Origin: Bacteroidota bacterium
GTDB lineage: Bacteria; Bacteroidota; Bacteroidia; Flavobacteriales; Flavobacteriaceae
NCBI GenBank assembly: GCA_022562895.1
Contig: JADFOK010000011.1
Location: 10,851 to 74,850, forward strand
Length of the DNA: 64,000 nt
Direction of reading: 5' to 3'
Part shown: positions 1 to 64,000 of the stretch, in pieces
Position numbering within the stretch: position 1 is the stretch's first letter
Layout: each line of letters opens with the position of its first letter
Program-made: the position numbers and the translations under genes
Notes under the pieces: generated by a model
Databases searched by the model: none
What the model was told of the DNA's origin: nothing
The model's input: the letters and a program-made list of their open reading frames with translations, nothing else

Positions 1-511
1 TTTCAATAGTATTTTGCTGAATACCTTTATGCCGTTTTATAGTAATATCTGGATGAAAATACATAGTAGCACCTACAATAATTCCTAGTCCTACCTGCCC
101 AAGAACTTTAAATTTACCCGACAATCCCTTTTTATTATTCTTAAATTTTTTAATGTAATCATCAATAAACCCTATGGTTCCCATCCATACCGTTGTTACT
201 AAAAGCAAAATCACATAGATATTCTCAAGTTTAGCAAATAATAATACTGGAATAATAGTTGCCAATATTATTATTATTCCCCCCATGGTTGGAGTTCCTG
301 CTTTTTCATTTTGCCCCTGCAACCCCAGGTCTCGTACAGTTTCTTCTATTTGTTTTTTTCGTAGATAATTGATGATTTTTTTTCCATATATAATAGCGAT
401 TAAAAGTGAAAATATTACTGCCATCGCTGCTCTAAACGTAATAAACTGAAAAAGACCTGCTCCTGGTATTTGGTATTTTTTCTCTAAAAAATCGAACAAA
501 TAATACAACAT
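1..511 (-). CDS. mraY: Phospho-N-acetylmuramoyl-pentapeptide transferase (partial, runs off window start)
   Basis: ATG at 511 reads [31 protein letters not shown]; later TPTMGG motif; directly downstream of murE in dcw order. Confidence 0.93.
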
Positions 512-514
512 AGA

Positions 515-1978
515 TTATTTATTTAAAGCATTTAATATTTGGTTAATTATTTTAAAATCATCAAAGTCAAATCGTTCTCCTTTAATCTCTTGGTAAGTCT
601 CATGACCCTTGCCAGCTACCAATATAATATCACCTTCTTGCGCTAATTGACAGGCAGTTTTTATTGCCTGTTTTCTATCTGTAATCGAAAGGGTTTTCTT
701 AAAATGTTCAGCAGGAACACCTGTTTCAATGGCTTCTATAATAGTTTTTGGGTCTTCACTTCTTGGATTATCGCTTGTAAAAATGACCTTCGAGCTAAGT
801 GAAGCAGCAATATTACCCATCTTAGGTCTTTTTTGAACATCCCTGTCACCGCCACAGCCTACTACAGTAATTAATTCTTCATTTCCAGTTCTAATGCTAT
901 TAATAGTCTCTAATACATTTTTTAATGCGGCAGGAGTATGAGCATAGTCTACAATAGATGTGATATTTTTTTTTGAAACTAAATATTGAAACCTTCCAAC
1001 TACACTTTCGAGTGTACTCATTAATTGAAGGGTTTCTATTGTATTCAACTTCATTAAATCTGCTACAGCATAAATAGCAAGGAGGTTGTATGCATTAAAA
1101 ATTCCTATAAGTTTTACCCATAATTCGTTGTTATTTATTTTCAGTAATAAACCGTTAAACTGATTTTCAAGAATTATTGTTTTATAATCTGCATAAGATT
1201 TTAATCCATAAGTATATTTTTTAGCAACTGAATTCTGAAGCATTACCTTCCCATTTTTATCATCTATGTTTACTAATGCAAAAGATCTTTTACTTAGCTT
1301 GTCAAAAAAAGATTTTTTTACATCCCGGTATTCATCAAAATCTTTATGATAATCCAAATGATCATGTGTTAAATTGGTAAAAACCCCGCCGATAAAATTT
1401 AGCCCTTCAGTACGTTTCTGATGAATGCCATGTGAGCTAACTTCCATAAAGCAATAATCTACTCCTACATCGACCATCTCTTTTAAATATTTATTGATTG
1501 TAATTGAATCAGGAGTTGTATGTGTAGCCTTATATTGTTTTGTATCGACCATAATTTTTACTGTTGAAAGCAATCCAACTTTATACCCAGCTTTCTTAAA
1601 AAGTTGATATAACAATGTGGTTATGGTAGTTTTTCCGTTAGTTCCAGTTACTCCAATAAGTTTTAATTTCTCAGAAGGATTATCATAATAATTGGCTGCC
1701 ACTATTGCCAATGCTTTTTGTGAATCTGAGACTTGTACATAAGTAATCCCTTCAACAATATCTTTTGGTATTTCTTCACAGATAACAGACATTACTCCAT
1801 TATCTGAAGCCATTTTAATATAATCATGACCATTTGTAACCGTTCCGCGTAACGCTACAAAGAGATCATTTGACTTTGCTTTTCTCGAATCAAATTCAAT
1901 TTTTTGAATATCCACAGAGGTATCCCCTATTACTTTTTCAATAGTTACTTTATATAATATATCTTTAAGTTGAATCAC
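515..1978 (-). CDS. murE: UDP-MurNAc-tripeptide synthetase (meso-DAP adding)
   Basis: GTNGKTT P-loop, EVSSH, DYAHTP, DNPR, GKGHE motifs. Confidence 0.97.
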   Translation of the reverse strand: MIQLKDILYKVTIEKVIGDTSVDIQKIEFDSRKAKSNDLFVALRGTVTNGHDYIKMASDNGVMSVICEEIPKDIVEGITYVQVSDSQKALAIVAANYYDNPSEKLKLIGVTGTNGKTTITTLLYQLFKKAGYKVGLLSTVKIMVDTKQYKATHTTPDSITINKYLKEMVDVGVDYCFMEVSSHGIHQKRTEGLNFIGGVFTNLTHDHLDYHKDFDEYRDVKKSFFDKLSKRSFALVNIDDKNGKVMLQNSVAKKYTYGLKSYADYKTIILENQFNGLLLKINNNELWVKLIGIFNAYNLLAIYAVADLMKLNTIETLQLMSTLESVVGRFQYLVSKKNITSIVDYAHTPAALKNVLETINSIRTGNEELITVVGCGGDRDVQKRPKMGNIAASLSSKVIFTSDNPRSEDPKTIIEAIETGVPAEHFKKTLSITDRKQAIKTACQLAQEGDIILVAGKGHETYQEIKGERFDFDDFKIINQILNALNK

Positions 1979-3975
1979 GATAAATTCAATATTATTTGAT
2001 TTCCTTTTTTAAAGGTTGAGCCAGACTTAATAGATTGCTTAGAAACAGTTCCATTACCAACGATTTTTACTTTTAATCCCATGTTTTCTAATAATGAAAC
2101 CGCGTCCATACCTGCCATTCCTATAACATTAGGGATTTTAGTGAATTGTTTTTGAGCGTTAGAATAATAGTCTTCATAATCTAATTTTACCAATATGTCT
2201 TCCTCTTCTATTTTTGAAACTTCGGAAATTAATGGTAAAACCGTAAATATTTTTTGAGCTATATGTTTAAACACCGGACCCGAAACATCAGCTCCATAAT
2301 AACCTTTTTTAATACTAGGCTTATGAATGATTACAATACAAGAGTATTTTGGATTTTCAGCTGGAAAATAACCAACAAATGAAGAAACATATCTTTTATT
2401 TTCGTTCCAATCTGGTTTCCAATATTCTGTTTGTGCCGTGCCAGTTTTCCCCGCCATGGAGAAATAGGTGGAGTACAATGACTTTCCTGTTCCCCTTTTT
2501 ATAACATTTTTTAAAATATCCTGAATTTGTAAAATTGTTTCTTCCGAACAAATCTTAGGATTGAGTATTTCTTTTTTAAAAGTTTTAACAGACATGTTCC
2601 AAGCTCGGACTTCGCTGATAAATCTAGGTTTTACCATCTCCCCATTATTGGCTATTGCATTATAGAATGTAAGTGTTTGTAAAGGGGTAAGTCGCAAATT
2701 ATATCCATATGCAATTGAGGGCAATGCGTTTTTACTCCATAATTTATGTCCAGGTCCTGGTAATACTGGTTTTCCTTCACCTTTAATGGGAATTCCCAGA
2801 GAATTACTTAACCCAAAACTCTTCAAACGGATTATAAATTTTTTTGGATCTTTCGAATATCCTTCGTCTATGATGGTTGCCATTCCAATATTTGAAGATA
2901 CTTCCAAAACGCGAGCCACTGAAATTTTTCCATACCCCCCTTTATGAGAATCATAAATCTTTCTTCCATAAAAAACTTTTTCACCAGATTTGGTGTCAAC
3001 AATTACACTTGTATCGATTATCTTATCTTCTAATGCAGCCATTAATGACATTACTTTAAAAGTAGAGCCCGGTTCATGAGATTCACCTACAGCATAGTTC
3101 AGTTTTTCATAATAAGTTCCTAGTTTGGTGCGTCCTAAATTAGAAATGGCTTTAATTTCGCCTGTTTTCACATCCATAACAATCACACATCCATGTTCAG
3201 CTTCATAATATTCCAATTGCTTCAAAAGTGCATGATGAGCAATGTCTTGAATATTTATATTTATGGTCGAAATAATATCGAAACCATCCTGTGGTTCTAC
3301 TTCATTTTCATCATAAACCGGTTTCCACTGTCCTTTTGCAATTTTTTGTTTTAGCCTCCTGCCATCTTTTCCGCGTAAAAGTTCATCAAAAGCACCTTCG
3401 AGCCCAACTTCATAACTACCTGGTCTTTCTCTTATTTCATTTCCCACTATACGTTCAGCAATTTTTCCAATTGGATGTTCTCTTACAGTACGTTGTTCAA
3501 CTATAATCCCTCCTTTATAAGGTCCTAAATTGAAAAGTGGAAAACGCTTCACTTTTAAATAATCTGAATAACCCAAATTTTTTGCTATTAAAAGGAATCT
3601 GTTTTTGTTTGTGCGAGCTTTTCTGAAAAGATTTTGATAATATGAAGATGACTTCCCAAGCATTTTACTAAGTTCTTTGGAAAGTGAAGGAATATGTTTT
3701 TTAAAATTTGAAGAAGAAACGGTAACTGCATCAAATCTAATGTTATATTTTGGCACTGAAGTGGCAAGTAAACTTCCATCATCTGAATAAATATTCCCCC
3801 GATTTGAAGAAATAATAAAGTTTCTAGTAGTATTTTTTAATGCTAATTCGCGGTACTTTTCTCCATCTACAAATTGAATATTTATCAATTTAATAGCCAC
3901 TAATATCGCAAAGATGAACATACATCCTGCAACAAAATAAAAGCGGTTTAAAATGTTCTTTTCTGATATGGACAC
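1975..3975 (-). CDS. ftsI: Class B penicillin-binding protein with C-terminal PASTA domain
   Basis: N-terminal TM, EPGSTFK (SxxK), SSN (SxN), KTG motifs; PASTA-like IPNVIGM; dcw position. Confidence 0.93.
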   Translation of the reverse strand: MSISEKNILNRFYFVAGCMFIFAILVAIKLINIQFVDGEKYRELALKNTTRNFIISSNRGNIYSDDGSLLATSVPKYNIRFDAVTVSSSNFKKHIPSLSKELSKMLGKSSSYYQNLFRKARTNKNRFLLIAKNLGYSDYLKVKRFPLFNLGPYKGGIIVEQRTVREHPIGKIAERIVGNEIRERPGSYEVGLEGAFDELLRGKDGRRLKQKIAKGQWKPVYDENEVEPQDGFDIISTININIQDIAHHALLKQLEYYEAEHGCVIVMDVKTGEIKAISNLGRTKLGTYYEKLNYAVGESHEPGSTFKVMSLMAALEDKIIDTSVIVDTKSGEKVFYGRKIYDSHKGGYGKISVARVLEVSSNIGMATIIDEGYSKDPKKFIIRLKSFGLSNSLGIPIKGEGKPVLPGPGHKLWSKNALPSIAYGYNLRLTPLQTLTFYNAIANNGEMVKPRFISEVRAWNMSVKTFKKEILNPKICSEETILQIQDILKNVIKRGTGKSLYSTYFSMAGKTGTAQTEYWKPDWNENKRYVSSFVGYFPAENPKYSCIVIIHKPSIKKGYYGADVSGPVFKHIAQKIFTVLPLISEVSKIEEEDILVKLDYEDYYSNAQKQFTKIPNVIGMAGMDAVSLLENMGLKVKIVGNGTVSKQSIKSGSTFKKGNQIILNLS

Positions 3976-3979
3976 TGCA

Positions 3980-4303
3980 CTACTTTTTTATGGTTGTTAT
4001 TATTTTTATTTTCTGAGGCGGCATTAATGATGGTTTTAATCCTCGCTTTTCCATCGTCTTAATAATTTTACTTTCCAATTTAGCCTGCATAAGAGTCATT
4101 CGCACATCAACATATTCACTTTTTAATTCTTTAACATCATTATTAAGTTGAGCAATTCGATGCACTTTTTTATCTGCACTATGCGAACTTGCTATCATAA
4201 TTAAAGCCAATACTGACAAAAAAATGATAAAACGCCAATTTTTAAAGGAGTCATCACTCACCAAAAACTTTGCTTTAAGTATGTTATAAAAATTGTTTTT
4301 CAC
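3980..4303 (-). CDS. ftsL: FtsL-like cell division protein
   Basis: Single TM then coiled coil; lies between rsmH and ftsI; GTG start. Confidence 0.8.
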   Translation of the reverse strand: MKNNFYNILKAKFLVSDDSFKNWRFIIFLSVLALIMIASSHSADKKVHRIAQLNNDVKELKSEYVDVRMTLMQAKLESKIIKTMEKRGLKPSLMPPQKIKIITTIKK

Positions 4304-4373
4304 TATTCCTTGTTAAACTCCTTTTGGTCCCGCTCAAAGAACTGACAATCTGCACCCCAAGCGGAGGGACACT

Positions 4374-5270
4374 TTATAATTTCTCAGCAACTCGAAGCTT
4401 TGCACTACGGGCCCTGTTGTTTACTTTTATTTCTTCTTCAGAAGGTATTTTAAATTTGCCTATAGGTTTAAAAGGCACTTTCACCCTGCCAAAGACATCT
4501 TTTTCTGGCTCTCCTTCAAAGAGGCCGCTTCTTATAAATCTTTTTACCAACCTATCTTCCAAAGAATGATATGAAATAAGACTCAACCGTCCACCGGGTT
4601 TTAAAACTTCTTGTGTTTGTGTTAAAAATTCTTTTAGAGCATCTAATTCTTGATTTACTTCTATTCTAATGGCCTGATAAACTTGCGCCAAGATTTTATA
4701 TTCTTTGTGTTTTGGTAAAAATTGTCTCAATGCACTTTTAAGTTCTTCAGTAGTAAGAATTGGTCCTTTTTCTCTAGTTTTAACTAAAAGTCTTGCCATC
4801 CCTGAAGCAGATCGTAACTCACCATATTTAAATAAAACATCCCTCAGTTGTACTTCGGAATATTTATTTACTACATCATAGGCCGAAAAATCTGCATTTT
4901 GATCCATTCGCATATCAAGATTTGCTTCAAATCGAGTTGAAAACCCGCGTTCAGCAACATCAAACTGATGAGATGAAACTCCAAAGTCTCCTAATATTCC
5001 ATTTACGCTGGTATATCCTTGAAAACGTAAAAATCGTTTGAAGAATCTAAAATTTTCGTTAATTAATAAAAAACGAGAATCATCAATAACATTTTCCAAT
5101 ACATCTTTATCTTGATCAAAAGCAATTAATTTTCCATTTATATCAAGCCTGCTTAGTATCTCCCGTGAATGTCCACCACCACCAAAAGTTACATCCACAT
5201 ATACTCCATTAGGTTGGATGTTAAGACCATTTACAGCTTCGGTTAACAATACCGGATTATGATATTCCAT
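4374..5270 (-). CDS. rsmH: 16S rRNA m4C1402 methyltransferase
   Basis: HNPVLL, DVTFGGGGHS, DFGVSS, ISYHSLEDR, RARSAKLR; MEYHNP start chosen. Confidence 0.97.
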   Translation of the reverse strand: MEYHNPVLLTEAVNGLNIQPNGVYVDVTFGGGGHSREILSRLDINGKLIAFDQDKDVLENVIDDSRFLLINENFRFFKRFLRFQGYTSVNGILGDFGVSSHQFDVAERGFSTRFEANLDMRMDQNADFSAYDVVNKYSEVQLRDVLFKYGELRSASGMARLLVKTREKGPILTTEELKSALRQFLPKHKEYKILAQVYQAIRIEVNQELDALKEFLTQTQEVLKPGGRLSLISYHSLEDRLVKRFIRSGLFEGEPEKDVFGRVKVPFKPIGKFKIPSEEEIKVNNRARSAKLRVAEKL

Positions 5271-5730
5271 TGTTATCATCACTTTCTTCTCCCATTACTT
5301 CTTCGGCCAAATCAGCGAAATCATTGGCTGTATCATTAATAGCTTGTTCATATTTACTTTTATCCCAGATTTCAACAATATTAATTGCTGAAGAAATTAC
5401 TATCTCATTACTAATTCCCGCAATAGATGCAAGGTCTTTAGGAATAAGTATTCTACCCGTTGAATCCATCTCAACAGTCTTTACTCCAGCTGTAAACCGC
5501 CGGATAAAATCATTGTTCTTGCGGTTAAAACGGTTAAGTTTACCCATTTTCTGCATCAGTAATTGCCATTCCTCCATTGGGTACAACTCCAGGCATGGCT
5601 GAAAAACAGCGCGCTTAATAACAAACCCGTTTGTAGAAACAGGAGCTAACTGTTTTTTTAAAGCCGAAGGCAACATCAATCGTCCTTTTACATCTGCTTT
5701 GCACTCGTATGTCCCAATTAAATTGAGCAT
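5257..5730 (-). CDS. mraZ: Transcriptional regulator MraZ
   Basis: DVKGRLMLP and DSTGRILIP repeats, EIWD; first gene of dcw cluster. Confidence 0.96.
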   Translation of the reverse strand: MLNLIGTYECKADVKGRLMLPSALKKQLAPVSTNGFVIKRAVFQPCLELYPMEEWQLLMQKMGKLNRFNRKNNDFIRRFTAGVKTVEMDSTGRILIPKDLASIAGISNEIVISSAINIVEIWDKSKYEQAINDTANDFADLAEEVMGEESDDNNGIS

Positions 5731-5778
5731 GAGGGGATTTTTTTTTTAAAATATAGTTTCAAATATATAGAACATTTA

Positions 5779-5802
5779 CCACATTTTACCACATTTTACC
5801 AC
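5779..5802 (-). promoter_or_regulatory. MraZ-binding direct repeats (3x GTGG at 10-nt period)
   Basis: Minus strand GTGGTAAAATGTGGTAAAATGTGG about 50 nt upstream of mraZ; MraZ is known to bind GTGG/TGGG-type repeats in its own promoter. Confidence 0.75.
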
Positions 5803-5929
5803 AATGTTAATAAGTTTTATCACATCTGGTGGTATAACTTCTAAATTTTTAAAAAACAAGGTGTTGTAATATTTTTAAACCGAAAAATAAAATTGCTTAC
5901 TTTTGCTTTGCTAATTGCATTAACCAAAT

Positions 5930-6694
5930 ATGGCTCATAAGATTAATAAAGAGGGGAAATTTACATATCTAGACATAGGGGAAGGAACTCCGGTTATCAT
6001 ATTACATGGGCTTATGGGTGGTTTAAGTAACTTTGATGGTATAATAAATTTTTTTCCTGAAAAAGGGTATCGAATTTTAATCCCCGAGTTACCTATTTAC
6101 AAAATGTCCCTGATTAAAACCAATGTAAAGAGTTTTGCAAAATATGTATCTGAATTTATTGATCATATGGGTTTTAATAAAATTATTTTATTGGGAAATT
6201 CTCTTGGAGGTCATATTGGTCTGTATTGTAGTAAATCTTTTCCTAAAAAATTAACAGCATTAATTATCACTGGGAGTTCTGGTTTATATGAAAGTGCGAT
6301 GGGTGGTTCATTCCCAAAACGTGGTGATTACAATTACATTAAACAAAAAGCTGAAGATGTTTTTTATGACCCTGCAATTGCTACTAAAGAAATCGTAGAT
6401 GAGGTTTTTGCTTCAATTAACGATAGAAACAAACTAATACGTACCCTTGCAATTGCCAAAAGTGCAATTCGCCATAATATGTCTAAAGATTTACCGCATA
6501 TGCCAACACCAACTTGTATTATATGGGGTAAAAATGATACGGTAACATCTCCTGATGTTGCAATAGAATTTCATGATCTACTCCCGGACTCCGATTTATT
6601 TTGGATTGATAAGTGTGGTCATGCACCGATGATGGAACATCCAGATGAATTTAATAAAATTCTCTTCGCCTGGTTACAAAAACGGGAATTTTAA
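5930..6694 (+). CDS. Alpha/beta-fold hydrolase
   Basis: HGLMGG oxyanion motif, GNSLGG nucleophile elbow, GHAPMME His. Confidence 0.9.
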
Positions 6695-6704
6695 TCCAAA
6701 AAAA

Positions 6705-7310
6705 ATGCAGATTAAATCGGCAGAATTTGTGGTAAGCAACACTAATGTTGACAAATGCCCCAAAGACAGACTCCCAGAATATGCTTTTATAGGTAGGTCT
6801 AATGTTGGGAAATCGTCACTTATTAATATGTTAATGCAACGTAAACATTTGGCCAAAACATCGGGTAGACCAGGAAAAACACAATTAATCAATCATTTTA
6901 TAATAAATAAAAATTGGTATTTGGTCGATTTACCCGGCTATGGTTATGCACGGGTCTCAAAAAGTAACAAAAAAGTATTTCAGAAGTTTATCACCCAATA
7001 TTTTAAAAACCGTCAACAATTAGTCCTGGCTTTTGTGTTGATAGATTCCAGGCTTGAACCTCAAAAAATCGATTTAGAATTTATGGAATGGTTGAGTGAA
7101 AATCAAATTCCCTTTTCTATTATATTTACCAAATCCGATAAATTAAAACCCAACGCTCTAAAACGAAACATAGATGCATATTCGATTAAGATGCTTGAAT
7201 CTTGGGAGGAAATGCCACATTATTTTGTCAGCTCTTCAAGTAAAGGAACAGGACGCGATGGATTATTAAATTATATTGCTGATGTCAATTTACAGGTAAA
7301 CGATTTGTAA
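6705..7310 (+). CDS. engB: Ribosome biogenesis GTPase EngB/YihA
   Basis: [20 protein letters not shown]; MQIKSAEF start. Confidence 0.96.
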
Positions 7311-7669
7311 TTAAATCAATTAGTTAATTAAAAAAAGTCAGTATATATAATTCATTAGAAGAAATAAACACATTTAATACCCATCCTTCCTAAGAAAATA
7401 TAAATAGGTAAGTCACTCCAATATTTATTTAGTATTGTTGTTGTCTTAAAATTGTATTGAGTCTGAAATTCATCAAGATGATAAAACTTCATATTATAAG
7501 TAGATTTTTGTCTATAAATTCTGCCAAAACTAATCTTCTTTAAAAACTCAAAAGGTTTTGGCCTATACATTACATTCGCAAGTGGAAGGCCTTACAATTT
7601 TATGTAAACTCTCCAACCAGGTATTTAACTTACCTGAATTAGTATTATAGACCAAGGTGAGTTGCTTTT

Positions 7670-8005
7670 TTACTTTTTCAATTCCATTTTTTCAGCAAAA
7701 TAATCGCAAAAATCATGCATAGTCGCACTCATTTTATAATCGTTAGTTGCTTTCTCAAAGGTATCTGCTAAAGCTCTTAATGTCTGATAAAAAAAAACTT
7801 TCATTTCATCCAAGGGCATGTCTTTTGTCCATAAATCAATACGCAATGCTTCTTTTGCTTTGTGGTCCCAAACCGACATAAAAATGGCTTTAGAAGGTTT
7901 ATTTTTAATTCCACTATCCTGTGCAGACCAATGTAGAGATTCAGGTATTTTATTTTCGTCCAGTGTTACCTTAATTGATATGTCTGAAGTATTTTTTTTA
8001 TTCAT
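7670..8005 (-). CDS. gldC: Gliding motility protein GldC
   Basis: LRIDLWTKDMP, TMHDFCDYFAEK; follows gldB. Confidence 0.92.
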   Translation of the reverse strand: MNKKNTSDISIKVTLDENKIPESLHWSAQDSGIKNKPSKAIFMSVWDHKAKEALRIDLWTKDMPLDEMKVFFYQTLRALADTFEKATNDYKMSATMHDFCDYFAEKMELKK

Positions 8006-8961
8006 TACTTTTTGGGTTTATATTTAGACTTTTTAAATATTTGGTTTGCATCCTGCATCAATAGTTGATGAATTTTTACAGGGTTTTTTTTCATATATGA
8101 TCGTACTATTTGCCAGCCCATATACCTCCCTACCCTTCCCGGAGAATCATTATCAATTTCGAGATAAAATTTAGAAAATGGAGCTGGATTTAAAAAACGG
8201 GCAGTTAATTTTGGATCTGTACTGTATAAAATTTCATTTTCTACAAAATTACGCCAAATTTCAGTTTCATTTTCTTCAACCCACTTAAATTCATCTTTGG
8301 TATATCCTATTTTTTCAGCATCAGATATATGAGGTAACCACAATTCTTTTAAATACAATTCCTTTCCAAAATAAATCATTTGTGCTAAAAAGAAACGATG
8401 TTGTGGTTTTGAGATAAGTTGTTTTGCGTAGGAGGTCGCAATATCGGGAGTGATTTGAGATTCCTTCATGTTTTGAGAAAAATATTTTGGAATTCCATCA
8501 TAAAATGGATGATTAATTCCCAGATAAGTATCTAAAGAAACGATTAGTAAACTGTCTGAAGTGATTATTTTATTTTTATAATCTACATCCGAAATAATTG
8601 TAATAACCAACGGCGATTTAAATTGTGGAAAATAATATTTTATATGTTGAAAAAGAGAAAGAAGATCGCTATGCAATTTTTCATCTGTAGGAAATTTATT
8701 AATTACTTCCCGGTAAAGTTGTTGTTGAAGTGTATCTAGTATTTTTTGAACCCATATACTATCGTGATATTGTATGGGAAAGAAAACCGGGTATTTTCTC
8801 TTAAGTTCAGGGATATCTTTAGTATTGGCAGTCCCAAAAATCTTATCGAATCTAATTATCTCAAAATCAATTGGAACACTGGCAATATTCTTTTCGGTTT
8901 TATCTTCGGTAAAACAACCAACAAATAAAATCACAACAAAAATAAACAGGTATTTCTTCAT
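8005..8961 (-). CDS. gldB: Gliding motility lipoprotein GldB
   Basis: Lipobox FVGC; APFSKFYLEID, SPGRVGRYMGWQIV. Confidence 0.92.
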   Translation of the reverse strand: MKKYLFIFVVILFVGCFTEDKTEKNIASVPIDFEIIRFDKIFGTANTKDIPELKRKYPVFFPIQYHDSIWVQKILDTLQQQLYREVINKFPTDEKLHSDLLSLFQHIKYYFPQFKSPLVITIISDVDYKNKIITSDSLLIVSLDTYLGINHPFYDGIPKYFSQNMKESQITPDIATSYAKQLISKPQHRFFLAQMIYFGKELYLKELWLPHISDAEKIGYTKDEFKWVEENETEIWRNFVENEILYSTDPKLTARFLNPAPFSKFYLEIDNDSPGRVGRYMGWQIVRSYMKKNPVKIHQLLMQDANQIFKKSKYKPKK

Positions 8962-9060
8962 AATTAAAACTACTTTGCAAGGGTTTAACGCAAAACCTTT
9001 TTTTAAATTTTACTTTTCCTTTATTTTTGCTTTGTAAAGGTATTATTTAAAACTTACAAA

Positions 9061-9852
9061 ATGAATACTAAAGAAGTTGTTGACTATATAGTAAATTGGT
9101 TAAAGAACTATGCAGAAAATGCAAACTTAGAAGGATTTGTTATAGGTATAAGCGGTGGAATAGATTCTGCAGTAACTTCTACTTTATGCGCAAAAACCGG
9201 ATTATCAACTTTATGTATAGAAATGCCCATTCACCAGTCAAAAAACCAGGTTTCCAGAGCAAAAGAACACATAGAACAATTAAAAATAAGATTTCCGAAT
9301 GTTAAACATAAGTGTGTGGATTTGACTCCTGTTTTTGAAGAATTTAAAAAACAAGCATCAATTCCTGAAAATGACACTTTTTTAGATATAACATTAGCGA
9401 ATTCAAAAGCTCGTTTACGTATGACAACATTATTTTATTTTGCAGGTCTTTACCGGTATCTGGTAGCTGGTACCGGTAATAAAGTAGAAGATTTTGGTGT
9501 TGGTTTTTTTACAAAGTATGGTGATGGTGGTGTTGATCTTAGTCCTATTGCGGATTTATTAAAAAGTGAGGTTTATAATGTAGGATATCAAGTAAAAGTA
9601 CCAGATTCTATTCTTAATGCAGCCCCTACAGATGGCTTGTTTGGTGACAATCGTACCGATGAAGATCAATTAGGTGCTAGTTATGATGAATTAGAATGGG
9701 CTATGAAAATGAAAAACATAGGAAAAAAGATAATTGATTTTAAAAATCGCGAAAAAACAGTGTTTGAAATATATAAACGCTTAAATTGTGTAAATCAACA
9801 CAAAATGATACCAATACCCATATGTATAATTCCCTCTGCATTAAAAAAATAA
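9061..9852 (+). CDS. nadE: NH3-dependent NAD+ synthetase
   Basis: GISGGIDS, ARLRM, FFTKYGDGG, PTDGL. Confidence 0.96.
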   Translation: MNTKEVVDYIVNWLKNYAENANLEGFVIGISGGIDSAVTSTLCAKTGLSTLCIEMPIHQSKNQVSRAKEHIEQLKIRFPNVKHKCVDLTPVFEEFKKQASIPENDTFLDITLANSKARLRMTTLFYFAGLYRYLVAGTGNKVEDFGVGFFTKYGDGGVDLSPIADLLKSEVYNVGYQVKVPDSILNAAPTDGLFGDNRTDEDQLGASYDELEWAMKMKNIGKKIIDFKNREKTVFEIYKRLNCVNQHKMIPIPICIIPSALKK

Positions 9853-10016
9853 GGGTTATTTAACGAATATTTTTGAAGTTGAGCGAAATTTCCCTCAAAT
9901 CTATTTAATTTAATTTAGTTTTTTTTACTTTGGTTGAATGTAATTGTTTTACAAAACCTCACACTTATAGCATTTTATTGTTTTAAGTGTCTTTTTGAAA
10001 TAATGAAGACTATTAA

Positions 10017-10649
10017 ATGAAGACAATTTTAATTGCTGATCATCATCCTGTAACTAGAAAAGGAGTTACCTGTATGTTAAAGACAAATAATGATTTTTCC
10101 ATTATTGGTAAAGCGAATAATGGTGATGAGTTATATAAAAAATTAGAAAAACACAATCCTGACATTTTAATAATGGAAATTGATATGCCACAAATAAATG
10201 GCATAAATGCTTTACGAGGAATAAAGTCACAATTTCCAAAAACACGGGTCCTTATTTTTTCAACACATCCTGAAGAAATTTATGCATTACGCTCTATTAA
10301 ATCGGGAGCTGCAGGATATGTCCCAAAAACTGCTTCTACAAAAATTTTCTTAAAAGCACTTAAACAAATTGCCAAAGGCGGTATTTTCTTAAATGAAGAG
10401 TTAACTTCAACTTTCACAAGTCGTAATGTAGGAGAAACAAGTGCAATTAGCCGATATAAAAAATTATCCTCCAGAGAGATCGAAGTTTTAAATCTTTTAT
10501 CTATTGGTAAACGAAATAAAGATATTGCAACTGCTTTAAACATTAATGAAAAGACAGTAAGTACTTATAAAACAAGATTACTGAAAAAGCTGAAAGTGGA
10601 TAACCTTGCAGATTTAATCCACCAGTCTAGAATGTTTCAGTTTGGTTAA
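10017..10649 (+). CDS. NarL/LuxR-family response regulator (atypical receiver)
   Basis: Receiver fold plus LSSREIEVL...KTVSTYKTRLLKKL LuxR HTH; Glu at expected phospho-Asp position. Confidence 0.9.
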   Translation: MKTILIADHHPVTRKGVTCMLKTNNDFSIIGKANNGDELYKKLEKHNPDILIMEIDMPQINGINALRGIKSQFPKTRVLIFSTHPEEIYALRSIKSGAAGYVPKTASTKIFLKALKQIAKGGIFLNEELTSTFTSRNVGETSAISRYKKLSSREIEVLNLLSIGKRNKDIATALNINEKTVSTYKTRLLKKLKVDNLADLIHQSRMFQFG

Positions 10650-12611
10650 TTACAAAACCCTATTTAATTTTTCTGAAAGAATTTTTTTAAGTGTTAAATA
10701 GTCTACTATGTCTTTTAGGCTATTTTCTTTTTGTTGTGTATCCAGTTCATTTATTTCTTCTGAAAGTTCATTTATTTTTTGAGAAACTAAATACCGCCTT
10801 AAGTTCAATATGGTCTCAGTTACTATTTGTGCAATAGAGTAATCTTTATCTTTTACATAAATATCCTTACTCTCCCAATTATCTAAGTGATACTTTTCAT
10901 CATCCATTAATAAATGGGTAACAGTTTCGGCTTTTTCAGGTTCTAACCGATTTATGAAATGATCCAATTGAAACTCTTGTTCTTGATTAAAACAAGTTAT
11001 TAAATCATGATATAATTCTTTAAGGTTTTCGTTTGTAAATTCTATTTCATCTTCCTGCAAATCGAGATAAATTTTTTCAAATACCTTTGCTTTTACAATT
11101 TCTGATTTAAAAATTATTTCTCCATTCTCATTCGTTTCAATAGTTACCTCCTCAAAATTTTCTTCATTAACTCCATACAATAAAAGTAACTCGATTAATT
11201 TTTTCTCTAACTTAAACTGAATATCTACTTTTTGAACTGGTTGTTTTTCTGAAGAAATTACATCAAAAGAATGAGTTGATTTTTTTGCTCTTTCCGATAA
11301 GTATCTTCTTTCTTTTTGAAGAATTTGCGCTAAAGTATTAAAGAGTACCTCTTCAGAAATATCCATAATACGAGAGCATTCTTTAACATACACTTCACGT
11401 TTTATTACATCTGGTATCTTGGCTATGCTTACCACCATATCACGTATGGTTTCGGCTTTTTTTATAGGATCGTTTTTCGTTTCGGAAGCCAATATAGAGG
11501 CTTTAAAATTGATGAAATCCTTTGTGTTTTCTTTTAAAAAATTAGTAAGTTTTTCAAAAGAGTTATTTTTAGCAAAACTATCTGGATCTTCTCCTTCCGG
11601 AAAGGTACATATTTTTACATTCATCCCCTGTTCAAGAATAAGGTCTATTCCTCGAAGAGAGGCTTTTAATCCGGCCGCATCACCATCAAAAAGTACTGTG
11701 ATATTTTTTGTTAAACGATTAACAAGCCGGATCTGTTCGTGCGTTAAAGCTGTCCCTGAAGAAGATACTACATTTTTTATCCCAGTTTGGTGAAATTGAA
11801 TGACATCTGTATAGCCTTCAACCAAATAACAATTATTTTCTTTTGCTATTTCTTGTTTGGCGTGGTAAATACCATACAACACTTTACTCTTGTGGTAAAT
11901 ATCACTCTCAGGCGAATTAAGGTATTTAGCAGCCTTTTTACCATTGGTTAATACTCTACCCCCAAAGCCCAATGTACGACCACTCATACTTAAAATTGGG
12001 AATATTACCCTATTTTTAAAACGATCGAATTGTTTTTCTTCTTTTACGATACTAAGTCCTGTTTTTTCTAAAAACTCAAGCTTATATCCCTCTTTTATTG
12101 CTGTATTTGTAAAGGCATCCCATTGATTTGGTGAATAACCTAGCATAAATTTCTCAATAGTTTCCTTTGTAAATCCACGTTCCTTAAAATAAGTAAGGCC
12201 AATAGCTTTACCTTCTTCTACTTTTAGTAATGTGTTATGAAAATATCTTTTAGCAAAATCACTTACCAAATATAAACTCTCACGTTCATCGGCTTGAAGT
12301 TTTTGTTCATTGGTTTGTTCGGTTTCTTCTACTTCTATTCCATATTTTTTTGCTAAATATTTTATGGCTTCTGGATAGGTAAAGTGTTCATGTTGCATCA
12401 AAAAAGAAATCACATTGCCTCCTTTTCCGCTTGAAAAATCCTTCCAGATTTGTTTCGCTGGAGAAACCATAAAACTGGGAGTACGCTCATCTGTAAATGG
12501 GCTTAGCGCTTTTAAATTACTTCCGGCTTTTTTTAATTGTACAAAATCCCCGATTACCTCCTCTAAACGGGTGGTTTCAAAGACTGTATCTATAGTAGTT
12601 CTTGATATCAA
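10650..12611 (-). CDS. dnaG: DNA primase
   Basis: DRFKNRVIFP, KYLNSPE, VEGYTDV, FDGDAAG TOPRIM motifs. Confidence 0.96.
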   Translation of the reverse strand: MISRTTIDTVFETTRLEEVIGDFVQLKKAGSNLKALSPFTDERTPSFMVSPAKQIWKDFSSGKGGNVISFLMQHEHFTYPEAIKYLAKKYGIEVEETEQTNEQKLQADERESLYLVSDFAKRYFHNTLLKVEEGKAIGLTYFKERGFTKETIEKFMLGYSPNQWDAFTNTAIKEGYKLEFLEKTGLSIVKEEKQFDRFKNRVIFPILSMSGRTLGFGGRVLTNGKKAAKYLNSPESDIYHKSKVLYGIYHAKQEIAKENNCYLVEGYTDVIQFHQTGIKNVVSSSGTALTHEQIRLVNRLTKNITVLFDGDAAGLKASLRGIDLILEQGMNVKICTFPEGEDPDSFAKNNSFEKLTNFLKENTKDFINFKASILASETKNDPIKKAETIRDMVVSIAKIPDVIKREVYVKECSRIMDISEEVLFNTLAQILQKERRYLSERAKKSTHSFDVISSEKQPVQKVDIQFKLEKKLIELLLLYGVNEENFEEVTIETNENGEIIFKSEIVKAKVFEKIYLDLQEDEIEFTNENLKELYHDLITCFNQEQEFQLDHFINRLEPEKAETVTHLLMDDEKYHLDNWESKDIYVKDKDYSIAQIVTETILNLRRYLVSQKINELSEEINELDTQQKENSLKDIVDYLTLKKILSEKLNRVL

Positions 12612-12705
12612 AGGGAATTATTTCAGAAAGTAAATCACACTAAACTATGAAACGTAAATGTAGTGAAAAAAAATCATCATTAGATATTATACTCTATCAA
12701 CAAAC

Positions 12706-13683
12706 TTACTTTTTTCGATCAATCACATAATTAACCATAAGCTCTAATGATTCTTTATAAAGAGTTGTGGGATACGATAACAAAAGAAGTAATGCTTGTT
12801 GTTGATATTCTTTCATTTTTGAAACAGCATAGTCCAGTCCGCCCTTGGATTTTACAAAAGCGATAACCTCTTTAACTCGTTTTCTATCTTTGTTATGATT
12901 TTTAATTGAATTAATAATCCAACTTTTTTCTTTTTCTGAACAATTATTAAGTGTATAAATTAGCGGAAGTGTCATCTTTTGTTCTTTGATATCGATACCG
13001 GTAGGTTTTCCTATTTTTTCTTCTCCATAATCAAAAAGATCATCTTTTATTTGAAATGCCATACCTATAAGTTCCCCAAACCGTCTCATAGTTTCAACCT
13101 CTTCTTTTGGTGCGTTAACAGATTGTGCGCCCATAGCACAACATGCAGCGATGAGGGTGGCTGTTTTTTGGCGTATAATATCAAAATACACATCTTCGGT
13201 TATATCTAGATTTCGTGCTTTTTCTATTTGCAGTAATTCTCCTTCGCTCATCTCTCTTATGGCAACCGATATTATTTTCAACAAATCAAAATCGCTATTA
13301 TCAATGGATAATAACAACCCTTTTGAAAATAGATAATCCCCCACTAATACGGCAATTTTGTTTTTCCAAAGGGCATTAATAGAAAAAAAACCTCGCCTCG
13401 TATTGCTTTCATCAACAACATCATCATGTACTAAAGTTGCTGTATGAATTAATTCTATTACAGAAGCACCACGATACGTACGGTCATTTACTTCACCATT
13501 ATTTGTCATCTTAGCAATAAGAAAAACAAACATAGGTCGCATTTGTTTTCCTTTACGGTTTACCACATAATGTGTAATACGGTTTAGAAGAGAAACTTTG
13601 GAAGACATTGAAAGTAGAAACTTTTTTTCAAAAAGTTCCATTTCATATTCAATAGGAAGTTTTATTTGTGAGACTATCTTCAT
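12706..13683 (-). CDS. Polyprenyl diphosphate synthase (IspB-like)
   Basis: GKQMRP, LVHDDVVD, FQIKDD aspartate-rich motifs. Confidence 0.93.
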   Translation of the reverse strand: MKIVSQIKLPIEYEMELFEKKFLLSMSSKVSLLNRITHYVVNRKGKQMRPMFVFLIAKMTNNGEVNDRTYRGASVIELIHTATLVHDDVVDESNTRRGFFSINALWKNKIAVLVGDYLFSKGLLLSIDNSDFDLLKIISVAIREMSEGELLQIEKARNLDITEDVYFDIIRQKTATLIAACCAMGAQSVNAPKEEVETMRRFGELIGMAFQIKDDLFDYGEEKIGKPTGIDIKEQKMTLPLIYTLNNCSEKEKSWIINSIKNHNKDRKRVKEVIAFVKSKGGLDYAVSKMKEYQQQALLLLLSYPTTLYKESLELMVNYVIDRKK

Positions 13684-13734
13684 TCAAAATTCAAAAATAA
13701 GTTAAATTAGAAAGTATTAAAATTATATACATAA

Positions 13735-16278
13735 TTATTTAGCTGTTGATACAATTTTATTTCTATAAAGTGATATATCAATGCATTTTTCCATCTCATT
13801 TTTTTTCAAATCGATACCTAAAAAAGATTGAATTTTATCAATTGCAACATTAGGATGATCAAGAACATCTTTATAATCAATATAAATTAATTCTACTCCA
13901 GGCTCTTTATTTTTCCATATTTCTATAGATTCTAATTGTTTTCTAAAAGCATTGTATAGACTTACAGGGAATATATCCGGATTTTTTCCAATCATTTTTT
14001 GTTGGGATTTAATTATCTCGTCTAAATTTCGTTTCATGAAAATGATTTTATACCTGTATTTGAAATCTAAATGTTTTAATAAAGGTGCTACAATTTTTAC
14101 AGATTTATCCTTGGCTTGATCAAGCCAAGAATTATCTTTGTGTATAGACTTTACCGGTTCAAATTCATAATAACCTTTTGGGTTCGACTCATCTGCTTTT
14201 CGTTTCTGGTCAACTAATGAATCTAACCCTCCTTTATCAAGCATCTGCATCATTAACGAAGTACCGGATCTTGGTAAACCCGATACAATTACAATTTGTT
14301 CTTTTCTATATTTGTACTGTATTTTATCCCTTAATTTTAAAGGTGTAGTGATTTTTTCTACGATATTTTCAAGAGCCTTCTCTGCTTTATGATATGTTTT
14401 TGCTTTAAGTGTCGTAGCTGTTTTAAAAGCAATTTTTGCATTTTCAAGGTCTCCCAATTTTTCTAATGCTCTTCCTAACATATAATGAGCAGCTGGAAAA
14501 TACTTAACCAACTCTATACTTGTAAATGCATGTTCAGCAGATTCTTGATATTCTTTTAACTCAAAAAGGGCTTCTGAAATTCCTCTATGGTATTTCGCTT
14601 TATCGGATTCTATCTCTATAGCATTTTCAAAGGCTTTTTGAGCCTCTTTAAAATTTTCAAGTGTCAAATTAACACTACCTATTCTGAACCATACCTCTGC
14701 ATTAGGTTTTCTGTTCTTAGCATCTATTAATACTTTTAATGCTTTACGATTATATCCTTTTCCTGCTAATATTTGTGCTTCGATAAAGTATGTGTTGTAA
14801 TTTACTTTGGTTTTAATCTTGTTAAATTCTGTAAAATATTTTTCTGCGTCATTAAAATTTTCTAATCCCAAATTTACATTTATAAGGTCTAAATAATATG
14901 GGGCTACGTCTATAGGGTCTTCTTCTTCAATTAAATCTAATAAAAGCTCTTTTGCTTTTTCAAAATCTTTTTTCCCCAAATAGACACGGGCAAGATTGTG
15001 TTTTAAATCACATTTAGTTTTGTGAATAGCCGTTTCAATTTTCTCATCAGGACGTTCAATATATCCTAATTCAATCAGTTGTTCCATCGTTTCCTCATCT
15101 GAGAAATTATCCTCAACTTCTTCTTTTTTTAATTCGGCAAAATCTCCCTTCACATCTTCCCAACTCTCAATATATTTTGGAGGCTTTGTATCTATAAATA
15201 TATCCAAAATTACCTTTCCGTCCATATCCTTGCCTACGGGAAGACCGAAATGATGAAGCACTGTTGGTGCTATATCAATTAAACTAAGTCCAAATATTTT
15301 TTCATTCTTTTTAATATTGGGACCACTTGCCACAAAAATTCCGAACTGCCTATGATCTAAAGCAGGTGCTGCAGCAACCTTTGGCATTTTTAATATTCGT
15401 TTGTTACCAGACTCAAAACCATGGTCCGACATGATTATTACTGTAGTATCCTCATCTATTAAATCAAGAACCCTCCCTAACATCATATCCTGGAAACGAT
15501 AAGCTCCTACAACAGCATCTTTAAAAATATCAAATTGGTCTTGAGAAATTCTGGAAAGTTTTGGAGGATGGTATTTCATAAAAGAATGGCAAAAGTGATC
15601 TATCAAATCAAAATATATTGCCATAAAATCCCATTTGGATTTTCGTAATAAATAAGTAGAAGCATTGTGTACGGAAACATTTTGAGACATTATTTTGGAA
15701 AACTCCCTGAGTCCACTTTTTTTATCTTCTTGATTTATTTTAGCTGCTTTGGGTATAATAGGGAGTATGTGCTCTTTCGTAATTTCAAAAGGGAACATTC
15801 TCAAATCTTTTAGTTCGTTTATTAAATGTTTGGGGTGAATGGTGCCCTCAACAATTCCAGTTGATTTAGTAGGATCTGCACTTACCCTTTGAAATTTATC
15901 AGAGACAACTACCCCATTAATAGGTTCTGCCGGGAAACTGGGCCACCAACCCACAATATTACTTTTAAAACCTTGATTATGCAGAATATTCCATATGGCT
16001 CTAGATTTTCTTGAATTTGTTGTTACCGGCCTAAGACCCTTTTTATTCGGTAATACTTCAATAAAACCTAATACACCATGTTTATCCGGTGTTTTACCGG
16101 TGGCGACAGAACTCCACAGCATAGGGCTATAAGGTGGGTTCATGGTACTCATGTTACCATACACTCCAGTATCAATCATTTTTTTTAAAGAAGGCATTAA
16201 CCCTTTAGCCAACAAAGGCCCTATTATTTTCCAGTCAGCCGCATCCCAGCCAATCAATAGCAATTTATTTTTTATCAT
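13735..16278 (-). CDS. Alkaline phosphatase/nucleotide pyrophosphatase-fold + TPR + PAPS-dependent sulfotransferase fusion
   Basis: N-term IGWDAADW, SPMLWSSVATGK, DLIDHFCH, SDHGF; central helical TPR-like repeats; C-term SGLPRSGTS and MKRNLDEIIKS; no signal peptide. Confidence 0.85.
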   Translation of the reverse strand: MIKNKLLLIGWDAADWKIIGPLLAKGLMPSLKKMIDTGVYGNMSTMNPPYSPMLWSSVATGKTPDKHGVLGFIEVLPNKKGLRPVTTNSRKSRAIWNILHNQGFKSNIVGWWPSFPAEPINGVVVSDKFQRVSADPTKSTGIVEGTIHPKHLINELKDLRMFPFEITKEHILPIIPKAAKINQEDKKSGLREFSKIMSQNVSVHNASTYLLRKSKWDFMAIYFDLIDHFCHSFMKYHPPKLSRISQDQFDIFKDAVVGAYRFQDMMLGRVLDLIDEDTTVIIMSDHGFESGNKRILKMPKVAAAPALDHRQFGIFVASGPNIKKNEKIFGLSLIDIAPTVLHHFGLPVGKDMDGKVILDIFIDTKPPKYIESWEDVKGDFAELKKEEVEDNFSDEETMEQLIELGYIERPDEKIETAIHKTKCDLKHNLARVYLGKKDFEKAKELLLDLIEEEDPIDVAPYYLDLINVNLGLENFNDAEKYFTEFNKIKTKVNYNTYFIEAQILAGKGYNRKALKVLIDAKNRKPNAEVWFRIGSVNLTLENFKEAQKAFENAIEIESDKAKYHRGISEALFELKEYQESAEHAFTSIELVKYFPAAHYMLGRALEKLGDLENAKIAFKTATTLKAKTYHKAEKALENIVEKITTPLKLRDKIQYKYRKEQIVIVSGLPRSGTSLMMQMLDKGGLDSLVDQKRKADESNPKGYYEFEPVKSIHKDNSWLDQAKDKSVKIVAPLLKHLDFKYRYKIIFMKRNLDEIIKSQQKMIGKNPDIFPVSLYNAFRKQLESIEIWKNKEPGVELIYIDYKDVLDHPNVAIDKIQSFLGIDLKKNEMEKCIDISLYRNKIVSTAK

Positions 16279-16528
16279 TTTCTTTTTTTCGGGATTCTTT
16301 TTTTATTTTTCTCCATGCCGTAAATGCAAGATCACCAAAAGCCAATAAGCCCAAAGAGCCATCAATTGGAATCTTGGAAAAGTCTATTTTTTTTTTCTTC
16401 ACTTTAAAAATATTTTTGTTTTATAACTTGAATTATACTACATTTATATTTGTATTTACTTTAAACCATATAGTTAATTTTTTTTTTTTCATAAAACAAC
16501 AAAAGTTAACTAATAAAACCATAAAATT

Positions 16529-17326
16529 ATGACAAAAATTACTAAAAACAGTTTTTCAAAAAAATTAGCTAAGTATAGTGCATTATCGCTTGCCATAGCT
16601 GGAGTTGCTAATGCTTCAGGACAGATAGTTTATACCGATGTTGATCCAGACTTTATAGGTGGATTAGGTGATACTTATGCTATCGATTTCGATGGAGATG
16701 GCATAATTGATCTTAATATAGTACAATCCAATAACGGTGCTTATGAGATTATACATGCTGCCCCTACAGGCACAAATGGTGTTCTTGCAGATGTAATTGG
16801 GGCTTACACTTACGCTTCTAACCTTTCATATGGGGCGGTTATTAGTTCTGGACTAACGTTTCAAAGTTTTGGTGATTGTTGCGCTGGTATAGGATATGCT
16901 GGAAGCCAATTTTGTGGTTCAGTGGACGCTTTTTTTGGTGTAGAGTTTGACCTTAGTGGCGGCACTCATTATGGATGGATTCGAGTAGATATTGCAGATA
17001 ACTCAAACTATGTAGTTAAAGATTTTGCTTATGAATCAACTGCTGGAGATCCAATTAATGCAGGAGAAACAGACCCTTTAGCTATTGATGATTTTGCAAC
17101 CAGCAACTTCAATTATTTTATAGACACCAACAGCCTGTTAAATCTATTGGCCGCCTCTAATATGGAGAGCGTTCAACTATTTAATATTCTTGGACAACAA
17201 GTTATTTCTCAGAAATTATCAAACATGAATGAAGTAATTGATATGTCTGCTTTAAAATCTGGAGTTTATTTTGCAAAAGTTACCATAAATGGAAATAACA
17301 AATCTTTTAAATTAGTAAAGAAATAA
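16529..17326 (+). CDS. Small secreted protein with T9SS C-terminal sorting domain
   Basis: Signal-like leader KKLAKYSALSLAIAGVANA; CTD LFNILGQQV...LKSGVYFAKV...KLVKK. Confidence 0.85.
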   Translation: MTKITKNSFSKKLAKYSALSLAIAGVANASGQIVYTDVDPDFIGGLGDTYAIDFDGDGIIDLNIVQSNNGAYEIIHAAPTGTNGVLADVIGAYTYASNLSYGAVISSGLTFQSFGDCCAGIGYAGSQFCGSVDAFFGVEFDLSGGTHYGWIRVDIADNSNYVVKDFAYESTAGDPINAGETDPLAIDDFATSNFNYFIDTNSLLNLLAASNMESVQLFNILGQQVISQKLSNMNEVIDMSALKSGVYFAKVTINGNNKSFKLVKK

Positions 17327-17354
17327 GAATTTTTTATTTTTAATAATTTAATTT

Positions 17355-17378
17355 AAAGAGCGACAAATGTCGCTCTTT
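17355..17378. terminator. Bidirectional intrinsic terminator
   Basis: Perfect hairpin AAAGAGCGAC-AAAT-GTCGCTCTTT between convergent genes. Confidence 0.85.
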
Positions 17379-17380
17379 TT

Positions 17381-18421
17381 TTAATGCTTATTTGCTAGCT
17401 GTCCACAAGCAGCATCTATATCTTTTCCCCGGCTTCGTCTAACAGTAACCGGAATCCTGTTTTTTTCTAATGCATTAATATAGGCTTCTATAGATTTAGT
17501 GGAAGCCTGTTTAAAATCGTCGTCATCAATTGAATTATACTCAATCAGGTTAACTTTACAGGGAACCTTTTTACAGTATCTTAAAAAGGCATCGATATGA
17601 TCATCATTATCATTTATTCCCTCCCAGATAATGTATTCATACGTAATTCTTCGTTTTGTTTTTGTATACCAATAGATTAAAGATTCAAGCAAATCTTTTA
17701 AATTAAGCTTGTCAGCAAAGGGCATGATTTGTTCTCGAGTTTCTTGTATTGCCGAATGTAATGAAACAGCCAGATTAAATTTAACTTTGTCATCGGCTAG
17801 TTTTTTAATCATTTTTGGCACCCCTGAAGTCGATAATGTAATGCGTTTTGGTGACATCCCTAATCCTTCTTTAGAGGTTATTTTTTCTATCGCATTAATA
17901 ACATTTTTATAATTCATTAACGGTTCACCCATTCCCATAAAAACCACATTAGAAAGTGGTCTTGAATGGTACAATCTACTTTCTTTGTCAATCGCCATTA
18001 CCTGATCGAAAATTTCATCGGGATTAAGGTTTCTCATTTTCTTTAAACGAGCAGTAGCACAAAATTTACAATCTAGGCTACATCCAACCTGAGAAGATAC
18101 ACAGGCAGTTGTTCTTGTTTTTGTAGGAATTAATACGGACTCTACTATGAGACCGTCGTGAAGTTTAACTGCATTTTTTATAGTACCATCTTTGCTTTTT
18201 TGTATGCTATCTACTTCTATATGATTTATCACAAAATGTTCTTGTAATAATATACGTTTATCCTTTGAGATATTAGTCATATCCTCAAAGTGATGAGCTC
18301 CTTTTGTCCAAAGCCATTCATAGACCTGGTTTCCTCTATAGGCTTTATCACCAATGCCTTCAAAAAAATCCCTTATTTCTTTTTTTGATAGAGCCCGTAT
18401 GTCTTTCTTTTTAGAAATCAT
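17381..18421 (-). CDS. rlmN: Dual-specificity RNA methyltransferase RlmN
   Basis: CVSSQVGCSLDCKFC radical SAM motif, FMGMGEP, DIDAACGQL. Confidence 0.97.
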   Translation of the reverse strand: MISKKKDIRALSKKEIRDFFEGIGDKAYRGNQVYEWLWTKGAHHFEDMTNISKDKRILLQEHFVINHIEVDSIQKSKDGTIKNAVKLHDGLIVESVLIPTKTRTTACVSSQVGCSLDCKFCATARLKKMRNLNPDEIFDQVMAIDKESRLYHSRPLSNVVFMGMGEPLMNYKNVINAIEKITSKEGLGMSPKRITLSTSGVPKMIKKLADDKVKFNLAVSLHSAIQETREQIMPFADKLNLKDLLESLIYWYTKTKRRITYEYIIWEGINDNDDHIDAFLRYCKKVPCKVNLIEYNSIDDDDFKQASTKSIEAYINALEKNRIPVTVRRSRGKDIDAACGQLANKH

Positions 18422-18463
18422 TTGAGTGCAAAAATATCATATTTGAAATATATATAAATAATA

Positions 18464-18492
18464 AAGCCTCTTTAATAAAAAAAAAGAGGCTT
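18464..18492 (-). terminator. Intrinsic terminator after T9SS protease gene
   Basis: AAGCCTCTTT...AAAGAGGCTT inverted repeat 21 nt past the stop. Confidence 0.65.
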
Positions 18493-18513
18493 AAAAGTTT
18501 ATTTTTAAATTTA

Positions 18514-20184
18514 TTATCGTTTGATAATAATTTTTTTTGTTATATCTGCTTTACTATCTTTATCGATAAGGTGAAGAAAATATATTCCTTCACTAAGGGT
18601 TTCCACATTAATTTCATTAAAAGTATTAGAAATATTTCCTTTCATTAACTGTTGACCAACAACATTATAAAAACGATATACCAGATTAGGATACCTGCCA
18701 TTCATAATTGTAATTACTGTACTTGCCGGATTTGGGTAGATATCTAAATTTCCTGTAATTTCATTATCTGGAATACTCAATATATTCCGAATACTTTCGG
18801 TAGTAGATTGTCCAGTACCTAAAGGATCAAGCCAATCTATTAATCGTGTATCAGAAGTAGTGCCCGTATTCCAGGAAACACCAAATCTTCCGTAAATATC
18901 ATAATCATTGTTGTTCTGTGTACCAATACAAAAAGATTGTCCTGCATATAATTGTCCAATAATTCTTCCTTCCTGATTAAACAGTGGAGATCCTGATGAA
19001 CCACTTTCGGTGGTTCCAATTTCCCACCCATCACCGGTGCCTACAGATATTCCACCAATTAGCCATATCTCAGTACCATTGGCATTTTCCTTAACGGCTC
19101 CAGAATCATCCCTGCATATTTTCATAATATCACCATTAGGATGGTGAATTCCAACTTCAAATATTGGTAAATCTTCAGAGTTATCCCACCCTGCAAATGT
19201 CACATCCCATGATTCAGGAATATAATTGTGAAGCTGTACAAGAGCAAAATCACTAAGTGAATTATTAGCTTTTATATCTGCACCACTCATAGTAAAATTA
19301 GACTGTATGTCTGTACTATCATCTCCAAGACCACAAACAGGACTCGGACTCATCCAATTAAAACGAACCGACCAAAATGATGGGTCACTATTTTCTAAAC
19401 AATGGTTTGAAGTGAGCAGATAAGGTGTCTTATCTCCAGCAGTTGTATTTATCAATGATGCGGAACACAAATACCCATTCCCCAAATTAAGCAAAGCCAC
19501 AGCCTTTTTTACAATATCTTTTTTTACATCAAAATCATTTCCTATGGGACAGTTTACATCATAATTACAATCCCCTGAATCGTTTAATCCTCTAATAACC
19601 TCTGCTAGTCTATTTACTCTTCCCATTCGATAGCCATGAATAATACTTCCTATTTCTAAATGTACACTCTCATTCACATAAGCTGGTTCATAATACTCTA
19701 TCCAAATAATATCGCCTCTAATAAACCAAGAACCTAAAAGCTTATTATCTCGATTTTGATTTTTCGAATAGGTTCGGGAAATATCGGTGCGGTCATCGTT
19801 ATAAAGATGTAATTTTGAGCCGGTTGGTAAATAAAAATCGTTAAAGTTAACACTCAAATTAATTGCATCTGGTGATTTTATAGCTATTTGCCAGATCTTA
19901 GCGCCACCGGGTAATGTAGTCCATACCCCATCATGTTCTATATCCAATACCAACTGGCGAGTAATGCCATACCGCCAGGGCAGACTTTTATCCAGGTCAT
20001 TTATACTATCTTCAATGGCAATTCCTTCAATATTTAAGGGAGGAAGCTCTATTGGGATTATTCTAGAATTGTTATTTATCCCGAAGTCTCGTGACCAACT
20101 AAAAGGCAATTCTCCTTCAATATCTTGAGAAAAAGACATAAAAAAAGGAACGAATAAAAAAAATAAAAGTGTAATCTTTTTCAT
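18514..20184 (-). CDS. T9SS-secreted trypsin-like (lysyl endopeptidase family) serine protease
   Basis: Signal peptide, long prodomain, triad TSNHC / SDFAL / GSSGSP, CTD IYPNPA...LSEGIYFL. Confidence 0.9.
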   Translation of the reverse strand: MKKITLLFFLFVPFFMSFSQDIEGELPFSWSRDFGINNNSRIIPIELPPLNIEGIAIEDSINDLDKSLPWRYGITRQLVLDIEHDGVWTTLPGGAKIWQIAIKSPDAINLSVNFNDFYLPTGSKLHLYNDDRTDISRTYSKNQNRDNKLLGSWFIRGDIIWIEYYEPAYVNESVHLEIGSIIHGYRMGRVNRLAEVIRGLNDSGDCNYDVNCPIGNDFDVKKDIVKKAVALLNLGNGYLCSASLINTTAGDKTPYLLTSNHCLENSDPSFWSVRFNWMSPSPVCGLGDDSTDIQSNFTMSGADIKANNSLSDFALVQLHNYIPESWDVTFAGWDNSEDLPIFEVGIHHPNGDIMKICRDDSGAVKENANGTEIWLIGGISVGTGDGWEIGTTESGSSGSPLFNQEGRIIGQLYAGQSFCIGTQNNNDYDIYGRFGVSWNTGTTSDTRLIDWLDPLGTGQSTTESIRNILSIPDNEITGNLDIYPNPASTVITIMNGRYPNLVYRFYNVVGQQLMKGNISNTFNEINVETLSEGIYFLHLIDKDSKADITKKIIIKR

Positions 20185-20303
20185 TCAATTATAGGTTAGT
20201 AATTACTATAAGGATACTAAGGTACCTTATTATTTTGATATTTGAAAATCAAATTGTTACAAAAAAAATAGTTCTGATTTTTTATCAGGATTATTTTTTA
20301 TTT

Positions 20304-21359
20304 TTAGAGAATTAACATAGCATCTCCATAGGTATAAAATCGATATTTTTCTTTAATCGCTTCAGCATATGCTTCTTTAATAAATTCATAGCCTGCAAAT
20401 GCAGAAACCATCATTAATAAAGTTGATCTTGGGGTGTGAAAATTTGATATCATCATATTTGCAATACTGAAGTCGTAAGGTGGAAAAAAAAATCTGTGGG
20501 TCCATCCCGAATATGCATTTAATGTTCTATTAGATGAGACCGAACTCTCTAATGTTCTCATAACTGTCGTTCCAACAGCACAAACACGTCTTTTGTTTTT
20601 TAAAGCCGTATTAATAATTTTTTCAGCCATTTCATCTATAACAATTTCTTCAGAGTCCATTTTATGTTTTGATAAATCTTCAACATCAACCGGACTAAAC
20701 GTTCCTAGACCAACATGAAGAGTGACCTCAGCGAAGTTAACACCCATAATTTCAAGACGTTTTAGCAAATGTTTAGAAAAGTGTAAACCTGCAGTTGGTG
20801 CCGCAACAGCACCTTCATTTTTAGCAAAAATGGTTTGATATCTTTCAGTGTCTTCTGGTTCTACATCTCTCTTTATATACTTAGGCAGAGGTGTTTCTCC
20901 TAAATCGGTTAATTTTTTACGGAATTCTTCATAAGGCCCGTCAAACAAAAATCTAAGGGTTCTACCTCTGGAAGTAGTATTGTCGATAACTTCTGCAACA
21001 AGGGACTCGTCTTCACCAAAATAAAGTTTGTTTCCTATTCTTATTTTACGTGCCGGATCCACTAAAACATCCCAAAGTCGAGTTTCGGCATTTAATTCTC
21101 GTAATAAAAATACTTCGATACGGGCGCCTGTTTTTTCTTTATTCCCAAATAATCTTGCGGGGAAAACTTTAGTATTATTAAGTACCAAAACATCATCTTC
21201 TTCAAAATAATCTATTAGATCCTTAAACATTTTATGCTCAATAGTTTGTTTTTCTTTAGAAAGAACCATTAAACGAGCCTCATCTCTATTAGTTGCAGGG
21301 TATTCGGCTAATAATTTTTCCGGTAGATTAAAATTAAATTTAGAAAGTTTCATTCCCAT
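20304..21359 (-). CDS. queA: S-adenosylmethionine:tRNA ribosyltransferase-isomerase
   Basis: [37 protein letters not shown]. Confidence 0.97.
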
Positions 21360-21436
21360 AATAAGTGTATTTTTAGCTTATAAAAGGCGCAAATGTACAA
21401 CCTCAATATAGGGGTTGTCAAGTAAATGGAGGTTTA

Positions 21437-22678
21437 TTATTTTATTTGCACATTCAGACCTGCTTTAACCACATCTTTCCAAAAATTGGGATATGATTTT
21501 GAAACAACATTTGGATCATTAATTTTTATTGCTGTTTTTAAAGCAATTGGCATAAATGCCATTGCTAACCTATGGTCCTGATAGGTATCTATAGTAATGT
21601 TTTTGTTTATTTTATCTGAAGGTTCTAAATCGAAAGAATCGGTTGTAATTTTAATTTCAGCTCCTAATTTTTCCAACTCTATTTTAAGAGCTAAAAGCCT
21701 ATCGGTTTCTTTAATTTTTAAAGTTTGCAAGCCAATAATCTTACAACTAATACCCAATCCAAAACATGTTATTGCAATCGTTTGTGCTATATCGGGTGTA
21801 TTTTTTAAATCTAGAGATAATTGATTTGGTATTTTTATTTTGGATTTTCTTAAAGTTATGGATTTATCTATATCATTAAATATTGTATTCACCCCTAAGG
21901 TTTTGTAAATAGAAACTACTACTGAATCACCTTGTAAGCTGTTTTTAACAAAGTTCTTTAATGTAATGGATTTATTTTCAGACAATGCTATAATACTGTA
22001 AAAATAGGAGGCAGAGCTCCAATCACTCTCAACAAATATTACCGTGTCATTAATTTTATTAATAGGGTCTATTACTATATCATTTTCAAAATATCGGCAG
22101 GAAATACCTGTTTTTTGAAGTAATGAAAATGTCATTTTAATATATGACCGGGAAGTACTATCCTTATCGAGTTTAATTTTTAATCCCCTCGAAAGTGAAG
22201 GTGCAATTAACATTAAAGCAGTTATATATTGGCTGCTTATATTAGCTTTTATTTTTAAAGTATTTCCTAGAAGTTTTTTACCGTGTATTTGTAAAGGTGG
22301 AAATCCCTCTTTTTTAAGATATTGTATTTTGGCACCCAATTCTTTAAGTGCCTCAACCAATATTTTAATTGGTCTTTCCTGCATTCGTTTACTTCCTGTA
22401 AGCGTAATATTGATACCTTTTTGTGAAGCAAAATATGCTGTTAAAAATCGAAAAGTTGTGCCTGAATGATGAACGTCGACTACCCCATTTGTCACTCTTA
22501 ACCCTTTGATTAATAAAGAGGTATCATCACTATTTGATATGTTTTCTATAGATATGTTGGGAAAAAATGCTTGTAACAAAAGCAATCTATTGGTTATACT
22601 TTTTGAGCCTGTGATGGTTATTTTTGACCTCGAAATATCAGGGTATACACTTTCTTTATTTGAAAGTATCGCTTTCAT
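21437..22678 (-). CDS. aroA: EPSP synthase
   Basis: GSKSITNR, SSQYITALM, DWSSASY, KETDRL, DHRLAM, KSYP. Confidence 0.96.
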   Translation of the reverse strand: MKAILSNKESVYPDISRSKITITGSKSITNRLLLLQAFFPNISIENISNSDDTSLLIKGLRVTNGVVDVHHSGTTFRFLTAYFASQKGINITLTGSKRMQERPIKILVEALKELGAKIQYLKKEGFPPLQIHGKKLLGNTLKIKANISSQYITALMLIAPSLSRGLKIKLDKDSTSRSYIKMTFSLLQKTGISCRYFENDIVIDPINKINDTVIFVESDWSSASYFYSIIALSENKSITLKNFVKNSLQGDSVVVSIYKTLGVNTIFNDIDKSITLRKSKIKIPNQLSLDLKNTPDIAQTIAITCFGLGISCKIIGLQTLKIKETDRLLALKIELEKLGAEIKITTDSFDLEPSDKINKNITIDTYQDHRLAMAFMPIALKTAIKINDPNVVSKSYPNFWKDVVKAGLNVQIK

Positions 22679-22920
22679 TTTCTAAATTCATCTTTTTTTA
22701 ATTTCCCTCGAAATTTTCCAAAGGACACTAAAAAGCCATAGACTAATCCACTTAATAGCAGACCTGTAATAACGAATATTGGATTTTCAATAGATTTGAA
22801 ATAATCAATTTCAAATCCTTCGATTGCCCATTTAATAACAACAAATAACAAAGCAAAAGCAATACCTATATATAAAACAGATTTCCAAAAGCCTTTTGTT
22901 GAAATTACCTTTTTAAACAT
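22675..22920 (-). CDS. Small two-TM hypothetical membrane protein
   Basis: 81 aa with two hydrophobic segments, tightly packed in the operon. Confidence 0.75.
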   Translation of the reverse strand: MFKKVISTKGFWKSVLYIGIAFALLFVVIKWAIEGFEIDYFKSIENPIFVITGLLLSGLVYGFLVSFGKFRGKLKKDEFRK

Positions 22921-22921
22921 A

Positions 22922-23248
22922 CTATTTTAGCTTTTCATTATTTTGATGCCTATCGTGATCGCGATTTGTTTTTTTGATCATTTTTCTATCAAACGCCTCC
23001 TGAAGATCTATCCCCGTTTGATTTGCTAAGCACAACACCACAAAAATAACATCTGCCAATTCTTCTCCCAAATCTTTATTTTTATCGCTTTCTTTCTCAC
23101 TTTGCTCACCATATCTGCGGGCGATAATACGGGCCACCTCACCTACTTCCTCTGTAAGTTGGGCCATATTGGTAAGTTCGTTAAAATAGCGAACTCCATG
23201 TTCTTTAATCCAAATATCTACGACTTTTTGTGTATTTTGAAGGCTCAT
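22922..23248 (-). CDS. MazG-like nucleotide pyrophosphohydrolase
   Basis: LTEEVGEVAR, EELADV. Confidence 0.9.
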   Translation of the reverse strand: MSLQNTQKVVDIWIKEHGVRYFNELTNMAQLTEEVGEVARIIARRYGEQSEKESDKNKDLGEELADVIFVVLCLANQTGIDLQEAFDRKMIKKTNRDHDRHQNNEKLK

Positions 23249-23302
23249 GATTGTTATATTTTTGAAAGAACTATTTTTTTTAAATACATTAAAACATATA
23301 TA

Positions 23303-23755
23303 TTATTCTCTTTTTTTTGAATCTATTAGTATCGTTACAGGGCCGTCATTGATAAGAGCCACATCCATCATAGCACCAAATTTTCCGGTCTGTATTTTTT
23401 TACCGAGTTCTTTTTCTAATTGAAGCACAAAATTTTCATATAAAGGGATCGCAACCTCAGTGCTAGCAGCCTTAATAAAGGAAGGTCTATTCCCTTTTTT
23501 TGTGGAAGCATATAAAGTAAATTGACTTACAACAATAATCTCACCGTTTATATCTATTATAGATTTATTCATCACATCATTTCCATCACTAAAAATTCTC
23601 AAACGAGCTATTTTACCTGCCAGCCAATTAGAGTCTTCTCGAGTATCATCACTTTCAATTCCTAATAAAACCAGATACCCAAGACCTATTTCTGATATTA
23701 CATCGTTATCAACCTTAACTGAGGCTACACTTACTCTTTGTATAACTACTCTCAT
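23303..23755 (-). CDS. dtd: D-aminoacyl-tRNA deacylase
   Basis: MRVVIQRV, SQFTL, NDGPVT. Confidence 0.97.
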   Translation of the reverse strand: MRVVIQRVSVASVKVDNDVISEIGLGYLVLLGIESDDTREDSNWLAGKIARLRIFSDGNDVMNKSIIDINGEIIVVSQFTLYASTKKGNRPSFIKAASTEVAIPLYENFVLQLEKELGKKIQTGKFGAMMDVALINDGPVTILIDSKKRE

Positions 23756-24702
23756 TCATTCTTAAATATATCTTTTCTGTAACTATCATCTTCTCCCTCC
23801 AATATCTGAATATAACTTTTATATCGTGACAAAGCAATTTCTCCTTTTTCCAAAGCCATTTTTACAGCACATTTTGGTTCTTCCCGATGTAGGCAATTGT
23901 TAAATTTACAGTGTTTCTTTAATTTGAAAAACTCAGGGAAAAAATCGCCTAATTCTTCACTATCCATTTCCACTATTCCAAATCCTTTTATTCCCGGAGT
24001 ATCTATTATTTGTGCTCCAAATGAAAGATCATACATTTCAGCATAGGCGGTAGTATGTTTTCCTTGCAAATGTTGTGAAGATATTTCTTTTGTCTTTAGG
24101 TTTAATGAAGGTTCAATAGCATTAATTAAAGTTGATTTCCCCACACCGCTATGTCCTGAAAACATACTCACTTTTCCCTTCATTATTTCCTTAACTTTGT
24201 CAATGTTTTCCTCTTTTTTAGCTGAAATTCCTATACAATAATATCCAATTTCTTGATATATTTTTGTTAAATTTTTAATCTCTGCTAATTCTTCAGAATT
24301 ATAAATGTCAATTTTATTAAAAAGTAGTACTGCATTTATACTATAGGCTTTGGCTGTTACCAAAAAACGATCAATAAAAGTTGTTGAAGTAGGTGGATTG
24401 TTAAGTGTAACCAGTAAAAAAGCAATGTCGATATTTGCAGCTATTATTTGGGTTTGTTTGGCAAGATTTACTGATCTACGGATAATATAATTTTCTCTTT
24501 CTTCAATTTTTGAAATTACCCCTACTTCTTCACCACTCACTTTTCCTAAGTCAAAAGAAACGTGATCACCCACTGCTACAGGGTTTGTGTTTTTAATACC
24601 CTTAATTCTAAATTTTCCCTTTAATCGACAATCATGAAAACTTCCCTGATCTGTTTTTACAGTGTACCAGCTACCTGTTGATTTATAGACTATGCCCTTC
24701 AT
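23752..24702 (-). CDS. rsgA: Ribosome small subunit-dependent GTPase A
   Basis: NKID, GHSGVGKST, GKHTT, DTPG, CKFNNCLHREEPKC. Confidence 0.96.
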   Translation of the reverse strand: MKGIVYKSTGSWYTVKTDQGSFHDCRLKGKFRIKGIKNTNPVAVGDHVSFDLGKVSGEEVGVISKIEERENYIIRRSVNLAKQTQIIAANIDIAFLLVTLNNPPTSTTFIDRFLVTAKAYSINAVLLFNKIDIYNSEELAEIKNLTKIYQEIGYYCIGISAKKEENIDKVKEIMKGKVSMFSGHSGVGKSTLINAIEPSLNLKTKEISSQHLQGKHTTAYAEMYDLSFGAQIIDTPGIKGFGIVEMDSEELGDFFPEFFKLKKHCKFNNCLHREEPKCAVKMALEKGEIALSRYKSYIQILEGEDDSYRKDIFKNE

Positions 24703-24719
24703 GTTACCAAGTTTCAATA

Positions 24720-25805
24720 CTAATCTTCATTAATTACTTTTTTTTGATGGATAATTGATTCTTGATGAATTGCTTTATACATTCTTAAGATAAATTCTTC
24801 ACTTAAATTATTTTCTTCCCCTTCTTTTATCATCTTTTTTAATATCTTATTCCAACGTTTGGTTTGTAATATAGCTACGTTGTTTTCTTTTTTTAGAATA
24901 CCAATGGCATCAACAACTTTCATTCGTTTACCTAATATTTCTAGAATCTTATTATCTTCTATATCTATTTGAGTTCTAAGGGTATTGATTTGATTTTTAT
25001 ATTCAATCCCCTTACCTTCAGAATCACGTATTTGCAATCTACTAGTTATCTTACGTAAGTTATCAGGAGTAATTTGTTGTTTGGGATCACTCCATGCGTT
25101 ATTTGGATCTTGATGGGTTTCAATCATAAAACCATCGTAATTCAAATCTAATGCTGTTTGACATAAATCGTAAATAATATCTCTACGGCCTGCAATGTGA
25201 GAAGGGTCTAAAATAAGAGGTAAGTTAGGAAAACTATTTTGAAGATCTATGGGGATTTGCCATTCAGGATTATTACGGAATTGTGTTTTTTCATAAGTAG
25301 AAAAACCACGGTGAATCACTCCTAAATTATGTAATCCTGCTTCATAAAAACGTTCTACGGCTCCTAACCACAAAGCAAGATCAGGGTTTACAGGGTTTTT
25401 CACAAGAACGATTTTATCTGTTCCACGTAAGGCCTCCGCTATTTCCTGAATAATAAATGGTGAAACTGTTGTACGGGCTCCTATCCATAATATATCAATG
25501 TCATATTTTAATGCCAGTTCTACATGGTTTGGGTTTGCAACTTCAGTTGTAGTAAGCATTCCTGTTTCTTCTTTAGCCTTTTTAAGCCATTCAAGACCTA
25601 TGGCGCCCACTCCCTCAAAATTACCCGGTCGTGTTCTGGGTTTCCAAATACCAGCCCGAAACACAGTTGCATCGGTATTTTTTAACTGGTGCGCAATACT
25701 TATAACCTGTTCTTCAGTTTCAGCACTACAAGGGCCTGCAATTACTAGTGGATGATCTAAATCAAAACCATCCAGCCAGGAGCGAAGTTCTTTACTGTCT
25801 TTCAC
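24720..25805 (-). CDS. Bifunctional DAHP synthase / chorismate mutase
   Basis: IAGPCSAE, WKPRTRP, WIGAR, DPSH; C-terminal AroQ-like LRTQIDIED domain. Confidence 0.93.
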   Translation of the reverse strand: MKDSKELRSWLDGFDLDHPLVIAGPCSAETEEQVISIAHQLKNTDATVFRAGIWKPRTRPGNFEGVGAIGLEWLKKAKEETGMLTTTEVANPNHVELALKYDIDILWIGARTTVSPFIIQEIAEALRGTDKIVLVKNPVNPDLALWLGAVERFYEAGLHNLGVIHRGFSTYEKTQFRNNPEWQIPIDLQNSFPNLPLILDPSHIAGRRDIIYDLCQTALDLNYDGFMIETHQDPNNAWSDPKQQITPDNLRKITSRLQIRDSEGKGIEYKNQINTLRTQIDIEDNKILEILGKRMKVVDAIGILKKENNVAILQTKRWNKILKKMIKEGEENNLSEEFILRMYKAIHQESIIHQKKVINED

Positions 25806-25885
25806 AGGTCTTATTTTTATGACATTTGTAATATTGGCTTCAAAATTACGTAATAATTTTACGTAGTTTTGTTTTAAAGAAGTTT

Positions 25886-26584
25886 ATGTCAATAACTGTA
25901 GAAAATCTCACTAAATTTTATGGCGATCAAAAGGTATTAAACAAGGTTTCCTTTTCAATACGAAAGGGTGAAATAGTAGGTTTCTTAGGTCCAAATGGTG
26001 CTGGAAAATCTACTTTGATGAAGATTCTTACCACTTTTATTCAAGCCTCGGAAGGAAAAGCATTTGTAAATGGTTTTTCAGTTGTTGAAAATAAAAAAAA
26101 AGTACAGAAAAGTATAGGGTATTTACCCGAACACAATCCATTGTATTTAGAGATGTACGTTCGTGAATATTTGTTTTATAATGCCAAAATATACAAAATC
26201 CCAATATCCGAAGTTGAAAAAATTATAGAGAAAACAGGACTTAAAACTGAAGCCCATAAAAAAATAGGAAAACTATCTAAAGGATTTAGACAACGCGTTG
26301 GGATTGCCAACACTTTATTACATAACCCCGAAGTACTTATTCTTGACGAGCCCACAACAGGATTAGACCCCAACCAACTTTTAGAGATTAGAGAACTTAT
26401 AAAAACGGCTGGAAAAAATAAAACTGTACTGTTTTCCACACACATCTTGCAAGAAGTAGAAGCTATTTGCGATCGTGTAATTATTATAAACAAAGGAGAA
26501 ATTGTACACGATAAATCACTCAAAGACACTATAAAGAATATCGGACTGGAAAAGTTATTTACAGAACTAACTACTCAAAGATAA
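25886..26584 (+). CDS. gldA: ABC ATPase GldA (short form)
   Basis: GPNGAGKST, GYLPEHNPLY, LSKGFRQRVG, LDEPTTGLDP; only 232 aa. Confidence 0.8.
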   Translation: MSITVENLTKFYGDQKVLNKVSFSIRKGEIVGFLGPNGAGKSTLMKILTTFIQASEGKAFVNGFSVVENKKKVQKSIGYLPEHNPLYLEMYVREYLFYNAKIYKIPISEVEKIIEKTGLKTEAHKKIGKLSKGFRQRVGIANTLLHNPEVLILDEPTTGLDPNQLLEIRELIKTAGKNKTVLFSTHILQEVEAICDRVIIINKGEIVHDKSLKDTIKNIGLEKLFTELTTQR

Positions 26585-27323
26585 GTCGCCCCGAAAATAA
26601 CTCTTCCACTTCAATAATTGGTGGTCGATTTTTAGCAATTACATCTCCAAGGCTTACAATTCTTCCCCGTATGGAACTTATGGGATTAACGATCATTTTA
26701 TTTGTGCTTCGGTGATATAAAAAAAGATGTTGAATCTCAAGGTCTGCAGCTTCTATCCGTACATCACTATCTGCTGCGCCAAAATGAGCATGAAAAGCTT
26801 TTCCGCTTAAAAAAAAGTTTGTAAGACCATTGGCTCTTACCCTCAAAATTCTCACATCCAGGTCATTCATTATAAAATCACCATCATTGTGGAATTCGCC
26901 TTCAAGATCAGGATCCTCTGATAACAATTCCAATTCAAAATATCCTATGGTACCCCTACTTTCCACAGCAAGACCTGAGCTATTTCTAATTTGTATGATA
27001 TTTGGTGAGGTCACATATACTTTAGTAATCCCATATTCTCTAACGAAGTTACAACTGTTCATGTCACTTACCTTCAAAATACTATCTTCTACTCTTACTT
27101 TTATATCATTTAAGAGATTTTTACCGGTTTCTATAACAACAGATTGTGTTTCCCCTTGAGAAATAATTAATTTTACACGGCTCCATACAATGATTTTCTT
27201 AAACTTATCTAAGGTATATTCTTTTTGTATTATTTCGCCTGAAGCTTGAAAGCAATTCATAGCATTTTCAGTGGAACACCCTAAAAGGGTAACCAAACTA
27301 AATAAATAAATTATTTTTTTCAT
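26571..27323 (-). CDS. Head GIN (DUF2807-like) domain lipoprotein
   Basis: Lipobox LLGC; GEIIQKEY, V..ETGKNLL pattern of GIN beta-helix proteins. Confidence 0.75.
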   Translation of the reverse strand: MKKIIYLFSLVTLLGCSTENAMNCFQASGEIIQKEYTLDKFKKIIVWSRVKLIISQGETQSVVIETGKNLLNDIKVRVEDSILKVSDMNSCNFVREYGITKVYVTSPNIIQIRNSSGLAVESRGTIGYFELELLSEDPDLEGEFHNDGDFIMNDLDVRILRVRANGLTNFFLSGKAFHAHFGAADSDVRIEAADLEIQHLFLYHRSTNKMIVNPISSIRGRIVSLGDVIAKNRPPIIEVEELFSGRLIFE

Positions 27324-27349
27324 TTCGTGATATTTAATCATTTCGTAAT

Positions 27350-28459
27350 TTAAAAGCGAGCCCCAATACCAAACTCAACAGCTTCGGCTTTTGCCCAATG
27401 TGCTTTAACAGTAACAGAAGCAAACATTATATCTTTATAAAAATACCTTTTTAAACCCAATCGGTTATAAAATTGGCCTTCAAATTCATAGGGCCAATAT
27501 ATATAATACCCCAATTGGGATACAAATGCTACCTTGTTAAATCGTAATTCATGTCCTATAAAAACACCCACTCGCCTGTAATCTTCATCGCCTGTTAATT
27601 CATCCCCGACAAAAGCTATTGAACGATACCGAATAAGATCTTTCAAAAATATAGAAAAGAAAACGTCTACTCCAACTTGAATAGTGCTTTTGTAATTTAT
27701 ACGTTTGTCTGCAAAAACTGAAAACACATAAAAAGGAAACTGCCCCAATCCATTAACATCGGCCTCGTTTATACCTGTTCGAAAAACAATGTTATATTTT
27801 ACACGCTCGGCATAATTTTTACTTCGCCAGGATCCCAAAGGTATACGCCCAGGAAAAGTTATATAATTAAACAGAAAGCTAATTCCCCCATTAAAATACA
27901 AGGTATTCGTACTATTATTTGGTGCTTTTATATTTGCATTTGAATAATGTATAACTCCAAATCCTACATGATATCCCAACCCTTTATAAATGTTCTCTTT
28001 TATAAAGTTTATTTTTAAAAAACTGGTACTCAAAAAACGACTGCCGTACGCATTATTTATAAAATTGGTCTCGGGATCGTATGGATTAGTTGTATAAGCG
28101 ATTCCTTGCCCTAATCTAAGGGTTAGGTTTCTATTTAAAAAATACCAGTTAAAATGGCCATAAAGTGAATAATTCTCTCCTAAATAAGGGTTTATCATGT
28201 CCTGATAAGCAAACGTAAAACCCCAATCTGGATAGTTATAGCGGCTCTCCCATTCATTAAAACCATATGTTTTGCGATTATAACTAACAATCACGCCTGT
28301 AGGATGATCAGTAATTAAATGGGAAATTCCTTGATTGTGTTCCATGATACTGCCGTAAAAATAATCGAATTCTATAGATACAGGTTTTAGTTCATTTTGT
28401 TGAGAAAATAAGAAGGTACAAAAGAAAAAGGCTGCAAATACAGAATTGGGTAGTTTCAT
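27350..28459 (-). CDS. Acyloxyacyl hydrolase / PagL-like outer membrane beta-barrel
   Basis: Signal peptide, HYSNA motif, C-terminal GIGARF. Confidence 0.75.
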   Translation of the reverse strand: MKLPNSVFAAFFFCTFLFSQQNELKPVSIEFDYFYGSIMEHNQGISHLITDHPTGVIVSYNRKTYGFNEWESRYNYPDWGFTFAYQDMINPYLGENYSLYGHFNWYFLNRNLTLRLGQGIAYTTNPYDPETNFINNAYGSRFLSTSFLKINFIKENIYKGLGYHVGFGVIHYSNANIKAPNNSTNTLYFNGGISFLFNYITFPGRIPLGSWRSKNYAERVKYNIVFRTGINEADVNGLGQFPFYVFSVFADKRINYKSTIQVGVDVFFSIFLKDLIRYRSIAFVGDELTGDEDYRRVGVFIGHELRFNKVAFVSQLGYYIYWPYEFEGQFYNRLGLKRYFYKDIMFASVTVKAHWAKAEAVEFGIGARF

Positions 28460-28509
28460 TTTTTTCTCGGAAAGCCGTAAAGATAAAATAATATTAAACA
28501 CTTATATAT

Positions 28510-29451
28510 TTAAAAGGGCAAATGTGATAGATCTACATTCCCTCCTGTAATGATGATGCCTATATTTTTGTTTTTAAAACGATCTTTATTACGAATTAAA
28601 GCAGCAAAAGGAACTGCGCTAGAGGGTTCTATAATTATTTTCATTCGCTCCCAAAATAATTTCATAGCATCTATTATTTCAGATTCTTTAACCCTTATTA
28701 TTTCATCTACAAGTTCTTTAATGATAGGAAAATTAATATCACCTAATTGGGTCTTAAGTCCGTCGGCAATGGTATTCGTATTAGTATTGTTTTCAATCTT
28801 ACCACTGATTAACGATCTATATGCATCATCTGCAACAAAAGGTTCTCCACCAATTACCTTGCAGTTGTTTCCGTAGTATTTGGCAGCTAATGCAGTACCT
28901 GCAATAAGCCCCCCACCTCCTACAGGTGTGATAACAAAGTCTAATTCTGTATGATCTTCAAAAAATTCCACAGCTGCTGTCCCCTGACCTAGTATAACAT
29001 TTATATTATTTGAAGAGTGTAAAAAAGTTGCTCCTGTTTTCTGTTGAATTTGTTTAGCCAACATCTCTCTTGAAATTACAGTAGTTTCAGAAAAAGTAAT
29101 AATCCCACCATACTTTTTTACTGCATCTATTTTTATTTTAGGTGAATTAGAAGGCATTACTATATAGGCTTTAACTCCCAGTTGTTTCGCTGCTAATGAA
29201 ACAGCTTGTGCAAAATTACCCGAGGAATGTGTTACCACACCTGCTTTTTTTTGCTTTTTACTTAATTGATGAATGGCATTAATTGCACCTCGTATTTTAA
29301 AGGCACCTGTCTTCTGTAGGTTCTCACATTTAAAATACACGATTGTGCCTGTGATTTCATTTATTAGTGTTGAAGTTAAAATGGGTGTACGGTGTACAAA
29401 TGGTTGTACCCTGGAATACGAAGCTTCGATATCTATTTTTGTTGGAATCAT
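28510..29451 (-). CDS. PLP-dependent serine racemase / threonine-serine dehydratase family enzyme
   Basis: KCENLQKTGAFKIRG, SSGN, PVGGGGL, EPSSA, TGGN. Confidence 0.9.
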   Translation of the reverse strand: MIPTKIDIEASYSRVQPFVHRTPILTSTLINEITGTIVYFKCENLQKTGAFKIRGAINAIHQLSKKQKKAGVVTHSSGNFAQAVSLAAKQLGVKAYIVMPSNSPKIKIDAVKKYGGIITFSETTVISREMLAKQIQQKTGATFLHSSNNINVILGQGTAAVEFFEDHTELDFVITPVGGGGLIAGTALAAKYYGNNCKVIGGEPFVADDAYRSLISGKIENNTNTNTIADGLKTQLGDINFPIIKELVDEIIRVKESEIIDAMKLFWERMKIIIEPSSAVPFAALIRNKDRFKNKNIGIIITGGNVDLSHLPF

Positions 29452-29529
29452 TCAGAATATTTCAAAATACTTTGGGTTTTGTGCATCAATAATAAACCCC
29501 CTATGAAATAAATATTTTTTTTACAAATT

Positions 29530-31086
29530 TTAATTTTCTTTCATAACATAATTTGCCAAGTATTTATCTCTAATCACTTGGCCAACAGGCTTATTATCTA
29601 TTTTACTTTCCAACCAAGAAATCACGTCTAAATATAAAAATGCGCGGCGTTCATAAGGGTGATTTTCATACTTTTTTAATTTTTCAAGTAGGTCTTTAAA
29701 TGCTTTTTTTATATCATGTGGATATATATCTTGAAGTCCTTTAATGAATTTTATCATCTCATTTTGTACTTCATGCAAATCGTTCATCTTGATTAAAAAC
29801 TTATAAGTGCTTCTCAATAGAGTTTCAATATGATAATCTAAACCGGCTTCATAATGAGCAACGAGATTTAAAACTCTCGAAAAACAAAGTAGATCTTCTC
29901 GCATGGAAAGCGACTTATTAGATATAATTTTATCTAAATATTCAATACATATTTTATTATTTCCAACGCCAAAATGGAGACTTGCAAATTTATAATAAAA
30001 GGTCATAATATGATGTTCATCAATCCTATTTTTAAACATTTCTAAGTCTGATTCAATTTTTGGAATTAATACCAATCCCTCTTGAAAACTGCCATCCATA
30101 AAATGCAAATTAACTTTATGCAAGTTGATATATAAAAACGATAAAGCAGCAACATTTTCATCTTTAGGAAAAGATTTTTTTGCGACAATAGTTTCAAATT
30201 TTATAAGTGAGTCTTGAAATTTATCGCGATTTTTAATAAAATATAAAGATTCTAACAAGTAATTATTACCTTTTAAAAAGAAGACTGGATTATGACTTAT
30301 CATATCTGGATTCCGATAAAATAGATCTACCCATTTAAGTGAATATTTAAAACAATTTAAAAAGTCTTGCATTAAAAAACTATACCATAAATAAACTTTA
30401 TATAGCCAAAGTTTTTCACGAAAACCAAGATCTTTAATATCAACTTTTGGCAATCTACTTTTAAAATAGTTTTTTATTTGTTGACTTTCTTCTTCATTTT
30501 TCACATACCCTGTTCTTATTATTATGCTATATAGCTTTAAAGATAAATTCGATAATTTACTTGCTATTACATTTAATGTACTTAACTCTTGTGCCTGTAG
30601 GGTTAATTCATCGGTTCTGTCACTTATATTTCTTGTAATGTATTGAGATTCAATAATTTTTTCTAGTTCAACTATCTCGAAGGCTAAATTCTTTTCTTCA
30701 TTTTGAATGGCTACATCCTTAGCTTTATCTAAAATTTTTAGACTTTGTTTATAAAGTCCCTTATGATATAAAATAGAAGCAAAATCAAGTTGTTCACGAA
30801 TTTGAGATCTAATATTTTGATGAGAAGGACTCATTTTTAAGCTAATAAGGATTTGCTTATACAAATGTGCTTTTACATTTGCTAATTGCTGCTTTTTAAC
30901 AATTCCACACTTTAAAATAATAGCTTCATCATAGACCGATAACTTGTCCAAAATATTAAATAAATTTAAAAACTTAGAATCTGTATTAACATCAAGCCTT
31001 CCCACATAAAGCTTAAATTGGCGCTTTTCAGATTTAGAAAGTGATTTAACTAATAAAAACAAATTATCTTTTTGGTCTTTAGACAT
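29530..31086 (-). CDS. Conserved all-helical (TPR-like) hypothetical protein
   Basis: Long intact ORF, LFLLVKSLSKSEKRQFK N-terminus; no catalytic motif recognised. Confidence 0.75.
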   Translation of the reverse strand: MSKDQKDNLFLLVKSLSKSEKRQFKLYVGRLDVNTDSKFLNLFNILDKLSVYDEAIILKCGIVKKQQLANVKAHLYKQILISLKMSPSHQNIRSQIREQLDFASILYHKGLYKQSLKILDKAKDVAIQNEEKNLAFEIVELEKIIESQYITRNISDRTDELTLQAQELSTLNVIASKLSNLSLKLYSIIIRTGYVKNEEESQQIKNYFKSRLPKVDIKDLGFREKLWLYKVYLWYSFLMQDFLNCFKYSLKWVDLFYRNPDMISHNPVFFLKGNNYLLESLYFIKNRDKFQDSLIKFETIVAKKSFPKDENVAALSFLYINLHKVNLHFMDGSFQEGLVLIPKIESDLEMFKNRIDEHHIMTFYYKFASLHFGVGNNKICIEYLDKIISNKSLSMREDLLCFSRVLNLVAHYEAGLDYHIETLLRSTYKFLIKMNDLHEVQNEMIKFIKGLQDIYPHDIKKAFKDLLEKLKKYENHPYERRAFLYLDVISWLESKIDNKPVGQVIRDKYLANYVMKEN

Positions 31087-31392
31087 CAATAATTAATATA
31101 ATATATATTTGATTTTCAGCTATTTAAATAAATGTCAATAGTTTAAACAGGCTAAAATTAAAGCAAATTTATCTCTTTACAGACTTCCAAAATATATATT
31201 CGAATTACATTAAGAAAAAATACTTCAAAAAATATTAAATATTAATATTAAAATTTCGAATAACACTTTGTAATAGAGAGCAAGTTTAAGGTTGTAATTT
31301 AATCACACAATAAAATTTAAGAGTAATACCAAAAATTTAAATGTAAGGAATGCAAGTAATAATTTTTTATAGTTTACCGGTTAAAAAATCTA

Positions 31393-32655
31393 CTAAACTA
31401 AAAATTGAAACAAATCGGGTTTATCGTTTATGTAATCCCCATAAAAATTATACAGTTTCATTTTGGTGATTAAAGGTTCTAAATCGGTTGGAGATTTTAG
31501 TTCTACGCCTACAACAGCTATACCGTTGTCTCGATTGGATTTTTTAGTATATTCAAAATGTGTGATATCATCGTTTGGTCCTAAAACTTTGGCAATAAAC
31601 TCTTTTAAAGCACCGGCGCGTTGCGGGAATTTCACTATAAAATAATGCTTCAAATTAGCATATAATAAGGCTCGTTCTTTAATTTCGGCAGTTCGTGTAA
31701 TATCATTATTACCTCCACTTAATACACAAACAACGTTCTTGCCTTTAATCTCACTTGCATAATAATCCAAAGCAGAGATACTTAATGCTCCGGCAGGCTC
31801 TACAACAATAGCATCTTTATTATAAAGTTCTAAAATGGTCTGGCAAATTTTTCCTTCGGGTACCGTAATTATAGCATCCAGGTTCTGCTTACAAATAGGA
31901 AAGGTTTTATCTCCAACTTTTCTTACAGCAGCACCATCCACAAACTTTTCTATCTTTTCAAGTTCGGTATTCCTATTATGTTTAAAGGAAACAGACATAG
32001 ATGGAGCTCCTTTTGGTTCCACTCCAATAATTTTTGTTTTAGGTGATAATAGTTTAAAAATCGTTGATAAACCTGCTGCTAAACCTCCTCCCCCAACGGG
32101 GATAAAAATATAATCGATAGTTTGCTGGCATTGGTTTATTATTTCCAAAGCAATTGTTGCCTGACCTTCAATTACCTTTTCATCGTCAAATGGATGTATA
32201 AACGTTTTCTTTAATTTTTCACTCTCTATCATTGCTGCCTGATAAGCATCATCATAGGTATCTCCTTTCAGTACAATATCTACGTACTCCTCACCAAACA
32301 TTTTTATTTGTTCTATTTTTTGATTTGGAGTGGGCGAAGGTATATAAATGGTGCCTTTTATCTTTAACAATTTGCAAGATAATGCTACCCCCTGTGCATG
32401 ATTCCCTGCACTGGCACATACGATTCCATTTACAATTTCGGAATTATTCAGTGACGCTATTTTATTATAAGCCCCTCTTATTTTGTACGATCGTACTAAC
32501 TGAAGATCTTCACGTTTAAATAAAATAGTGCTTTGAAACTTTTTAGAATATTGAAAGTTTGACATTAATGGGGTCACTGAAGCTACGTCTTTTAATAGTG
32601 CAGCTGCAGCTTCAACAGACTTTAAACTTGGATAATATAGGGTTGTCGTTTCCAT
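31393..32655 (-). CDS. ilvA: Threonine dehydratase (biosynthetic)
   Basis: SYKIRGA, ASAGNHAQG, one C-terminal ACT-like domain FPQRAGAL. Confidence 0.95.
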   Translation of the reverse strand: METTTLYYPSLKSVEAAAALLKDVASVTPLMSNFQYSKKFQSTILFKREDLQLVRSYKIRGAYNKIASLNNSEIVNGIVCASAGNHAQGVALSCKLLKIKGTIYIPSPTPNQKIEQIKMFGEEYVDIVLKGDTYDDAYQAAMIESEKLKKTFIHPFDDEKVIEGQATIALEIINQCQQTIDYIFIPVGGGGLAAGLSTIFKLLSPKTKIIGVEPKGAPSMSVSFKHNRNTELEKIEKFVDGAAVRKVGDKTFPICKQNLDAIITVPEGKICQTILELYNKDAIVVEPAGALSISALDYYASEIKGKNVVCVLSGGNNDITRTAEIKERALLYANLKHYFIVKFPQRAGALKEFIAKVLGPNDDITHFEYTKKSNRDNGIAVVGVELKSPTDLEPLITKMKLYNFYGDYINDKPDLFQFLV

Positions 32656-32688
32656 AAAGATGTTATACTATTTTCAATTTGAATAGTA

Positions 32689-34191
32689 TTAATTTAAAAC
32701 CGCTTCTTTTTCTTTCGATTCTTTTTTTATTATTTTCATCTCAGTCATCGCTTTGCGTAAGGCTTTTCCAATGTTTTCAATAGGATGTTGTCTTATCTTA
32801 TCGTTTACTTTTATGAGTTCTATATTATCAACTGTTTCGGAGGAAATATATGGTTTCCCAATCACATCTGTATTCACAGTCTTCATAAAATCTCTCAATA
32901 ATGACTTACATTGATGATCGAACAAATAGCATCCATATTCTGCAGTATCGGAAATAATTTTATTCATTTCAAATAATTTTTTTCTGGCTATAGTATTAGC
33001 TATTAACGGTAATTCATGTAACGATTCGTAATAGGCGGATGCTGATATTATTCCAGAGTTCACCATAGTTTCAAAGGCAAGTTCAACGCCCGCTTTCACA
33101 AAAGCTATCAAAAGAACTCCACGATCAAAATATTCCTGTTCAATAATATGTTTTGATGTAATGGTTGTTTTTTCAAATTTAGTTTCTCCTGTTTCAGCTC
33201 TCCATTTTAATAGGTCCTTGTCATTATTTGCCCAATCTTTCATCATGGTTTGTGAAAAATTTCCAGACATAATACCATCCATATGTTCATTATATAAAGG
33301 CTTCAAGATGATTTTCAATTCTTCAGATAATTTGAATGCTTTTATCTTCGCTGGATTAGATAATCTATCCATCATATTGGTGATACCCCCATGTTTTAAA
33401 GCTTCGGTAATGGTTTCCCACCCAAATTGTATCAACTTTGCGGCATATCCGTCATCAATTCCTTCATCTATCATTTTATTGAATGACAGTATAGAAGCGG
33501 TTTGTAATACTCCACATAAAATGGTTTGTTCTCCCATTAAATCAGACTTTACCTCAGCTACAAAGGACGATTCCAATACTCCTGCCTTATGTCCTCCAGT
33601 GGCAACCGCATATGCTTTTGCCTGAGCCCAACCTTTCCCATTGGGATCATTTTCCGGGTGAACTGCTATAAGCGTTGGCACACCAAACCCTCGTTTATAT
33701 TCTTCTCTTAATTCCGTTCCCGGACATTTTGGAGCTACCATAATAACGGTGATATCTTCCCGAATTTGTATTCCTTCTTCCACAATATTAAATCCATGAG
33801 AGTATGATAATGTAGCACCTGTTTTCATTAAAGGCATTACCGTATTAACAACGCTTGTATGGTGTTTATCTGGAGTTAAGTTTAAAACCAAATCTGCTGT
33901 AGGAATTAATTCTTCGTAATTGCTAACATTAAAGCCGTTTTCTGTTGCATTTTTAAACGACTGACGTTGTTCTGTTATGGCCTCTTCACGTAAAGCATAA
34001 GAAATATCTAGTCCGGAATCTCTCATGTTCAATCCTTGATTAAGACCTTGAGCACCGCAGCCAATGATCACAATTTTTTTATCTTTTAAAATAGTTACCC
34101 CATCTTCAAATTCTGAAAGGCTCATTAGCCTACATTTCGATAATTGTTCGAGTTTATCTCTTAGTGAAAGGGTATTAAAATAATTTGCCAT
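32689..34191 (-). CDS. ilvC: Ketol-acid reductoisomerase (long class II form)
   Basis: [21 protein letters not shown]; 500 aa. Confidence 0.96.
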
Positions 34192-34289
34192 TTTTTTCCT
34201 TTATTAAAACAATGCATTTTTATTACAAATTAGTTCTAAAATCAATTCAAATAGATTTGATCATTTGTATTTGTATAAAAACTCATTCA

Positions 34290-34814
34290 TTAATTATTTT
34301 TATTATTATTTAATATTTCTGAAATTTTCATTTTCTGTTTTGTTATAACTACTCTTCCTGATCGTACAAATTGCATTAATCCAAAGGGATTCAGTTCGTT
34401 ATACAGTTTGTCTGTTTCTTCTTTTGTACCCGATTTTTCAATCACTACAAACTCTTTTTCCACAGCTACTATTTTGGCATGATTTGTTGTAATGATTTCT
34501 TTAAATTTAGAATTATTTACATTTTCAACATTTACTTTATACAAGGAAATCTCCTGATATATTGTTTGGTCTTCCGAATGGTAAAATGCTCCAATCACAT
34601 CGATCTGTTTCTCTAACACTTTTACAATTTTTTTAATAAGAGTTTCCGATTCTCTTACTACTATGGTGTACCTGTGAACATTCTCAATTTCAGATTTTGA
34701 AGCTGTTATACTTTCAATATTGACGTGCCTTTTCGTGAAAATAGTGGTTATACGGTTTAATAAACCCACAAAGTTTTCGGTATAAATAGATACGGTTAAC
34801 AATTCTTTTTCCAT
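34290..34814 (-). CDS. ilvN: Acetolactate synthase small subunit
   Basis: ACT domain ENFVGLLNRI, VRSGRV. Confidence 0.92.
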   Translation of the reverse strand: MEKELLTVSIYTENFVGLLNRITTIFTKRHVNIESITASKSEIENVHRYTIVVRESETLIKKIVKVLEKQIDVIGAFYHSEDQTIYQEISLYKVNVENVNNSKFKEIITTNHAKIVAVEKEFVVIEKSGTKEETDKLYNELNPFGLMQFVRSGRVVITKQKMKISEILNNNKNN

Positions 34815-34923
34815 CTGTTATTATTCTCTGTCTCTATATTCTTTTTCTTCTGCTATTGAGGATTTGATTTCACTCAACTAGAATCTTTGTTTAGTATGTA
34901 ACTTTTTTATATATCATTTATAT

Positions 34924-36657
34924 TTACTCCAATCTTACTTCTGAAACAGAAGCTCCTGTTGGTATCATTGGAAACACATTATCTTCTTTTTCAATTACGA
35001 CTTCCAAAAAATAGGCTTCTTTGCTTTGAACCATTTCTTGGATAGCAGCTTGAAGGTCTTCTCTCTTGTCAACTCTTTTTGCTTTTATGTCATATCCTTC
35101 TGCTATTTTAACAAAGTCAGGATTGACCATTTTAGTAGAAGCATATCTTCTATCAAAAAACATTTCTTGCCATTGACGAACCATTCCTAAAAAACTATTG
35201 TTAAGCACAACAATCTTCACTGGTATTTTTGTTTGAAAAATTGTACCTAATTCCTGAATTGTCATTTGATACCCTCCATCACCAATAATTGCAATAACTT
35301 CACGATCGGGAACTCCCATTTTCGCTCCAATAGCCGCGGGTAAAGCAAAACCCATAGTCCCTAAACCCCCTGAAGTTATTTTACTTCGGGTCCTGGTAAA
35401 TTTTGCATATCTGCATGCAAACATTTGATGTTGACCAACATCAGAAACAATAACAGCCTCCCCTTTAGTATATTTATTTATCGCTTCTATAACCTCACCC
35501 ATTGTTAATCCACTTTTTTTAGGATTAAGTTGATCTTTAATAACAACTTCATATTCCAATTCATATAAATCCTTAAATTCCTGATGCCATTGAATATGTG
35601 AAGTCTCATTTACAAATGGCAATAATGCTTTTAGAGTTACTTTTACATCACCTAAAACAGCTACATCGGTTTTTACATTTTTATCTACCTCAGCAGGGTC
35701 TATCTCAAAGTGAATAATCCTAGCTTGTTTAGCATAACGTTTTAGATCCCCGGTTACTCTATCGTCAAAACGCATTCCTATAGCAATCAAAACATCACAT
35801 TCATTGGTTTTAATGTTTGGAGCATAGTGTCCATGCATTCCTACCATACCTACAAATAATGGATGGTCGGTTTCTAAGCCGGAAAGTCCCAAAGCAGTAG
35901 ATGCTATTGGAATACCTGTTTTTTTGATTAATGCCTTCAGTTCCTTTTCGGCTTGACCTAAGATCACACCCTGTCCCATTACAATAAATGGCTTCTTAGC
36001 ATTATTGATTAATTCGGCAGCAGCTTTCACCTTATTTATATCCATTTCCGGGACTGGAGTATAACTTCTAATTGCCTTACATTTTTCATAAACAAAATCT
36101 AATTCCCCAAATTGGGCATCCTTTGTAATATCTATTAATACGGGACCCGGTCTTCCAGAATTTGCAATATAGAAGGCTTTAGCTATAACCTTTGGAATTT
36201 CAGAAGATTTTGTAACTTGATAATTCCACTTTGTTACAGGAGTTGAAATACTTATAATATCGGTTTCTTGAAAAGCATCCGTTCCTAAAAGATGCGAGGC
36301 TACTTGTCCCGTTATACAAACCAGGGGAGTAGAATCTATTAACGCATCAGCAATCCCGGTAACCAGATTGGTAGCACCCGGACCTGAAGTTGCAAAAACA
36401 ACCCCTGTTTTACCAGTTACCCTAGCAAAACCCTGAGCGGCATGTGTCGCACCTTGTTCATGACGTGTTAGCACGTGATTTAATTGATCTTGATATTTGT
36501 ACAACTTATCATAAATAGGCATAATAGCACCCCCCGGATACCCGTAAATCAAATCTATACCTTCGGCTAACAAACATTTGATTAAGGCCTCAGCACCCGT
36601 TATACGAATCGTTTTCTTGATTGAAGATTTTGGCTTTGTTTGTGTTTGTACTTCCAT
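34924..36657 (-). CDS. ilvB: Acetolactate synthase large subunit
   Basis: GYPGGA, RHEQGA, GDGGYQM...NN TPP motif; MEVQTQ start chosen. Confidence 0.96.
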   Translation of the reverse strand: MEVQTQTKPKSSIKKTIRITGAEALIKCLLAEGIDLIYGYPGGAIMPIYDKLYKYQDQLNHVLTRHEQGATHAAQGFARVTGKTGVVFATSGPGATNLVTGIADALIDSTPLVCITGQVASHLLGTDAFQETDIISISTPVTKWNYQVTKSSEIPKVIAKAFYIANSGRPGPVLIDITKDAQFGELDFVYEKCKAIRSYTPVPEMDINKVKAAAELINNAKKPFIVMGQGVILGQAEKELKALIKKTGIPIASTALGLSGLETDHPLFVGMVGMHGHYAPNIKTNECDVLIAIGMRFDDRVTGDLKRYAKQARIIHFEIDPAEVDKNVKTDVAVLGDVKVTLKALLPFVNETSHIQWHQEFKDLYELEYEVVIKDQLNPKKSGLTMGEVIEAINKYTKGEAVIVSDVGQHQMFACRYAKFTRTRSKITSGGLGTMGFALPAAIGAKMGVPDREVIAIIGDGGYQMTIQELGTIFQTKIPVKIVVLNNSFLGMVRQWQEMFFDRRYASTKMVNPDFVKIAEGYDIKAKRVDKREDLQAAIQEMVQSKEAYFLEVVIEKEDNVFPMIPTGASVSEVRLE

Positions 36658-36667
36658 ACTAGTTAAT

Positions 36668-38350
36668 TTATTGGAACTCATCGGTTACACATCCTTTAGA
36701 TGCCGATGATACTGTTCTTGCATATTTATATAAAACACCTCTATCTACTTTTAATTTTGGCTGTTTCCATTGTTGTTTTCTTTGTTGTAATTCTTCTTTA
36801 GATACTTCTAGTATTATAGTATTTTTTTCGGCATCTATTGTAATAATATCTCCATCTTGTACCAATGCAATTGTACCTCCTTCTTGCGCTTCAGGAGTGA
36901 TGTGACCTACAACAAAACCATGAGTTCCTCCCGAAAACCGTCCATCGGTAATAAGTGCTACGTCCTTACCAAGATTTGCTCCCATAATGGCTGCGGTAGG
37001 TTTTAACATTTCTGGCATTCCGGGTCCACCTTTGGGTCCTTCATATCGAATAACAACAACATCACCTTTTTCTACTTTACCATCGCGAATACCATCATTG
37101 GCATCGTATTCCCCTTCAAAAACTCTTGCCTTACCACTAAAGTGTAGCCCTTCTTTCCCTGTAATTTTTGCCACGCTACCTTCTTCTGCTAAATTTCCAA
37201 AAAGTATACGTAAATGACCGGAAGCTTTTATAGGTTTTTCAATAGGTTTTATAACATCTTGGTCCTCGAGCAAATCTTCAACAATTAATAAGTTTTCAGC
37301 TAATGTATTACCAGTTACCGTTAAGCAATCTCCATGAAGTAATCCTTTCTTCAATAGATATTTCATCACTGCGGGAATTCCACCAATAGCATGTACATCT
37401 TCCATTAAGTATTTTCCGCTTGGTTTTAAATCACCTAAATAGGGTGTGGAATCACTTATTCTCTGAAAATCATTTAATTTAAAATCAATTTTAGCAGCTC
37501 TGGCAATAGCTAAAAAGTGAATCACTGCATTTGTAGAACCCCCAAGTATAATTATCAAACGTATGGCATTTTCCAATGATTTTCTAGTTATAATATCTGA
37601 TGGTTTAATATCTTTTTCCAGTAGGTAACCTATGGCTACACCTGTTTTTACAGATTCCCTTTTTTTGGCTTCGCTTTTTGCAGGATTAGAGGAATTATAA
37701 GGGAGTGACATCCCCAAAGCTTCAATTGCTGAAGCCATAGTATTGGCTGTGTACATACCGCCGCATGCACCAGCTCCGGGACACGCTTTCTGAATAATGC
37801 TTTTAAATTCGGTTTCGTTCATGGTTCCTGCAATTTTACTTCCCCAGGCTTCAAAAGCAGAAACTACATCTAATTTTTTTCCGTTATGGCTTCCTGAATC
37901 AATAGTCCCTCCATACAATAAAATGGATGGTCTATTTAAACGAATCATAGCAATTAAGGCCCCAGGCATATTTTTATCACAGCCAACAACTGTAATCAAA
38001 CCATCATAACTCATGGCTTGTACAACGGTTTCCATAGAATCAGCAATTATATCTCTTGAAGGCAATGAATAGCGCATTCCAGGAGTTCCCATAGAAATTC
38101 CATCACTTACACCAATTGTATTAAAAATAAGTCCTATTATTTCGGCTTCTTGAGTGCCTTGTTTTACTAATTCAGCCAAATCGTTTAGGTGCATGTTACA
38201 AGGATTTCCTTCAAACCCTGTACTTGCAATACCAATAATAGGTTTATAAAAATCTTTAGTAGTTAAACCTATGGCATGCAACATCGCTTGTGCTGCAGGC
38301 TGTGTTGAATCTTGAGTTACTGTTTTACTATGCTTATTTAGCCCCTTCAT
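36668..38350 (-). CDS. ilvD: Dihydroxy-acid dehydratase
   Basis: [34 protein letters not shown]. Confidence 0.97.
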
Positions 38351-38540
38351 ACTTTTTTAAGTCCATTCTAATACATATTCAATCTTTAAGAGTTCGAAAT
38401 TAGATTTTTAGGTTTATTCACGGTCTTATTTGTTTTGCATCTGTTTAAATTCATTTGATGATATATTCACTTATACTAATGATTATCAACGTTTTATTTT
38501 ATTTATTTTATGACGTTCAATAATGTACTTTTCTTTATAA

Positions 38541-38574
38541 AAATAGCTTGAAGCTAAATTTATCGCAGCTTTAA
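38541..38574 (-). promoter_or_regulatory. Candidate alternative hairpins (terminator/anti-terminator) of ilv leader
   Basis: Minus strand AAGCT..AGCTT overlaps TAGCT-TCA-AGCTA followed by TTTTT. Confidence 0.35.
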
Positions 38575-38670
38575 TAAAAAGAAACAACAATTTGTACTAG
38601 TAGGGGAAGAGTTAATTATTACAATAATAGTAATGATATCAAAAATATCGAATTTTATTTGGGGGTTCAA
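38560..38670 (-). CDS. Candidate ilv leader (attenuator) peptide, 36 aa
   Basis: TTG-started ORF MNPQIKFDIFDIITIIVIINSSPTSTNCCFFLLKLR 210 nt upstream of ilvD, with IITIIVII run. Confidence 0.5.
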   Translation of the reverse strand: MNPQIKFDIFDIITIIVIINSSPTSTNCCFFLLKLR

Positions 38671-38769
38671 TTAATCACAAAAAGAATATTAAAATCCTAA
38701 TTAATTCTGAATTAAAAAAAAAACAACTCGCTTTCGACTTAATTTTTTTATTTTTACCGAACAAAATCA

Positions 38770-38845
38770 AGAGGAAGGATTTGAATGAGTGCCACCTCAA
38801 TAAAAAAATATTAAAGGACCCTGTAAACTTCCTTTGTTGCATTCG
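38770..38845 (+). ncRNA. Candidate SAM-II-like riboswitch in metK 5' UTR
   Basis: AGAGGAAG/CTTCCTTT and GAATG/CATTC pair in H-type pseudoknot order with GATTT in loop 1. Confidence 0.4.
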
Positions 38846-38869
38846 TTAATTTTTCAATAAATTTAATAT

Positions 38870-40123
38870 ATGGCCTATTTATTTACTTCAGAAAGTGTTT
38901 CTGAAGGACATCCGGATAAAGTTGCAGATCAAATTAGTGATGCTTTAATTGATAATTTCTTAGCATTTGATCCTGAATCGAAGGTGGCTTGCGAAACTCT
39001 CGTTACTACAGGTCAGGTAATTTTAGCAGGAGAAGTGAAAAGCGACACTTATTTAGACGTTCAAAAAATTGCCCGAGATGTCATCAATAAAATTGGATAT
39101 ACCAAAAGTGAATACATGTTTGACGGAAATTCCTGTGGTGTATTTTCATCCATTCATGAACAATCGTCAGATATTAACCGAGGGGTAAATCGAGCAGAAG
39201 GAGAAGAACAAGGTGCCGGTGACCAAGGAATGATGTTTGGATACGCTACCAATGAAACAGAAAATTATATGCCTTTAGCCTTAGATTTAAGTCATCGTAT
39301 ATTAATAGAATTAGCGGCTATTCGAAGAGAAAATTCTGAAATTCCGTATTTACGCCCGGATGCTAAAAGCCAAGTTACAGTTGAGTATAGTGACGAAAAC
39401 AAACCGAACCGTATCGATACCATTGTCATCTCTACGCAACACGATGATTTTGATGAAGACGAAACAATGTTAGCTAAGATAAAATCTGACCTGTTGACTA
39501 TATTAATGCCCAGAGTGATCGCTAAATTATCACAAAACATACAAAAATTATTCAATGATGATATTACCTATCATATAAATCCAGCCGGGAAATTTGTTAT
39601 TGGAGGTCCTCATGCCGATACCGGATTAACTGGCAGAAAAATTATTGTAGATACCTACGGAGGTAAAGGAGCACACGGTGGTGGATCGTTTAGTGGTAAA
39701 GACCCTAGTAAAGTTGATAGAAGCGCAGCCTATGCTGCCCGACATATTGCTAAGAATATGGTAGCTGCAGAAGTTTGCGAAGAAATATTAGTCCAAGTAA
39801 GTTATGCTATTGGAGTAGCAAAACCCACTTCAATAAATGTAAATACATACGGAACCTCTAAAGTGAATAAAACCGATAGTGAAATATCTGTCATTGTTGA
39901 TAATATATTTGATATGCGCCCTGCGGTTATCGAAAAACGATTAAAATTACGAAACCCAATTTATTTAGAAACAGCCTCCTATGGACATATGGGGAGAACT
40001 CCAGAAGTAAAGACTTTAACTTTTATTTCTGCAAACGGAAAAGAGATTACCAGAGAAGTTGAAACATTTACCTGGGAGAAACTGGATTACGTGGATACCC
40101 TTAAGGATGCATTCGGCTTGTAA
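38870..40123 (+). CDS. metK: S-adenosylmethionine synthetase
   Basis: SESVSEGHPDK, GAGDQG, GRKIIVDTYGG, GGSFSGKDPSKVDRS. Confidence 0.98.
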   Translation: MAYLFTSESVSEGHPDKVADQISDALIDNFLAFDPESKVACETLVTTGQVILAGEVKSDTYLDVQKIARDVINKIGYTKSEYMFDGNSCGVFSSIHEQSSDINRGVNRAEGEEQGAGDQGMMFGYATNETENYMPLALDLSHRILIELAAIRRENSEIPYLRPDAKSQVTVEYSDENKPNRIDTIVISTQHDDFDEDETMLAKIKSDLLTILMPRVIAKLSQNIQKLFNDDITYHINPAGKFVIGGPHADTGLTGRKIIVDTYGGKGAHGGGSFSGKDPSKVDRSAAYAARHIAKNMVAAEVCEEILVQVSYAIGVAKPTSINVNTYGTSKVNKTDSEISVIVDNIFDMRPAVIEKRLKLRNPIYLETASYGHMGRTPEVKTLTFISANGKEITREVETFTWEKLDYVDTLKDAFGL

Positions 40124-40138
40124 GAATTTCAATTAATA

Positions 40139-40768
40139 TCACTTTTCTCTTACCAAGTTAGCTGATGCAATTTGTTTCTTGTCTGAAAAAAAATAGACTC
40201 CCATAATATTCTCGCTTACTTTTTCTATTAAAATATCCACTCCTACTACACAATTATTTTGTCCTACAGTTATTTTTTCTTTAAAAAATATTTGATGGGA
40301 GTTTTCTTTATCGAAATACCAATAACCGTTGCAGGGAAAATCTGGATAATTTATTTTAATATCATCTTTACTATTATAATGTAAAATAGTTTTCCAGGTA
40401 TCACCATTTAATTGATAGCCTTTACCTTCCCATGTCCCTAATAGCCAATCTTTATATAAGGTATTAGTTTTCACAACCCTTTTACCCTGTTCCCAAATAC
40501 CTTCATATTTATTTCCATTCAATTTAATAAAAACACCTTCACCTTCCTTTTTTCCATTTTTCCATCCGCCTATATATTTAGATCCATTGCTGTAAAAATA
40601 AGTTCCTTTTCCATCTTGTTTTCCGTTTTTCCAATCCCCTTCAAATTTCTCTCCATCAGACCAAGTATAAACACCATACCCGTTTTTACAATCACCTGAA
40701 GTACATCCCTGTGAAAAACCAGGGGAACTTAGAACTAAAAAAAGAAGTGCAACGCTATATGCTTTCAT
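40139..40768 (-). CDS. Secreted MORN-repeat protein
   Basis: Signal peptide, CTSGDCKNGYG, three or more YxGxWKNGKxxGxG repeats. Confidence 0.85.
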   Translation of the reverse strand: MKAYSVALLFLVLSSPGFSQGCTSGDCKNGYGVYTWSDGEKFEGDWKNGKQDGKGTYFYSNGSKYIGGWKNGKKEGEGVFIKLNGNKYEGIWEQGKRVVKTNTLYKDWLLGTWEGKGYQLNGDTWKTILHYNSKDDIKINYPDFPCNGYWYFDKENSHQIFFKEKITVGQNNCVVGVDILIEKVSENIMGVYFFSDKKQIASANLVREK

Positions 40769-40852
40769 TGGTTTATTTTATTACTTTAAAATTTATTCTA
40801 ACTATAAAAATTTTAATTTCAGAATGTTTGTAAAGATTAAATCATGAAATTA

Positions 40853-41278
40853 CTAATTCTTAAGTGAATTAATTAATGTACCATGTCTCCATTCTCCAAT
40901 TTGTTGATTGTAGTCTTTATCATGATAATATCCTCTTCCATAGTATTCTCCATTTTTCCACTCCCCACCGTAATATTCGCCGTTTTCAAAGAAAAACCTT
41001 CCTTGTCCATGAAACTCATTCTGGGTGTTAAACAAACCTGTATATTTATCTCAGTTATCAAATAAATAGGTTCCCATAAACATATTTCCATTTTTAAAAA
41101 AGCCCGTAAAAGAATCACTGTTACTCCATTTCATTCTCCCATACTTATTTTTACAATCTCCACTTACACAATCGTTATTAATTGTAGTTGAGTTTGTACT
41201 CTTATATATTGGCACCTGCGCTTTAATGCTAAAAGTAAATCTAATTAATACTATACAAAAAATTATATATCGTCTCAT
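40853..41278 (-). pseudogene. Secreted MORN-repeat protein interrupted by one in-frame TGA
   Basis: The 75-aa and 60-aa ORFs are in one frame: TTT GAT AAC TGA GAT AAA TAT ACA GGT TTG; TGA at 41051-41053 sits where MORN has Gly. Confidence 0.8.
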
Positions 41279-41366
41279 AATTTATTAATTTTATACGATA
41301 CAAAAAAAACTGATTTTTTTTAAGTTATATCTTATAATACCACTCCTAAAACGCAGCAAATTATTT

Positions 41367-43249
41367 CTATAGATTATATACAAAAATAGTATTACTATCT
41401 GCTTTGTAATATAATAATCCCGCAAATTCATCAACCAGATATTCTGGTTTTTTATCTTTTAATATGATCTCTTTCTCATTAGCACCTGTATCTTTATTCA
41501 ATTTTATAATCCCTACACCATCATTTAATTTAGTGAGAACAAAACGTGAATTTTCGGTAGCCGATGTTGCTTTAAAACGTTTTAACATTTCAGCAATTGA
41601 GGAACCTGCTACAACCCTCATATCCTGTCCAAAATATATATAGGATTTCCCCCTTGTTGTGTAACTTCCTAACATATTACTATTACCATATGCAGATGTA
41701 TAAGCACCTGCAGCAACAGCAGCTACAAATGCCACAGCAGCCACCCCCATTAAAATAGCTCCAAATGCACTTTTCCCGGGAGCTCTATAATATTCATGCC
41801 ATACTTTATTGGCTTTCCAATCAAGCATCATCATATTTTGAGAGGAAGTTAATAAAATTCCACCTTCTCGTATTTCAATACCCGTTGGATCTTCTTTTCC
41901 TTCAAATTTTGATTCAACTAATAAAGATGACTCTCCCGAATTTGCATCTATGGTAAATAATTTCTCATCTGCACTAATTAGATATCTATTATTTTTTTCA
42001 TCATAAGTAGAACTTACCGCTTTTGCACGTTTAAATTTTAAAGGCTTTTCCCATACTTGTTCGCCTGTTTCAAGATTTACAATGTTGGCATATTCTGATG
42101 ATATATAAATGAGCCCTTGTGGTGTACTAGCCATTGTAATTATATTCTCTCCTGTTTTTAATGGTTTTTTGAATAAAGTTTTCCCATCAAAAGAAATTTT
42201 ATTGATCCCACCCTCATAAATTCCAAAGAGAATACCATCATCCATGATATAAAAATGCTGTACAAATCCTTTCGTCTTAGGTGCTTTATCCCATAGATCT
42301 TTCCCTGTAGATGCGCTTAAGAATGCAATTTTAGATTCAGATCTGGAAGATGTAAGTTTTCCAAGACCGGATTTTCCAGAATTATCAACATCAGTGACAA
42401 TAGCTAAACCTTGCGGTAAAATTTCAAATTTTGAAACCTGCCCTTTTATTTTATAAGGATCCTCCCATAATAACGAACCATCGGGTGCAATTTTATGAAT
42501 TTTAGTGTTTTTATTATTAGCAGAACTTTCTAATGCATAGATTTCTTTTCTGTTTCATCGGTAACCATAAACTTTATATCGTCGGTTTTAGTTATCCAAT
42601 CTGTAGTTCCGGATTCCATATTAATTTTTATCAATGACTTTGTAGTGGGTATAATAAGACCACTACGTAATAATAATGGCCTTCCAGATACAGTTTCAGA
42701 ACTTTTAAGCTTAAAAAAACTTTCTTGTTCTCCAGTATTTAAGTCATATACAGCAACAGCATTTATATATTTTTCACTTGCTCTTCGTTGTCCACTAACT
42801 ACTAATTTATTTTGAGGCATCATCACGGTACATGTCATAATCATTTTCCAACCATTACTTTGTGTAGTAAATAAAACTTTACCGGACATATAATCAATGA
42901 CTGCTTTTTTTGTTATGATACCACCAAAACCTGTTTGACCTACCACCACATAAGGTGCATTAGGTATAAATAATAATTCCTCTGATTTTACTTTACCATA
43001 CTCAGTAAAATTAAATAGCAAATCATTACTTCCTGGTTTTATTCCCGCTAAACCATCATTGGTAGCAACGACCAAAGTTCCTCCCTGGGTTAAGGTCATG
43101 TCGTTAATTTTAGCACCCACATCATAACGATAATCAGGTGTTTCGGCACTTTGTGATATTAGGGTGGTTGGAATTAAAAGAAAACAAAACAATACGACAT
43201 TTGATGTATTTATACTTTTTTCGCCTTCTGTAGGAGAGGCTAGTATCAA
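41367..43249 (-). pseudogene. Exported PQQ-like beta-propeller protein split by a 1-nt frameshift
   Basis: Restoring one A in the run at 42546-42549 joins the 239-aa ORF to an open frame (EIYALESS...GKDLWDKAPKTKGFVQHFYI) that continues into the 292-aa ORF. Confidence 0.8.
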
Positions 43250-43254
43250 TATTT

Positions 43255-44211
43255 TTAAAATTTTATGTTTGGAAATTTATCTTGAATCGTTTTAATTTTA
43301 GTCTTCAATTCTTGAAGGAATTGTTTATGAGCACGACTTGTAGGATTAAAAGCTTTGTGCTGTAACCCTGACTGAATAATGGCAATTTTTTTTTGAAGAG
43401 TTTTTGTTTTTGAAGAAATCCATACCTCTGAGAATTTATTCCATAGTATAGAAATTGCTGTTTTATTAGGGTGTAACATATCTTCGGTATAAAAACGATA
43501 ATCTCTTAATTCGTCCATCATAATTTCATATGAAGGAAAATAATAGGTATCCTTTTTCGATTCTAAAACATCTTGTAATCCCGAAATAAGATGTGCTTTA
43601 CTCCTGGTATTCTCAATAAATCCATCTTTTATATGTCTTACCGGAGAAACAGTTGTTATTATTATAGCATCGGGGTTTATCAATTTAATAAGAGAAATGG
43701 TATTATTAATTGATGTTGAAACTTTTTCAATAGTAAGTAACTCTTTTACGAACTTCTTCTGTGGAATTTTGTGGCAATTAGCTACCACAGTATCAGTTTC
43801 AATAAATCGATATACCCAAGCAGTACCATAAGTAAAAATAATATGAGAAGCCGTTAGAATATATTTACGGAATGCAAGGAGATTATCATTTAATAATTTA
43901 AGAAAGGATTCCTTTTTTGAATCGCTTACTAGTGAATGTACCTCGAAACAATGCCATTGTTCGTTATAAAAAAAAATATCCTCCTCAGTAAATACAGAAG
44001 ATTCGGGATCATTTAAAGCACGAATTACCAGTTTTTCAATGGCAATGGGATGAAATAAAATTCCAAACGGATTTTGAAGGGATTGAAATTTAAAATAGTT
44101 CAATTTCATTCCTATATTCTCTACAAAACAAGAACCCAATAAAAGTACTTTAGAATTATAGTCTATCTGTTTTTTTTGAGTGCTAAGTGGTATTTTAGTT
44201 CGAAGTTCCAA
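43255..44211 (-). CDS. GSCFA domain protein (SGNH-like)
   Basis: LLGSCFVENIG, TVSPVRH, YFPSYEI, DMLHP. Confidence 0.93.
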   Translation of the reverse strand: MELRTKIPLSTQKKQIDYNSKVLLLGSCFVENIGMKLNYFKFQSLQNPFGILFHPIAIEKLVIRALNDPESSVFTEEDIFFYNEQWHCFEVHSLVSDSKKESFLKLLNDNLLAFRKYILTASHIIFTYGTAWVYRFIETDTVVANCHKIPQKKFVKELLTIEKVSTSINNTISLIKLINPDAIIITTVSPVRHIKDGFIENTRSKAHLISGLQDVLESKKDTYYFPSYEIMMDELRDYRFYTEDMLHPNKTAISILWNKFSEVWISSKTKTLQKKIAIIQSGLQHKAFNPTSRAHKQFLQELKTKIKTIQDKFPNIKF

Positions 44212-44214
44212 AAT

Positions 44215-46833
44215 TTAATCAATAAATTCTTTTGCCTTACTCAATGCTTCAGAAATACCCTTTGGTTTATTACCTCCGGCTGTAGCAAAAAATGGCTGAC
44301 CACCACCACTCCCATCAATGTATTTTCCTAATTCCCTAATTATCTTGCTCGCATCAAGATTTTTAGATTTTATTAATTCTTTGGAAATATAACAAGAAAG
44401 TAATGCTTTTCCGTTTTGCGAAGTTCCAAAAAGTAAAAATAAATTATCATACTCACTACCTAATTCAAAAGACAAATCCTTGATCCCTGAAGCATCCAAA
44501 TCAATTTCTTTGGCTAAAAAGTTGATACCATTAATTTCTGAAATTTCAATTGATAAACTTGCTCTTAAAAAATGGATGTTTTTTTTAATAAATCCTTTAT
44601 TTTGTTTTTCAAAAAGGGCTTTTTCTTTTTGATCTTTTTCAAAAGCGATAAGTAAAGCATCCCCTTTAGAATGATTGAATGTCGCAGCTATTTGGTTAAG
44701 TATAATACTTTTATTAATTAACTCTTCTTTAGCTGAAAATCCTGTTTTAGCTACAATACGGCGTATTCCTGATGCTACAGTTCCTTCAGACTCAATCATA
44801 AAGTGCCATATATCCCTTGTGTTTTTAACATGAGTTCCTCCACATAACTCCATAGAATCCCCAAAACGTATGGCTCGTACTGTATCCCCATATTTTTCTC
44901 CAAACAATGCCAAAGCCCCTTCATCTAATGCCTGCTGAAAAGGGATATCTCGTTTTTCGTCTAATGGTAATTCATCATCAATATATCCATTTACTAAATC
45001 AGTTATCTCTTTTAATTGTTCGTCTGTTACTTTGCTGAAATGTGAAAAATCAAATCGAAAATAATTCCAATCTACCATCGATCCTTTTTGTGTAACGTGT
45101 TCCCCTAATATATTACGTAGGGCCTGATGTAATAAATGCGTTGCGGTATGATTAGCTGCTGTTCTTGAGCGTTTCTTTTTATCTACAACAGCTTTAAAAG
45201 TATCACTTGTATTTTTAGGCAGGTTTTTAACAAAATGGATGATCAAATTATTCTCCTTTTTAGTGTCCACAATATTAATTACTTCACCCTTTGGATCTTC
45301 CAAATGGCCTTTATCGCCTACCTGTCCCCCTCCTTCAGGATAAAATGGAGTTAAATTAAATACCAATTGGTATATTTCCCCTTCTTTTTTACTTTCAAGC
45401 TTACGGTAACGGGTTATTTTTACGTTTGACTCTAGGGTATCATAGCCAATAAATTGTTCTTCTGAATCGTCAGATAGTATTTTCCAATCTCCTGTTTCAA
45501 CCTTTGTAGCTGCACGAGAACGGTCTTTTTGTTTTTGAAGTTCGGTATCAAATTCCTTTGAATTTAATTCGTAACCGCGTTCTTTTAAAATTAATGCTGT
45601 TAAATCTATAGGAAAACCAAAAGTATCATATAATTCAAATGCCTTCTTACCTGAAATAGTCTTAGATGTTGCATTTTTAATAACACTCTCTAAAAGAACC
45701 AATCCTTGATCAAGAGTTCGTAAAAAGGAACTTTCTTCTTCTTTTATCACATTGATTATAAGATTTTCTTCTGAAACTAATTCAGGAAAAGCTTCTCCCA
45801 TTTGCTTGCTAAGAGTATGTACCAACTGATAAATAAAAGGCTTTTTCGTATTTAAAAATGTATACCCATACCGTATAGCACGTCTTAAAATCCTGCGTAT
45901 CACATATCCTGCACCAGTATTACCTGGTAACTGACCATCGGCAATAGAAAATGCAACTGCCCGTACATGATCGGCAATTACTCTTATGGCAATATCAGTT
46001 TTTTCATCTTTCCCGTAGTTCGAATTTGTTACAACTTCTACTTCACGAATGAGCGGAGTAAATACATCGGTATCATAATTACTTTGTTTTTTTTGAATCA
46101 CCATACATAGGCGTTCAAAACCCATTCCTGTATCCACGTGTTGAGCTGGTAATTTTTCAAGACTTCCGTTTGCTTTCCGGTTATATTGCATAAAAACCAA
46201 ATTCCATAATTCTACTACTTCAGGATGGTCTTTATTTACCAATTGTACTCCGGGTACTTTAGCTCTATCTTCAAAAGATCTAATATCTAAGTGTATCTCA
46301 CTACAAGGTCCACAGGGGCCTTGTGCTCCCATTTCCCAAAAATTATCTTCCTTGTTTCCGTTAATAATTCTTTCCTCAGAAATAAATTGCTTCCAATATT
46401 TGAATGCATCAGAATCACGTTCCAGACCTTCAGATTTATCCCCTTCAAAAATAGTAACATAAAGCAGGTCTTTATCAATTCCATAGACATCAGTTAACAA
46501 TTCCCAAGCCCAGGCTATTGCATCTTTTTTAAAATAGTCTCCAAAACTCCAATTCCCCAACATCTCAAACATGGTATGATGGTACGTATCCATTCCTACT
46601 TCTTCTAAGTCATTATGTTTTCCACTTACACGCAGGCATTTTTGAGTATCTGCTATTCTGGGATTTGCAATCGATTTATTGCCGAGAAAGTATTCTTTAA
46701 ACTGATTCATTCCGGCATTGGTAAACATTAAAGTTGGATCATCTTTAATGACCATAGGAGCTGAGGTAATAATGGTATGCGCCTTCGATTTAAAAAAATC
46801 TAAAAACTTGGAACGTATTTCTCCGGATGTCAT
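44215..46833 (-). CDS. alaS: Alanine--tRNA ligase
   Basis: [49 protein letters not shown]. Confidence 0.98.
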
Positions 46834-46955
46834 TCGTTAAAATTTTTAAAAAACAGTACTGTTAGGCAAAAGTGCAAACAATTTTTATATTTGTAAAACG
46901 TTACCAAAATAGTTAGTGTAACCTATCGATGAACAAAAATAGGATTTTTTAACGT

Positions 46956-47933
46956 ATGTCTAGGGTAAAATATTATTACGATAGCGATACGCTCTCGTAT
47001 CGCAAAATAAAAAGGAAAAAAGGAAGAAAATTTGGTATATTCTTTTTAAGCCTATTGGGAATGATATTTAGTGGATTCCTGCTCTTACTTATTTATCTTA
47101 ATCTGCCCTATATAGAAACTCCAAAGGAAAAAGTACTAAAAAGGGAAATGAATAATCTTCAACTGCAATTTGAACTTATTAATAAAAAAATGGAACAGGC
47201 TGAAATAGTACTGGGAGAAATTGAAGACCGTGATAATAATTTATACCGAATTTATTTTGAGGCAAATCCTATACCAATTGAACAACGTAAAGCTGGATTT
47301 GGTGGAATAAACAGGTACAAAGATTTAGAAGGTTTTGATAATTCCAAACTTATTATTGCTACCAGTAAAAGACTTGATATTTTAACCAAACAAATTGTAG
47401 TACAATCTAAATCCTTAGATGAAATTGCGCTGCTTGCCGAAGATAAAGAAAAACTTCTTTCTTCTATTCCATCAATACAACCAATACGTAACGAAGATAT
47501 ATCCCGCGTAGCATCAGGATTCGGATACCGTACAGACCCCTTTACAAAAACGCGTAAAAAACATTGGGGAATGGATTTTACAGCCCCTCGGGGAACACCG
47601 GTATATGCAAGTGGTGATGGAAAAGTAATTAAAGCAGACAATACCGTATCCGGTTATGGTAAGCATATTAAAATAGATCATGGATATGGCTACGAAAGTT
47701 TATACGCTCATCTATATAAATACAATGTTAGAAGAGGAGAAAAGGTGAAACGAGGTGATTTAATTGGGTTTGTAGGGAGTACAGGTCGTTCACAAGCCCC
47801 ACATTTGCATTATGAGATATTTAAAGATGGAAGTCGTATAAACCCTATCAACTTCTACTACGGAAACTTATCACCAGAAGAATTTGCTGAATTACTTATA
47901 CAAGCACAAATAGAAAATCAATCCCTTGACTAA
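46956..47933 (+). CDS. M23 family metallopeptidase
   Basis: N-terminal TM, coiled coil, HWGMD (HxxxD) and PHLHYE. Confidence 0.93.
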   Translation: MSRVKYYYDSDTLSYRKIKRKKGRKFGIFFLSLLGMIFSGFLLLLIYLNLPYIETPKEKVLKREMNNLQLQFELINKKMEQAEIVLGEIEDRDNNLYRIYFEANPIPIEQRKAGFGGINRYKDLEGFDNSKLIIATSKRLDILTKQIVVQSKSLDEIALLAEDKEKLLSSIPSIQPIRNEDISRVASGFGYRTDPFTKTRKKHWGMDFTAPRGTPVYASGDGKVIKADNTVSGYGKHIKIDHGYGYESLYAHLYKYNVRRGEKVKRGDLIGFVGSTGRSQAPHLHYEIFKDGSRINPINFYYGNLSPEEFAELLIQAQIENQSLD

Positions 47934-48262
47934 TGCATATTGAATTACCTGAAAAACGATATTACAACATAGGTGAAGTAGCAAAAGCCTTTGACGTAAA
48001 TACTTCGTTGATTCGATTTTGGGAAAAGGAATTTGATGTACTGCAGCCTAAAAAAAACGCTAAAGGAAATAGGCGATTCACTCCAAGGGATTTAAAAAAT
48101 CTGGAACTTATCTTTCATTTAGTTAAAGAACGGGGATTTACGCTTGATGGTGCAAAGATCCATCTAAAAGAAAATAAACAAAAAACTCTTGATCATTTTG
48201 AGATTATTCGAAAACTGGAAAAAGTGAAATCTGAATTATTGAAAATAAAAGAACAATTATAA
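47933..48262 (+). CDS. MerR-family HTH protein
   Basis: YNIGEVAKAF...SLIRFWEKEF, GNRRF. Confidence 0.9.
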   Translation: MHIELPEKRYYNIGEVAKAFDVNTSLIRFWEKEFDVLQPKKNAKGNRRFTPRDLKNLELIFHLVKERGFTLDGAKIHLKENKQKTLDHFEIIRKLEKVKSELLKIKEQL

Positions 48263-48271
48263 AATAACCAT

Positions 48272-49573
48272 CTATTTCTTTCTGAAGTAAATTGTAACCG
48301 GCACTCCCTTAAAATCAAAATTATCTCTTAGCTTGTTTTCAATAAATCGCTTATAAGGTTCTTTAAGATATTGAGGAAGATTTGCAAAAAATGCAAAACT
48401 AGGGTAGGGAGTTGGCAATTGAGTACAAAATTTAATCTTTACATACTTACCTTTAAGAGCAGGTGGGGGATACGCCTTAATGATCGGTAACATTATTTCG
48501 TTCAATAAACTCGTTTTTATACGTTTACTTCTATTTTTATATACTTCAACGGCAGTTTCAATTGCTTTAAATATTCGTTGTTTGGTAAGTACAGAAATAA
48601 ATACAATGGGTATATCTGTAAATGGCTCACATTGTTTTCGAATTTTAATTTCAAACTCTTTTACACTTTTATGGTCTTTTTCTACCAAGTCCCATTTGTT
48701 GACTAAAATTACAACACCCTTATTATTTCTATGTGCCAACCAAAAAATATTTTGCACCTGACCATCAAAACCACGTGTAGCGTCTAATATTACCAGTACT
48801 ACATCACTATGTTCAATAGCACGTACACTTCGCATTACAGAGTAGAATTCAAGATCTTCCTTAACCTTCCTTTTCTTTCTTATACCGGCAGTGTCAACTA
48901 AATTAAATTCGAATCCAAAACGATTGTAATAGGTGTCGATACTATCCCGAGTAGTTCCGGGTATGTCGGTAACTATATATCGCTCTTCACCAACTAGTGC
49001 ATTAATAAAAGATGATTTTCCTGCATTAGGGCGACCTACTACTGCAAAACGAGGTAAGTCACCTTCATCTCTCTCTCTATTTTCAGGGAGTATTTTTACC
49101 AGATCATCGAGAAGTTCACCCGTTCCACTTCCATTTATGCTTGAAATAGGATAATACTTTTCAAAACCTAATGAATAAAACTCAACAGCATCATTTATAC
49201 GATAAGCACTATCAACTTTATTTACTACCAGAAAAATAGGCTTATTAGATTTACGCAGAAGTTCGGTAACATCTACGTCCATTCCGGTGACACCACTTTC
49301 AACTTCAGTCATAAAAATAATCGCATCAGCTTCATCTATAGCCAGCTCTACTTGCTTATCTATTTCGATTTCAAATACATCATCACTACCTTTTATATAA
49401 CCTCCTGTATCGATAAGTGAAAACTCTTTACCATTCCAGTCACTTTTACCGTAATGCCTATCACGTGTAACTCCACTTATTGCATCTACAATAGCCTCGC
49501 GACGTTGGATTAAACGGTTAAATAAAGTGGATTTCCCAACGTTGGGTCTTCCTACAATGGCAACGATACTCAT
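48272..49573 (-). CDS. der: Ribosome biogenesis GTPase Der
   Basis: Two G domains ([18 protein letters not shown]) plus KH-like tail. Confidence 0.98.
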
Positions 49574-49800
49574 ATCTTAATTAATTGGCTGCAAAGGTAG
49601 TGTTTAGTGCTTGAAGAAAAAACAGTAATTTAATCTCATAATAATGAACATATTTTGTTTTTATGTATTGAAAATGTTTAAAGATCCTTATTTAGAATAG
49701 AATAAAAACAAAGTAGTAAAATCTTGTAAATTCCTTTTAAAAAGGTGATAAAGAATTGATAGCTCAGTATCATTTCAGGAAAAGCAGTGGAGGTTTTTTG

Positions 49801-50682
49801 TTAAGTATTATAACCAAATCGTCTTAATTGGGTTTTATTGCTGCGCCAGTTTTTATTCACTTTTACCACTAACTCTATATATATCTGTTTGCCAAAAAAG
49901 GATTCTAAATCTCTGCGAGCTTCAATACCAACTTTTTTAATAGCTTCGCCCTTATGACCAATAATAATTCCTTTTTGGCTATCGCGTTCTACCATAATAA
50001 TGCTTCGAATACGAATTATTTTTTCTTCTTCGAAAAATTCCTCAGTATCAATTTCTACCGAATAGGGTATTTCTTTTTTATAATGAATCAGGATCTTTTC
50101 ACGAACTATTTCATTTACAAAAAATCGTTCAGGCTTATCGGTAAGTTGGTCTTTCGAATAAAATGGTGGGGATTCCGGCAGGATTTGCAGAATACGTTGA
50201 AAAACCTCCGGAACCCCAAAGTTTTCCAATGCTGAAATGGCAAATATCTCGGCATTAGGAACCTGTTCTTGCCATAAATCAAGAGCTTCACTAAGCATTT
50301 CCTCATTGCCTTTGTCAATTTTATTAATAAGTAACAAAACCGGAATTTTAGCTGAAGTTATCTTATTAAAAAAAGCTTCGTCCTTTAATTGTTTTTCACC
50401 TAATTCTACTAAATAAAGTAGCACATCAGCGTCTTCAAAAGCCGACCTTACAAAACTCATCATGCTTTTTTGTAACTCGTAGGCCGGTTTAATAATCCCC
50501 GGAGTATCACTAAGGATCATCTGAAAATCATCGCCGTTTACAATTCCTAAAATACGGTGACGTGTAGTTTGCGCTTTGGAGGTAATAATAGACAATCGTT
50601 CTCCCACAAAAGCATTCATGAGTGTACTTTTACCGACGTTTGGGTTGCCAATTATATTTACAAATCCAGCTTTGTGGGTCAT
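49801..50682 (-). CDS. era: GTPase Era
   Basis: GNPNVGKST, QTTR, DTPG, NKID, KH domain IIIGHKG. Confidence 0.98.
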   Translation of the reverse strand: MTHKAGFVNIIGNPNVGKSTLMNAFVGERLSIITSKAQTTRHRILGIVNGDDFQMILSDTPGIIKPAYELQKSMMSFVRSAFEDADVLLYLVELGEKQLKDEAFFNKITSAKIPVLLLINKIDKGNEEMLSEALDLWQEQVPNAEIFAISALENFGVPEVFQRILQILPESPPFYSKDQLTDKPERFFVNEIVREKILIHYKKEIPYSVEIDTEEFFEEEKIIRIRSIIMVERDSQKGIIIGHKGEAIKKVGIEARRDLESFFGKQIYIELVVKVNKNWRSNKTQLRRFGYNT

Positions 50683-50711
50683 ATTTAAAATTTGAGTAAA
50701 GATAGAATAAA

Positions 50712-50740
50712 AAAAGCCTCTAGATTTCTCAAGAGGCCTT
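50712..50740 (-). terminator. Intrinsic terminator next to distal tRNA-fragment repeat
   Basis: GCCTCT-N10-AGAGGC stem followed by TTTTTTTT on minus strand. Confidence 0.65.
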
Positions 50741-50743
50741 CGA

Positions 50744-50802
50744 TGTAGCGGAAATTGGATTAACTCCCTTGTAATATTTAGTCGTTGATCCGGAATAGGG
50801 AA
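50744..50802. repeat. 59-bp repeat copy A (degenerate tRNA-fMet 3' fragment + hairpin arm)
   Basis: tgtagcggaaattggattaactcccttgtaatatttagtcgttgatccggaatagggaa; 51/59 identical to copy B. Confidence 0.9.
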
Positions 50803-50857
50803 GCTAAATGAGTTTGTGCGTGATTTTTTGAAAGTGCTTGAATTTCAGTTCAATACA

Positions 50858-51298
50858 TTAATTTAGCTCGTTCTCAATTAAACTAATCAACTCCCTTATT
50901 TCTTCCAGAAGCAAGTTCCTATCCCTTAAAGCTGCATCTGTCATATCAAACTTTGTAGCAATAATATTTAAAAAAGTTTGATTTTGAAGTAACATCTCAT
51001 AATTAATTTCATTGCCAGGTATAACATTATATTTACTTATTGCAGCACTAAATAGTCGTACAAAATTGACACCATTAATTATTTCATTATCAATACTTGT
51101 TGTCTGAAGGGTCACCCTATCTCTTAATGTTTCATCCAATTTATTGATGCGGTTTTCCAAAGCAGTAAATTGTATCCGAATATTTTCATTAGAAATTAAT
51201 CCAGTTTTGCCTGAGTTTTTTAAATCCGTATAAGAATTTATTACTGGAGCTTCCTCGAATGCATTTCTTTTAATGCGTATAGTGCTTTGTGGTGGTAT
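50858..51298 (-). pseudogene. 5'-truncated gene remnant (resembles DUF6090-type proteins)
   Basis: 146-codon open frame with no ATG near its start; contains SYTDLKNSGKTGLISNENIR; family call from memory only. Confidence 0.5.
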
Positions 51299-51413
51299 TT
51301 AAATTTTCTGTTTTTTTGATGTTTTTCTGAAGAAAATAGATTTTTTCCTTGAGAATTTATTAAGGAAATTCAGCCGTTATTGATTTTATACGCTGTTGGA
51401 TGCTGCATTTATT

Positions 51414-52034
51414 TTAGAATGAAGCCCTTTTTCTTATTTCTTTATTTTGTTTCTCCTCTTCAATAGTCTCTTTTGATATTTCCTCTATATCTTTTTTCTC
51501 AATTTGTTTTTTTATTGTGAAAGGGTAAAAAATATTAATAAAACTTGATATCGCTAAAAATATAATAATGGTCTGCACCCAATTATTCTCTGCAATATAA
51601 TTCAATAATTCATTTTTTTTCAGATTGTTAAAAGTGTAATATATTATAGATAAGATTAATGCTATTGAAAAGACATAAATAGTATTTCTTCTTTCAGAAA
51701 TTTTCTTTCTTATTCTAAAAGAAAAATAATTTATTTTATGTTCGTTTGATAAGTATTTTATTAAATGAATTTTAAATTTAGATATCTTAACTTCTTTGTA
51801 AAGACCTTCTGTATGAATTTTTTCAATTTGCGATGTGTATTTATTTACTTTTCGAGGATATAAAATCTGAATATAGTTATCATTTTCTTTTTTTAAATAT
51901 TGAATTCCACAACTATACCATTCGTTTTCTATACTAACCTCAGTTACATTCCAAAACATTCCAAATGGATTCCAAAATCTATTGTTTTCATTTTTTGTAA
52001 TTCTAAGATTTTCTTTTCCAACTTTAATATTCAT
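51414..52034 (-). CDS. Hypothetical membrane protein (island cargo)
   Basis: 206 aa, two C-terminal hydrophobic segments, visibly more AT-rich than flanking core genes. Confidence 0.7.
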   Translation of the reverse strand: MNIKVGKENLRITKNENNRFWNPFGMFWNVTEVSIENEWYSCGIQYLKKENDNYIQILYPRKVNKYTSQIEKIHTEGLYKEVKISKFKIHLIKYLSNEHKINYFSFRIRKKISERRNTIYVFSIALILSIIYYTFNNLKKNELLNYIAENNWVQTIIIFLAISSFINIFYPFTIKKQIEKKDIEEISKETIEEEKQNKEIRKRASF

Positions 52035-52047
52035 TTTTTGAGTACTT

Positions 52048-52101
52048 GCAGGTAACGGTTTGGCTAAACTGTGTTTTAATGCAGTTTAGGCTATGTTGTG
52101 C
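52048..52101 (-). repeat. attC-like imperfect palindrome
   Basis: GCACAAC-ATAGC-CTAAACTG-N10-CAGTTTAG-CCAAACC-GTTACCTGC just before the 52034 ATG. Confidence 0.55.
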
Positions 52102-52625
52102 TTAGTTATTTATATTGTTCGATAATGTTTTGAATTAATTGCTCTTTAGCAGTTTTAAATAAGCCCCTAAAATAGTAACTTAAAATTTAATCATTAATGA
52201 TTTATACCGCATAATTTTAATATCCCCCCCTCTAAAAGTATTAAACGCAATATCAGTAATTAGCCCCCCAATCAATTCACCGTAAAAATGTATCTCTTAT
52301 ATAGCAACTTGAGAACCTCAACTTTGTATATGTATATAATATATTTAGTGGATGAGCAATTTTACCTCTTATTCAAGTTTTTGATGGTATTATAATTAAA
52401 TGCGATTTTTCTGCAAAATTTTAAAAATCGATGTTTTCAATAAGAGAAGACCCCCCATCCCAATATTAAGAATTGAGTTCGATTTTTTCAAAGTACCCCC
52501 CTCATTTCTTATTTCAATTTTAACCTCATATAGTGGCTAAATGAGAGGTGTTAATATAAAATCGGGAATATTTCGGGAAGAAAAAAAGCCAACTATTTGA
52601 AAAACAAACAATTAACCTTCTAGGT

Positions 52626-52684
52626 TGTAGCGGGAGCCGGATTAACTCCCTCGTTATATTCGGTCGTTGATCCGGAATAGGGAA
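52626..52684. repeat. 59-bp repeat copy B (exact tRNA-fMet 3' fragment + hairpin arm)
   Basis: ttgtagcgggagccgga at 52625-52641 is 17/17 identical to 52889-52905. Confidence 0.9.
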
Positions 52685-52742
52685 ACTTTACAAGGAAAAC
52701 CATAAATGCATTGCATTTATTTATTTTTTATTTTACTGAATA

Positions 52743-52859
52743 ATAAATGTAAACATCACCATTCTGAAAAATAAATGTAAACATCACCATTCTGAAAAAT
52801 AAATGTAAACATCACCATTCTGAAAAATAAATGTAAACATCACCATTCTGAAAAATAAA
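52743..52859. repeat. Tandem array, four perfect copies of a 28-bp unit
   Basis: ATAAATGTAAACATCACCATTCTGAAAA starting at 52743, 52771, 52799, 52827. Confidence 0.97.
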
Positions 52860-52886
52860 AAACCAGATACTTTCGTATCTGGTTTT
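52859..52886 (-). terminator. tRNA intrinsic terminator
   Basis: AAAACCAGATAC-loop4-GTATCTGGTTTT perfect stem followed by a T tract on minus strand. Confidence 0.85.
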
Positions 52887-52891
52887 CCTTG

Positions 52892-52964
<73 letters not shown>

Positions 52965-52974
52965 ATATAGTTTG

Positions 52975-53004
52975 CAAAGATACAATGGTTTTAGAATATT
53001 ACAA
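52975..53004 (-). promoter_or_regulatory. Bacteroidota housekeeping promoter for the tRNA
   Basis: TTG-N19-TATCTTTG (-33/-7 pattern) 10 nt upstream of the tRNA. Confidence 0.7.
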
Positions 53005-53022
53005 GTAATTATATATTGAATT

Positions 53023-53205
53023 TTATTGTTCTATACTTTGTGCTTCAAAACCTGAGAGTTGCCCTTTTTCAAAATAAACTGATATTTCAATGGGATTACA
53101 GCATACTTCACAGTCCTCGATATATTTATTAAAATCTATAGAATCATCGAGTAACATCGAAATATTTTCCCAACAATAAGGGCATAAAAAGAAATGTTCG
53201 AACAT
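53023..53205 (-). CDS. CPXCG-motif cysteine-rich small protein
   Basis: CPYCWE...EDCEVCCNP. Confidence 0.88.
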   Translation of the reverse strand: MFEHFFLCPYCWENISMLLDDSIDFNKYIEDCEVCCNPIEISVYFEKGQLSGFEAQSIEQ

Positions 53206-53214
53206 AATAAACTA

Positions 53215-55128
53215 TCAAAAATTTTCTATTTGTTGGGTAATGGTTTCCCAATCATTCATTAATTGCTCCAATATTTTTTTCTTTTCCTGGTAGGTTTCAA
53301 AAAAATTGTGTTGTGAAATTGTTTCCTCGTAATTAACAGATAATTCAAAGTCAATTTCCTTTATCTCTTTTTCCTTTTTTGTAATGGAAATTTCAATTTT
53401 GCTTAGTTTGTTTTGAATTGATTTTATTTTTTTCTGGTCTTCATATTCCTTTTTATTTGAAGAAGATTTTAATCCCTTTTCTGGAAGTACTTTTGTGCGT
53501 TTTTCGGCTTCACGCATATTCCGAAGATTGCGTTGCTCTAAATAATAATCAATATCACCCAAATATTCTTTTATTCGATGATCTTTAAATTCATACACTT
53601 TATTGGATAGCCCCTGGAGAAAATCCCTGTCGTGAGATACTAAAATCAAAGTTCCTTCATATTTTTTTAATGCTTCCTTTAAAACGTTTTTTGACTTTAT
53701 ATCCAAATGATTGGTAGGCTCATCCAATACCAATACATTAAAGGGCTGGAGTAACAATTTCGCTAATGCCAATCGGTTGCGTTCACCCCCCGAAAGTACT
53801 CTTACATACTTATCAACTTCCTCCCCCCTAAATAAAAAGGCTCCTAAAATATCCCGAACTTTGCTTCTGTTTTTTTCATTAGCTGCATCGATCATGGTTT
53901 CGAGAACCGTTTTTCTTCCGTCAAGGTAATCTGCTTGATTTTGAGCAAAATATCCTATTTGTACATTATGCCCAAGAATGAGTTTTCCCTGATGTTGAAT
54001 TTCTCCAACAATACATTTAGCAAGGGTTGACTTTCCCTGTCCATTTTGCCCAACAAAAGAAATCTTACTATTTCTTTCAATCAATAAATTCACATGTTGA
54101 AAAACCAAATTATCACCATAACTTTTAGCAATATTTTCAGCATTTATGACTACTTTACCCGGTGTGACCGACACCGGAAAATGAAGCGCCATCACTCTGT
54201 TATCATCTTCGTCAACTACAATACGTTCCAACCTGTCAAGCTTTTTTATCAGGGATTGTGCCATGGAGGCTTTAGTAGCTTTAGCTCGAAATTTTTCAAT
54301 TAGTTTTTCGGTGTGTTCTATTTGTTTTTGTTGATTTTTTTTGGATGCTAATTGTTGCTCTCGTATTTCGGAACGCAATATTAAATATTTTGAATAGGGC
54401 TTGTTGTAATCGTATATCTTTCCCAGGGAAATTTCTATGGTCCGATTGGTAATATTATCCAGAAACATTTTATCGTGAGAAACTATTACTATCGCCCCAA
54501 CATAGGTCTTTAGAAATTCTTCAAACCATATAATAGATTCAATGTCTAAGTGATTGGTAGGCTCATCCAGTAATAAAATATCGTTGTTCTGAAGTAATAA
54601 TTTCGCCAGCTCTATTCGCATACGCCAACCTCCCGAGAAAGTGTTGACAGGCATACTAAAATCTTTTTGTTGGAAACCCAAACCCTGTAATACCCGTTCT
54701 GTGTCACCCTTATAATTGTATCCTCCATGGATTTCGTATTGATGTTGCACTTCATTTAAATCGACCATTAATTGATGATAGCCTTCACTTTCATAATCTG
54801 TACGTTCTGCAAGTTGAGCATTAATCTTTTCAAGTTGCTTTTCCAACTTTTTTATTAATATAAATGCTTCATAGGCCTCTTCGAGAACTGTTCGTCCTCT
54901 TTCAAAATCAATATCCTGTCTTAAAAACCCAATTGAAAGTTCCTTTTTGGTGGCTATTTGTCCATTATCATATTCCTGCAGTCCTGCAATAATTCGTAAA
55001 AGTGTAGTTTTGCCCGCACCATTTTTACCCACTAGTCCAACTTTATCTCCGGTACGGAGCTGAAATGAAATTCCGGAAAAAAGATCATCTCCTTGAAATG
55101 AAACCCTAAGATTATGGATATTGAGCAT
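53215..55128 (-). CDS. ABC-F family ATPase
   Basis: Two ABC domains (GKNGAGKTT, FSGGWRMR; GQNGQGKST, LSGGERNR), no TM segments. Confidence 0.95.
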   Translation of the reverse strand: MLNIHNLRVSFQGDDLFSGISFQLRTGDKVGLVGKNGAGKTTLLRIIAGLQEYDNGQIATKKELSIGFLRQDIDFERGRTVLEEAYEAFILIKKLEKQLEKINAQLAERTDYESEGYHQLMVDLNEVQHQYEIHGGYNYKGDTERVLQGLGFQQKDFSMPVNTFSGGWRMRIELAKLLLQNNDILLLDEPTNHLDIESIIWFEEFLKTYVGAIVIVSHDKMFLDNITNRTIEISLGKIYDYNKPYSKYLILRSEIREQQLASKKNQQKQIEHTEKLIEKFRAKATKASMAQSLIKKLDRLERIVVDEDDNRVMALHFPVSVTPGKVVINAENIAKSYGDNLVFQHVNLLIERNSKISFVGQNGQGKSTLAKCIVGEIQHQGKLILGHNVQIGYFAQNQADYLDGRKTVLETMIDAANEKNRSKVRDILGAFLFRGEEVDKYVRVLSGGERNRLALAKLLLQPFNVLVLDEPTNHLDIKSKNVLKEALKKYEGTLILVSHDRDFLQGLSNKVYEFKDHRIKEYLGDIDYYLEQRNLRNMREAEKRTKVLPEKGLKSSSNKKEYEDQKKIKSIQNKLSKIEISITKKEKEIKEIDFELSVNYEETISQHNFFETYQEKKKILEQLMNDWETITQQIENF

Positions 55129-55193
55129 TTAAATTAAATTTTTGCAAAGATGCTTATTTTTTTCTACGGAAGTCAATGTTTTTAAATTGTCTT

Positions 55194-56273
55194 TTACCAA
55201 TGATAATGCCTTTTTATATCTGTTTCGTAGGATAGTTCCTCCCCGCACTCTAAGTGATTATAAAGATTTTGAGCTAATGATGGAGCCGAAATAAATCCCC
55301 GGGTGCCTAAACCATTAAAAAAAACTTTGTTACTACTTTCTTTTAAAGTCCCCATCAAAGGACGCCTATCTCTTGTTGTAGGGCGAATACCCGCTATTTG
55401 GTCTACTATATCAAAAGAACAATTAATAATCTTAGAGAGTTTAGTTTTTAATTCCTCTTTTGCCTTTTGAGTAGTATTATTGGTATAGTTATCCCTTTCA
55501 TAAGTTGTTCCTACTTTATACAGATCATTGCCTAAGGGAATAATAATAAGTGAAGCTTTAAGCATGAATTTTAAATTCAAATCAGGGGCATTAATAATGA
55601 TATATTCTCCCTTGTTGCCTATTAATAATTTCTTTCCGTTATGTTTTGGATCCTGAGGGAAAAAAGGGTTTTTTATTGCTGAAATTCCTTCAGCAAAGAG
55701 TATTTTTCCTGCTGAGATATCCTTGTACTTAATTACATCATCAACTTCTTCAAGTAGGTCATATTCAAATTTTTCGCTTATAAGAAGGTTGTTATTTTGA
55801 AGATCCTCTTTATAAGCATTCAATAATACCGAAAAATATATTCTACCGGTACCCAATACTTTACCAAAACCAAAAGGTGCATTAATATGTGGGTTTTTGT
55901 TTTTGATAAGTTTTGAAGACAGATAAGAAGACATTCCTTTTTTATCGCTTGCCACCATCCAATTATTTTGTTCTTCAACACTATTTAATATACGCAGAAT
56001 GGGTATTAGGTCTAAAACCGAAATACTGAGCTTTTTTGAAAGCTCAGTGTAAAAAGGAATCGCTTCAGAAATATGCAGATCTGCATTCCATACTTTTGTA
56101 AATCGTTTGAGTACCGTTGGATTAATAACACCTCCTGAAGACAATGTAGAGGAGTTTTTACTCGTATCAAAAACAATAAAACTTTTATTGTTTTTTTTCA
56201 ATTTTTCACAAAAGGAAAGTCCGGCAATACCTAATCCTACGATTATGTAATCTACTTTTTGCATATAATACAA
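55194..56273 (-). CDS. FAD-dependent oxidoreductase (DAO family)
   Basis: IVGLGIAG dinucleotide motif, AGIRPT, NGLGTRG. Confidence 0.9.
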   Translation of the reverse strand: MYYMQKVDYIIVGLGIAGLSFCEKLKKNNKSFIVFDTSKNSSTLSSGGVINPTVLKRFTKVWNADLHISEAIPFYTELSKKLSISVLDLIPILRILNSVEEQNNWMVASDKKGMSSYLSSKLIKNKNPHINAPFGFGKVLGTGRIYFSVLLNAYKEDLQNNNLLISEKFEYDLLEEVDDVIKYKDISAGKILFAEGISAIKNPFFPQDPKHNGKKLLIGNKGEYIIINAPDLNLKFMLKASLIIIPLGNDLYKVGTTYERDNYTNNTTQKAKEELKTKLSKIINCSFDIVDQIAGIRPTTRDRRPLMGTLKESSNKVFFNGLGTRGFISAPSLAQNLYNHLECGEELSYETDIKRHYHW

Positions 56274-56282
56274 AAGTAAAAA

Positions 56283-56307
56283 ACCCTGAAGTATTTTACT
56301 TCAGGGT
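56283..56307 (-). terminator. Intrinsic terminator after gldN
   Basis: ACCCTGAAGTA-N3-TACTTCAGGGT followed by TTTTT on minus strand. Confidence 0.85.
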
Positions 56308-56336
56308 ATAATAAATTATTTGGAAATTAGAAAGGC

Positions 56337-57239
56337 TTAGTAATTCCACATATCAATTTCTAAGTTTCTGATTTTTTCTTTTATTCTATCGGATTCTAAT
56401 AATTGCATTAATGCATTATCATTTATATAATCATTTACACTCCTGTCTCCAAGCTCATTATCCTCTTTATAAATAATTGCATTGAATCGTCTTGAATTTA
56501 ACAGATGATCGAATGAAATGGGTTGTGAGGTATTCTTCCTGTTAAAAGCTTTTGCTTCATGTAAAACTTTACGAGCTGAAGGGTACCATACCCAAAATAA
56601 TTCGACTTTACTATCAATACCATCATCAGGAAAGGCTTTAGAACGTGCTTCGTTTGCAACAGGAGCTATGGCTAATATTCTATATTTAAGTTCCCCGTGT
56701 CTCTTATCAAGATACCAGTATCCTCGAATACGCCATTCTTCTACATCGCCGGCATCCAAGTTAAATTTTCGAATATATTGGGGATCTATTTCTTCACCTG
56801 CATTATACTGATCAATACCTAAATCTGTAGTATCACTGTAAACCAGGGAAGCTTCAATATCCCTAAGGGTTCGCTTTTCAGTAAAATAAGAGTCTGCATA
56901 TACATGTTCAATATTACCATTTTTAATGTTCTTCATTAAAACATCGTATAATGATCTTCTTTCTTTTCCAATATTGTTGGTGTCGATAGGATAATACAAA
57001 GGGAAGTTTATTCTCTCATCAAGATCTATAATCTCCCAGGTAGTTTTTGACCATAATATATCACGTTCATCCACATAGCCATAGGCCAGGGGTTGATCGT
57101 TATCGTAAACCAATTGGTCTTGTGTTTTTTTTCCGATTTCTTCCGGGGTTTTGGCATTGAGAATGTTTATTTGTGCAGCTACACTAAAAGTTCCCATTAA
57201 AAGACCCAAAACACATATAACAACTTTATTAATATTCAT
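56337..57239 (-). CDS. gldN: Gliding motility / T9SS protein GldN
   Basis: DERDILWSK, DLDERINFPLYYP, HLLNSRRF; fourth gene of the operon. Confidence 0.93.
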   Translation of the reverse strand: MNINKVVICVLGLLMGTFSVAAQINILNAKTPEEIGKKTQDQLVYDNDQPLAYGYVDERDILWSKTTWEIIDLDERINFPLYYPIDTNNIGKERRSLYDVLMKNIKNGNIEHVYADSYFTEKRTLRDIEASLVYSDTTDLGIDQYNAGEEIDPQYIRKFNLDAGDVEEWRIRGYWYLDKRHGELKYRILAIAPVANEARSKAFPDDGIDSKVELFWVWYPSARKVLHEAKAFNRKNTSQPISFDHLLNSRRFNAIIYKEDNELGDRSVNDYINDNALMQLLESDRIKEKIRNLEIDMWNY

Positions 57240-57268
57240 ATAATAGTTTTTTTTATTTTATCACAACA

Positions 57269-58822
57269 CTAATTTGTCAACTCAATAAATACAGGAGATA
57301 TCTTTCGTAATTTATATCCCAAATTAGTTGAGATATTTGCGTTGATATCAAATATTTGTACAGTCTCACCTCTTCTTGCTCTTCGCAAAGCAGATTTTGC
57401 TTGAGAATTTAATTTATTCCCACTTATTTTTACCGTAGGCTGTCCGGAAACTTTAAAGCTGAACCCGGTAACATTTAATCTTAGGTCAAAATCAAAATCT
57501 AATAGTGCAGCACCTACACTAGAAATTTCAAGTCCTTGACGTTGCATACGCACAGGGCCTCCATTTCCGTCTTCCCCGCGAATAGTCCCTATGGGGCGTG
57601 GAATATCTTTAATTCTAAAGGTTTTACTATCTGTAACAACCATACCACCGGGTAATTTACCGGTTACGCGTATGGTAACTTCCCTACCTTTAACTGTAGT
57701 TACATCCATATTATATTTTCCTCCACCACCTGCAGAGACTAATCCGGGGGCATTTGCAGTAACGCTACCTACGCCAGGAATAGAGATGGTCATCGGGTTT
57801 ATTACACCGCGATATACCACGTTCATTTTATCTGCAGAAATAACAGCAGCATTTGGTTTAGGGATTACCGCATAAGAACTTACGATGGGTATTGTTATTA
57901 TTGAATCTCCTTCTTTAAATTGCAATTCTCCTAAGAGATCATGTTCTCCTACGTTTCCTGCAGGGAAATCAAGAGCTACTTGACCTGTCACATTACTGTC
58001 TACTTCTTTACCATTGATAATAACTTTTTCAAAAGTTAATGTATTGTCAATTCGCCCAAGTACAACACGTCCCTTAAAGTTTTCTCCACTAAAGAAAGCT
58101 GTTTTATCAGCAATAACAATAGCCTCATAATTAGTCATAGAAACTTCAGATGTTAATTGACCTGAAAGCATATTAGACAACAACTCACTTTGCGTTGTTT
58201 TAATATCTGATTGCATTTGGGTCAACCTGGTTATTGAAGCGATTAAAGGAAAGCCCTCAAAGCTGTAATTTAACCAGTCAATTTTTTTTCCATCTCTATT
58301 AGTAATTTTTCCTGTAAAGAAATTACTTTCTATGGAACTTTTAATATCCGGATAGTCTTCACCCAGTATAGTTAACATACCTGTTCGGTAGTAGTCGATC
58401 TCGTCTAAAAATTCTTGTCCTTCTGTTTTTAATTTATTTGATACAAAAAATCTTTGATCAAGAAATTCAGATTGATCCTGTACTTCATAGTCATTTTGAG
58501 AATCCTCTTTTACGGACGTCATCATTAAAGTTTTTATAGTCTCAAGATATGAATCAAGCTTATTTGAAAGTGTGCTAACATCTTCTGCTTTATTTAAAAG
58601 GATCAGGTATTTGGCCGGTTGCTCAGAAACTTTTGCAGCAAGACCATCCATAAATGCAAGGTTTCTTTCGGAAGATGCAACATTTGCATCTGTTAATTTT
58701 TCATTCATTAAGCCAAAAGCAGATAATACTTCCTTCGACATATTTAATGCCAACATTGCAATGAAAATCAGATACATCAGATTAATCATCTTCTGCCGTG
58801 GAGATAGTTTTTGTTGTGCCAT
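57269..58822 (-). CDS. gldM: Gliding motility / T9SS motor protein GldM
   Basis: SPRQKMINLMYL, ISADKMNVVYRG. Confidence 0.96.
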   Translation of the reverse strand: MAQQKLSPRQKMINLMYLIFIAMLALNMSKEVLSAFGLMNEKLTDANVASSERNLAFMDGLAAKVSEQPAKYLILLNKAEDVSTLSNKLDSYLETIKTLMMTSVKEDSQNDYEVQDQSEFLDQRFFVSNKLKTEGQEFLDEIDYYRTGMLTILGEDYPDIKSSIESNFFTGKITNRDGKKIDWLNYSFEGFPLIASITRLTQMQSDIKTTQSELLSNMLSGQLTSEVSMTNYEAIVIADKTAFFSGENFKGRVVLGRIDNTLTFEKVIINGKEVDSNVTGQVALDFPAGNVGEHDLLGELQFKEGDSIITIPIVSSYAVIPKPNAAVISADKMNVVYRGVINPMTISIPGVGSVTANAPGLVSAGGGGKYNMDVTTVKGREVTIRVTGKLPGGMVVTDSKTFRIKDIPRPIGTIRGEDGNGGPVRMQRQGLEISSVGAALLDFDFDLRLNVTGFSFKVSGQPTVKISGNKLNSQAKSALRRARRGETVQIFDINANISTNLGYKLRKISPVFIELTN

Positions 58823-58863
58823 CTTTAATTATTCTTTTTAAGAATTAATAATTTAATGAAATA

Positions 58864-59511
58864 CTATGATAAGTTTTTATTGCTCATTGCTGAAAGCATA
58901 CCACCATATACTCCATTTAATGAAGAAAGGTTATTTGTCAAAAACTTCATTTGCTCTTTTAACTGCTCAGCATTTTCAGCAACTTGATCGTTTATCTCTG
59001 CTTGACGACTTGAAGATTCTACTTGTACTTTATACAAGCTGTTTAACGATTCCATTTGAGTTGCTGCAAGAGCCATTTCTTCGCTATATTTTTTTGTTGC
59101 ATTCATAGCATCGGCAGTTGGAACCATATTTTTAGCAGCTCCTTCAAAAGAGCGTAGACTATCTCCCAAGCTACTCATCATTTCAGAATCTATACGTGCC
59201 TCAATAAGCATTTCATCTAATTTTTTAGACAAAAGACCTTGTGGATTTTTGGATTCATTTTTACCCATTCCCATACCTCCAGATAGTTCGGGATACACCA
59301 AAGACCAATCTAAATCATCGTCTACAGGCTCAAAAGCTGAGATTGCAAAAATGATAGCTTCAGTAATTAGACCTATAGATAATAGTAAGCCACCGGTAAG
59401 TGGCCCTATCTTCCAGTGAAGAATTTTAAATAGAGCTCCTAATATTACTATAGATGCTCCAAGGCCATAAGCCATGTTAAAAAATTTCTTATTAGTTCTT
59501 GATTGTGACAT
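58864..59511 (-). CDS. gldL: Gliding motility / T9SS motor protein GldL
   Basis: YGLGASIVILGALFKILH, TEAIIFAISAFEP, VYGGML. Confidence 0.96.
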   Translation of the reverse strand: MSQSRTNKKFFNMAYGLGASIVILGALFKILHWKIGPLTGGLLLSIGLITEAIIFAISAFEPVDDDLDWSLVYPELSGGMGMGKNESKNPQGLLSKKLDEMLIEARIDSEMMSSLGDSLRSFEGAAKNMVPTADAMNATKKYSEEMALAATQMESLNSLYKVQVESSSRQAEINDQVAENAEQLKEQMKFLTNNLSSLNGVYGGMLSAMSNKNLS

Positions 59512-59561
59512 AATATAATAGTTTTTGTTAAGTTAGGTTTGCGATTTTTTATTTTAATAGA

Positions 59562-60935
59562 TTAACGGGCGTCTCCTAGTTTATCATTTAATACAACATC
59601 AGTTCCCATATAATCTTGTACGGTTCTAAAACCAATGTAGCTTCTTGCTGAATCTGCATATTCATAATCTCTAGTACTTACTTGAAGGAAGTATGCTATG
59701 TCTTTCCAGGAACCACCACGAACTACTTTACGCTTGTTTTCTTTATCATTTACGTTTGGGTTCATATTTGAGGTATAATCATATGAATTTGGATCGTAAG
59801 ATGATGCGACCCACTCTGATACATTCCCAGCCATATTATAAAGATTATAATCATTTGGTTCATATGCATCAGCTTCAACAGTATATAAAGCCTGGTCTGC
59901 AGCATAATCACCTCGAAGTGGCTTAAAGTTAGCTAAGAAACATCCCCTGTCGTTTTTAGCATAAGGGCCACCCCAGGGGAAAGTTGCAGATTCCAACCCA
60001 CCACGAGCAGCATATTCCCATTCAGCTTCACTTGGTAGCCTAAATGAATTAATATGTTGTCGTCTTCTTGATTTTTGATAAGAATTTTTATATAAGGTTC
60101 TCCATGCACAAAATGCCTTGGCTTGTTTCCAATTTACTCCAACTACAGGATAGTCACCATAAGCCTGATGCCAGAAATAATCATTGTGCATAGGTTCATT
60201 ATATGAATAGTTGAAGTCTTTAATCCATACCGTAGTATCTGGATAAATCCTAAGTTCTTCTTTTATAAGAAAATCTTTTCTTTTCTTAGTATTATCTTTA
60301 GCTGCAGCATCAATATCCATATAAGTATATTGAAATCTAAGTTTTTCTACATCAATTGTACGTTGCCCGTTATAAGATTCTTCAATAGGGATATACATAG
60401 TATCCATTATCTCACTATAATATTCATCGGGGTAATCAGCAGTATCCCAAATTAAATCAATATCATTATTAATTTTTCTACCTGCATAATAATCGTCTCC
60501 CATACCAAAATAGTTGTCATACATATATTGTTGGTAAGGAGTCATTTCTTCATTTTCTTGATCAACAAAGGCATATTCGCCAATTCCATCATCTCCAGGA
60601 GTCGCACCAACTTCATCGGCCAAAATTGCTAATTTAAGTCGGATTGTCGAATCACGAACCCATTCAATAAATTGTCGGTATTCAGAATTGGTAATTTCTG
60701 TTTCGTCCATATAGAATGACCGTACTGTAACTGTTTTTGTTGGAGCGTCGTTAACGGCAACAAAATCATCGTCTGCTTTACCCATAATAAAAGATCCACC
60801 AGGGATAAGCACCATTCCATAAGGTTTTTCGGGATGCCATTTTTTTCCTTTAGTTCCTACCAGTTCTCCCCTGTCTCCAGAGTTACAACCGGCCAAAATG
60901 GCAATAATCGCAGTTAAAGCTATAAGCTTTTTCAT
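59562..60935 (-). CDS. gldK: Gliding motility / T9SS lipoprotein GldK
   Basis: Lipobox LAGC, FGE-sulfatase-like fold LPSEAEWEYAARGG, MAGNVSEW. Confidence 0.96.
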   Translation of the reverse strand: MKKLIALTAIIAILAGCNSGDRGELVGTKGKKWHPEKPYGMVLIPGGSFIMGKADDDFVAVNDAPTKTVTVRSFYMDETEITNSEYRQFIEWVRDSTIRLKLAILADEVGATPGDDGIGEYAFVDQENEEMTPYQQYMYDNYFGMGDDYYAGRKINNDIDLIWDTADYPDEYYSEIMDTMYIPIEESYNGQRTIDVEKLRFQYTYMDIDAAAKDNTKKRKDFLIKEELRIYPDTTVWIKDFNYSYNEPMHNDYFWHQAYGDYPVVGVNWKQAKAFCAWRTLYKNSYQKSRRRQHINSFRLPSEAEWEYAARGGLESATFPWGGPYAKNDRGCFLANFKPLRGDYAADQALYTVEADAYEPNDYNLYNMAGNVSEWVASSYDPNSYDYTSNMNPNVNDKENKRKVVRGGSWKDIAYFLQVSTRDYEYADSARSYIGFRTVQDYMGTDVVLNDKLGDAR

Positions 60936-61049
60936 AGGTATTTAGGTTAAATTATCGAGATTCAAGTGGGTAAACCTATTTATAAAATTTTTAAAAAACA
61001 ACTATTTTCTTAAAAAACCCAAAAATCCGATAATATTTAGTTTGTTTGG

Positions 61050-62213
61050 TTATACTTCATTTTTACGGCAGGCTTTGTACCACCGCTCAGGAATCTCCTG
61101 ATTACATGCACCCAAATAATCGCCATAAGTGCAAGGTAATAACGTTTTATTTTTTAATTTATTATTAACATTTGAAATAAATGGTAGTTCGATCCACCAA
61201 CGTTCTGTTTTATTACTCTTTTTAAAAATTAAAATTTGGTCGTAAACAGGCACTTTATATGTTGTGTATAGCTTATCATTACTGAAATCTTCATCAGCAA
61301 TTCTAAAATTTACTCCTTCTACAAAATACCAGAGTATTTGAGCCACTAACATCGCAGCATTTTCAGTATCGCTGAAATCCTTTAATTCATAAATTCCAAA
61401 TGATGTTACTCTATTACTTATCCCAGCATAACGTGCAATAGCACAAATCTCTCTTCCATCAAAACCATTGGGACTATTCTTGTTTTTATAACTTAGTTCA
61501 GCATTTTTTATTGTATTAACATCCAAAGTAACAATATCAGCATTTCTCAATATGGGTTCTACTAAGGTAATATCGGCTGAAACCTCCCCCAATCTATACC
61601 CCTCAAAGTATAATTTATCCATCAAGGATATCTCTCCAGGTGAATTAAAAAAGGATTGATACCCTATGGTACTATAATTAAACAAATTATAGGGTTTTTC
61701 TACAATAATTTTTCCAACATACGATTTGTTGGTTATAGGTAGGTCTGCGTCTCCTAAATCGAATTTACTGTCAATATTAACAATGTTTACCATACTTCCT
61801 CTCTTGTCGTAGGAGCGGTATTGCGCATATACTATGTCTTGACTTCCCCCTAGGATAAGAGGTATAATGTTTTCTTTTAACAAAGCTTCAATTACCGATT
61901 TTACAGCAAAATAGGTGTCTTTTACGGTTTCTCCTCTTTCAATATCTCCTAAATCAATAATAGTATCAGACCAGTTTCCGGGATATAGTGAGTAGAATGC
62001 CTCACGGAAAACGTTAAAACTTAATTCCTCTCCTATATAATCTACATCATTTCGATTTTCTTTAACCCCTATAATAGCAAACCTGACATTTGTAAATTCG
62101 GGGAAATCACCTTTCTTATTATAGGTGTTAATCTGTTTTCCCAAAACACCTATGGGTAATACCTCTTTTTGAGCTAAAACCGATTTAGAAACAGGTGTGA
62201 GAAAATCTATCAT
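61050..62213 (-). CDS. Arginase/formimidoylglutamase-fold protein with degenerate metal motifs
   Basis: DLGDI, LGGSQD, NIDSKFD, TLDVN, PNGFDG; directly upstream of gldK. Confidence 0.8.
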   Translation of the reverse strand: MIDFLTPVSKSVLAQKEVLPIGVLGKQINTYNKKGDFPEFTNVRFAIIGVKENRNDVDYIGEELSFNVFREAFYSLYPGNWSDTIIDLGDIERGETVKDTYFAVKSVIEALLKENIIPLILGGSQDIVYAQYRSYDKRGSMVNIVNIDSKFDLGDADLPITNKSYVGKIIVEKPYNLFNYSTIGYQSFFNSPGEISLMDKLYFEGYRLGEVSADITLVEPILRNADIVTLDVNTIKNAELSYKNKNSPNGFDGREICAIARYAGISNRVTSFGIYELKDFSDTENAAMLVAQILWYFVEGVNFRIADEDFSNDKLYTTYKVPVYDQILIFKKSNKTERWWIELPFISNVNNKLKNKTLLPCTYGDYLGACNQEIPERWYKACRKNEV

Positions 62214-62233
62214 TATTTTTTCTTAGCGGTTGC

Positions 62234-64000
62234 TTATTTCTTTTGTGAGGGTTTCTTTTTAGACACCTTCTTCTCTAGCAATTCAATAGCTTGTTCTAAG
62301 GTTATTTTTTCAGCTTTGGTGGTTTTTGGTAGTTCTACCTTAATTTTTCCTTTAAGTAGGTTAAAACGCCCCCAACGTGCCTTCTCTAGCCGAATTCCTT
62401 CTTCAGGCCATTCATTTACCAACTTATCGATTTCTTTTTGCTTCTTGGTTTCAATAAGTTCTATGATATCTTCATCAGATAAATTATCGAAATCGTACTT
62501 TTTGTTTACGTTAATAAACATATTGTTCCATTTAATAAAAGGTCCAAACCTTCCCTTCCCTTTTTGAACCGGCATTCCTTCGTAGGTATATATAGGCTCA
62601 TCGGTTTTTTTCCTTTCTTCTATAAGAAGCTTTGCAGTCTCCATATCAACATCTAACGGGTTCATCCCTTTGGGTAATGAAATAAATTTTTTATCAAATA
62701 GAACATAAGGACCAAAACGACCATTATTTACCTCTACTTCTATTCCATCATATACCCCCAACTTTTTTGGTAACTTAAACAAATCCATTACTTCATCCAT
62801 AGTAATTTGATGTAACTGCTGTTCTGGCAGAAGACTTGCAAATTTCTTAACCTCATCATCTGGTCCACCAATTTGTGCCATAGGACCAAACTTTCCTAAT
62901 CTCACCAAAACTATTTTTCCGGTTTGGGGATCTTTACCTAAAATACGTTCTCCACTTTCGCGAACTGCGTTCTGTGTTACATTCTCTACTTGTGGATGAA
63001 ACTTCTTGTAAAAATCTTTCATCATTTGTATCCATTCCTTTTTGCCTTCGGCTATATCGTCAAAATCCTGTTCAACTTTAGCGGTAAAGTTGTAATCTAA
63101 AATATTTTCAAAATGTTCGACGAGAAAATCATTTACAATCAAACCTATATCAGTTGGAACAAGTTTTCCTTTGTCTGACCCCACAACTTCAGTACATATT
63201 TTCTCCTGAATATTATCTTCGAGGGTTAACTGAAGATATTTTCGTTCTACTCCTTCTACCGTTCCTTTATCTATGTAATTTCGACTGATTATAGTGGAAA
63301 TTGTAGGTGCGTATGTCGATGGACGCCCTATACCTAATTCTTCCATTTGTTTTACCAATGAAGCTTCTGTAAAACGATAAGGAGGACGTGTGTAACGCTG
63401 GGTAGCTGTAATATAATTTTTTATTAATTCTTCACCAACACTAAGTTTTGGAAGTATTCCGTCTTGTTCTTCTTCTTCATTATCGATGCCTTCAAGATAA
63501 ACCTTCAAAAATCCGGAGAACTTTATCATTTCTCCATAAGCCACAAAAAATTCTGAAATTCTTTCCGAATCATTTATTTCAATCATTACATTAGTACGTT
63601 CCAGTTGTGCATCACTCATTTGTGAAGCTATCGCTCGTTTCCAAATTAAACTGTATAGGCGTTTCTGATCATGATCTCCATCAATAGAATTGAGCGATAT
63701 TTTTGTAGGTCGAATGGCTTCGTGAGCCTCTTGGGCGCCTTTGACCTTTCCTTTATAATTTTTTGGATTGCTATATTCTTTTCCAAATGAATTCTCAATC
63801 TCATCCCGGATAGCATTTTTTGCTTCATCAGAAAGGTTAACACTATCGGTACGCATATAAGATATATGTCCTGCTTCATACAAGCGTTGAGCAATGGTCA
63901 TAGTTTTACCGACTGAAAAATATAATTTTCTGGAAGCTTCTTGTTGTAAAGTTGAAGTTGTAAATGGAGGTGCCGGAGATTTTTGTGCTGGCTTTTTAAT
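62234..64000 (-). CDS. topA: DNA topoisomerase I (partial, starts beyond window end)
   Basis: FTTSTLQQEA upstream of the listed ORF, ISYMRTDS active-site Tyr, QEAHEAIRPT, GIGRPSTY, C-terminal repeats GRFGP. Confidence 0.97.
   Translation of the reverse strand: MKKPAQKSPAPPFTTSTLQQEASRKLYFSVGKTMTIAQRLYEAGHISYMRTDSVNLSDEAKNAIRDEIENSFGKEYSNPKNYKGKVKGAQEAHEAIRPTKISLNSIDGDHDQKRLYSLIWKRAIASQMSDAQLERTNVMIEINDSERISEFFVAYGEMIKFSGFLKVYLEGIDNEEEEQDGILPKLSVGEELIKNYITATQRYTRPPYRFTEASLVKQMEELGIGRPSTYAPTISTIISRNYIDKGTVEGVERKYLQLTLEDNIQEKICTEVVGSDKGKLVPTDIGLIVNDFLVEHFENILDYNFTAKVEQDFDDIAEGKKEWIQMMKDFYKKFHPQVENVTQNAVRESGERILGKDPQTGKIVLVRLGKFGPMAQIGGPDDEVKKFASLLPEQQLHQITMDEVMDLFKLPKKLGVYDGIEVEVNNGRFGPYVLFDKKFISLPKGMNPLDVDMETAKLLIEERKKTDEPIYTYEGMPVQKGKGRFGPFIKWNNMFINVNKKYDFDNLSDEDIIELIETKKQKEIDKLVNEWPEEGIRLEKARWGRFNLLKGKIKVELPKTTKAEKITLEQAIELLEKKVSKKKPSQKK

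Follow-up and report, generated by a model that had tools for sequence, protein, structure and literature searches.

A two-gene module of an AlkP–TPR–sulfotransferase fusion and an exported cargo points to an undescribed protein modification before export in several phyla

The window, that is, the whole stretch of 64,000 nucleotides that was analyzed, contains a divergent gene pair located between an ispB-like gene and rlmN, a slot that is syntenic in many Flavobacteriaceae. [quoted passage not shown]

12706–13683: flanking ispB-like gene
13735–16278, minus strand: gene of the three-domain enzyme, 847 aa (ORF call and Pfam)
13759–14301, minus strand: compact PAPS-type sulfotransferase domain, residues ~660–840 (Sulfotransfer_1 and Sulfotransfer_3)
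14347–15039, minus strand: TPR array, residues ~414–644, with 13 helices forming ~6 repeats and a cap (AF2 helices)
15079–16278, minus strand: AlkP/NPP-like phosphoesterase domain, residues 1–~400 (PF01663, Phosphodiest)
16279–16528, no strand: divergent spacer, 250 bp, AT-rich
16445–16452, plus strand: candidate promoter element TATATTTG in the spacer, fitting the Bacteroidota -7 element
16529–17326, plus strand: T9SS cargo gene, 265 aa (ORF call)
16529–16621, plus strand: special leader, residues 1–31 (MTKITKNSFSKKLAKYSALSLAIAGVANASG); Gln32, the next residue, lies at the probable signal-peptidase site
16622–17083, plus strand: passenger beta-sandwich, ~150 aa, that includes the loop IDFDGDGIIDL (DxDxDG type) and the motif THYGWIRVD
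17108–17326, plus strand: T9SS type A C-terminal sorting domain (CTD), residues 194–265, and stop codon
17355–17378, plus strand: intrinsic-terminator-like hairpin 3' of the cargo gene, a 10-bp stem with a T run after it
17381–18421: flanking rlmN

The assignment of TATATTTG as a putative -7 promoter element follows the consensus TAnnTTTG, which we assume applies here. The spacer had no Rfam matches, and a sigma-70-type promoter scan of it gave scores not above those of shuffled sequences.

Homologues of the enzyme number over 4000 and bear no other name than 'alkaline phosphatase family protein'; the family comprises 2936 clusters at 50% identity (E ≤ 1e-30) distributed over at least 8 phyla. 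All of the motifs quoted in the sequence-only reading were located, namely, GWDAADW (residues 10–16), SPMLWSSVATG (51–61), DHFCH (227–231), SDHG (284–287), RSGTS (670–674) and R750...S758. The first AlkP strand (MIKNKLLLIGWDAADW) stands at the very start of the protein, which therefore has no signal peptide; the best explanation is that the enzyme stays in the cytoplasm, which is the sole compartment with PAPS. The Phosphodiest match covered residues 6–303 (2e-28, 100.4 bits against a cut-off of 23), and the C-terminal end of the domain was the conserved motif 'L..LGYIE'. A Foldseek search with the AlkP domain retrieved ENPP7 (5tcd) at 7e-8, as well as ENPP1, ENPP3 and sulfatases (E ~ 1e-7), and the best sequence matches to solved structures were at just E ~ 0.02. 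In 25 representatives with 31–44% identity, D12, S51, D227, H231, D285, H286, H309, G405 and Y406 were invariant, the first seven of them in both alignments (A2 and A4). By analogy with NPP and AP, we take these seven residues to have metal-site roles, and the domain thus appears to retain a full two-metal site and the nucleophile Ser51. The AF2 model of the fusion was of moderate confidence, with pLDDT < 50 at residues 46–92, around the nucleophile loop.

The sulfotransferase domain matched Sulfotransfer_1 (PF00685; residues 663–834, 32.4 bits against a cut-off of 22) and Sulfotransfer_3 (PF13469; 36.3 bits against 27). Its 5'-PSB loop GLPRSGTS (G667–S674) and the R750/S758 pair of the 3'-PB site were invariant in the same 25 representatives, and, judged from the residues, both catalytic domains look competent. 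The P-loop region aligned to TPST2 (E ~ 0.02) over just residues 3–33 of the domain. The catalytic His of cytosolic SULTs was absent, since the His of KTHLP aligned with V730 of KIVAP (phmmer, SULT1D1 and SULT1C3); another residue, such as the invariant E705 or D696, is thus expected to serve as the base, as in TPST-type enzymes. A search for cysD, cysN and cysC, which the sequence-only reading had suggested, revealed an APS kinase in this genome (PF01583; C23:4859-5305, E = 6.5e-67). APS kinase was also found in 31/31 enzyme-bearing genomes that were at least 90% complete, compared with 17/25 enzyme-less ones, and cysC or cysD with cysN-cysC lay inside the locus in other lineages (G407, G343, L096 and L151). 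In G343, the AlkP-TPR part and the sulfotransferase were separate adjacent genes. A further cluster, L073, combined AlkP paralogues with sat and cysC, yet no sulfotransferase was visible in it. The AlkP domain may be the substrate-facing activity, because split forms keep the TPR part with AlkP and L073 has no visible sulfotransferase.

Between the two catalytic domains, several TPR Pfam families matched over residues ~420–640. The best Foldseek matches of this part were the TPR superhelices of OGT and SPINDLY, and the segment also resembled class II secretion chaperones (LcrH/SycD, 8e-7, far under the cut-off). The array is the presumed peptide-docking module.

The cargo passenger was modeled by AF2 with pLDDT ~90 over residues 33–170; it had no PDB fold matches in Foldseek and no Pfam or NCBIfam matches, and belongs to no curated family. 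The sorting domain scored 47.5 bits for TIGR04183 (cut-off 23) and 35 bits for PF18962, and its model superposed on the CTDs of mirolase, NucA and FspA (Foldseek, TM(target) 0.67–0.78). The Tyr-richness and the CC...C cluster emphasized in the sequence-only reading are present (13 Tyr; Cys at positions 117, 118 and 129), but were not informative. The features that discriminate in sequence comparison are the leader residue Tyr16 and, more weakly, Tyr95 and Cys129 of the passenger, with Tyr95 found in 93% of the enzyme-linked and 0% of the unlinked homologues.

The N-terminus of the cargo can be read as an n-h-c signal peptide with an A-S-G|Q site, which presumably follows the Q rule of Bacteroidota. 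Its n-region is long and basic, Tyr16 is invariant, and the h-region is unusually weak and rich in Ala/Gly. The consensus in the family genomes was MKKxTxxKLSKxLxxYGALSxAIAG...GQ, with Y16 invariant and L13, A18 and G25 conserved at ≥90%, and only one ORF with this leader was found in this genome. The Tat motif S/T-R-R-x-F-L-K was absent in the leaders, which carry KK, KR, QR, RW or KL at that place; TatC is encoded in this genome, so a Tat route exists. The cargo did not match Pfam ESPR. The leader, which the sequence-only reading had called unusually long and basic, is the element that tracks the enzyme: Tyr16 occurred in every linked passenger homologue (100%) and in no unlinked one (0%), the hydropathy of the h-region was 2.06 versus 2.94 in the unlinked homologues, and the passenger homologues of the five genomes without the enzyme all had ordinary hydrophobic signal peptides. 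In one of these cases (G173), the passenger lies in the same rlmN/ispB slot, the enzyme is missing and the leader has changed to an ordinary one. The leader thus follows the enzyme, not just the passenger.

The family survey covered 301 genomes, approximately one per genus. The enzyme was found in 35 of them, and the leader HMM matched exactly these genomes and had no match in the remaining 266 (Fisher p = 1.4e-46), a within-family co-occurrence whose strength is overstated owing to common ancestry and to the joint loss of adjacent genes. The same HMM matched 40/40 enzyme-bearing and 0/25 enzyme-less genomes, including members outside the model-building set. A passenger homologue adjoined the enzyme in 53 of 80 named loci across many phyla; the remaining 27 distant loci lacked one, some of them being contig ends and some having divergent PEP-CTERM or T9SS neighbours. 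The proposed co-occurrence and adjacency of the two families were thus upheld, as was each other prediction of the sequence-only reading that was open to computation. It should be noted that the pair occupied the same syntenic slot in ~22 of the Flavobacteriaceae loci examined, so that many of the observations are not independent. Overall, the pair was located in at least 10 unrelated contexts, in divergent, convergent and co-directional orientations, with tandem cargo copies and second enzyme–cargo copies, and the module consists of just these two genes.

The cargo type of the neighbour differed between lineages, with T9SS CTDs in Bacteroidota, PEP-CTERM signals in Planctomycetota, Verrucomicrobiota, Methylococcales and others, and lipoproteins in some Chitinophagales; in other phyla, homologous passengers carried PEP-CTERM or lipobox signals. 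The PEP-CTERM analogues sought outside Bacteroidota do adjoin the enzyme, with the neighbours in L107, L113, L123, L154 and L153 exceeding the cut-offs of both PF07589 and TIGR02595, and that in L131 exceeding the cut-off of PF07589 only. In other Bacteroidota, a PEP-CTERM-like micro-protein was found beside or fused to the enzyme. The C-terminal signal thus varies by lineage and the N-terminal Tyr motif persists, [LW]xxY[SGAT]xxAG being kept in ~60/71 cargos by eye from the N-termini and in 40 by regular expression. Since the C-terminal signal is interchangeable, the module is not T9SS-specific; the type A domain of this cargo agrees with the T9SS framing of the sequence-only reading, but that framing is too narrow for the module.

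The enzyme and the cargo point to an undescribed multi-phylum modification of proteins before export, in which the two genes would form a dedicated enzyme–substrate module. We consider it on balance probable that the leader is bound by the TPR array and that the pre-protein is modified by the enzyme, probably through O-sulfation, either ahead of Sec export or in its course. The leader would be a Sec-type signal peptide with its invariant Tyr at the n/h boundary, and its long basic n-region and weak h-region should favour slow, post-translational export. On the docked pre-protein, the sulfotransferase would move sulfate from PAPS to a hydroxyl, with leader Tyr16 and passenger Tyr95 as candidate acceptors, and the AlkP-like domain would either remove the inhibitory by-product PAP or act on the same substrate in a second phosphoester step. 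We infer that the acceptor is a protein and that the transferred group is sulfate. The cargo would then cross the inner membrane by Sec, the leader would be cleaved, probably before Gln32, and the mature protein would be secreted by T9SS via its CTD. This reading is supported by the co-occurrence of enzyme and leader, the tracking of the enzyme by the leader, the adjacency kept through rearrangements and across phyla, the link to PAPS genes and the apparent competence of both catalytic domains; the likeness of the array to those of OGT and SPINDLY, which hold protein substrates by their TPRs, argues for it by analogy. Several points count against it: the 27 distant loci that lack a passenger homologue; the inflated within-family co-occurrence; the L073 cluster; the low confidence of the fusion model at the nucleophile loop; the split forms, which have the TPR part on AlkP, not on the sulfotransferase; and the fate of the modified residue, since a pre-protein modified in its mature part must still pass SecYEG, and a modification on leader Tyr16 would be discarded with the signal peptide and needs a further rationale.

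A more specific form of this reading, which seems to us possible but rather unlikely, is that the acceptor is the invariant signal-peptide Tyr itself, sulfated or otherwise esterified by the cytoplasmic enzyme at the Sec n/h boundary. Such a modification could gate or time export; alternatively, the cleaved leader could become a sulfated signalling peptide, comparable to the pheromones that lipoprotein signal peptides give rise to. Reversal or completion of the reaction might fall to the AlkP domain, and the PEP-CTERM-like micro-protein could tether the machine to the membrane beside the translocon.

Among the alternatives, we give a minor but real chance to a functional link with a substrate other than the cargo: the enzyme would act in the cytoplasm, sulfating and/or phospho-modifying a small molecule, a lipid or a glycan precursor, and the exported beta-sandwich would later bind, scaffold or process the product at the surface, in the spirit of the exopolysaccharide-associated PEP-CTERM proteins. 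Glycolipids, Nod factors or metabolites are the substrates of most characterized bacterial PAPS sulfotransferases, a fact that favours such a substrate range, as do the Ca-loop-like DxDxDG motif and unmatched fold of the passenger, which could make it a lectin, the PEP-CTERM partners outside Bacteroidota, which suit a surface or EPS theme, and a glycosyltransferase-like neighbour in one locus (L068). However, this alternative does not account for the perfect co-variation of a signal peptide that is absent at the surface with a cytoplasmic enzyme, nor for the ordinary signal peptides of the enzyme-less passenger homologues, and polysaccharide or lipid biosynthesis genes are not conserved around the two genes in their at least 10 contexts.

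It is less probable still that the enzyme acts mainly as a leader-binding chaperone or gatekeeper, whose TPR part would hold the pre-protein and release it to Sec according to the sulfur or phosphate status sensed by the catalytic-looking domains, with a product free of covalent modification. The resemblance to LcrH/SycD, the low hydrophobicity and high charge of the leader, typical of post-translational chaperone-assisted export, and the retention of the TPR part with the AlkP domain in split forms are compatible with this, whereas the invariance of the catalytic, metal and PAPS-binding residues across phyla argues for catalysis over sensing, PAPS-synthesis genes have been recruited into the locus, and an 847-aa two-enzyme protein would be costly for one 265-aa client. 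A purely historical adjacency, with joint arrival in the rlmN/ispB slot and shared inheritance or loss as neighbours with unrelated roles, is strongly disfavoured and very improbable: a single deletion would take both genes and the ~22 loci share one slot, but the pair recurs in other slots, orientations, duplicated pairs, families, classes, phyla and sorting signals, G173 changed its leader while keeping the passenger in place, and a Rosetta-stone-like sulfotransferase split and the recruitment of cys genes are seen as well.

One of the closest known parallels is RaxST/RaxX of Xanthomonas oryzae, with PAPS synthesis by RaxPQ, where a cytoplasmic PAPS-dependent sulfotransferase is likewise encoded beside its exported (here, candidate) substrate. 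RaxX has an N-terminal leader that is lost during export, as is probably true of the cargo; PAPS-synthesis genes occur in some of the loci here too, and the 5'-PSB loop belongs to the PRSGT(S/T)L type shared with TPSTs. The AlkP-like and TPR domains are found only in the enzyme described here; moreover, RaxX is a RiPP-like peptide exported by a peptidase-containing ABC transporter, whereas the cargo is a folded ~150-aa beta-sandwich that would use Sec followed by T9SS, exosortase or Lol, and its recognition element appears to be embedded in the signal peptide. Similarity to TPST is restricted to the P-loop (E ~ 0.02), and sulfotyrosine is hypothetical here.

OGT and SPINDLY likewise fuse a TPR superhelix to a catalytic domain, and their capture of extended peptides offers a model for holding the leader; however, the catalytic domains are unrelated (a GT41 glycosyl/fucosyl transferase versus sulfotransferase and AlkP), and OGT has many substrates, compared with one to few dedicated neighbours here. 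With ENPP1/3/7 and the AlkP superfamily, including PptA and EptC, the enzyme shares the fold, the two-metal site and a hydroxyl nucleophile. PptA and EptC are protein phospho-form transferases, so that domains of this superfamily are able to modify proteins. Unlike these secreted or membrane-anchored members, the domain here is apparently cytoplasmic and soluble, has Ser instead of Thr as the nucleophile, is fused to TPR and sulfotransferase domains, and has marginal sequence similarity to solved members. ESPR of type V secretion, YSIRK/GS and Tat also represent class-specific motifs that lie within or ahead of a signal peptide of otherwise ordinary type, but the motif of this leader has no twin arginine and co-varies with a cytoplasmic enzyme, not with a translocon.

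No description of the module was found in the literature, and, to our knowledge, bacterial protein sulfation is almost unknown, RaxST/RaxX being the single well-studied case. With only two genes, a one-to-one enzyme–substrate pairing and clear point mutants, the system lends itself to direct testing, and it would provide a compact tool for site-directed sulfation. If the exported proteins are indeed sulfated, this would represent a widespread route of post-translational modification for surface proteins, a first function for a recognition motif embedded in a signal peptide and read by a cytoplasmic enzyme, and one upstream step common to T9SS, exosortase/PEP-CTERM and lipoprotein cargo.

In the window, the gene of an 847-aa protein combining an alkaline-phosphatase-superfamily (AlkP) domain, TPRs and a sulfotransferase (the enzyme) is separated by an AT-rich spacer of 250 bp from the gene of a small T9SS protein (the cargo). 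The pair is flanked by an ispB-like prenyl-diphosphate synthase gene and rlmN, and a clean terminator hairpin lies 3' of the cargo gene. The following features were read from the ORFs and the spacer:

13735–16278, minus strand: enzyme ORF, 847 aa
16529–17326, plus strand: cargo ORF, 265 aa
16445–16452, plus strand: TATATTTG in the spacer, 77 nt 5' of the cargo start codon

All motifs quoted for these two proteins in the sequence-only reading were found in the ORFs. No RNA element was found in the spacer, and a sigma-70 promoter scan of it gave a score not above that of shuffled sequences, this type of scan being uninformative for Bacteroidota; TATATTTG fits TAnnTTTG, the Bacteroidota −7 promoter consensus. 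It should also be noted that a 556-aa secreted protein with an ordinary signal peptide is encoded two genes from the cargo (18514–20184, minus strand) and ends in a T9SS-type CTD-like (C-terminal sorting domain) tail, ...GIYFLHLIDKDSKADITKKIIIKR; its homologue belongs to a conserved queA/rlmN synteny block in many relatives.

The enzyme has no signal peptide, its N-terminus being the first strand of the AlkP domain, and three regions were recognized by Pfam above curated thresholds:

residues 6–303: Phosphodiest (2e-28)
residues ~420–640: several TPR families in a row
residues 663–834: Sulfotransfer_3 and Sulfotransfer_1

More than 4000 homologues were present in a 90%-clustered collection, in which the best name given was "alkaline phosphatase family protein", and an exhaustive search with the enzyme (E ≤ 1e-30) yielded 2936 clusters at 50% identity, at least 150 of which had the full three-domain architecture (33–46% identity, 800–1050 aa). 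Among 25 representatives with this architecture, invariant residues included the AlkP metal ligands and nucleophile (D12, S51, D227, H231, D285, H286 and H309), the sulfotransferase 5'-phosphosulfate loop G667–S674 (GLPRSGTS), the 3'-phosphate residues R750 and S758, and the block R693/D696/N699/G702/Y703/E705. Because of this invariance of catalytic and cofactor residues, both catalytic domains look competent. The best structural relatives of the AF2 model of the enzyme (pLDDT 74) were the TPR superhelices of O-GlcNAc transferase (OGT) and SPINDLY, and its N-terminal domain matched ENPP7, ENPP1, ENPP3 and sulfatases. By sequence, the AlkP and sulfotransferase domains had no close relative in the PDB, with marginal matches only (E ~ 0.01–0.03); an alignment with TPST2 covered the sulfotransferase P-loop region, and Val730 occupied the place of the catalytic His of cytosolic SULTs.

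Within the cargo, only a T9SS type A sorting domain was recognized (TIGR04183; score 47.5 bits, cut-off 23). In its AF2 model (pLDDT 82), a low-confidence N-terminal helix corresponding to the signal peptide (the leader) is followed by a confident beta-sandwich at residues 33–170 (the passenger), which bears a DxDxDG-type loop and a THYGW motif, and by the CTD. Foldseek comparison with the PDB recognized the CTD alone, which resembled those of mirolase, NucA and FspA; an assignment of the passenger to a known fold or family was rejected, Pfam and NCBIfam giving nothing but sub-threshold matches to floc_PepA.

The prediction that the two protein families would co-occur was borne out when 301 genomes from the same family, roughly one for each genus, were searched. 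Of these, 35 contained the enzyme and 38 the passenger, and initial searches detected both in 33 of the 35 enzyme-bearing genomes; in the 34th (G053) an adjacent divergent cargo gene was recovered by blastp, and in the 35th (G205) a leader-bearing ORF was found at the contig end. The two genes were adjacent in essentially all cases, usually divergent in the rlmN/ispB slot, with convergent pairs in G097, G184 and G106 and a co-directional pair in G039. Some genomes (G159, G296 and others) contained two to three tandem cargo copies, second pairs occurred elsewhere in G136 and G296, and the pair was found in at least 10 unrelated contexts.

The leader of enzyme-adjacent cargos (MKKxTxxKLSKxLxxYGALSxAIAGVADAxGQ) is unusually conserved for a signal peptide, and its Tyr16 is invariant. 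In the five enzyme-less genomes with passenger homologues, the signal peptides were ordinary and strongly hydrophobic; the clearest case was G173, in which three passenger paralogues with leaders reading MKTKFLSKLNNRLLLVLVCF... occupy the same rlmN/ispB slot and the enzyme gene is absent. A 32-position leader HMM matched all 35 genomes that have the enzyme, the other 266 giving no match (Fisher p = 1.4e-46), and in a hand-picked set that included genomes outside its training it matched 40/40 enzyme-bearing versus 0/25 enzyme-less genomes. These co-occurrence statistics are inflated by shared ancestry. The natural experiment provided by G173 holds regardless of them, and so does the occurrence of the pair in many independent contexts. 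The cargo was the only ORF with the leader motif in the genome of the window; therefore, the enzyme has one client there. Passenger homologues linked to the enzyme had leaders that were longer than those of unlinked homologues, less hydrophobic (mean maximum 9-residue hydropathy 2.06 versus 2.94, p = 2e-4) and more basic (net n-region charge +4.7 versus +2.7), a profile expected for slow, post-translational export. Tyr16 was present in 100% of linked and 0% of unlinked sequences and is a candidate modification site, as is Tyr95 of the passenger (93% versus 0%); Tyr95 and Cys129 were the passenger positions standing out in linked members, candidates only, as they lie in a variable-loop region compared with only eight unlinked sequences. 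The h-region of the leader is Ala/Gly-rich and looks Tat-like; despite the presence of TatC in the genome, the Tat route was rejected because the twin arginine is absent from every leader. An ESPR-type extended signal peptide was likewise rejected, the likeness being superficial, with no Pfam match and no second h-region.

An APS kinase is encoded in the genome of the window and was found in 31/31 enzyme-bearing genomes at least 90% complete versus 17/25 enzyme-less ones (p = 8e-4), its presence being a necessary condition only. Since, in addition, cysC or cysD-cysNC was recruited into the locus in four lineages, these associations tie the module to the chemistry of the sulfate donor PAPS.

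Beyond the family, a phylum-level sample contained the enzyme in seven further genomes. In G689 the enzyme gene is followed by that of a T9SS cargo with the leader KKLKAYSAIAG, and in G407 the order is enzyme, APS kinase, T9SS cargo. A complete-looking sulfation operon was found in G343, from another class of the phylum (locus L071, C71:9000–26000): after a micro-ORF, AlkP-TPR (694 aa) and sulfotransferase (186 aa) are encoded by separate genes, followed by two T9SS cargos with KKLLAYSLAAG leaders, cysD, a cysN-cysC fusion and an NMT1-like ABC binding protein. In G415 (L072) the neighbors of the enzyme on both sides are small lipoproteins with K.I.QYSALA in their lipobox signal peptides. At this locus and at L144 (Chitinophagales), four to five lipoproteins (~195–220 aa) that share homology with the passenger in its C-terminal half flank the enzyme; the QYSALA motif occurs in some only, their paralogues having ordinary lipoprotein signal peptides. 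In G442 (L070, C1:398000–415000) the enzyme gene is split in three by an opposite-strand 325-aa ORF, possibly a transposase, and since the adjacent cargo retains an intact Tyr-leader, the break looks like a recent inactivation. In G370 (L073, C27:34000–48000) four AlkP-like paralogues are interleaved with ATP sulfurylase and APS kinase; one of the four has TPRs and a hydrophobic segment at its N-terminus. A sulfotransferase domain was not found within 14 kb, which suggests a connection between the AlkP domain itself and APS/PAPS chemistry.

Among distant representatives with contigs, there were two more T9SS cases and two with an upstream passenger homologue ending in a PEP-CTERM signal. Scanning one genome per species gave 80 named loci from Bacteroidota, Planctomycetota, Verrucomicrobiota, Victivallales, Acidobacteriota, Desulfobacterota, Methylococcales, Nitrospira and one cyanobacterium; in 53 of them, one or more passenger homologues lay no more than 5 kb away, usually within 300 bp, and several scored as negative still had divergent PEP-CTERM or T9SS neighbors. 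Marine flavobacterial genera in which the pair was seen include Dokdonia, Lacinutrix, Psychroserpens and Aequorivita. PEP-CTERM exceeded the Pfam and TIGRFAM cut-offs in the tested non-Bacteroidota neighbors, that of L131 exceeding the Pfam one (PF07589) only, and about 60 of the 71 cargos, from different phyla, retained the motif [LW]xxY[SGAT]xxAG (N-termini read by eye; a regular expression counted only 40). What stays constant is therefore the enzyme together with the passenger and its N-terminal Tyr-leader; the C-terminal sorting signal is interchangeable, and the module is not in itself specific to the T9SS.

Several other loci deserve separate mention. Two tandem three-domain paralogues with no recognizable passenger homologue nearby were found in L148 (2455–4923 and 4959–7565) and L159 (1765–4308 and 4980–7586), from Chitinophagales and Saprospiraceae. 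Locus L090 (OMJU01000164.1), labelled Candidatus Rokubacteria, contains a Flavobacteriaceae-type pair (enzyme identity 58%, T9SS cargo with the leader MKKITSKNLSKRLAQYGAMS) and is probably a mis-binned contig. In L075 (P0259 context) a 1027-aa three-domain homologue adjoins a CesT-family (type III secretion chaperone-like) gene and gyrase genes; no passenger homologue was seen there, and the enzyme may have a different client in that lineage.

A micro-ORF of 50–113 aa with the motif (E/P)GSLGLLALGY(K/R)GL..WR(K/R), absent from the window, was found directly 5' of the enzyme at 10 or more Bacteroidota loci outside the Flavobacteriaceae:

L074, 5778–6014: micro-ORF
L071, 9871–10092: micro-ORF
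L104, 4181–4438: micro-ORF
L108, 300–569: micro-ORF
L114, 1909–2148: micro-ORF
L150 ~4809, L159 ~1454, L148 ~2263, L068 ~9125, L134 ~728: micro-ORFs, approximate positions
L080, 6001–8676: micro-ORF fused to the enzyme N-terminus

No Pfam or NCBIfam family was found for it. Its motif is very similar to a PEP-CTERM sorting signal, as a comparison with the C-terminus of the L113 cargo, VPEPGSLALLALGGAGLVAWRKRRK, illustrates. The micro-ORF product could act as a tether to the membrane, or it could be a recognition peptide surviving as a relic.

We regard functional coupling of the enzyme and the cargo as near certain, and a modification that is directed by the leader and takes place in the cytoplasm would account for it most economically. 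In this scheme, the TPR array would capture the leader, as OGT does its substrates, the sulfotransferase domain would move sulfate onto a hydroxyl of the pre-protein, and the AlkP-like domain would remove the by-product PAP or add or remove a phosphoester. The pre-protein would then be exported by Sec, lose its leader (cleaved probably before Gln32) and be secreted by the T9SS. We lean towards the cargo itself being the acceptor. In split forms the TPRs stay with the AlkP domain, and together with the sat/cysC cluster of L073, which has no visible sulfotransferase, this indicates that the AlkP domain may be more than a PAP scavenger. It is unlikely that the link is indirect, with the enzyme making a sulfated non-protein product bound by the cargo, as the correlation with the leader would then be unexplained. 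A chaperone or gatekeeper role without lasting modification fits badly with the invariant catalytic residues and appears quite improbable, and mere historical adjacency of the two genes, contradicted by their recurrence across phyla and contexts, can hardly be credited.

The closest known system to such leader-directed modification is RaxST/RaxX, with a cytoplasmic PAPS sulfotransferase, a neighboring exported substrate with a removable leader and nearby PAPS genes, whereas the module described here differs in domain architecture, substrate type, export route and the apparent location of the recognition motif inside the signal peptide; the enzyme is likened to RaxST in outline and is not assigned to its family. 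Full-text literature searches turned up no paper describing this fusion, the leader, or sulfation of T9SS or PEP-CTERM cargo. The proposal of the sequence-only reading that the fusion recognizes the leader and sulfates, or adds another anionic group to, the cargo or its glycan before export was supported in all computable respects, the chemistry itself being putative. Judging from the sequences, the module represents a widespread, experimentally tractable putative bacterial protein sulfation system.

Follow-up and report, generated by a model that had tools for sequence, protein, structure and literature searches.

Integrase-less elements that stack at a single chromosomal target are exemplified by the CIMEs of Streptococcus (ICESt1/3), which are att-flanked, accumulate at a site-specific target and rely on a trans-acting recombinase. 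Their parent ICEs can be recognized, and the helper resides in the same or related strains. In Bacteroides, a genus of the same phylum as the bacterium considered here, NBU1 and NBU2 are elements of 10-12 kb with integrase and mobilization genes; the core targeted by their tyrosine integrases measures 13-14 bp and lies at the very 3′ end of a tRNA gene, and inverted repeats occur close to the attP core. Integron attC and the attP(+) of the CTX phage represent another type of site: they are single strands folded into imperfect hairpins, in which the core reads AAC...GTT and the apical part varies, and they delimit promoter-less cassettes.

In the tandem ssrA islands of Dehalococcoides, each repeat is accompanied by a conserved motif of 15 bp; 16 islands have a serine recombinase, 15 have no integration module, and the many that lack one have been read as cis-mobilizable (PMC3146451). 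The general idea of tandem islands that lack an integrase and have a conserved motif next to the repeat is therefore already on record. Tycheposons, known from marine Prochlorococcus, are tRNA-anchored islands in which successive integrations push older elements outward (bioRxiv 10.1101/2020.12.28.424599).

By analogy, the Dehalococcoides ssrA islands, tycheposons and CIME accretion are closest to the locus described herein, which lies between era and the initiator tRNA gene of a Bacteroidota bacterium of the family Flavobacteriaceae (assembly GCA_022562895.1, contig JADFOK010000011.1, positions 10,851 to 74,850). This stretch of 64,000 nt is called the window, and all coordinates are counted from its first letter. 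The features under discussion are the following.

49801-50682, minus strand: era, the conserved chromosomal flank (ORF call; 83-87% identity in 27 of 28 congeners)
50709-50739, minus strand: terminator T2 (GCCTCT...AGAGGC and a T-run, read from the sequence), adjoining the distal repeat
50744-50805, no strand assigned: distal repeat D, a tRNA 3′ end decayed by 4 changes, joined to the arm
50803-52625 (50760-52625 with the arm), minus strand: module A, 1.8 kb, between the repeats (ORF call and repeat bounds)
50858-51160, in module A: ORF of 100 aa (ORF call)
51414-52034, in module A: ORF of 206 aa (weak 2TM match)
52626-52687, no strand assigned: proximal repeat P, with the tRNA-end copy at 52626-52641 (17/17 from 52625) and the arm at 52642-52684
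52689-52702, no strand assigned: sequence complementary to the 3′ end and trailer of the tRNA, in which TACAAGGAAAACCA pairs with TGGTTTTCCTTGTA at 52880-52893 (14-nt inverted repeat, 100%)
52702-52729, plus strand: hairpin ATAAATGC-ATT-GCATTTAT, then a T-run (sequence; alignment of units)
52736-52859, no strand assigned: 28-bp tandem repeat, 4.4 copies, in module B (TRF)
52857-52888, minus strand: terminator T1, first element of module B, directly behind the tRNA (terminator scan: 14-pair stem and T-run)
52891-52964, minus strand: tRNA-fMet (initiator, anticodon CAT), the anchor (ARAGORN; Rfam tRNA, 63.8 bits)

The explanation we favor, and to which we give about an even chance, is that the repeats are attR-type junctions of stacked, trans-dependent integrative modules. 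The anchor bears the marks of an initiator, namely the 5′ CGCGGG start and GGG/CCC in the anticodon stem of a tRNA-Met(CAT). A repeat search of the window recovered 50744-50805 and 52626-52687 as a direct repeat of 62 nt with 85% identity; over 59 nt the copies are identical at 51 positions, and the eight differences divide into four in the tRNA part and four in the arm. In each repeat (59-62 bp), an arm of 43 bp is fused to a 16-17-nt copy of the tRNA-fMet 3′ end, and the identity to the tRNA begins at the last T-loop base. The 17-mer TTGTAGCGGGAGCCGGA is found with 100% identity at 52625-52641 and at the tRNA 3′ end itself (52889-52905), and with 71% identity at 50743-50759. A preliminary description of the locus had reported these two composite repeats, the perfect proximal and fourfold substituted distal tRNA end, and the terminator and era that follow the latter, and the search bears it out on each point. 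All three occurrences of the 17-nt tRNA end stand in direct order and in the orientation of the tRNA, with the arm always on the tRNA-body side. This is the anatomy of tandem attL/attR sites.

Terminator T2 is probably the original terminator of tRNA-fMet. Its hairpin type also follows the repeat in two other genomes (G001 and G412), a half-remnant of it lies upstream of era in G017, without a repeat, and the tail remnant of a T2-like terminator, GAAGAAAAAAAGCC, is found at the tRNA-proximal end of module A (52577-52590). The present T stem reads GCTGG/CCGGC, with a U.G pair, and that of the nearest congener GCTGG/CCAGC (tRNA comparison with congeners); the tRNA end in D differs at three positions from the nearest-congener type and at four from the present end. 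Together, the U.G stem and the D-copy differences give a weak hint that the tRNA 3′ end was replaced.

The arms of P and D are 90% identical, all four changes in the D arm lie inside the hairpin loop, and a block of 22 bp is the same in both (50781-50802 and 52663-52684). Genome-wide blastn places the arm at this locus only, twice (E 1e-18 and 4e-9), the next-best matches being chance stretches of 12-15 nt; because of this, the arm is neither a chance similarity nor a dispersed REP/MITE. That a REP/MITE came to lie near a tRNA by chance, or that the repeats are decayed tandem duplicates of tRNA-fMet, is highly improbable. Elsewhere, too, the arm is tied to tRNA ends. A duplicate might account for the T-stem-like CTGG...CCAG frame kept in the arm and for the AAGGTC, as in the tRNA variable region, of some copies, yet when the unit body was locally aligned with nt 1-58 of the tRNA, the match was no better than for shuffles in 15 of 15 units. 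A CRISPR or retron was likewise rejected, as the repeat periods are unfit and associated genes are lacking.

The fold of the arm was inspected in an alignment of 16 copies. The outer stem TCCCT/AGGGA that had been proposed for it had to be abandoned as a general fold: it is not the predicted centroid fold and pairs in a subset of the aligned copies only. The conserved helix instead pairs CCGGATTAAC (52637-52646) with GTTGATCCGG (52666-52675), five of its nucleotides coming from the tRNA fragment, and the D hairpin pairs 50755-50764 with 50784-50793. Across the family, the displaced T-stem strand plus TTAAC pairs with GTTGRWCC. Compensatory changes occur in 7 pairs versus 3.1 ± 1.0 in shuffles (0/500). 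The helix is better on the plus strand owing to two conserved T.G wobble pairs, a stretch of 10 nt that is complementary to the acceptor strand of the tRNA remains unpaired, and the folding energies of single sequences are ordinary (z -1.1 to +1.0). For both strands, a cloverleaf resembling that of a tRNA and an acceptor minihelix were discarded on inspection of the alignment, where the acceptor strand has no partner. In Rfam 15 no curated family matches besides the tRNA genes; a weak BjrC68 match (24.6 bits, against a gathering score of 39) extends over the D copy and the terminator.

Exact 22-mers and 20-mers of the arm had no match in genome, viral and metagenome contig collections, and neither had blastn of 71 nt against 60 relatives. 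The arm family was detected only by its junction pattern, present in 17 of 401 family genomes versus 4 matches to a reversed control, and then by a covariance model, R1, with which repeat P scores 65.3 bits and repeat D 54.6 bits. At E≤0.01, R1 finds 46 of 401 Flavobacteriaceae genomes. Full-length copies of tRNA end and arm occur in about 25-30 of the 401, nearly all of different genera, mostly as one or two copies per genome and nearly all adjoining a tRNA gene. The arm is homologous in at least 13 genera, related arms stand behind tRNA-Pro and tRNA-Arg, and other genomes contain tandem arrays of arms with periods of 98-242 nt. The occurrence is patchy: of 28 congeners, 2 have strong R1 matches; several genera of which two species were sampled have a match in one species only; and the arms of one genome (G000) share 67% identity with those of another genus versus 48% with the congeneric G001. 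Such a distribution fits horizontal spread. In most genomes the second tRNA end is the host's own T-stem variant, and the cargo between the tRNA and the arm-core amounts to nothing (154-182 nt) or to 0.7, 2.7, 3.6 or 4.7 kb. Since the same tag stands behind tRNA-fMet in many Flavobacteriaceae genera, the locus can be regarded as a recurrent, integrase-less variant of tRNA-targeted island building.

The tRNA-proximal module, or module B, had been taken for a cargo cassette. It proved instead to be a conserved unit of about 170 bp known from many genera, expanded in this genome by the 28-bp repeat. In its usual cargo-less form, the unit consists of a terminator, a central hairpin, the tRNA trailer complement, the arm hairpin and the tRNA 3′ end; its size is near-constant and it is internally conserved in at least 15 genera, usually ending 154-182 nt behind tRNA-fMet. 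Hairpins equivalent to T1 occupy the same place in the units of other genera. The 28-bp repeat is an amplified central hairpin region (GATGTTTACAT), for which other genera have a homologous single hairpin, and its copy number differs between strains, as metagenome contigs in X1, X4 and X13 skip 84 bp (3 copies). The hairpin at 52702-52729, whose position is kept in other genera with changed stems, resembles a terminator on the antisense strand of the tRNA and converges with T1. In 13 of 15 scored units from other genera, a trailer complement of 11-16 nt lies 51-65 nt before the second tRNA end, each time in a different sequence; at most 3 of 200 shuffles reached it, and none did in most units.

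Near-constant size, internal conservation in at least 15 genera, trailer complement and plus-strand terminator-like hairpin are all unneeded by a unit that is an att site only, and they hint at another function, possibly that of an RNA. We consider it unlikely that the repeats are copies of a structured RNA gene linked to tRNA genes and not recombination sites. Such a gene could encode a plus-strand small RNA comprising a 5′ end antisense to the tRNA-fMet 3′ end, the hairpin, a linker copied from the trailer and its own terminator; alternatively, a mimic of the tRNA 3′ half could be co-transcribed on the tRNA strand. The better plus-strand helix, the hairpin and T-run that follow the arm on that strand in most genera, the constant size with its several covarying hairpins, the 10 unpaired nucleotides complementary to the acceptor strand and the re-tuning of the same design to tRNA-Pro and tRNA-Arg all agree with an RNA. 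However, a search by eye for Bacteroidetes-type motifs on both strands found no consistent promoter upstream of the unit, where the flank differs between genomes, and neither an Rfam family nor an unusual folding energy supports it. Metatranscriptomes gave coverage of the tRNA only, or patchy undirected contigs, and the sole covered run labelled as RNA was whole-genome-amplified. Moreover, an RNA gene leaves unexplained the variable cargo between the tRNA and the unit, as well as the integrase remnants that abut it.

Besides its two ORFs, module A has a non-coding part of 590 bp in which four C6-8 runs occur. Homologues of the 206-aa ORF are single genes at unrelated chromosomal places, and DNA homology among its relatives stops about 25 nt beyond the gene on either side; no homologues were found for the 100-aa ORF. 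Neither product belongs to a family in Pfam, PHROGs, PADLOC or NCBIfam, and no defence or phage match was obtained.

The absence of an integrase, noted at the outset, was upheld: a tblastn search with 32 integrases revealed no gene and no remnant in the era-tRNA interval, including the 590-bp non-coding part. The assembly, which is 90.6% complete, holds four tyrosine recombinases, none of them from the one integrase family that is linked to the arm; that family does not co-occur with arms, a homologue being present in only about 2 of some 20 genomes with the best arm scores versus 71 of 401 overall. The arm-core is immediately followed by a tyrosine integrase pseudogene in Zhouia amylolytica (G370) and in G222, and a cargo-less unit lies between the tRNA and this remnant. 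Intact relatives of the arm-adjoining pseudogenes sit right after tRNA genes, and an arm and an integrase within one intact element were not found. The Zhouia pseudogene has close relatives in Zhouia only; its wider family is located at tRNA-fMet, tRNA-Leu, tRNA-Lys and a tRNA-Gly/tRNA-Leu pair. At tRNA-fMet, the repeat left by the members checked is of the anticodon-loop type, measures 44 nt and lacks the arm, and because an anticodon-loop site is used there, this family is probably not the enzyme of the present arm.

Like the ssrA islands of Dehalococcoides, the modules stand in tandem behind one tRNA or tRNA-like gene, are bounded by direct repeats of its 3′ end with insertion in the T loop, and carry a conserved element-side motif directly upstream of each repeat. 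Unlike them, with their 15-bp non-hairpin motif, kilobase islands with rdhA cargo and serine recombinase, the present family has a covarying hairpin built in part from the displaced T-stem strand, its commonest form is cargo-less and about 170 bp long, and no cognate recombinase was found. Partial tRNAs and degenerate remnants in heterogeneous populations are shared with tycheposons, which are however defined by a tyrosine recombinase and replication genes of their own and for which no hairpin arm or mini-unit is described (bioRxiv 10.1101/2020.12.28.424599). The stacking of integrase-less modules at one target recalls CIMEs, but no helper was found here, and the likeness to NBU1/NBU2 is one of description.

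The preliminary description had named an interval unchanged among relatives as a refutation of its reading, but the relatives differ: the era-tRNA-fMet gap ranges from 111 bp to 15.8 kb (about 16 kb) across 28 congeners. The shortest gaps (111 bp in G014, 193 bp in G017) hold the tRNA, a terminator and era only and represent empty sites; the longest (12.7-15.8 kb) belong to G027 and G001. The site is an insertion hotspot. That the repeats delimit modules is seen in metagenome contigs, where strain arrangements are broken exactly at the repeat boundaries. A D-type arm is joined to module B in a 419-nt contig of X20 and in short contigs of X4; the X20 contig additionally joins T1 to the 17-mer and a P-type arm, and both X20 junctions are spanned by k-mers. 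At the junction of D arm and module B all D-type variable positions are kept, and the switch lies inside 22 bp, the longest identical block. In run X4 the depth of module A is about one third of the flank depth. A circular form or an empty site of this species was not seen in the assembled metagenome contigs.

These arrangements bear on the earlier proposal that the oldest module lies farthest from the tRNA. The unit between tRNA and integrase remnant in two genera agrees with it; simple polarity nevertheless fails for the whole population, because the alternative arrangement has the mini-unit between the P-type and D-type copies. To speak of an array is generous, as there are only two modules. 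The X20 arrangement also counts against the favored explanation, as does its crossover in the 22-bp block, which homologous recombination predicts. It is possible, though on balance somewhat doubtful, that no system is active and that the repeats are fossil scars. After one or two ancient integrations, homologous or slipped recombination between the 17-62-bp repeats, together with allele exchange via the flanks, would have produced all later change, including gain or loss of module A, duplicated mini-units and tandem arm arrays, the arm being conserved only through copying. Two unequal exchanges, via the identical blocks of 17 and 22 nt, convert the arrangement of the window into that of X20 and could account for the rearrangements with no recombinase at work; the island lacks an integrase, and the genome an arm-linked one; and the arm arrays look like slippage, by which the 28-bp repeat also varies. 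Passive scars should decay, yet the pairing of the hairpin is kept by compensatory changes, covariation between genera is also seen in the trailer complement, most genomes have a second tRNA end that agrees with the host's own T-stem variant, and arm groups cross genus boundaries.

If the repeats are instead junctions of integrated modules, each would consist of the element-side arm of a small integrative element and a displaced tRNA-fMet 3′ end. The element family would target the last 17 nt or so of tRNA-fMet in Flavobacteriaceae, and its relatives tRNA-Pro and tRNA-Arg. On one side the element would supply a replacement tRNA 3′ end and a terminator, and on the other the hairpin arm, so that integration restores the tRNA and displaces the old 3′ end outward. 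The window would then contain two stacked integrase-less modules, the mini-unit (52642-52890) and the 1.8-kb cargo module (50760-52625), moved by a recombinase in trans, most likely the tyrosine integrase of a co-resident element; the hairpin may be the site of the recombinase or of an accessory protein. Present-day reshuffling of the modules perhaps proceeds mainly through their repeats.

A more specific possibility, which we regard as distinctly unlikely, is that the arm and the displaced T-stem strand form a folded recombination site, a hairpin that mimics the tRNA end and is analogous to integron attC or the CTX attP(+). A helper or host recombinase would then stack integrase-less cassettes behind tRNA-fMet, tRNA-Pro and tRNA-Arg, among them a self-propagating "empty" cassette of 170 bp. 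GTTGGAC fits the GTTRRRY consensus of attC, but GATTAAC is one base off RYYYAAC, the stem is far shorter (10 + 2-6 bp), and it is fused to a tRNA end. An integron or attC array proper, defined by sites of 57-141 nt with R''/L''/L'/R' boxes together with IntI and attI, was rejected: there is no nearby integrase, no IntI or attI, the hairpin measures about 40-55 nt, and the R-box likeness is limited to AAC...GTT.

Islands stacked at tRNA genes are known already. What this locus adds is a recognizable site grammar for the Flavobacteriaceae, an abundant marine group in which mobile elements have been poorly described. Its parts are a covarying hairpin that borrows the displaced T-stem strand, a tRNA trailer complement and a cargo-less mini-unit, the last standing behind tRNA-fMet in many genera, always at a fixed distance and with no recombinase gene. 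Should the unit act as an RNA, it would be a regulator linked to tRNA-fMet, and if the folded site is real, Flavobacteriaceae would possess a tRNA-anchored cassette system with a site grammar of its own. If the hairpin is a recombination site, it would define a new class of trans-mobilized mini-elements and provide a simple marker for island boundaries.

The window holds a single tRNA, a tRNA-Met(CAT) on the minus strand (52891-52964; Rfam 63.8 bits), which its 5' end CGCGGG and the GGG/CCC of its anticodon stem identify as the initiator; two CAT tRNAs lie elsewhere in the genome. Downstream of this tRNA-fMet, the parts of the locus follow one another as listed.

Parts downstream of tRNA-fMet, in order along the tRNA strand
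52888-52857, tRNA strand: terminator T1 (terminator scan)
52736-52859: 28-bp tandem repeat, 4.4 copies
Between the 28-bp tandem repeat and P: second hairpin
52626-52687: tRNA-proximal repeat P
Between P and D: 1.8 kb with two small ORFs (module A)
50744-50805: distal repeat D
Between D and era: terminator T2
After T2: era

The repeat pair announced in the preliminary description, each a copy of the tRNA 3' end joined to a 43-bp arm, is real: P and D are 85% identical across 62 nt (51/59 across the span first compared), and the last 17 nt of the tRNA are copied exactly in P and with four changes in D. The arms differ at four positions, all in the hairpin loop. Beside P, 52689-52702 pairs perfectly with the 14 nt at 52880-52893, forming a complement of the tRNA trailer, and a T2-like tail is retained at the tRNA-proximal end of module A (repeat D16). 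A blastn search of the 2.3-Mb assembly placed the arm at P and D only, which rules out the dispersed repeat that had been named as an alternative.

Several other features of the region were recorded. The 28-bp tandem repeat is an amplification of the unit's central hairpin. A 206-aa ORF (51414-52034, minus strand) has a weak 2TM match; its homologues, of the same length and 46-80% identical (e.g., in Tenacibaculum aquimarinum), are single genes in unrelated chromosomal neighbourhoods, with DNA homology stopping about 25 nt beyond the gene; one of these contexts places the homologue next to a 1279-aa STAND-type NTPase. The 590 bp at 52035-52625 are AT-rich, with four runs of 6-8 C (near 52226, 52265, 52452, and 52496), contain no ORF, family match, or integrase remnant, and have little or no contig coverage in some metagenome runs. 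The distal tRNA fragment and terminator (50705-50777, minus strand) weakly match BjrC68, a Bradyrhizobiaceae sRNA in Rfam (24.6 bits, short of the gathering score, 39); the match probably reflects just the shape of a tRNA end plus terminator. Between the ABC-F gene and the tRNA, 53023-53205 (minus strand) encodes a 60-aa cysteine-rich CPXCG protein (Pfam PF14255, E 1.9e-16).

The identical junction, GGA|TTAACTC, is found in the congener G001; there it lies 169 bp behind the tRNA, and a T2-like terminator comes next. This junction pattern matches 17 of 401 Flavobacteriaceae genomes (16 genera; four matches for the reversed control), and in seven other genera fragment and arm stand at a fixed distance behind a genuine tRNA-fMet. 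Their common build is tRNA, terminator hairpin, AT-rich spacer with central hairpin, second hairpin, tRNA-trailer complement, arm, the host's own tRNA 3' end, and terminator. The trailer complement (11-16 nt, to the tRNA end and trailer, 51-65 nt before the second tRNA end) occurs in 13 of 15 units scored; its sequence varies from genus to genus, and no more than 3 of 200 shuffles equalled it, with none doing so for most units. No Rfam family covers the unit. Its body does not resemble the 5' part of the tRNA, which argues against the decayed tRNA duplicate considered in the preliminary description.

Alignment of 16 arm copies supports a hairpin with CTGGATTAAC and GTTGGACCAG as paired strands, the tRNA fragment contributing the first 5 nt of the stem; in this genome, CCGGATTAAC is paired with GTTGATCCGG, and a short, variable upper helix sits atop the main stem. 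Seven pairs have changed on both sides; shuffles give 3.1 ± 1.0 such pairs (0/500), and the count collapses in slid controls. The helix is better on the plus strand of the window owing to two conserved T.G pairs. The TCCCT/AGGGA stem proposed earlier is not the centroid fold and, on inspection, pairs in only a subset of the aligned copies.

A covariance model of the arm (R1) matches 46 of the 401 genomes at E<=0.01, most commonly 154-182 nt behind tRNA-fMet; the full-length matches, about 25-30, are almost all from different genera. Within the genus, R1 is strong only in this genome and G001, and weak in three others. Related arms with matching tRNA ends stand behind tRNA-Pro (two tandem units in G278), and arm-like hairpins in short tandem arrays also lie behind tRNA-Arg(CCT) and tRNA-Pro(GGG). 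Individual arrays were seen behind tRNA-Arg(CCT) (L109 in G310, 1471-1813; 98-nt period, 3.5 copies), tRNA-Pro(TGG) (L102 in G278, 1333-1742; 179 nt, 2.3 copies, each with a 17-nt tRNA-Pro end), and tRNA-fMet (L100 in G447, 1370-1808; 242 nt, two arm types alternating). Low-scoring R1 matches to the hairpin part only recur in tandem in several genomes, spaced roughly 110-270 nt apart (G324:C1:54424-54831; G209:C72:10025-10329; G061:C10:203457-203771; G317:C1:790954-791261).

The era-tRNA-fMet site is an insertion hotspot. Comparison of this interval across relatives, as had been proposed, showed that it is not constant: among the 28 congeners, 27 of which have an era with 83-87% identity, the distance is 111 bp (G014), 193 bp (G017), 0.9-1.2 kb, 2.4 kb, 5.9 kb, 12.7 kb, or 15.8 kb, and here 2.2 kb. 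G014 and G017 represent the empty state of tRNA, terminator, and era. In G007, a 44-nt tRNA fragment beginning in the anticodon loop adjoins an integrase; the same tRNA is therefore used by other kinds of elements. Elements of this second class (G007:C74; L153 in G031; L157 in G081) use the anticodon loop, leave a direct repeat of 44 nt, and carry a tyrosine integrase of 440-490 aa immediately after the tRNA. Their integrase family occurs in 71 of 401 Flavobacteriaceae genomes, also behind tRNA-Leu, tRNA-Lys, and a tRNA-Gly/tRNA-Leu pair.

Contigs from twenty marine-sediment metagenome runs contain the locus. Island depth equals that of the flank in X1 and is about one third of it in X4. A 419-nt X20 contig and X4 contigs run from era through T2, a D-type tRNA end, and a D-type arm directly into module B (the stretch from T1 to the arm of P); the X20 contig continues through T1 and the 17-mer to the beginning of a P-type arm. 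Both junctions are spanned by single 31-mers and are therefore real. In place of module A, the X20 strain has the cargo-less mini-unit between its P-type and D-type copies; pieces of module A resembling the window also occur, at lower depth. The breakpoints fall at the module boundaries, one lying inside a 22-bp block common to both arms, where homologous exchange would also be expected to break. Copy number of the 28-bp repeat differs between strains: X1, X4, and X13 contigs lack 84 bp (three copies), and X20 has about one copy. Metatranscriptomes covered just the tRNA, or yielded patchy contigs of a whole-genome-amplified library.

The island contains neither an integrase, as first described, nor an integrase remnant. 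Of the four tyrosine recombinases encoded by the assembly (90.6% complete), two are Xer-like, one lies beside tRNA-Arg(CCT), and contig C25 carries the fourth. That beside tRNA-Arg(CCT) is a 403-aa integrase about 1 kb behind the tRNA (C64:72747-74799); the contig ends 10 kb beyond, and a second copy of this tRNA end was not found in the assembly. In Zhouia amylolytica (G370), 4.7 kb flanked by two complete 175-nt units opens with a frameshifted tyrosine integrase directly after the tRNA-end copy, and a truncated integrase in G222 likewise starts there. Intact relatives stand at the matching position, directly behind tRNA genes. The arrangement points to insertion of the mini-unit between the tRNA and an element already present there. 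The arm-abutting integrase family (71/401 genomes) is absent from this genome and shows no co-occurrence with arms; at those tRNA-fMet sites that were checked, it leaves a 44-nt anticodon-loop repeat with no arm. It is therefore probably not the arm's enzyme.

Arms are patchily distributed: 2 of 28 congeners match strongly, and several genera represented by two species have a match in just one of them. The arms of this genome are 67% identical to those of another genus versus 48% to congeneric G001, whose arm is 69% identical to other-genus arms. Most genomes have no cargo between the tRNA and the arm-core (arm plus displaced tRNA end); where present, it measures 0.7 kb (G268), 2.7 kb (G331), 3.6 kb (G226), or 4.7 kb (G370). 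The repeat runs on through the terminator in G198 and G226. A clearer multi-module array than that of the window is L080 (G268, 1421-2190), with three successive tRNA-fMet 3' fragments behind one tRNA: two with different hairpin arms, of TTAAC type and TTCATTTC type, and a longer, anticodon-type fragment reaching the anticodon arm.

The simplest account is that small elements were stacked at the tRNA 3' end by integration. The arm would mark the attR side of each, the modules of this locus would be integrase-less, and later reshuffling may have proceeded via the repeats. Weak further hints of stacked integration are that the T stem now contains a U.G pair and that the distal copy is slightly closer to the congener-type end. 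Close precedents are the tandem ssrA islands of Dehalococcoides, whose repeats each adjoin a conserved motif and many of which are without an integration module (PMC3146451), and tycheposon islands, which grow by successive integration (bioRxiv 10.1101/2020.12.28.424599). What is new is a hairpin that borrows the displaced T-stem strand, a complement of the tRNA trailer, a widespread cargo-less unit, and the absence of a cognate recombinase from the island, the arm-abutting family being missing from this genome. Beside stacked integration, these same features leave room for a putative RNA function of the unit or for a candidate folded-DNA recombination site.

Follow-up and report, generated by a model that had tools for sequence, protein, structure and literature searches.

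In classical integron attC sites, extra-helical bases matter for the choice of strand, and a segment specific to the integrase IntI is thought to be necessary for reading the folded sites. In 'inverted' integrons, for example those of the Treponema type, intI and the cassettes share one orientation, and the enzyme is a canonical IntI carrying this specific segment. Bacteroidota are regarded as poor in integrons: apart from a single complete integron in Salinibacter, IntegronFinder 2.0 listed only integrases without cassettes (PMC9024848), and integrons in these bacteria have otherwise been mentioned only in passing (PMC8618304). In the searchable literature we found no description of the system that we report here from Flavobacteriaceae, whose sites we designate R1.

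The window, by which we mean the whole 64-kb stretch of DNA analysed, contains a hairpin that is very probably an attC-type (integron-like) gene-cassette recombination site. A first-pass annotation had pointed to an attC-like hairpin at this place on the minus strand, and we confirmed it, reading its extent as 52048-52103. The minus strand from 52103 to 52048 reads AAGCAC-AAC-ATAGC-CTAAACTGC-ATTAAAAC-ACAGTTTAG-CCAAACC-GTT-ACCTGC, so that AAC and GTT flank two perfect 8-bp arms (CTAAACTG at 52089-52082 and CAGTTTAG at 52071-52064) with short spacers of 5 and 7 nt, also as first annotated. The extra-helical base that had been suggested as a possibility is absent, from the R1 consensus as well as from the window copy: the 9-bp inner stem is continuous, and its ninth, loop-closing pair is merely C.A on the coding strand and hence G.T on the opposite strand. 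This variant is present in 5 of the 73 related copies whose alignment was used to build the covariance model R1. The positions of all features are given in Table 1.

Table 1. Features of the hairpin and of the surrounding segment, in window coordinates.
Feature	Position	Strand	Basis or remark
Complete attC-type cassette recombination site, R1 family (very probable)	52048-52103	minus	Covariance model R1, model positions 1-56
Flank AAGCAC, part of the cassette ending at the R1 site	52098-52103	minus	
R'' core triplet AAC	52095-52097	minus	At least 90% conserved in the 73-copy alignment
Unpaired 5-nt spacer ATAGC	52090-52094	minus	
L'' arm of inner stem, CTAAACTGC	52081-52089	minus	Inner helix 96% paired across 73 copies
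Conserved 8-nt loop, ATTAAAAC	52073-52080	minus	Columns invariant or nearly so in 73 copies
L' arm, ACAGTTTAG	52064-52072	minus	Leading A forms the C.A mismatch on the coding strand
Unpaired 7-nt spacer CCAAACC	52057-52063	minus	
R' core GTT	52054-52056	minus	Predicted crossover between G52056 and T52055
ORF206, cassette gene encoding a 206-aa conserved hypothetical protein	51414-52034	minus	ORF list
Decayed attC of the ORF206 cassette	51275-51406	minus	Aligned with intact sites of about 140 nt of the L160 and L168 homologues
ORF-less stretch ending in the R1 site	52104-52625	minus	No ORF of at least 50 aa on the minus strand
Direct-repeat copy A	52626-52687	minus	85% identical over 62 nt to copy B
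Direct-repeat copy B, upstream of era	50744-50805	minus	
tRNA-Met (CAT), fixed landmark of the variable spacer	52891-52964	minus	ARAGORN; Rfam 63.8 bits

An 8-bp hairpin alone is ordinary here, given that the window holds 46 perfect 8-bp inverted repeats with loops of 6-14 nt; among these 46, only the hairpin at 52048-52103 has AAC and GTT at the right distances. Its exact arms occur once in the 2.3-Mb genome. That single copy had suggested a chance hairpin, a reading overturned by blastn against relatives, in which a match limited to the 45 nt from CAAC to GTT appeared at 79-91% identity in several species of the genus, with the same stretch also present on contig C58 of the source genome. 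The R1 model returned a single match in the window, at 52048-52103 on the minus strand, with 64.5 bits and an E-value of 2e-15, and the other strand scored 11 bits. The real significance of the hairpin thus comes from this comparison and not from the hairpin alone.

The 56-base R1 family runs from YAAC through a 5-nt spacer, one arm of a 9-bp stem, the loop ATTAAAAC, the other arm and a 7-nt spacer to GTTR, with the consensus YAAC, AAAAC, CTAAACTGC, ATTAAAAC, GCAGTTTAG, CCAAACC, GTTR. At 56 nt, these sites lie at or below the lower end of usual attC lengths. Spacer lengths are conserved across the family, and the ATAGC and CCAAACC spacers of the window copy are not mutually complementary. The covariance model gave four matches in the source genome (the window copy and copies on contigs C58, C52 and C63), sites in 15 out of 28 genomes of the genus and sites in 39 out of 151 genera of Flavobacteriaceae, often at contig ends. 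A 22-nt degenerate core pattern, run against a collection of species-representative genomes, found more than 119 stretches among the matches listed, mostly in marine Flavobacteriales, Cytophagales, Chitinophagales and Saprospiraceae, with a few in Balneolaceae, Chlorobiota, Spirochaetaceae and Gammaproteobacteria metagenome-assembled genomes (MAGs).

The window copy belongs to a family whose structure covaries. AAC pairs with GTT in 67-71 of the 73 copies, and both triplets are at least 90% conserved. Paired cells made up 94% of the two-helix structure across the 73 copies, compared with 89% after column shuffling and 17-40% when the partners were slid. Changes on both sides of a pair were seen at six pairs of this structure, four of them in the inner helix, and one whole subtype carries the arms TGTAAAATGC and GCATTTTACA. 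The departures from Watson-Crick pairing were strongly biased by strand: 25 of the 27 non-Watson-Crick cells in the inner helix were A.C or C.A on the gene strand, equivalent to G.T on the opposite strand, and 2 were the reverse. We also folded both strands of the window copy as single-stranded DNA, a check that the first-pass annotation had proposed. The plus strand reached -9.0 kcal/mol (z -3.3, with none of 200 shuffles as good), compared with -5.3 kcal/mol (z -1.4) for the minus (gene) strand. The G.T bias, together with the better fold of that strand, indicates that the strand opposite the genes has been selected to fold, which argues against an RNA element transcribed with the genes.

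The same wobble pairs, in favouring the strand antisense to the genes, weigh against a cis-regulatory element of the downstream gene, be it an operator, a 5'-UTR structure or the terminator of an upstream transcript. We consider such an element highly improbable. Its conserved stem and loop sequence is what a protein-binding site would have, and the hairpin stands 19 nt 5' of the ORF206 start, copies elsewhere lying 15-40 nt before a start codon. The hairpin fails as an intrinsic terminator, however: no T-run comes after its A+T-rich stem, the next bases being CCAAACCGTTACC on the gene strand and GGCTATGTTG on the other. No Rfam family matched at the hairpin with an E-value up to 10, and inspection of both strands by eye for the Bacteroidota promoter motifs TTTG and TAnnTTTG gave no convincing match. 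The genes downstream are, moreover, unrelated from copy to copy, and the complementarity between the flanks of neighbouring sites, described next, would be left unexplained by regulation.

Beyond the window, R1 sites form arrays. Co-oriented sites 0.3-2 kb apart were found in many loci, among them L117, L131, L059, L073, L111 and L054; examples come from two genomes of Tenacibaculum, one MAG each of Saprospiraceae and Algibacter, and one chromosome of Flavobacteriales. Within these arrays, a start codon follows 15-40 nt past each GTT, and the genes are short, co-oriented and without promoters of their own. Related copies bound single-gene cassettes; whether copies flank single variable ORFs was a check that the first-pass annotation had suggested. 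For each pair of sites, we compared the 9 nt after the GTT of one site with the reverse complement of the 9 nt before the AAC of the next. Among neighbouring sites, 21 of the 57 pairs (37%) had at least 7 matches out of 9, rising to 43% for neighbours less than 1.5 kb apart; by contrast, the figures were 1.2% for random pairs from different loci and 5% for the two flanks of the same site. This complementarity is the crossover signature of integrons, in which a cassette holds both halves of the R box, split between G and TT. It also shows directly why the outer flanks of the window copy do not pair, which had been put down, correctly, to the two halves having come from different cassettes.

These observations also bear on a dispersed palindromic repeat, whether REP/MITE-like or a terminus of a transposon that recognises hairpins (IS200/IS605, for example), a reading that we rank as the most remote of those considered. 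R1 is indeed short, multi-copy, structured and conserved in several phyla, and often lies at contig ends, as such a repeat might. Yet its copies share the orientation of the genes and delimit single ORFs, their flanks are complementary in the manner of cassettes and not target-site duplications, and no transposase is associated with them.

In the source genome, contig C25 carries a tyrosine recombinase gene (51490-52425), two ORFs, two attC-like sites with a junction match of 10 out of 10 and then the contig end. The flank past the site on contig C52 (GTTGGCATTC) is the exact complement of the flank preceding the site on contig C63, and the ends of these two contigs code for the two halves of one amidohydrolase. 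The main array of this genome is located on C25, behind an Xer/IntI-like recombinase, with its continuation on three small contigs, C52, C63 and C58. A generic junction finder applied downstream of the recombinases in two related genomes (G001 and G013) gave output that was strand-symmetric and too noisy to be of use.

Downstream of the window hairpin, the ATG of ORF206 (52034) lies 20 nt after the last T of the GTT, with 19 nt between, which corrects the 22 nt originally counted. Searches of ORF206 and of the 100-aa ORF beyond it against Pfam and PADLOC gave no match. Homologues of ORF206, 206 aa long and 46-80% identical, occur in unrelated genomic contexts. In Tenacibaculum aquimarinum (L160) and a metagenome contig (L168), the similarity to the window begins at GTTACCTGC or GTTAGCTAC, and the cassettes end in GCAGGTAAC, followed by a long hairpin site closing in GTTGTG; GCAGGTAAC, the R'' box, is the exact reverse complement of GTTACCTGC, the R' flank in the window. 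On a third contig (L169), the similarity starts at GTTACCTGC and the end is a variant box, CAGGAAAC. The homology of ORF206 cassettes always begins at G/TTACCTGC (the slash marking the boundary) or at a near variant, and the site upstream of the GTT is of a different type in each of the four loci (the window, L160, L168 and L169). Because the ORF206 cassette stands behind four different sites, the GTT in the window is a genuine junction, and a crossover between G52056 and T52055 would place the start of the ORF206 cassette at 52055.

The R1 model gave no matches next to the ORF206 homologues in L160, L161 and L163, as those cassettes carry other site types. The presence of other sites upstream of the homologues in place of R1 is a further point against cis-regulation. 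The claim of a Bacteroidota-type gene-cassette recombination site is supported by the co-oriented arrays bounding single-gene cassettes, the crossover between G and TT and the ORF206 homologues.

The site at the 3' end of the ORF206 cassette itself has decayed. Its 5' half is preserved, along with an R''-like CCAAC (51399-51395), an L''-like GTATAA (51391-51386), an L'-like CTATAC (51282-51277) and an internal hairpin (51344-51368), and we found neither a GTT nor a long-range fold in this window copy. Between the decayed site and era, the 100-aa ORF (50858-51160, minus strand) has no family match and has in-frame stops just upstream; it may be a 5'-truncated gene fragment.

As an attC-type site, the window hairpin would work as follows. 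The plus strand, opposite the cassette genes, would fold when single-stranded into a two-helix hairpin, with AAC/GTT as the outer helix and 9 bp as the inner helix, separated by an unpaired spacer of 5 x 7 nt. A tyrosine recombinase would then cut the GTT between G and TT. The site marks both the 3' end of one cassette, which is ORF-less here and probably decayed, and the start of the next, which comprises ORF206 and a decayed site of its own. Single-stranded DNA would be the substrate, and the window copy might still be able to recombine. Its activity is doubtful, since only one site is intact and its ORF206 partner is decayed. The window contains attC sites without a nearby integrase, one intact and one decayed, and falls into the category of CALIN or single site. 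The window copy is probably a relic: a solitary, well-preserved site beside a decayed partner, away from the main array.

The genes around the hairpin all lie on the minus strand, in the order ABC-F ATPase, small CPXCG protein, tRNA-Met, a tandem repeat of 28 nt, an ORF-free stretch of about 600 nt, the hairpin, ORF206, the ORF of 100 aa, era and der. Between tRNA-Met and era lies a spacer of variable length, 930 bp in G013, 2209 bp here and more than 12 kb in G001. We sought partners for the boxes ACTTGCAGGTAAC (end) and GTTGTGCTTAGTT (start) in the window and the genome and found none near the site, nor was a matching cassette-start box found upstream for the ORF-less stretch, which may be a decayed or non-coding cassette. 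Direct repeats A and B bracket a 1.8-kb segment containing the hairpin and ORF206. A copy of the tRNA-Met 3' end follows repeat A as an exact 16-nt match (52640-52625) and repeat B in degenerate form (50755-50740). In the relatives G013 and G001, the same repeat element lies directly 3' of the tRNA-Met terminator, a placement suggestive of an ancient integration or duplication event at the hot spot. The description of the hairpin as nested inside a tRNA island holds only in part: the hairpin lies in the variable spacer, bracketed by the 62-nt direct repeats, and no integrative-element genes are present between tRNA-Met and era.

Three further observations were made in this segment. Five copies of the 28-nt tandem repeat (52736-52875, with flanks 52703-52886) appear to interrupt the terminator hairpin of tRNA-Met within its 3' arm, and TGGTTTT is duplicated to either side of them; in G013, this terminator hairpin is uninterrupted. 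A 79-nt stretch (52423-52501) with two runs of six to seven G residues (GGGGGGTACTTTGAAAAAATCGAAC...GGGGGGTC) has a 92% identical, non-coding copy at C48:40390-40468. A weak Rfam match to BjrC68 (50705-50777, minus strand; 24.6 bits against a gathering score of 39) overlaps repeat copy B and the terminator just upstream of era and is probably due to chance.

We found no recombinase in the neighbourhood of the window site. A search with the IntI model TIGR02249 (cut-off 265 bits) gave no protein above this threshold in the genus, of which 28 genomes were covered, and 9 out of 11 array-bearing genomes elsewhere were equally negative. The two exceptions were a Balneolaceae genome, whose IntI scored 426 bits, and a Saprospiraceae genome, whose IntI is a pseudogene. 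One tyrosine recombinase family, by contrast, recurs beside the sites, in seven of the loci found with the core pattern (L084, L071, L052, L081, L070, L114 and L080). A recombinase of this family lies upstream of the sites in L084 and 2-7 kb upstream of sites that pass the junction test in Aquimarina (L153) and Algoriphagus (L152). Among 26 genomes of the family, the recombinase gene is co-oriented with the sites and 1-25 kb upstream in G173, G135, G066, G197, G162, G131, G089 and G102, at a greater distance in G104 and G187, and divergent from the sites in G157 and G057. The chance expectation for a recombinase upstream of sites is about 1% per genome, by a rough estimate. These loci link the recombinase to the arrays. 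In draft genomes, the contig often breaks off downstream of the gene, as would be expected if repeats follow it.

The array-linked proteins retain the catalytic motifs R..KGxKDR..HxLRH..Y and are tyrosine recombinases, as are IntI (TIGR02249) and the Xer types (XerC/XerD and the archaeal XerA, NF040815). The array-linked protein is about 33% identical to a true IntI; its score on NF040815 is 229 bits (cut-off 220), and on TIGR02249 it reaches about 200 bits. Unlike IntI, it stays below the 265-bit cut-off and does not have the roughly 40-aa IntI-specific segment at model positions 179-236, which the Balneolaceae IntI has. Most members of the family have an extra N-terminal domain of about 90-100 aa that is absent from IntI; the protein encoded on C25 is without the N-terminal stretch of about 90 aa found in its relatives. 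This Xer/IntI-like recombinase is likely the enzyme that acts on R1 sites, and it is for this reason that we speak of an integron-like system and not of a classical integron. The label also reflects the outcome of the individual tests: most structural ones were passed and two failed, those for extra-helical bases and for an adjacent canonical IntI.

Several features were noted around these recombinase genes. On C25, L153 and L152, we recognised no attI-like site in the interval separating the recombinase gene from the first cassette. A small Cys-rich ORF, 133 aa in the source genome (region C25:51004-54737) and 125 aa in Aquimarina (region L153:6442-8083), is divergent from the recombinase gene and may be a conserved partner or regulator. 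The locus at G131:C1:803000-826000 is unusually complex, with several paralogous genes for recombinases of about 305 aa interleaved with six R1 sites on one strand. In L071 (5865-6241), two nearly identical sites 320 nt apart are positioned upstream, not downstream, of the recombinase gene, at odds with the usual layout.

These data also allow us to weigh R1 sites as ordinary classical attC sites whose IntI has been lost or acts from elsewhere (CALIN/SALIN relics), with the Xer-like recombinase unrelated to them. We regard this as unlikely. The layout and the crossover between G and TT fit the attC pattern, integrase-less arrays are common in the literature (PMC9024848), and both the Balneolaceae genome, with its true IntI and an R1 copy, and the Saprospiraceae pseudogene could be read in this way. 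However, the Balneolaceae IntI is about 970 kb from the R1 copy in its genome, with no R1 sites within 20 kb of it, and no R1 sites were found near the Saprospiraceae pseudogene either. The lack of any protein above the TIGR02249 cut-off in the genus and in most array-bearing genomes argues in the same direction, and the Xer-like recombinase lies upstream of R1 sites far more often than expected by chance.

We see an even balance of probability that a second kind of integron is widespread in marine Flavobacteriaceae and other Bacteroidota, one with an Xer/XerA-like recombinase devoid of the IntI segment and with short hairpin sites free of extra-helical bases, whose solitary sites, such as the window copy, would serve as live docking points for new cassettes, seeding their insertion at chromosomal hot spots. 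Sites of this single family, which shows integron-type cassette shuffling, are present in a quarter of the Flavobacteriaceae genera sampled. Should the linked recombinase be the enzyme, folded sites could be recognised without the IntI-specific segment, and such recognition, if true, would bear on the origin of integrons from Xer-type recombinases; present integron finders would then overlook a large marine cassette pool. For the window itself, the R1 site and the ORF206 cassette explain the small variable insertion between tRNA-Met and era.

R1 thus differs from known systems in several respects. Unlike classical attC sites, R1 sites have no extra-helical bases. Their sequence, loop included, hardly varies between families or even phyla and is far better conserved than is usual for classical attC sites. 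Unlike integrons in general, R1 arrays have no adjacent IntI with the integron-specific segment, and the recombinase gene is usually co-oriented with the array instead of divergent from it. 'Inverted' integrons offer a parallel for this arrangement, in which recombinase gene and array share one direction at most of the loci examined, although the canonical IntI with its specific segment that characterises them is absent from R1 loci. By contrast, the likeness to integron attC sites extends to the order R''-L''-loop-L'-R' with AAC and GTT cores, the unpaired spacer between the helices (5 nt on the 5' side and longer on the 3' side) and the better folding of the strand opposite the genes. As in integrons, the crossover lies between G and TT, so that each cassette begins at TT and is closed by a site of its own, and, as in sedentary chromosomal integron arrays, the genes are short, co-oriented and promoterless, and one and the same cassette is found behind different sites.
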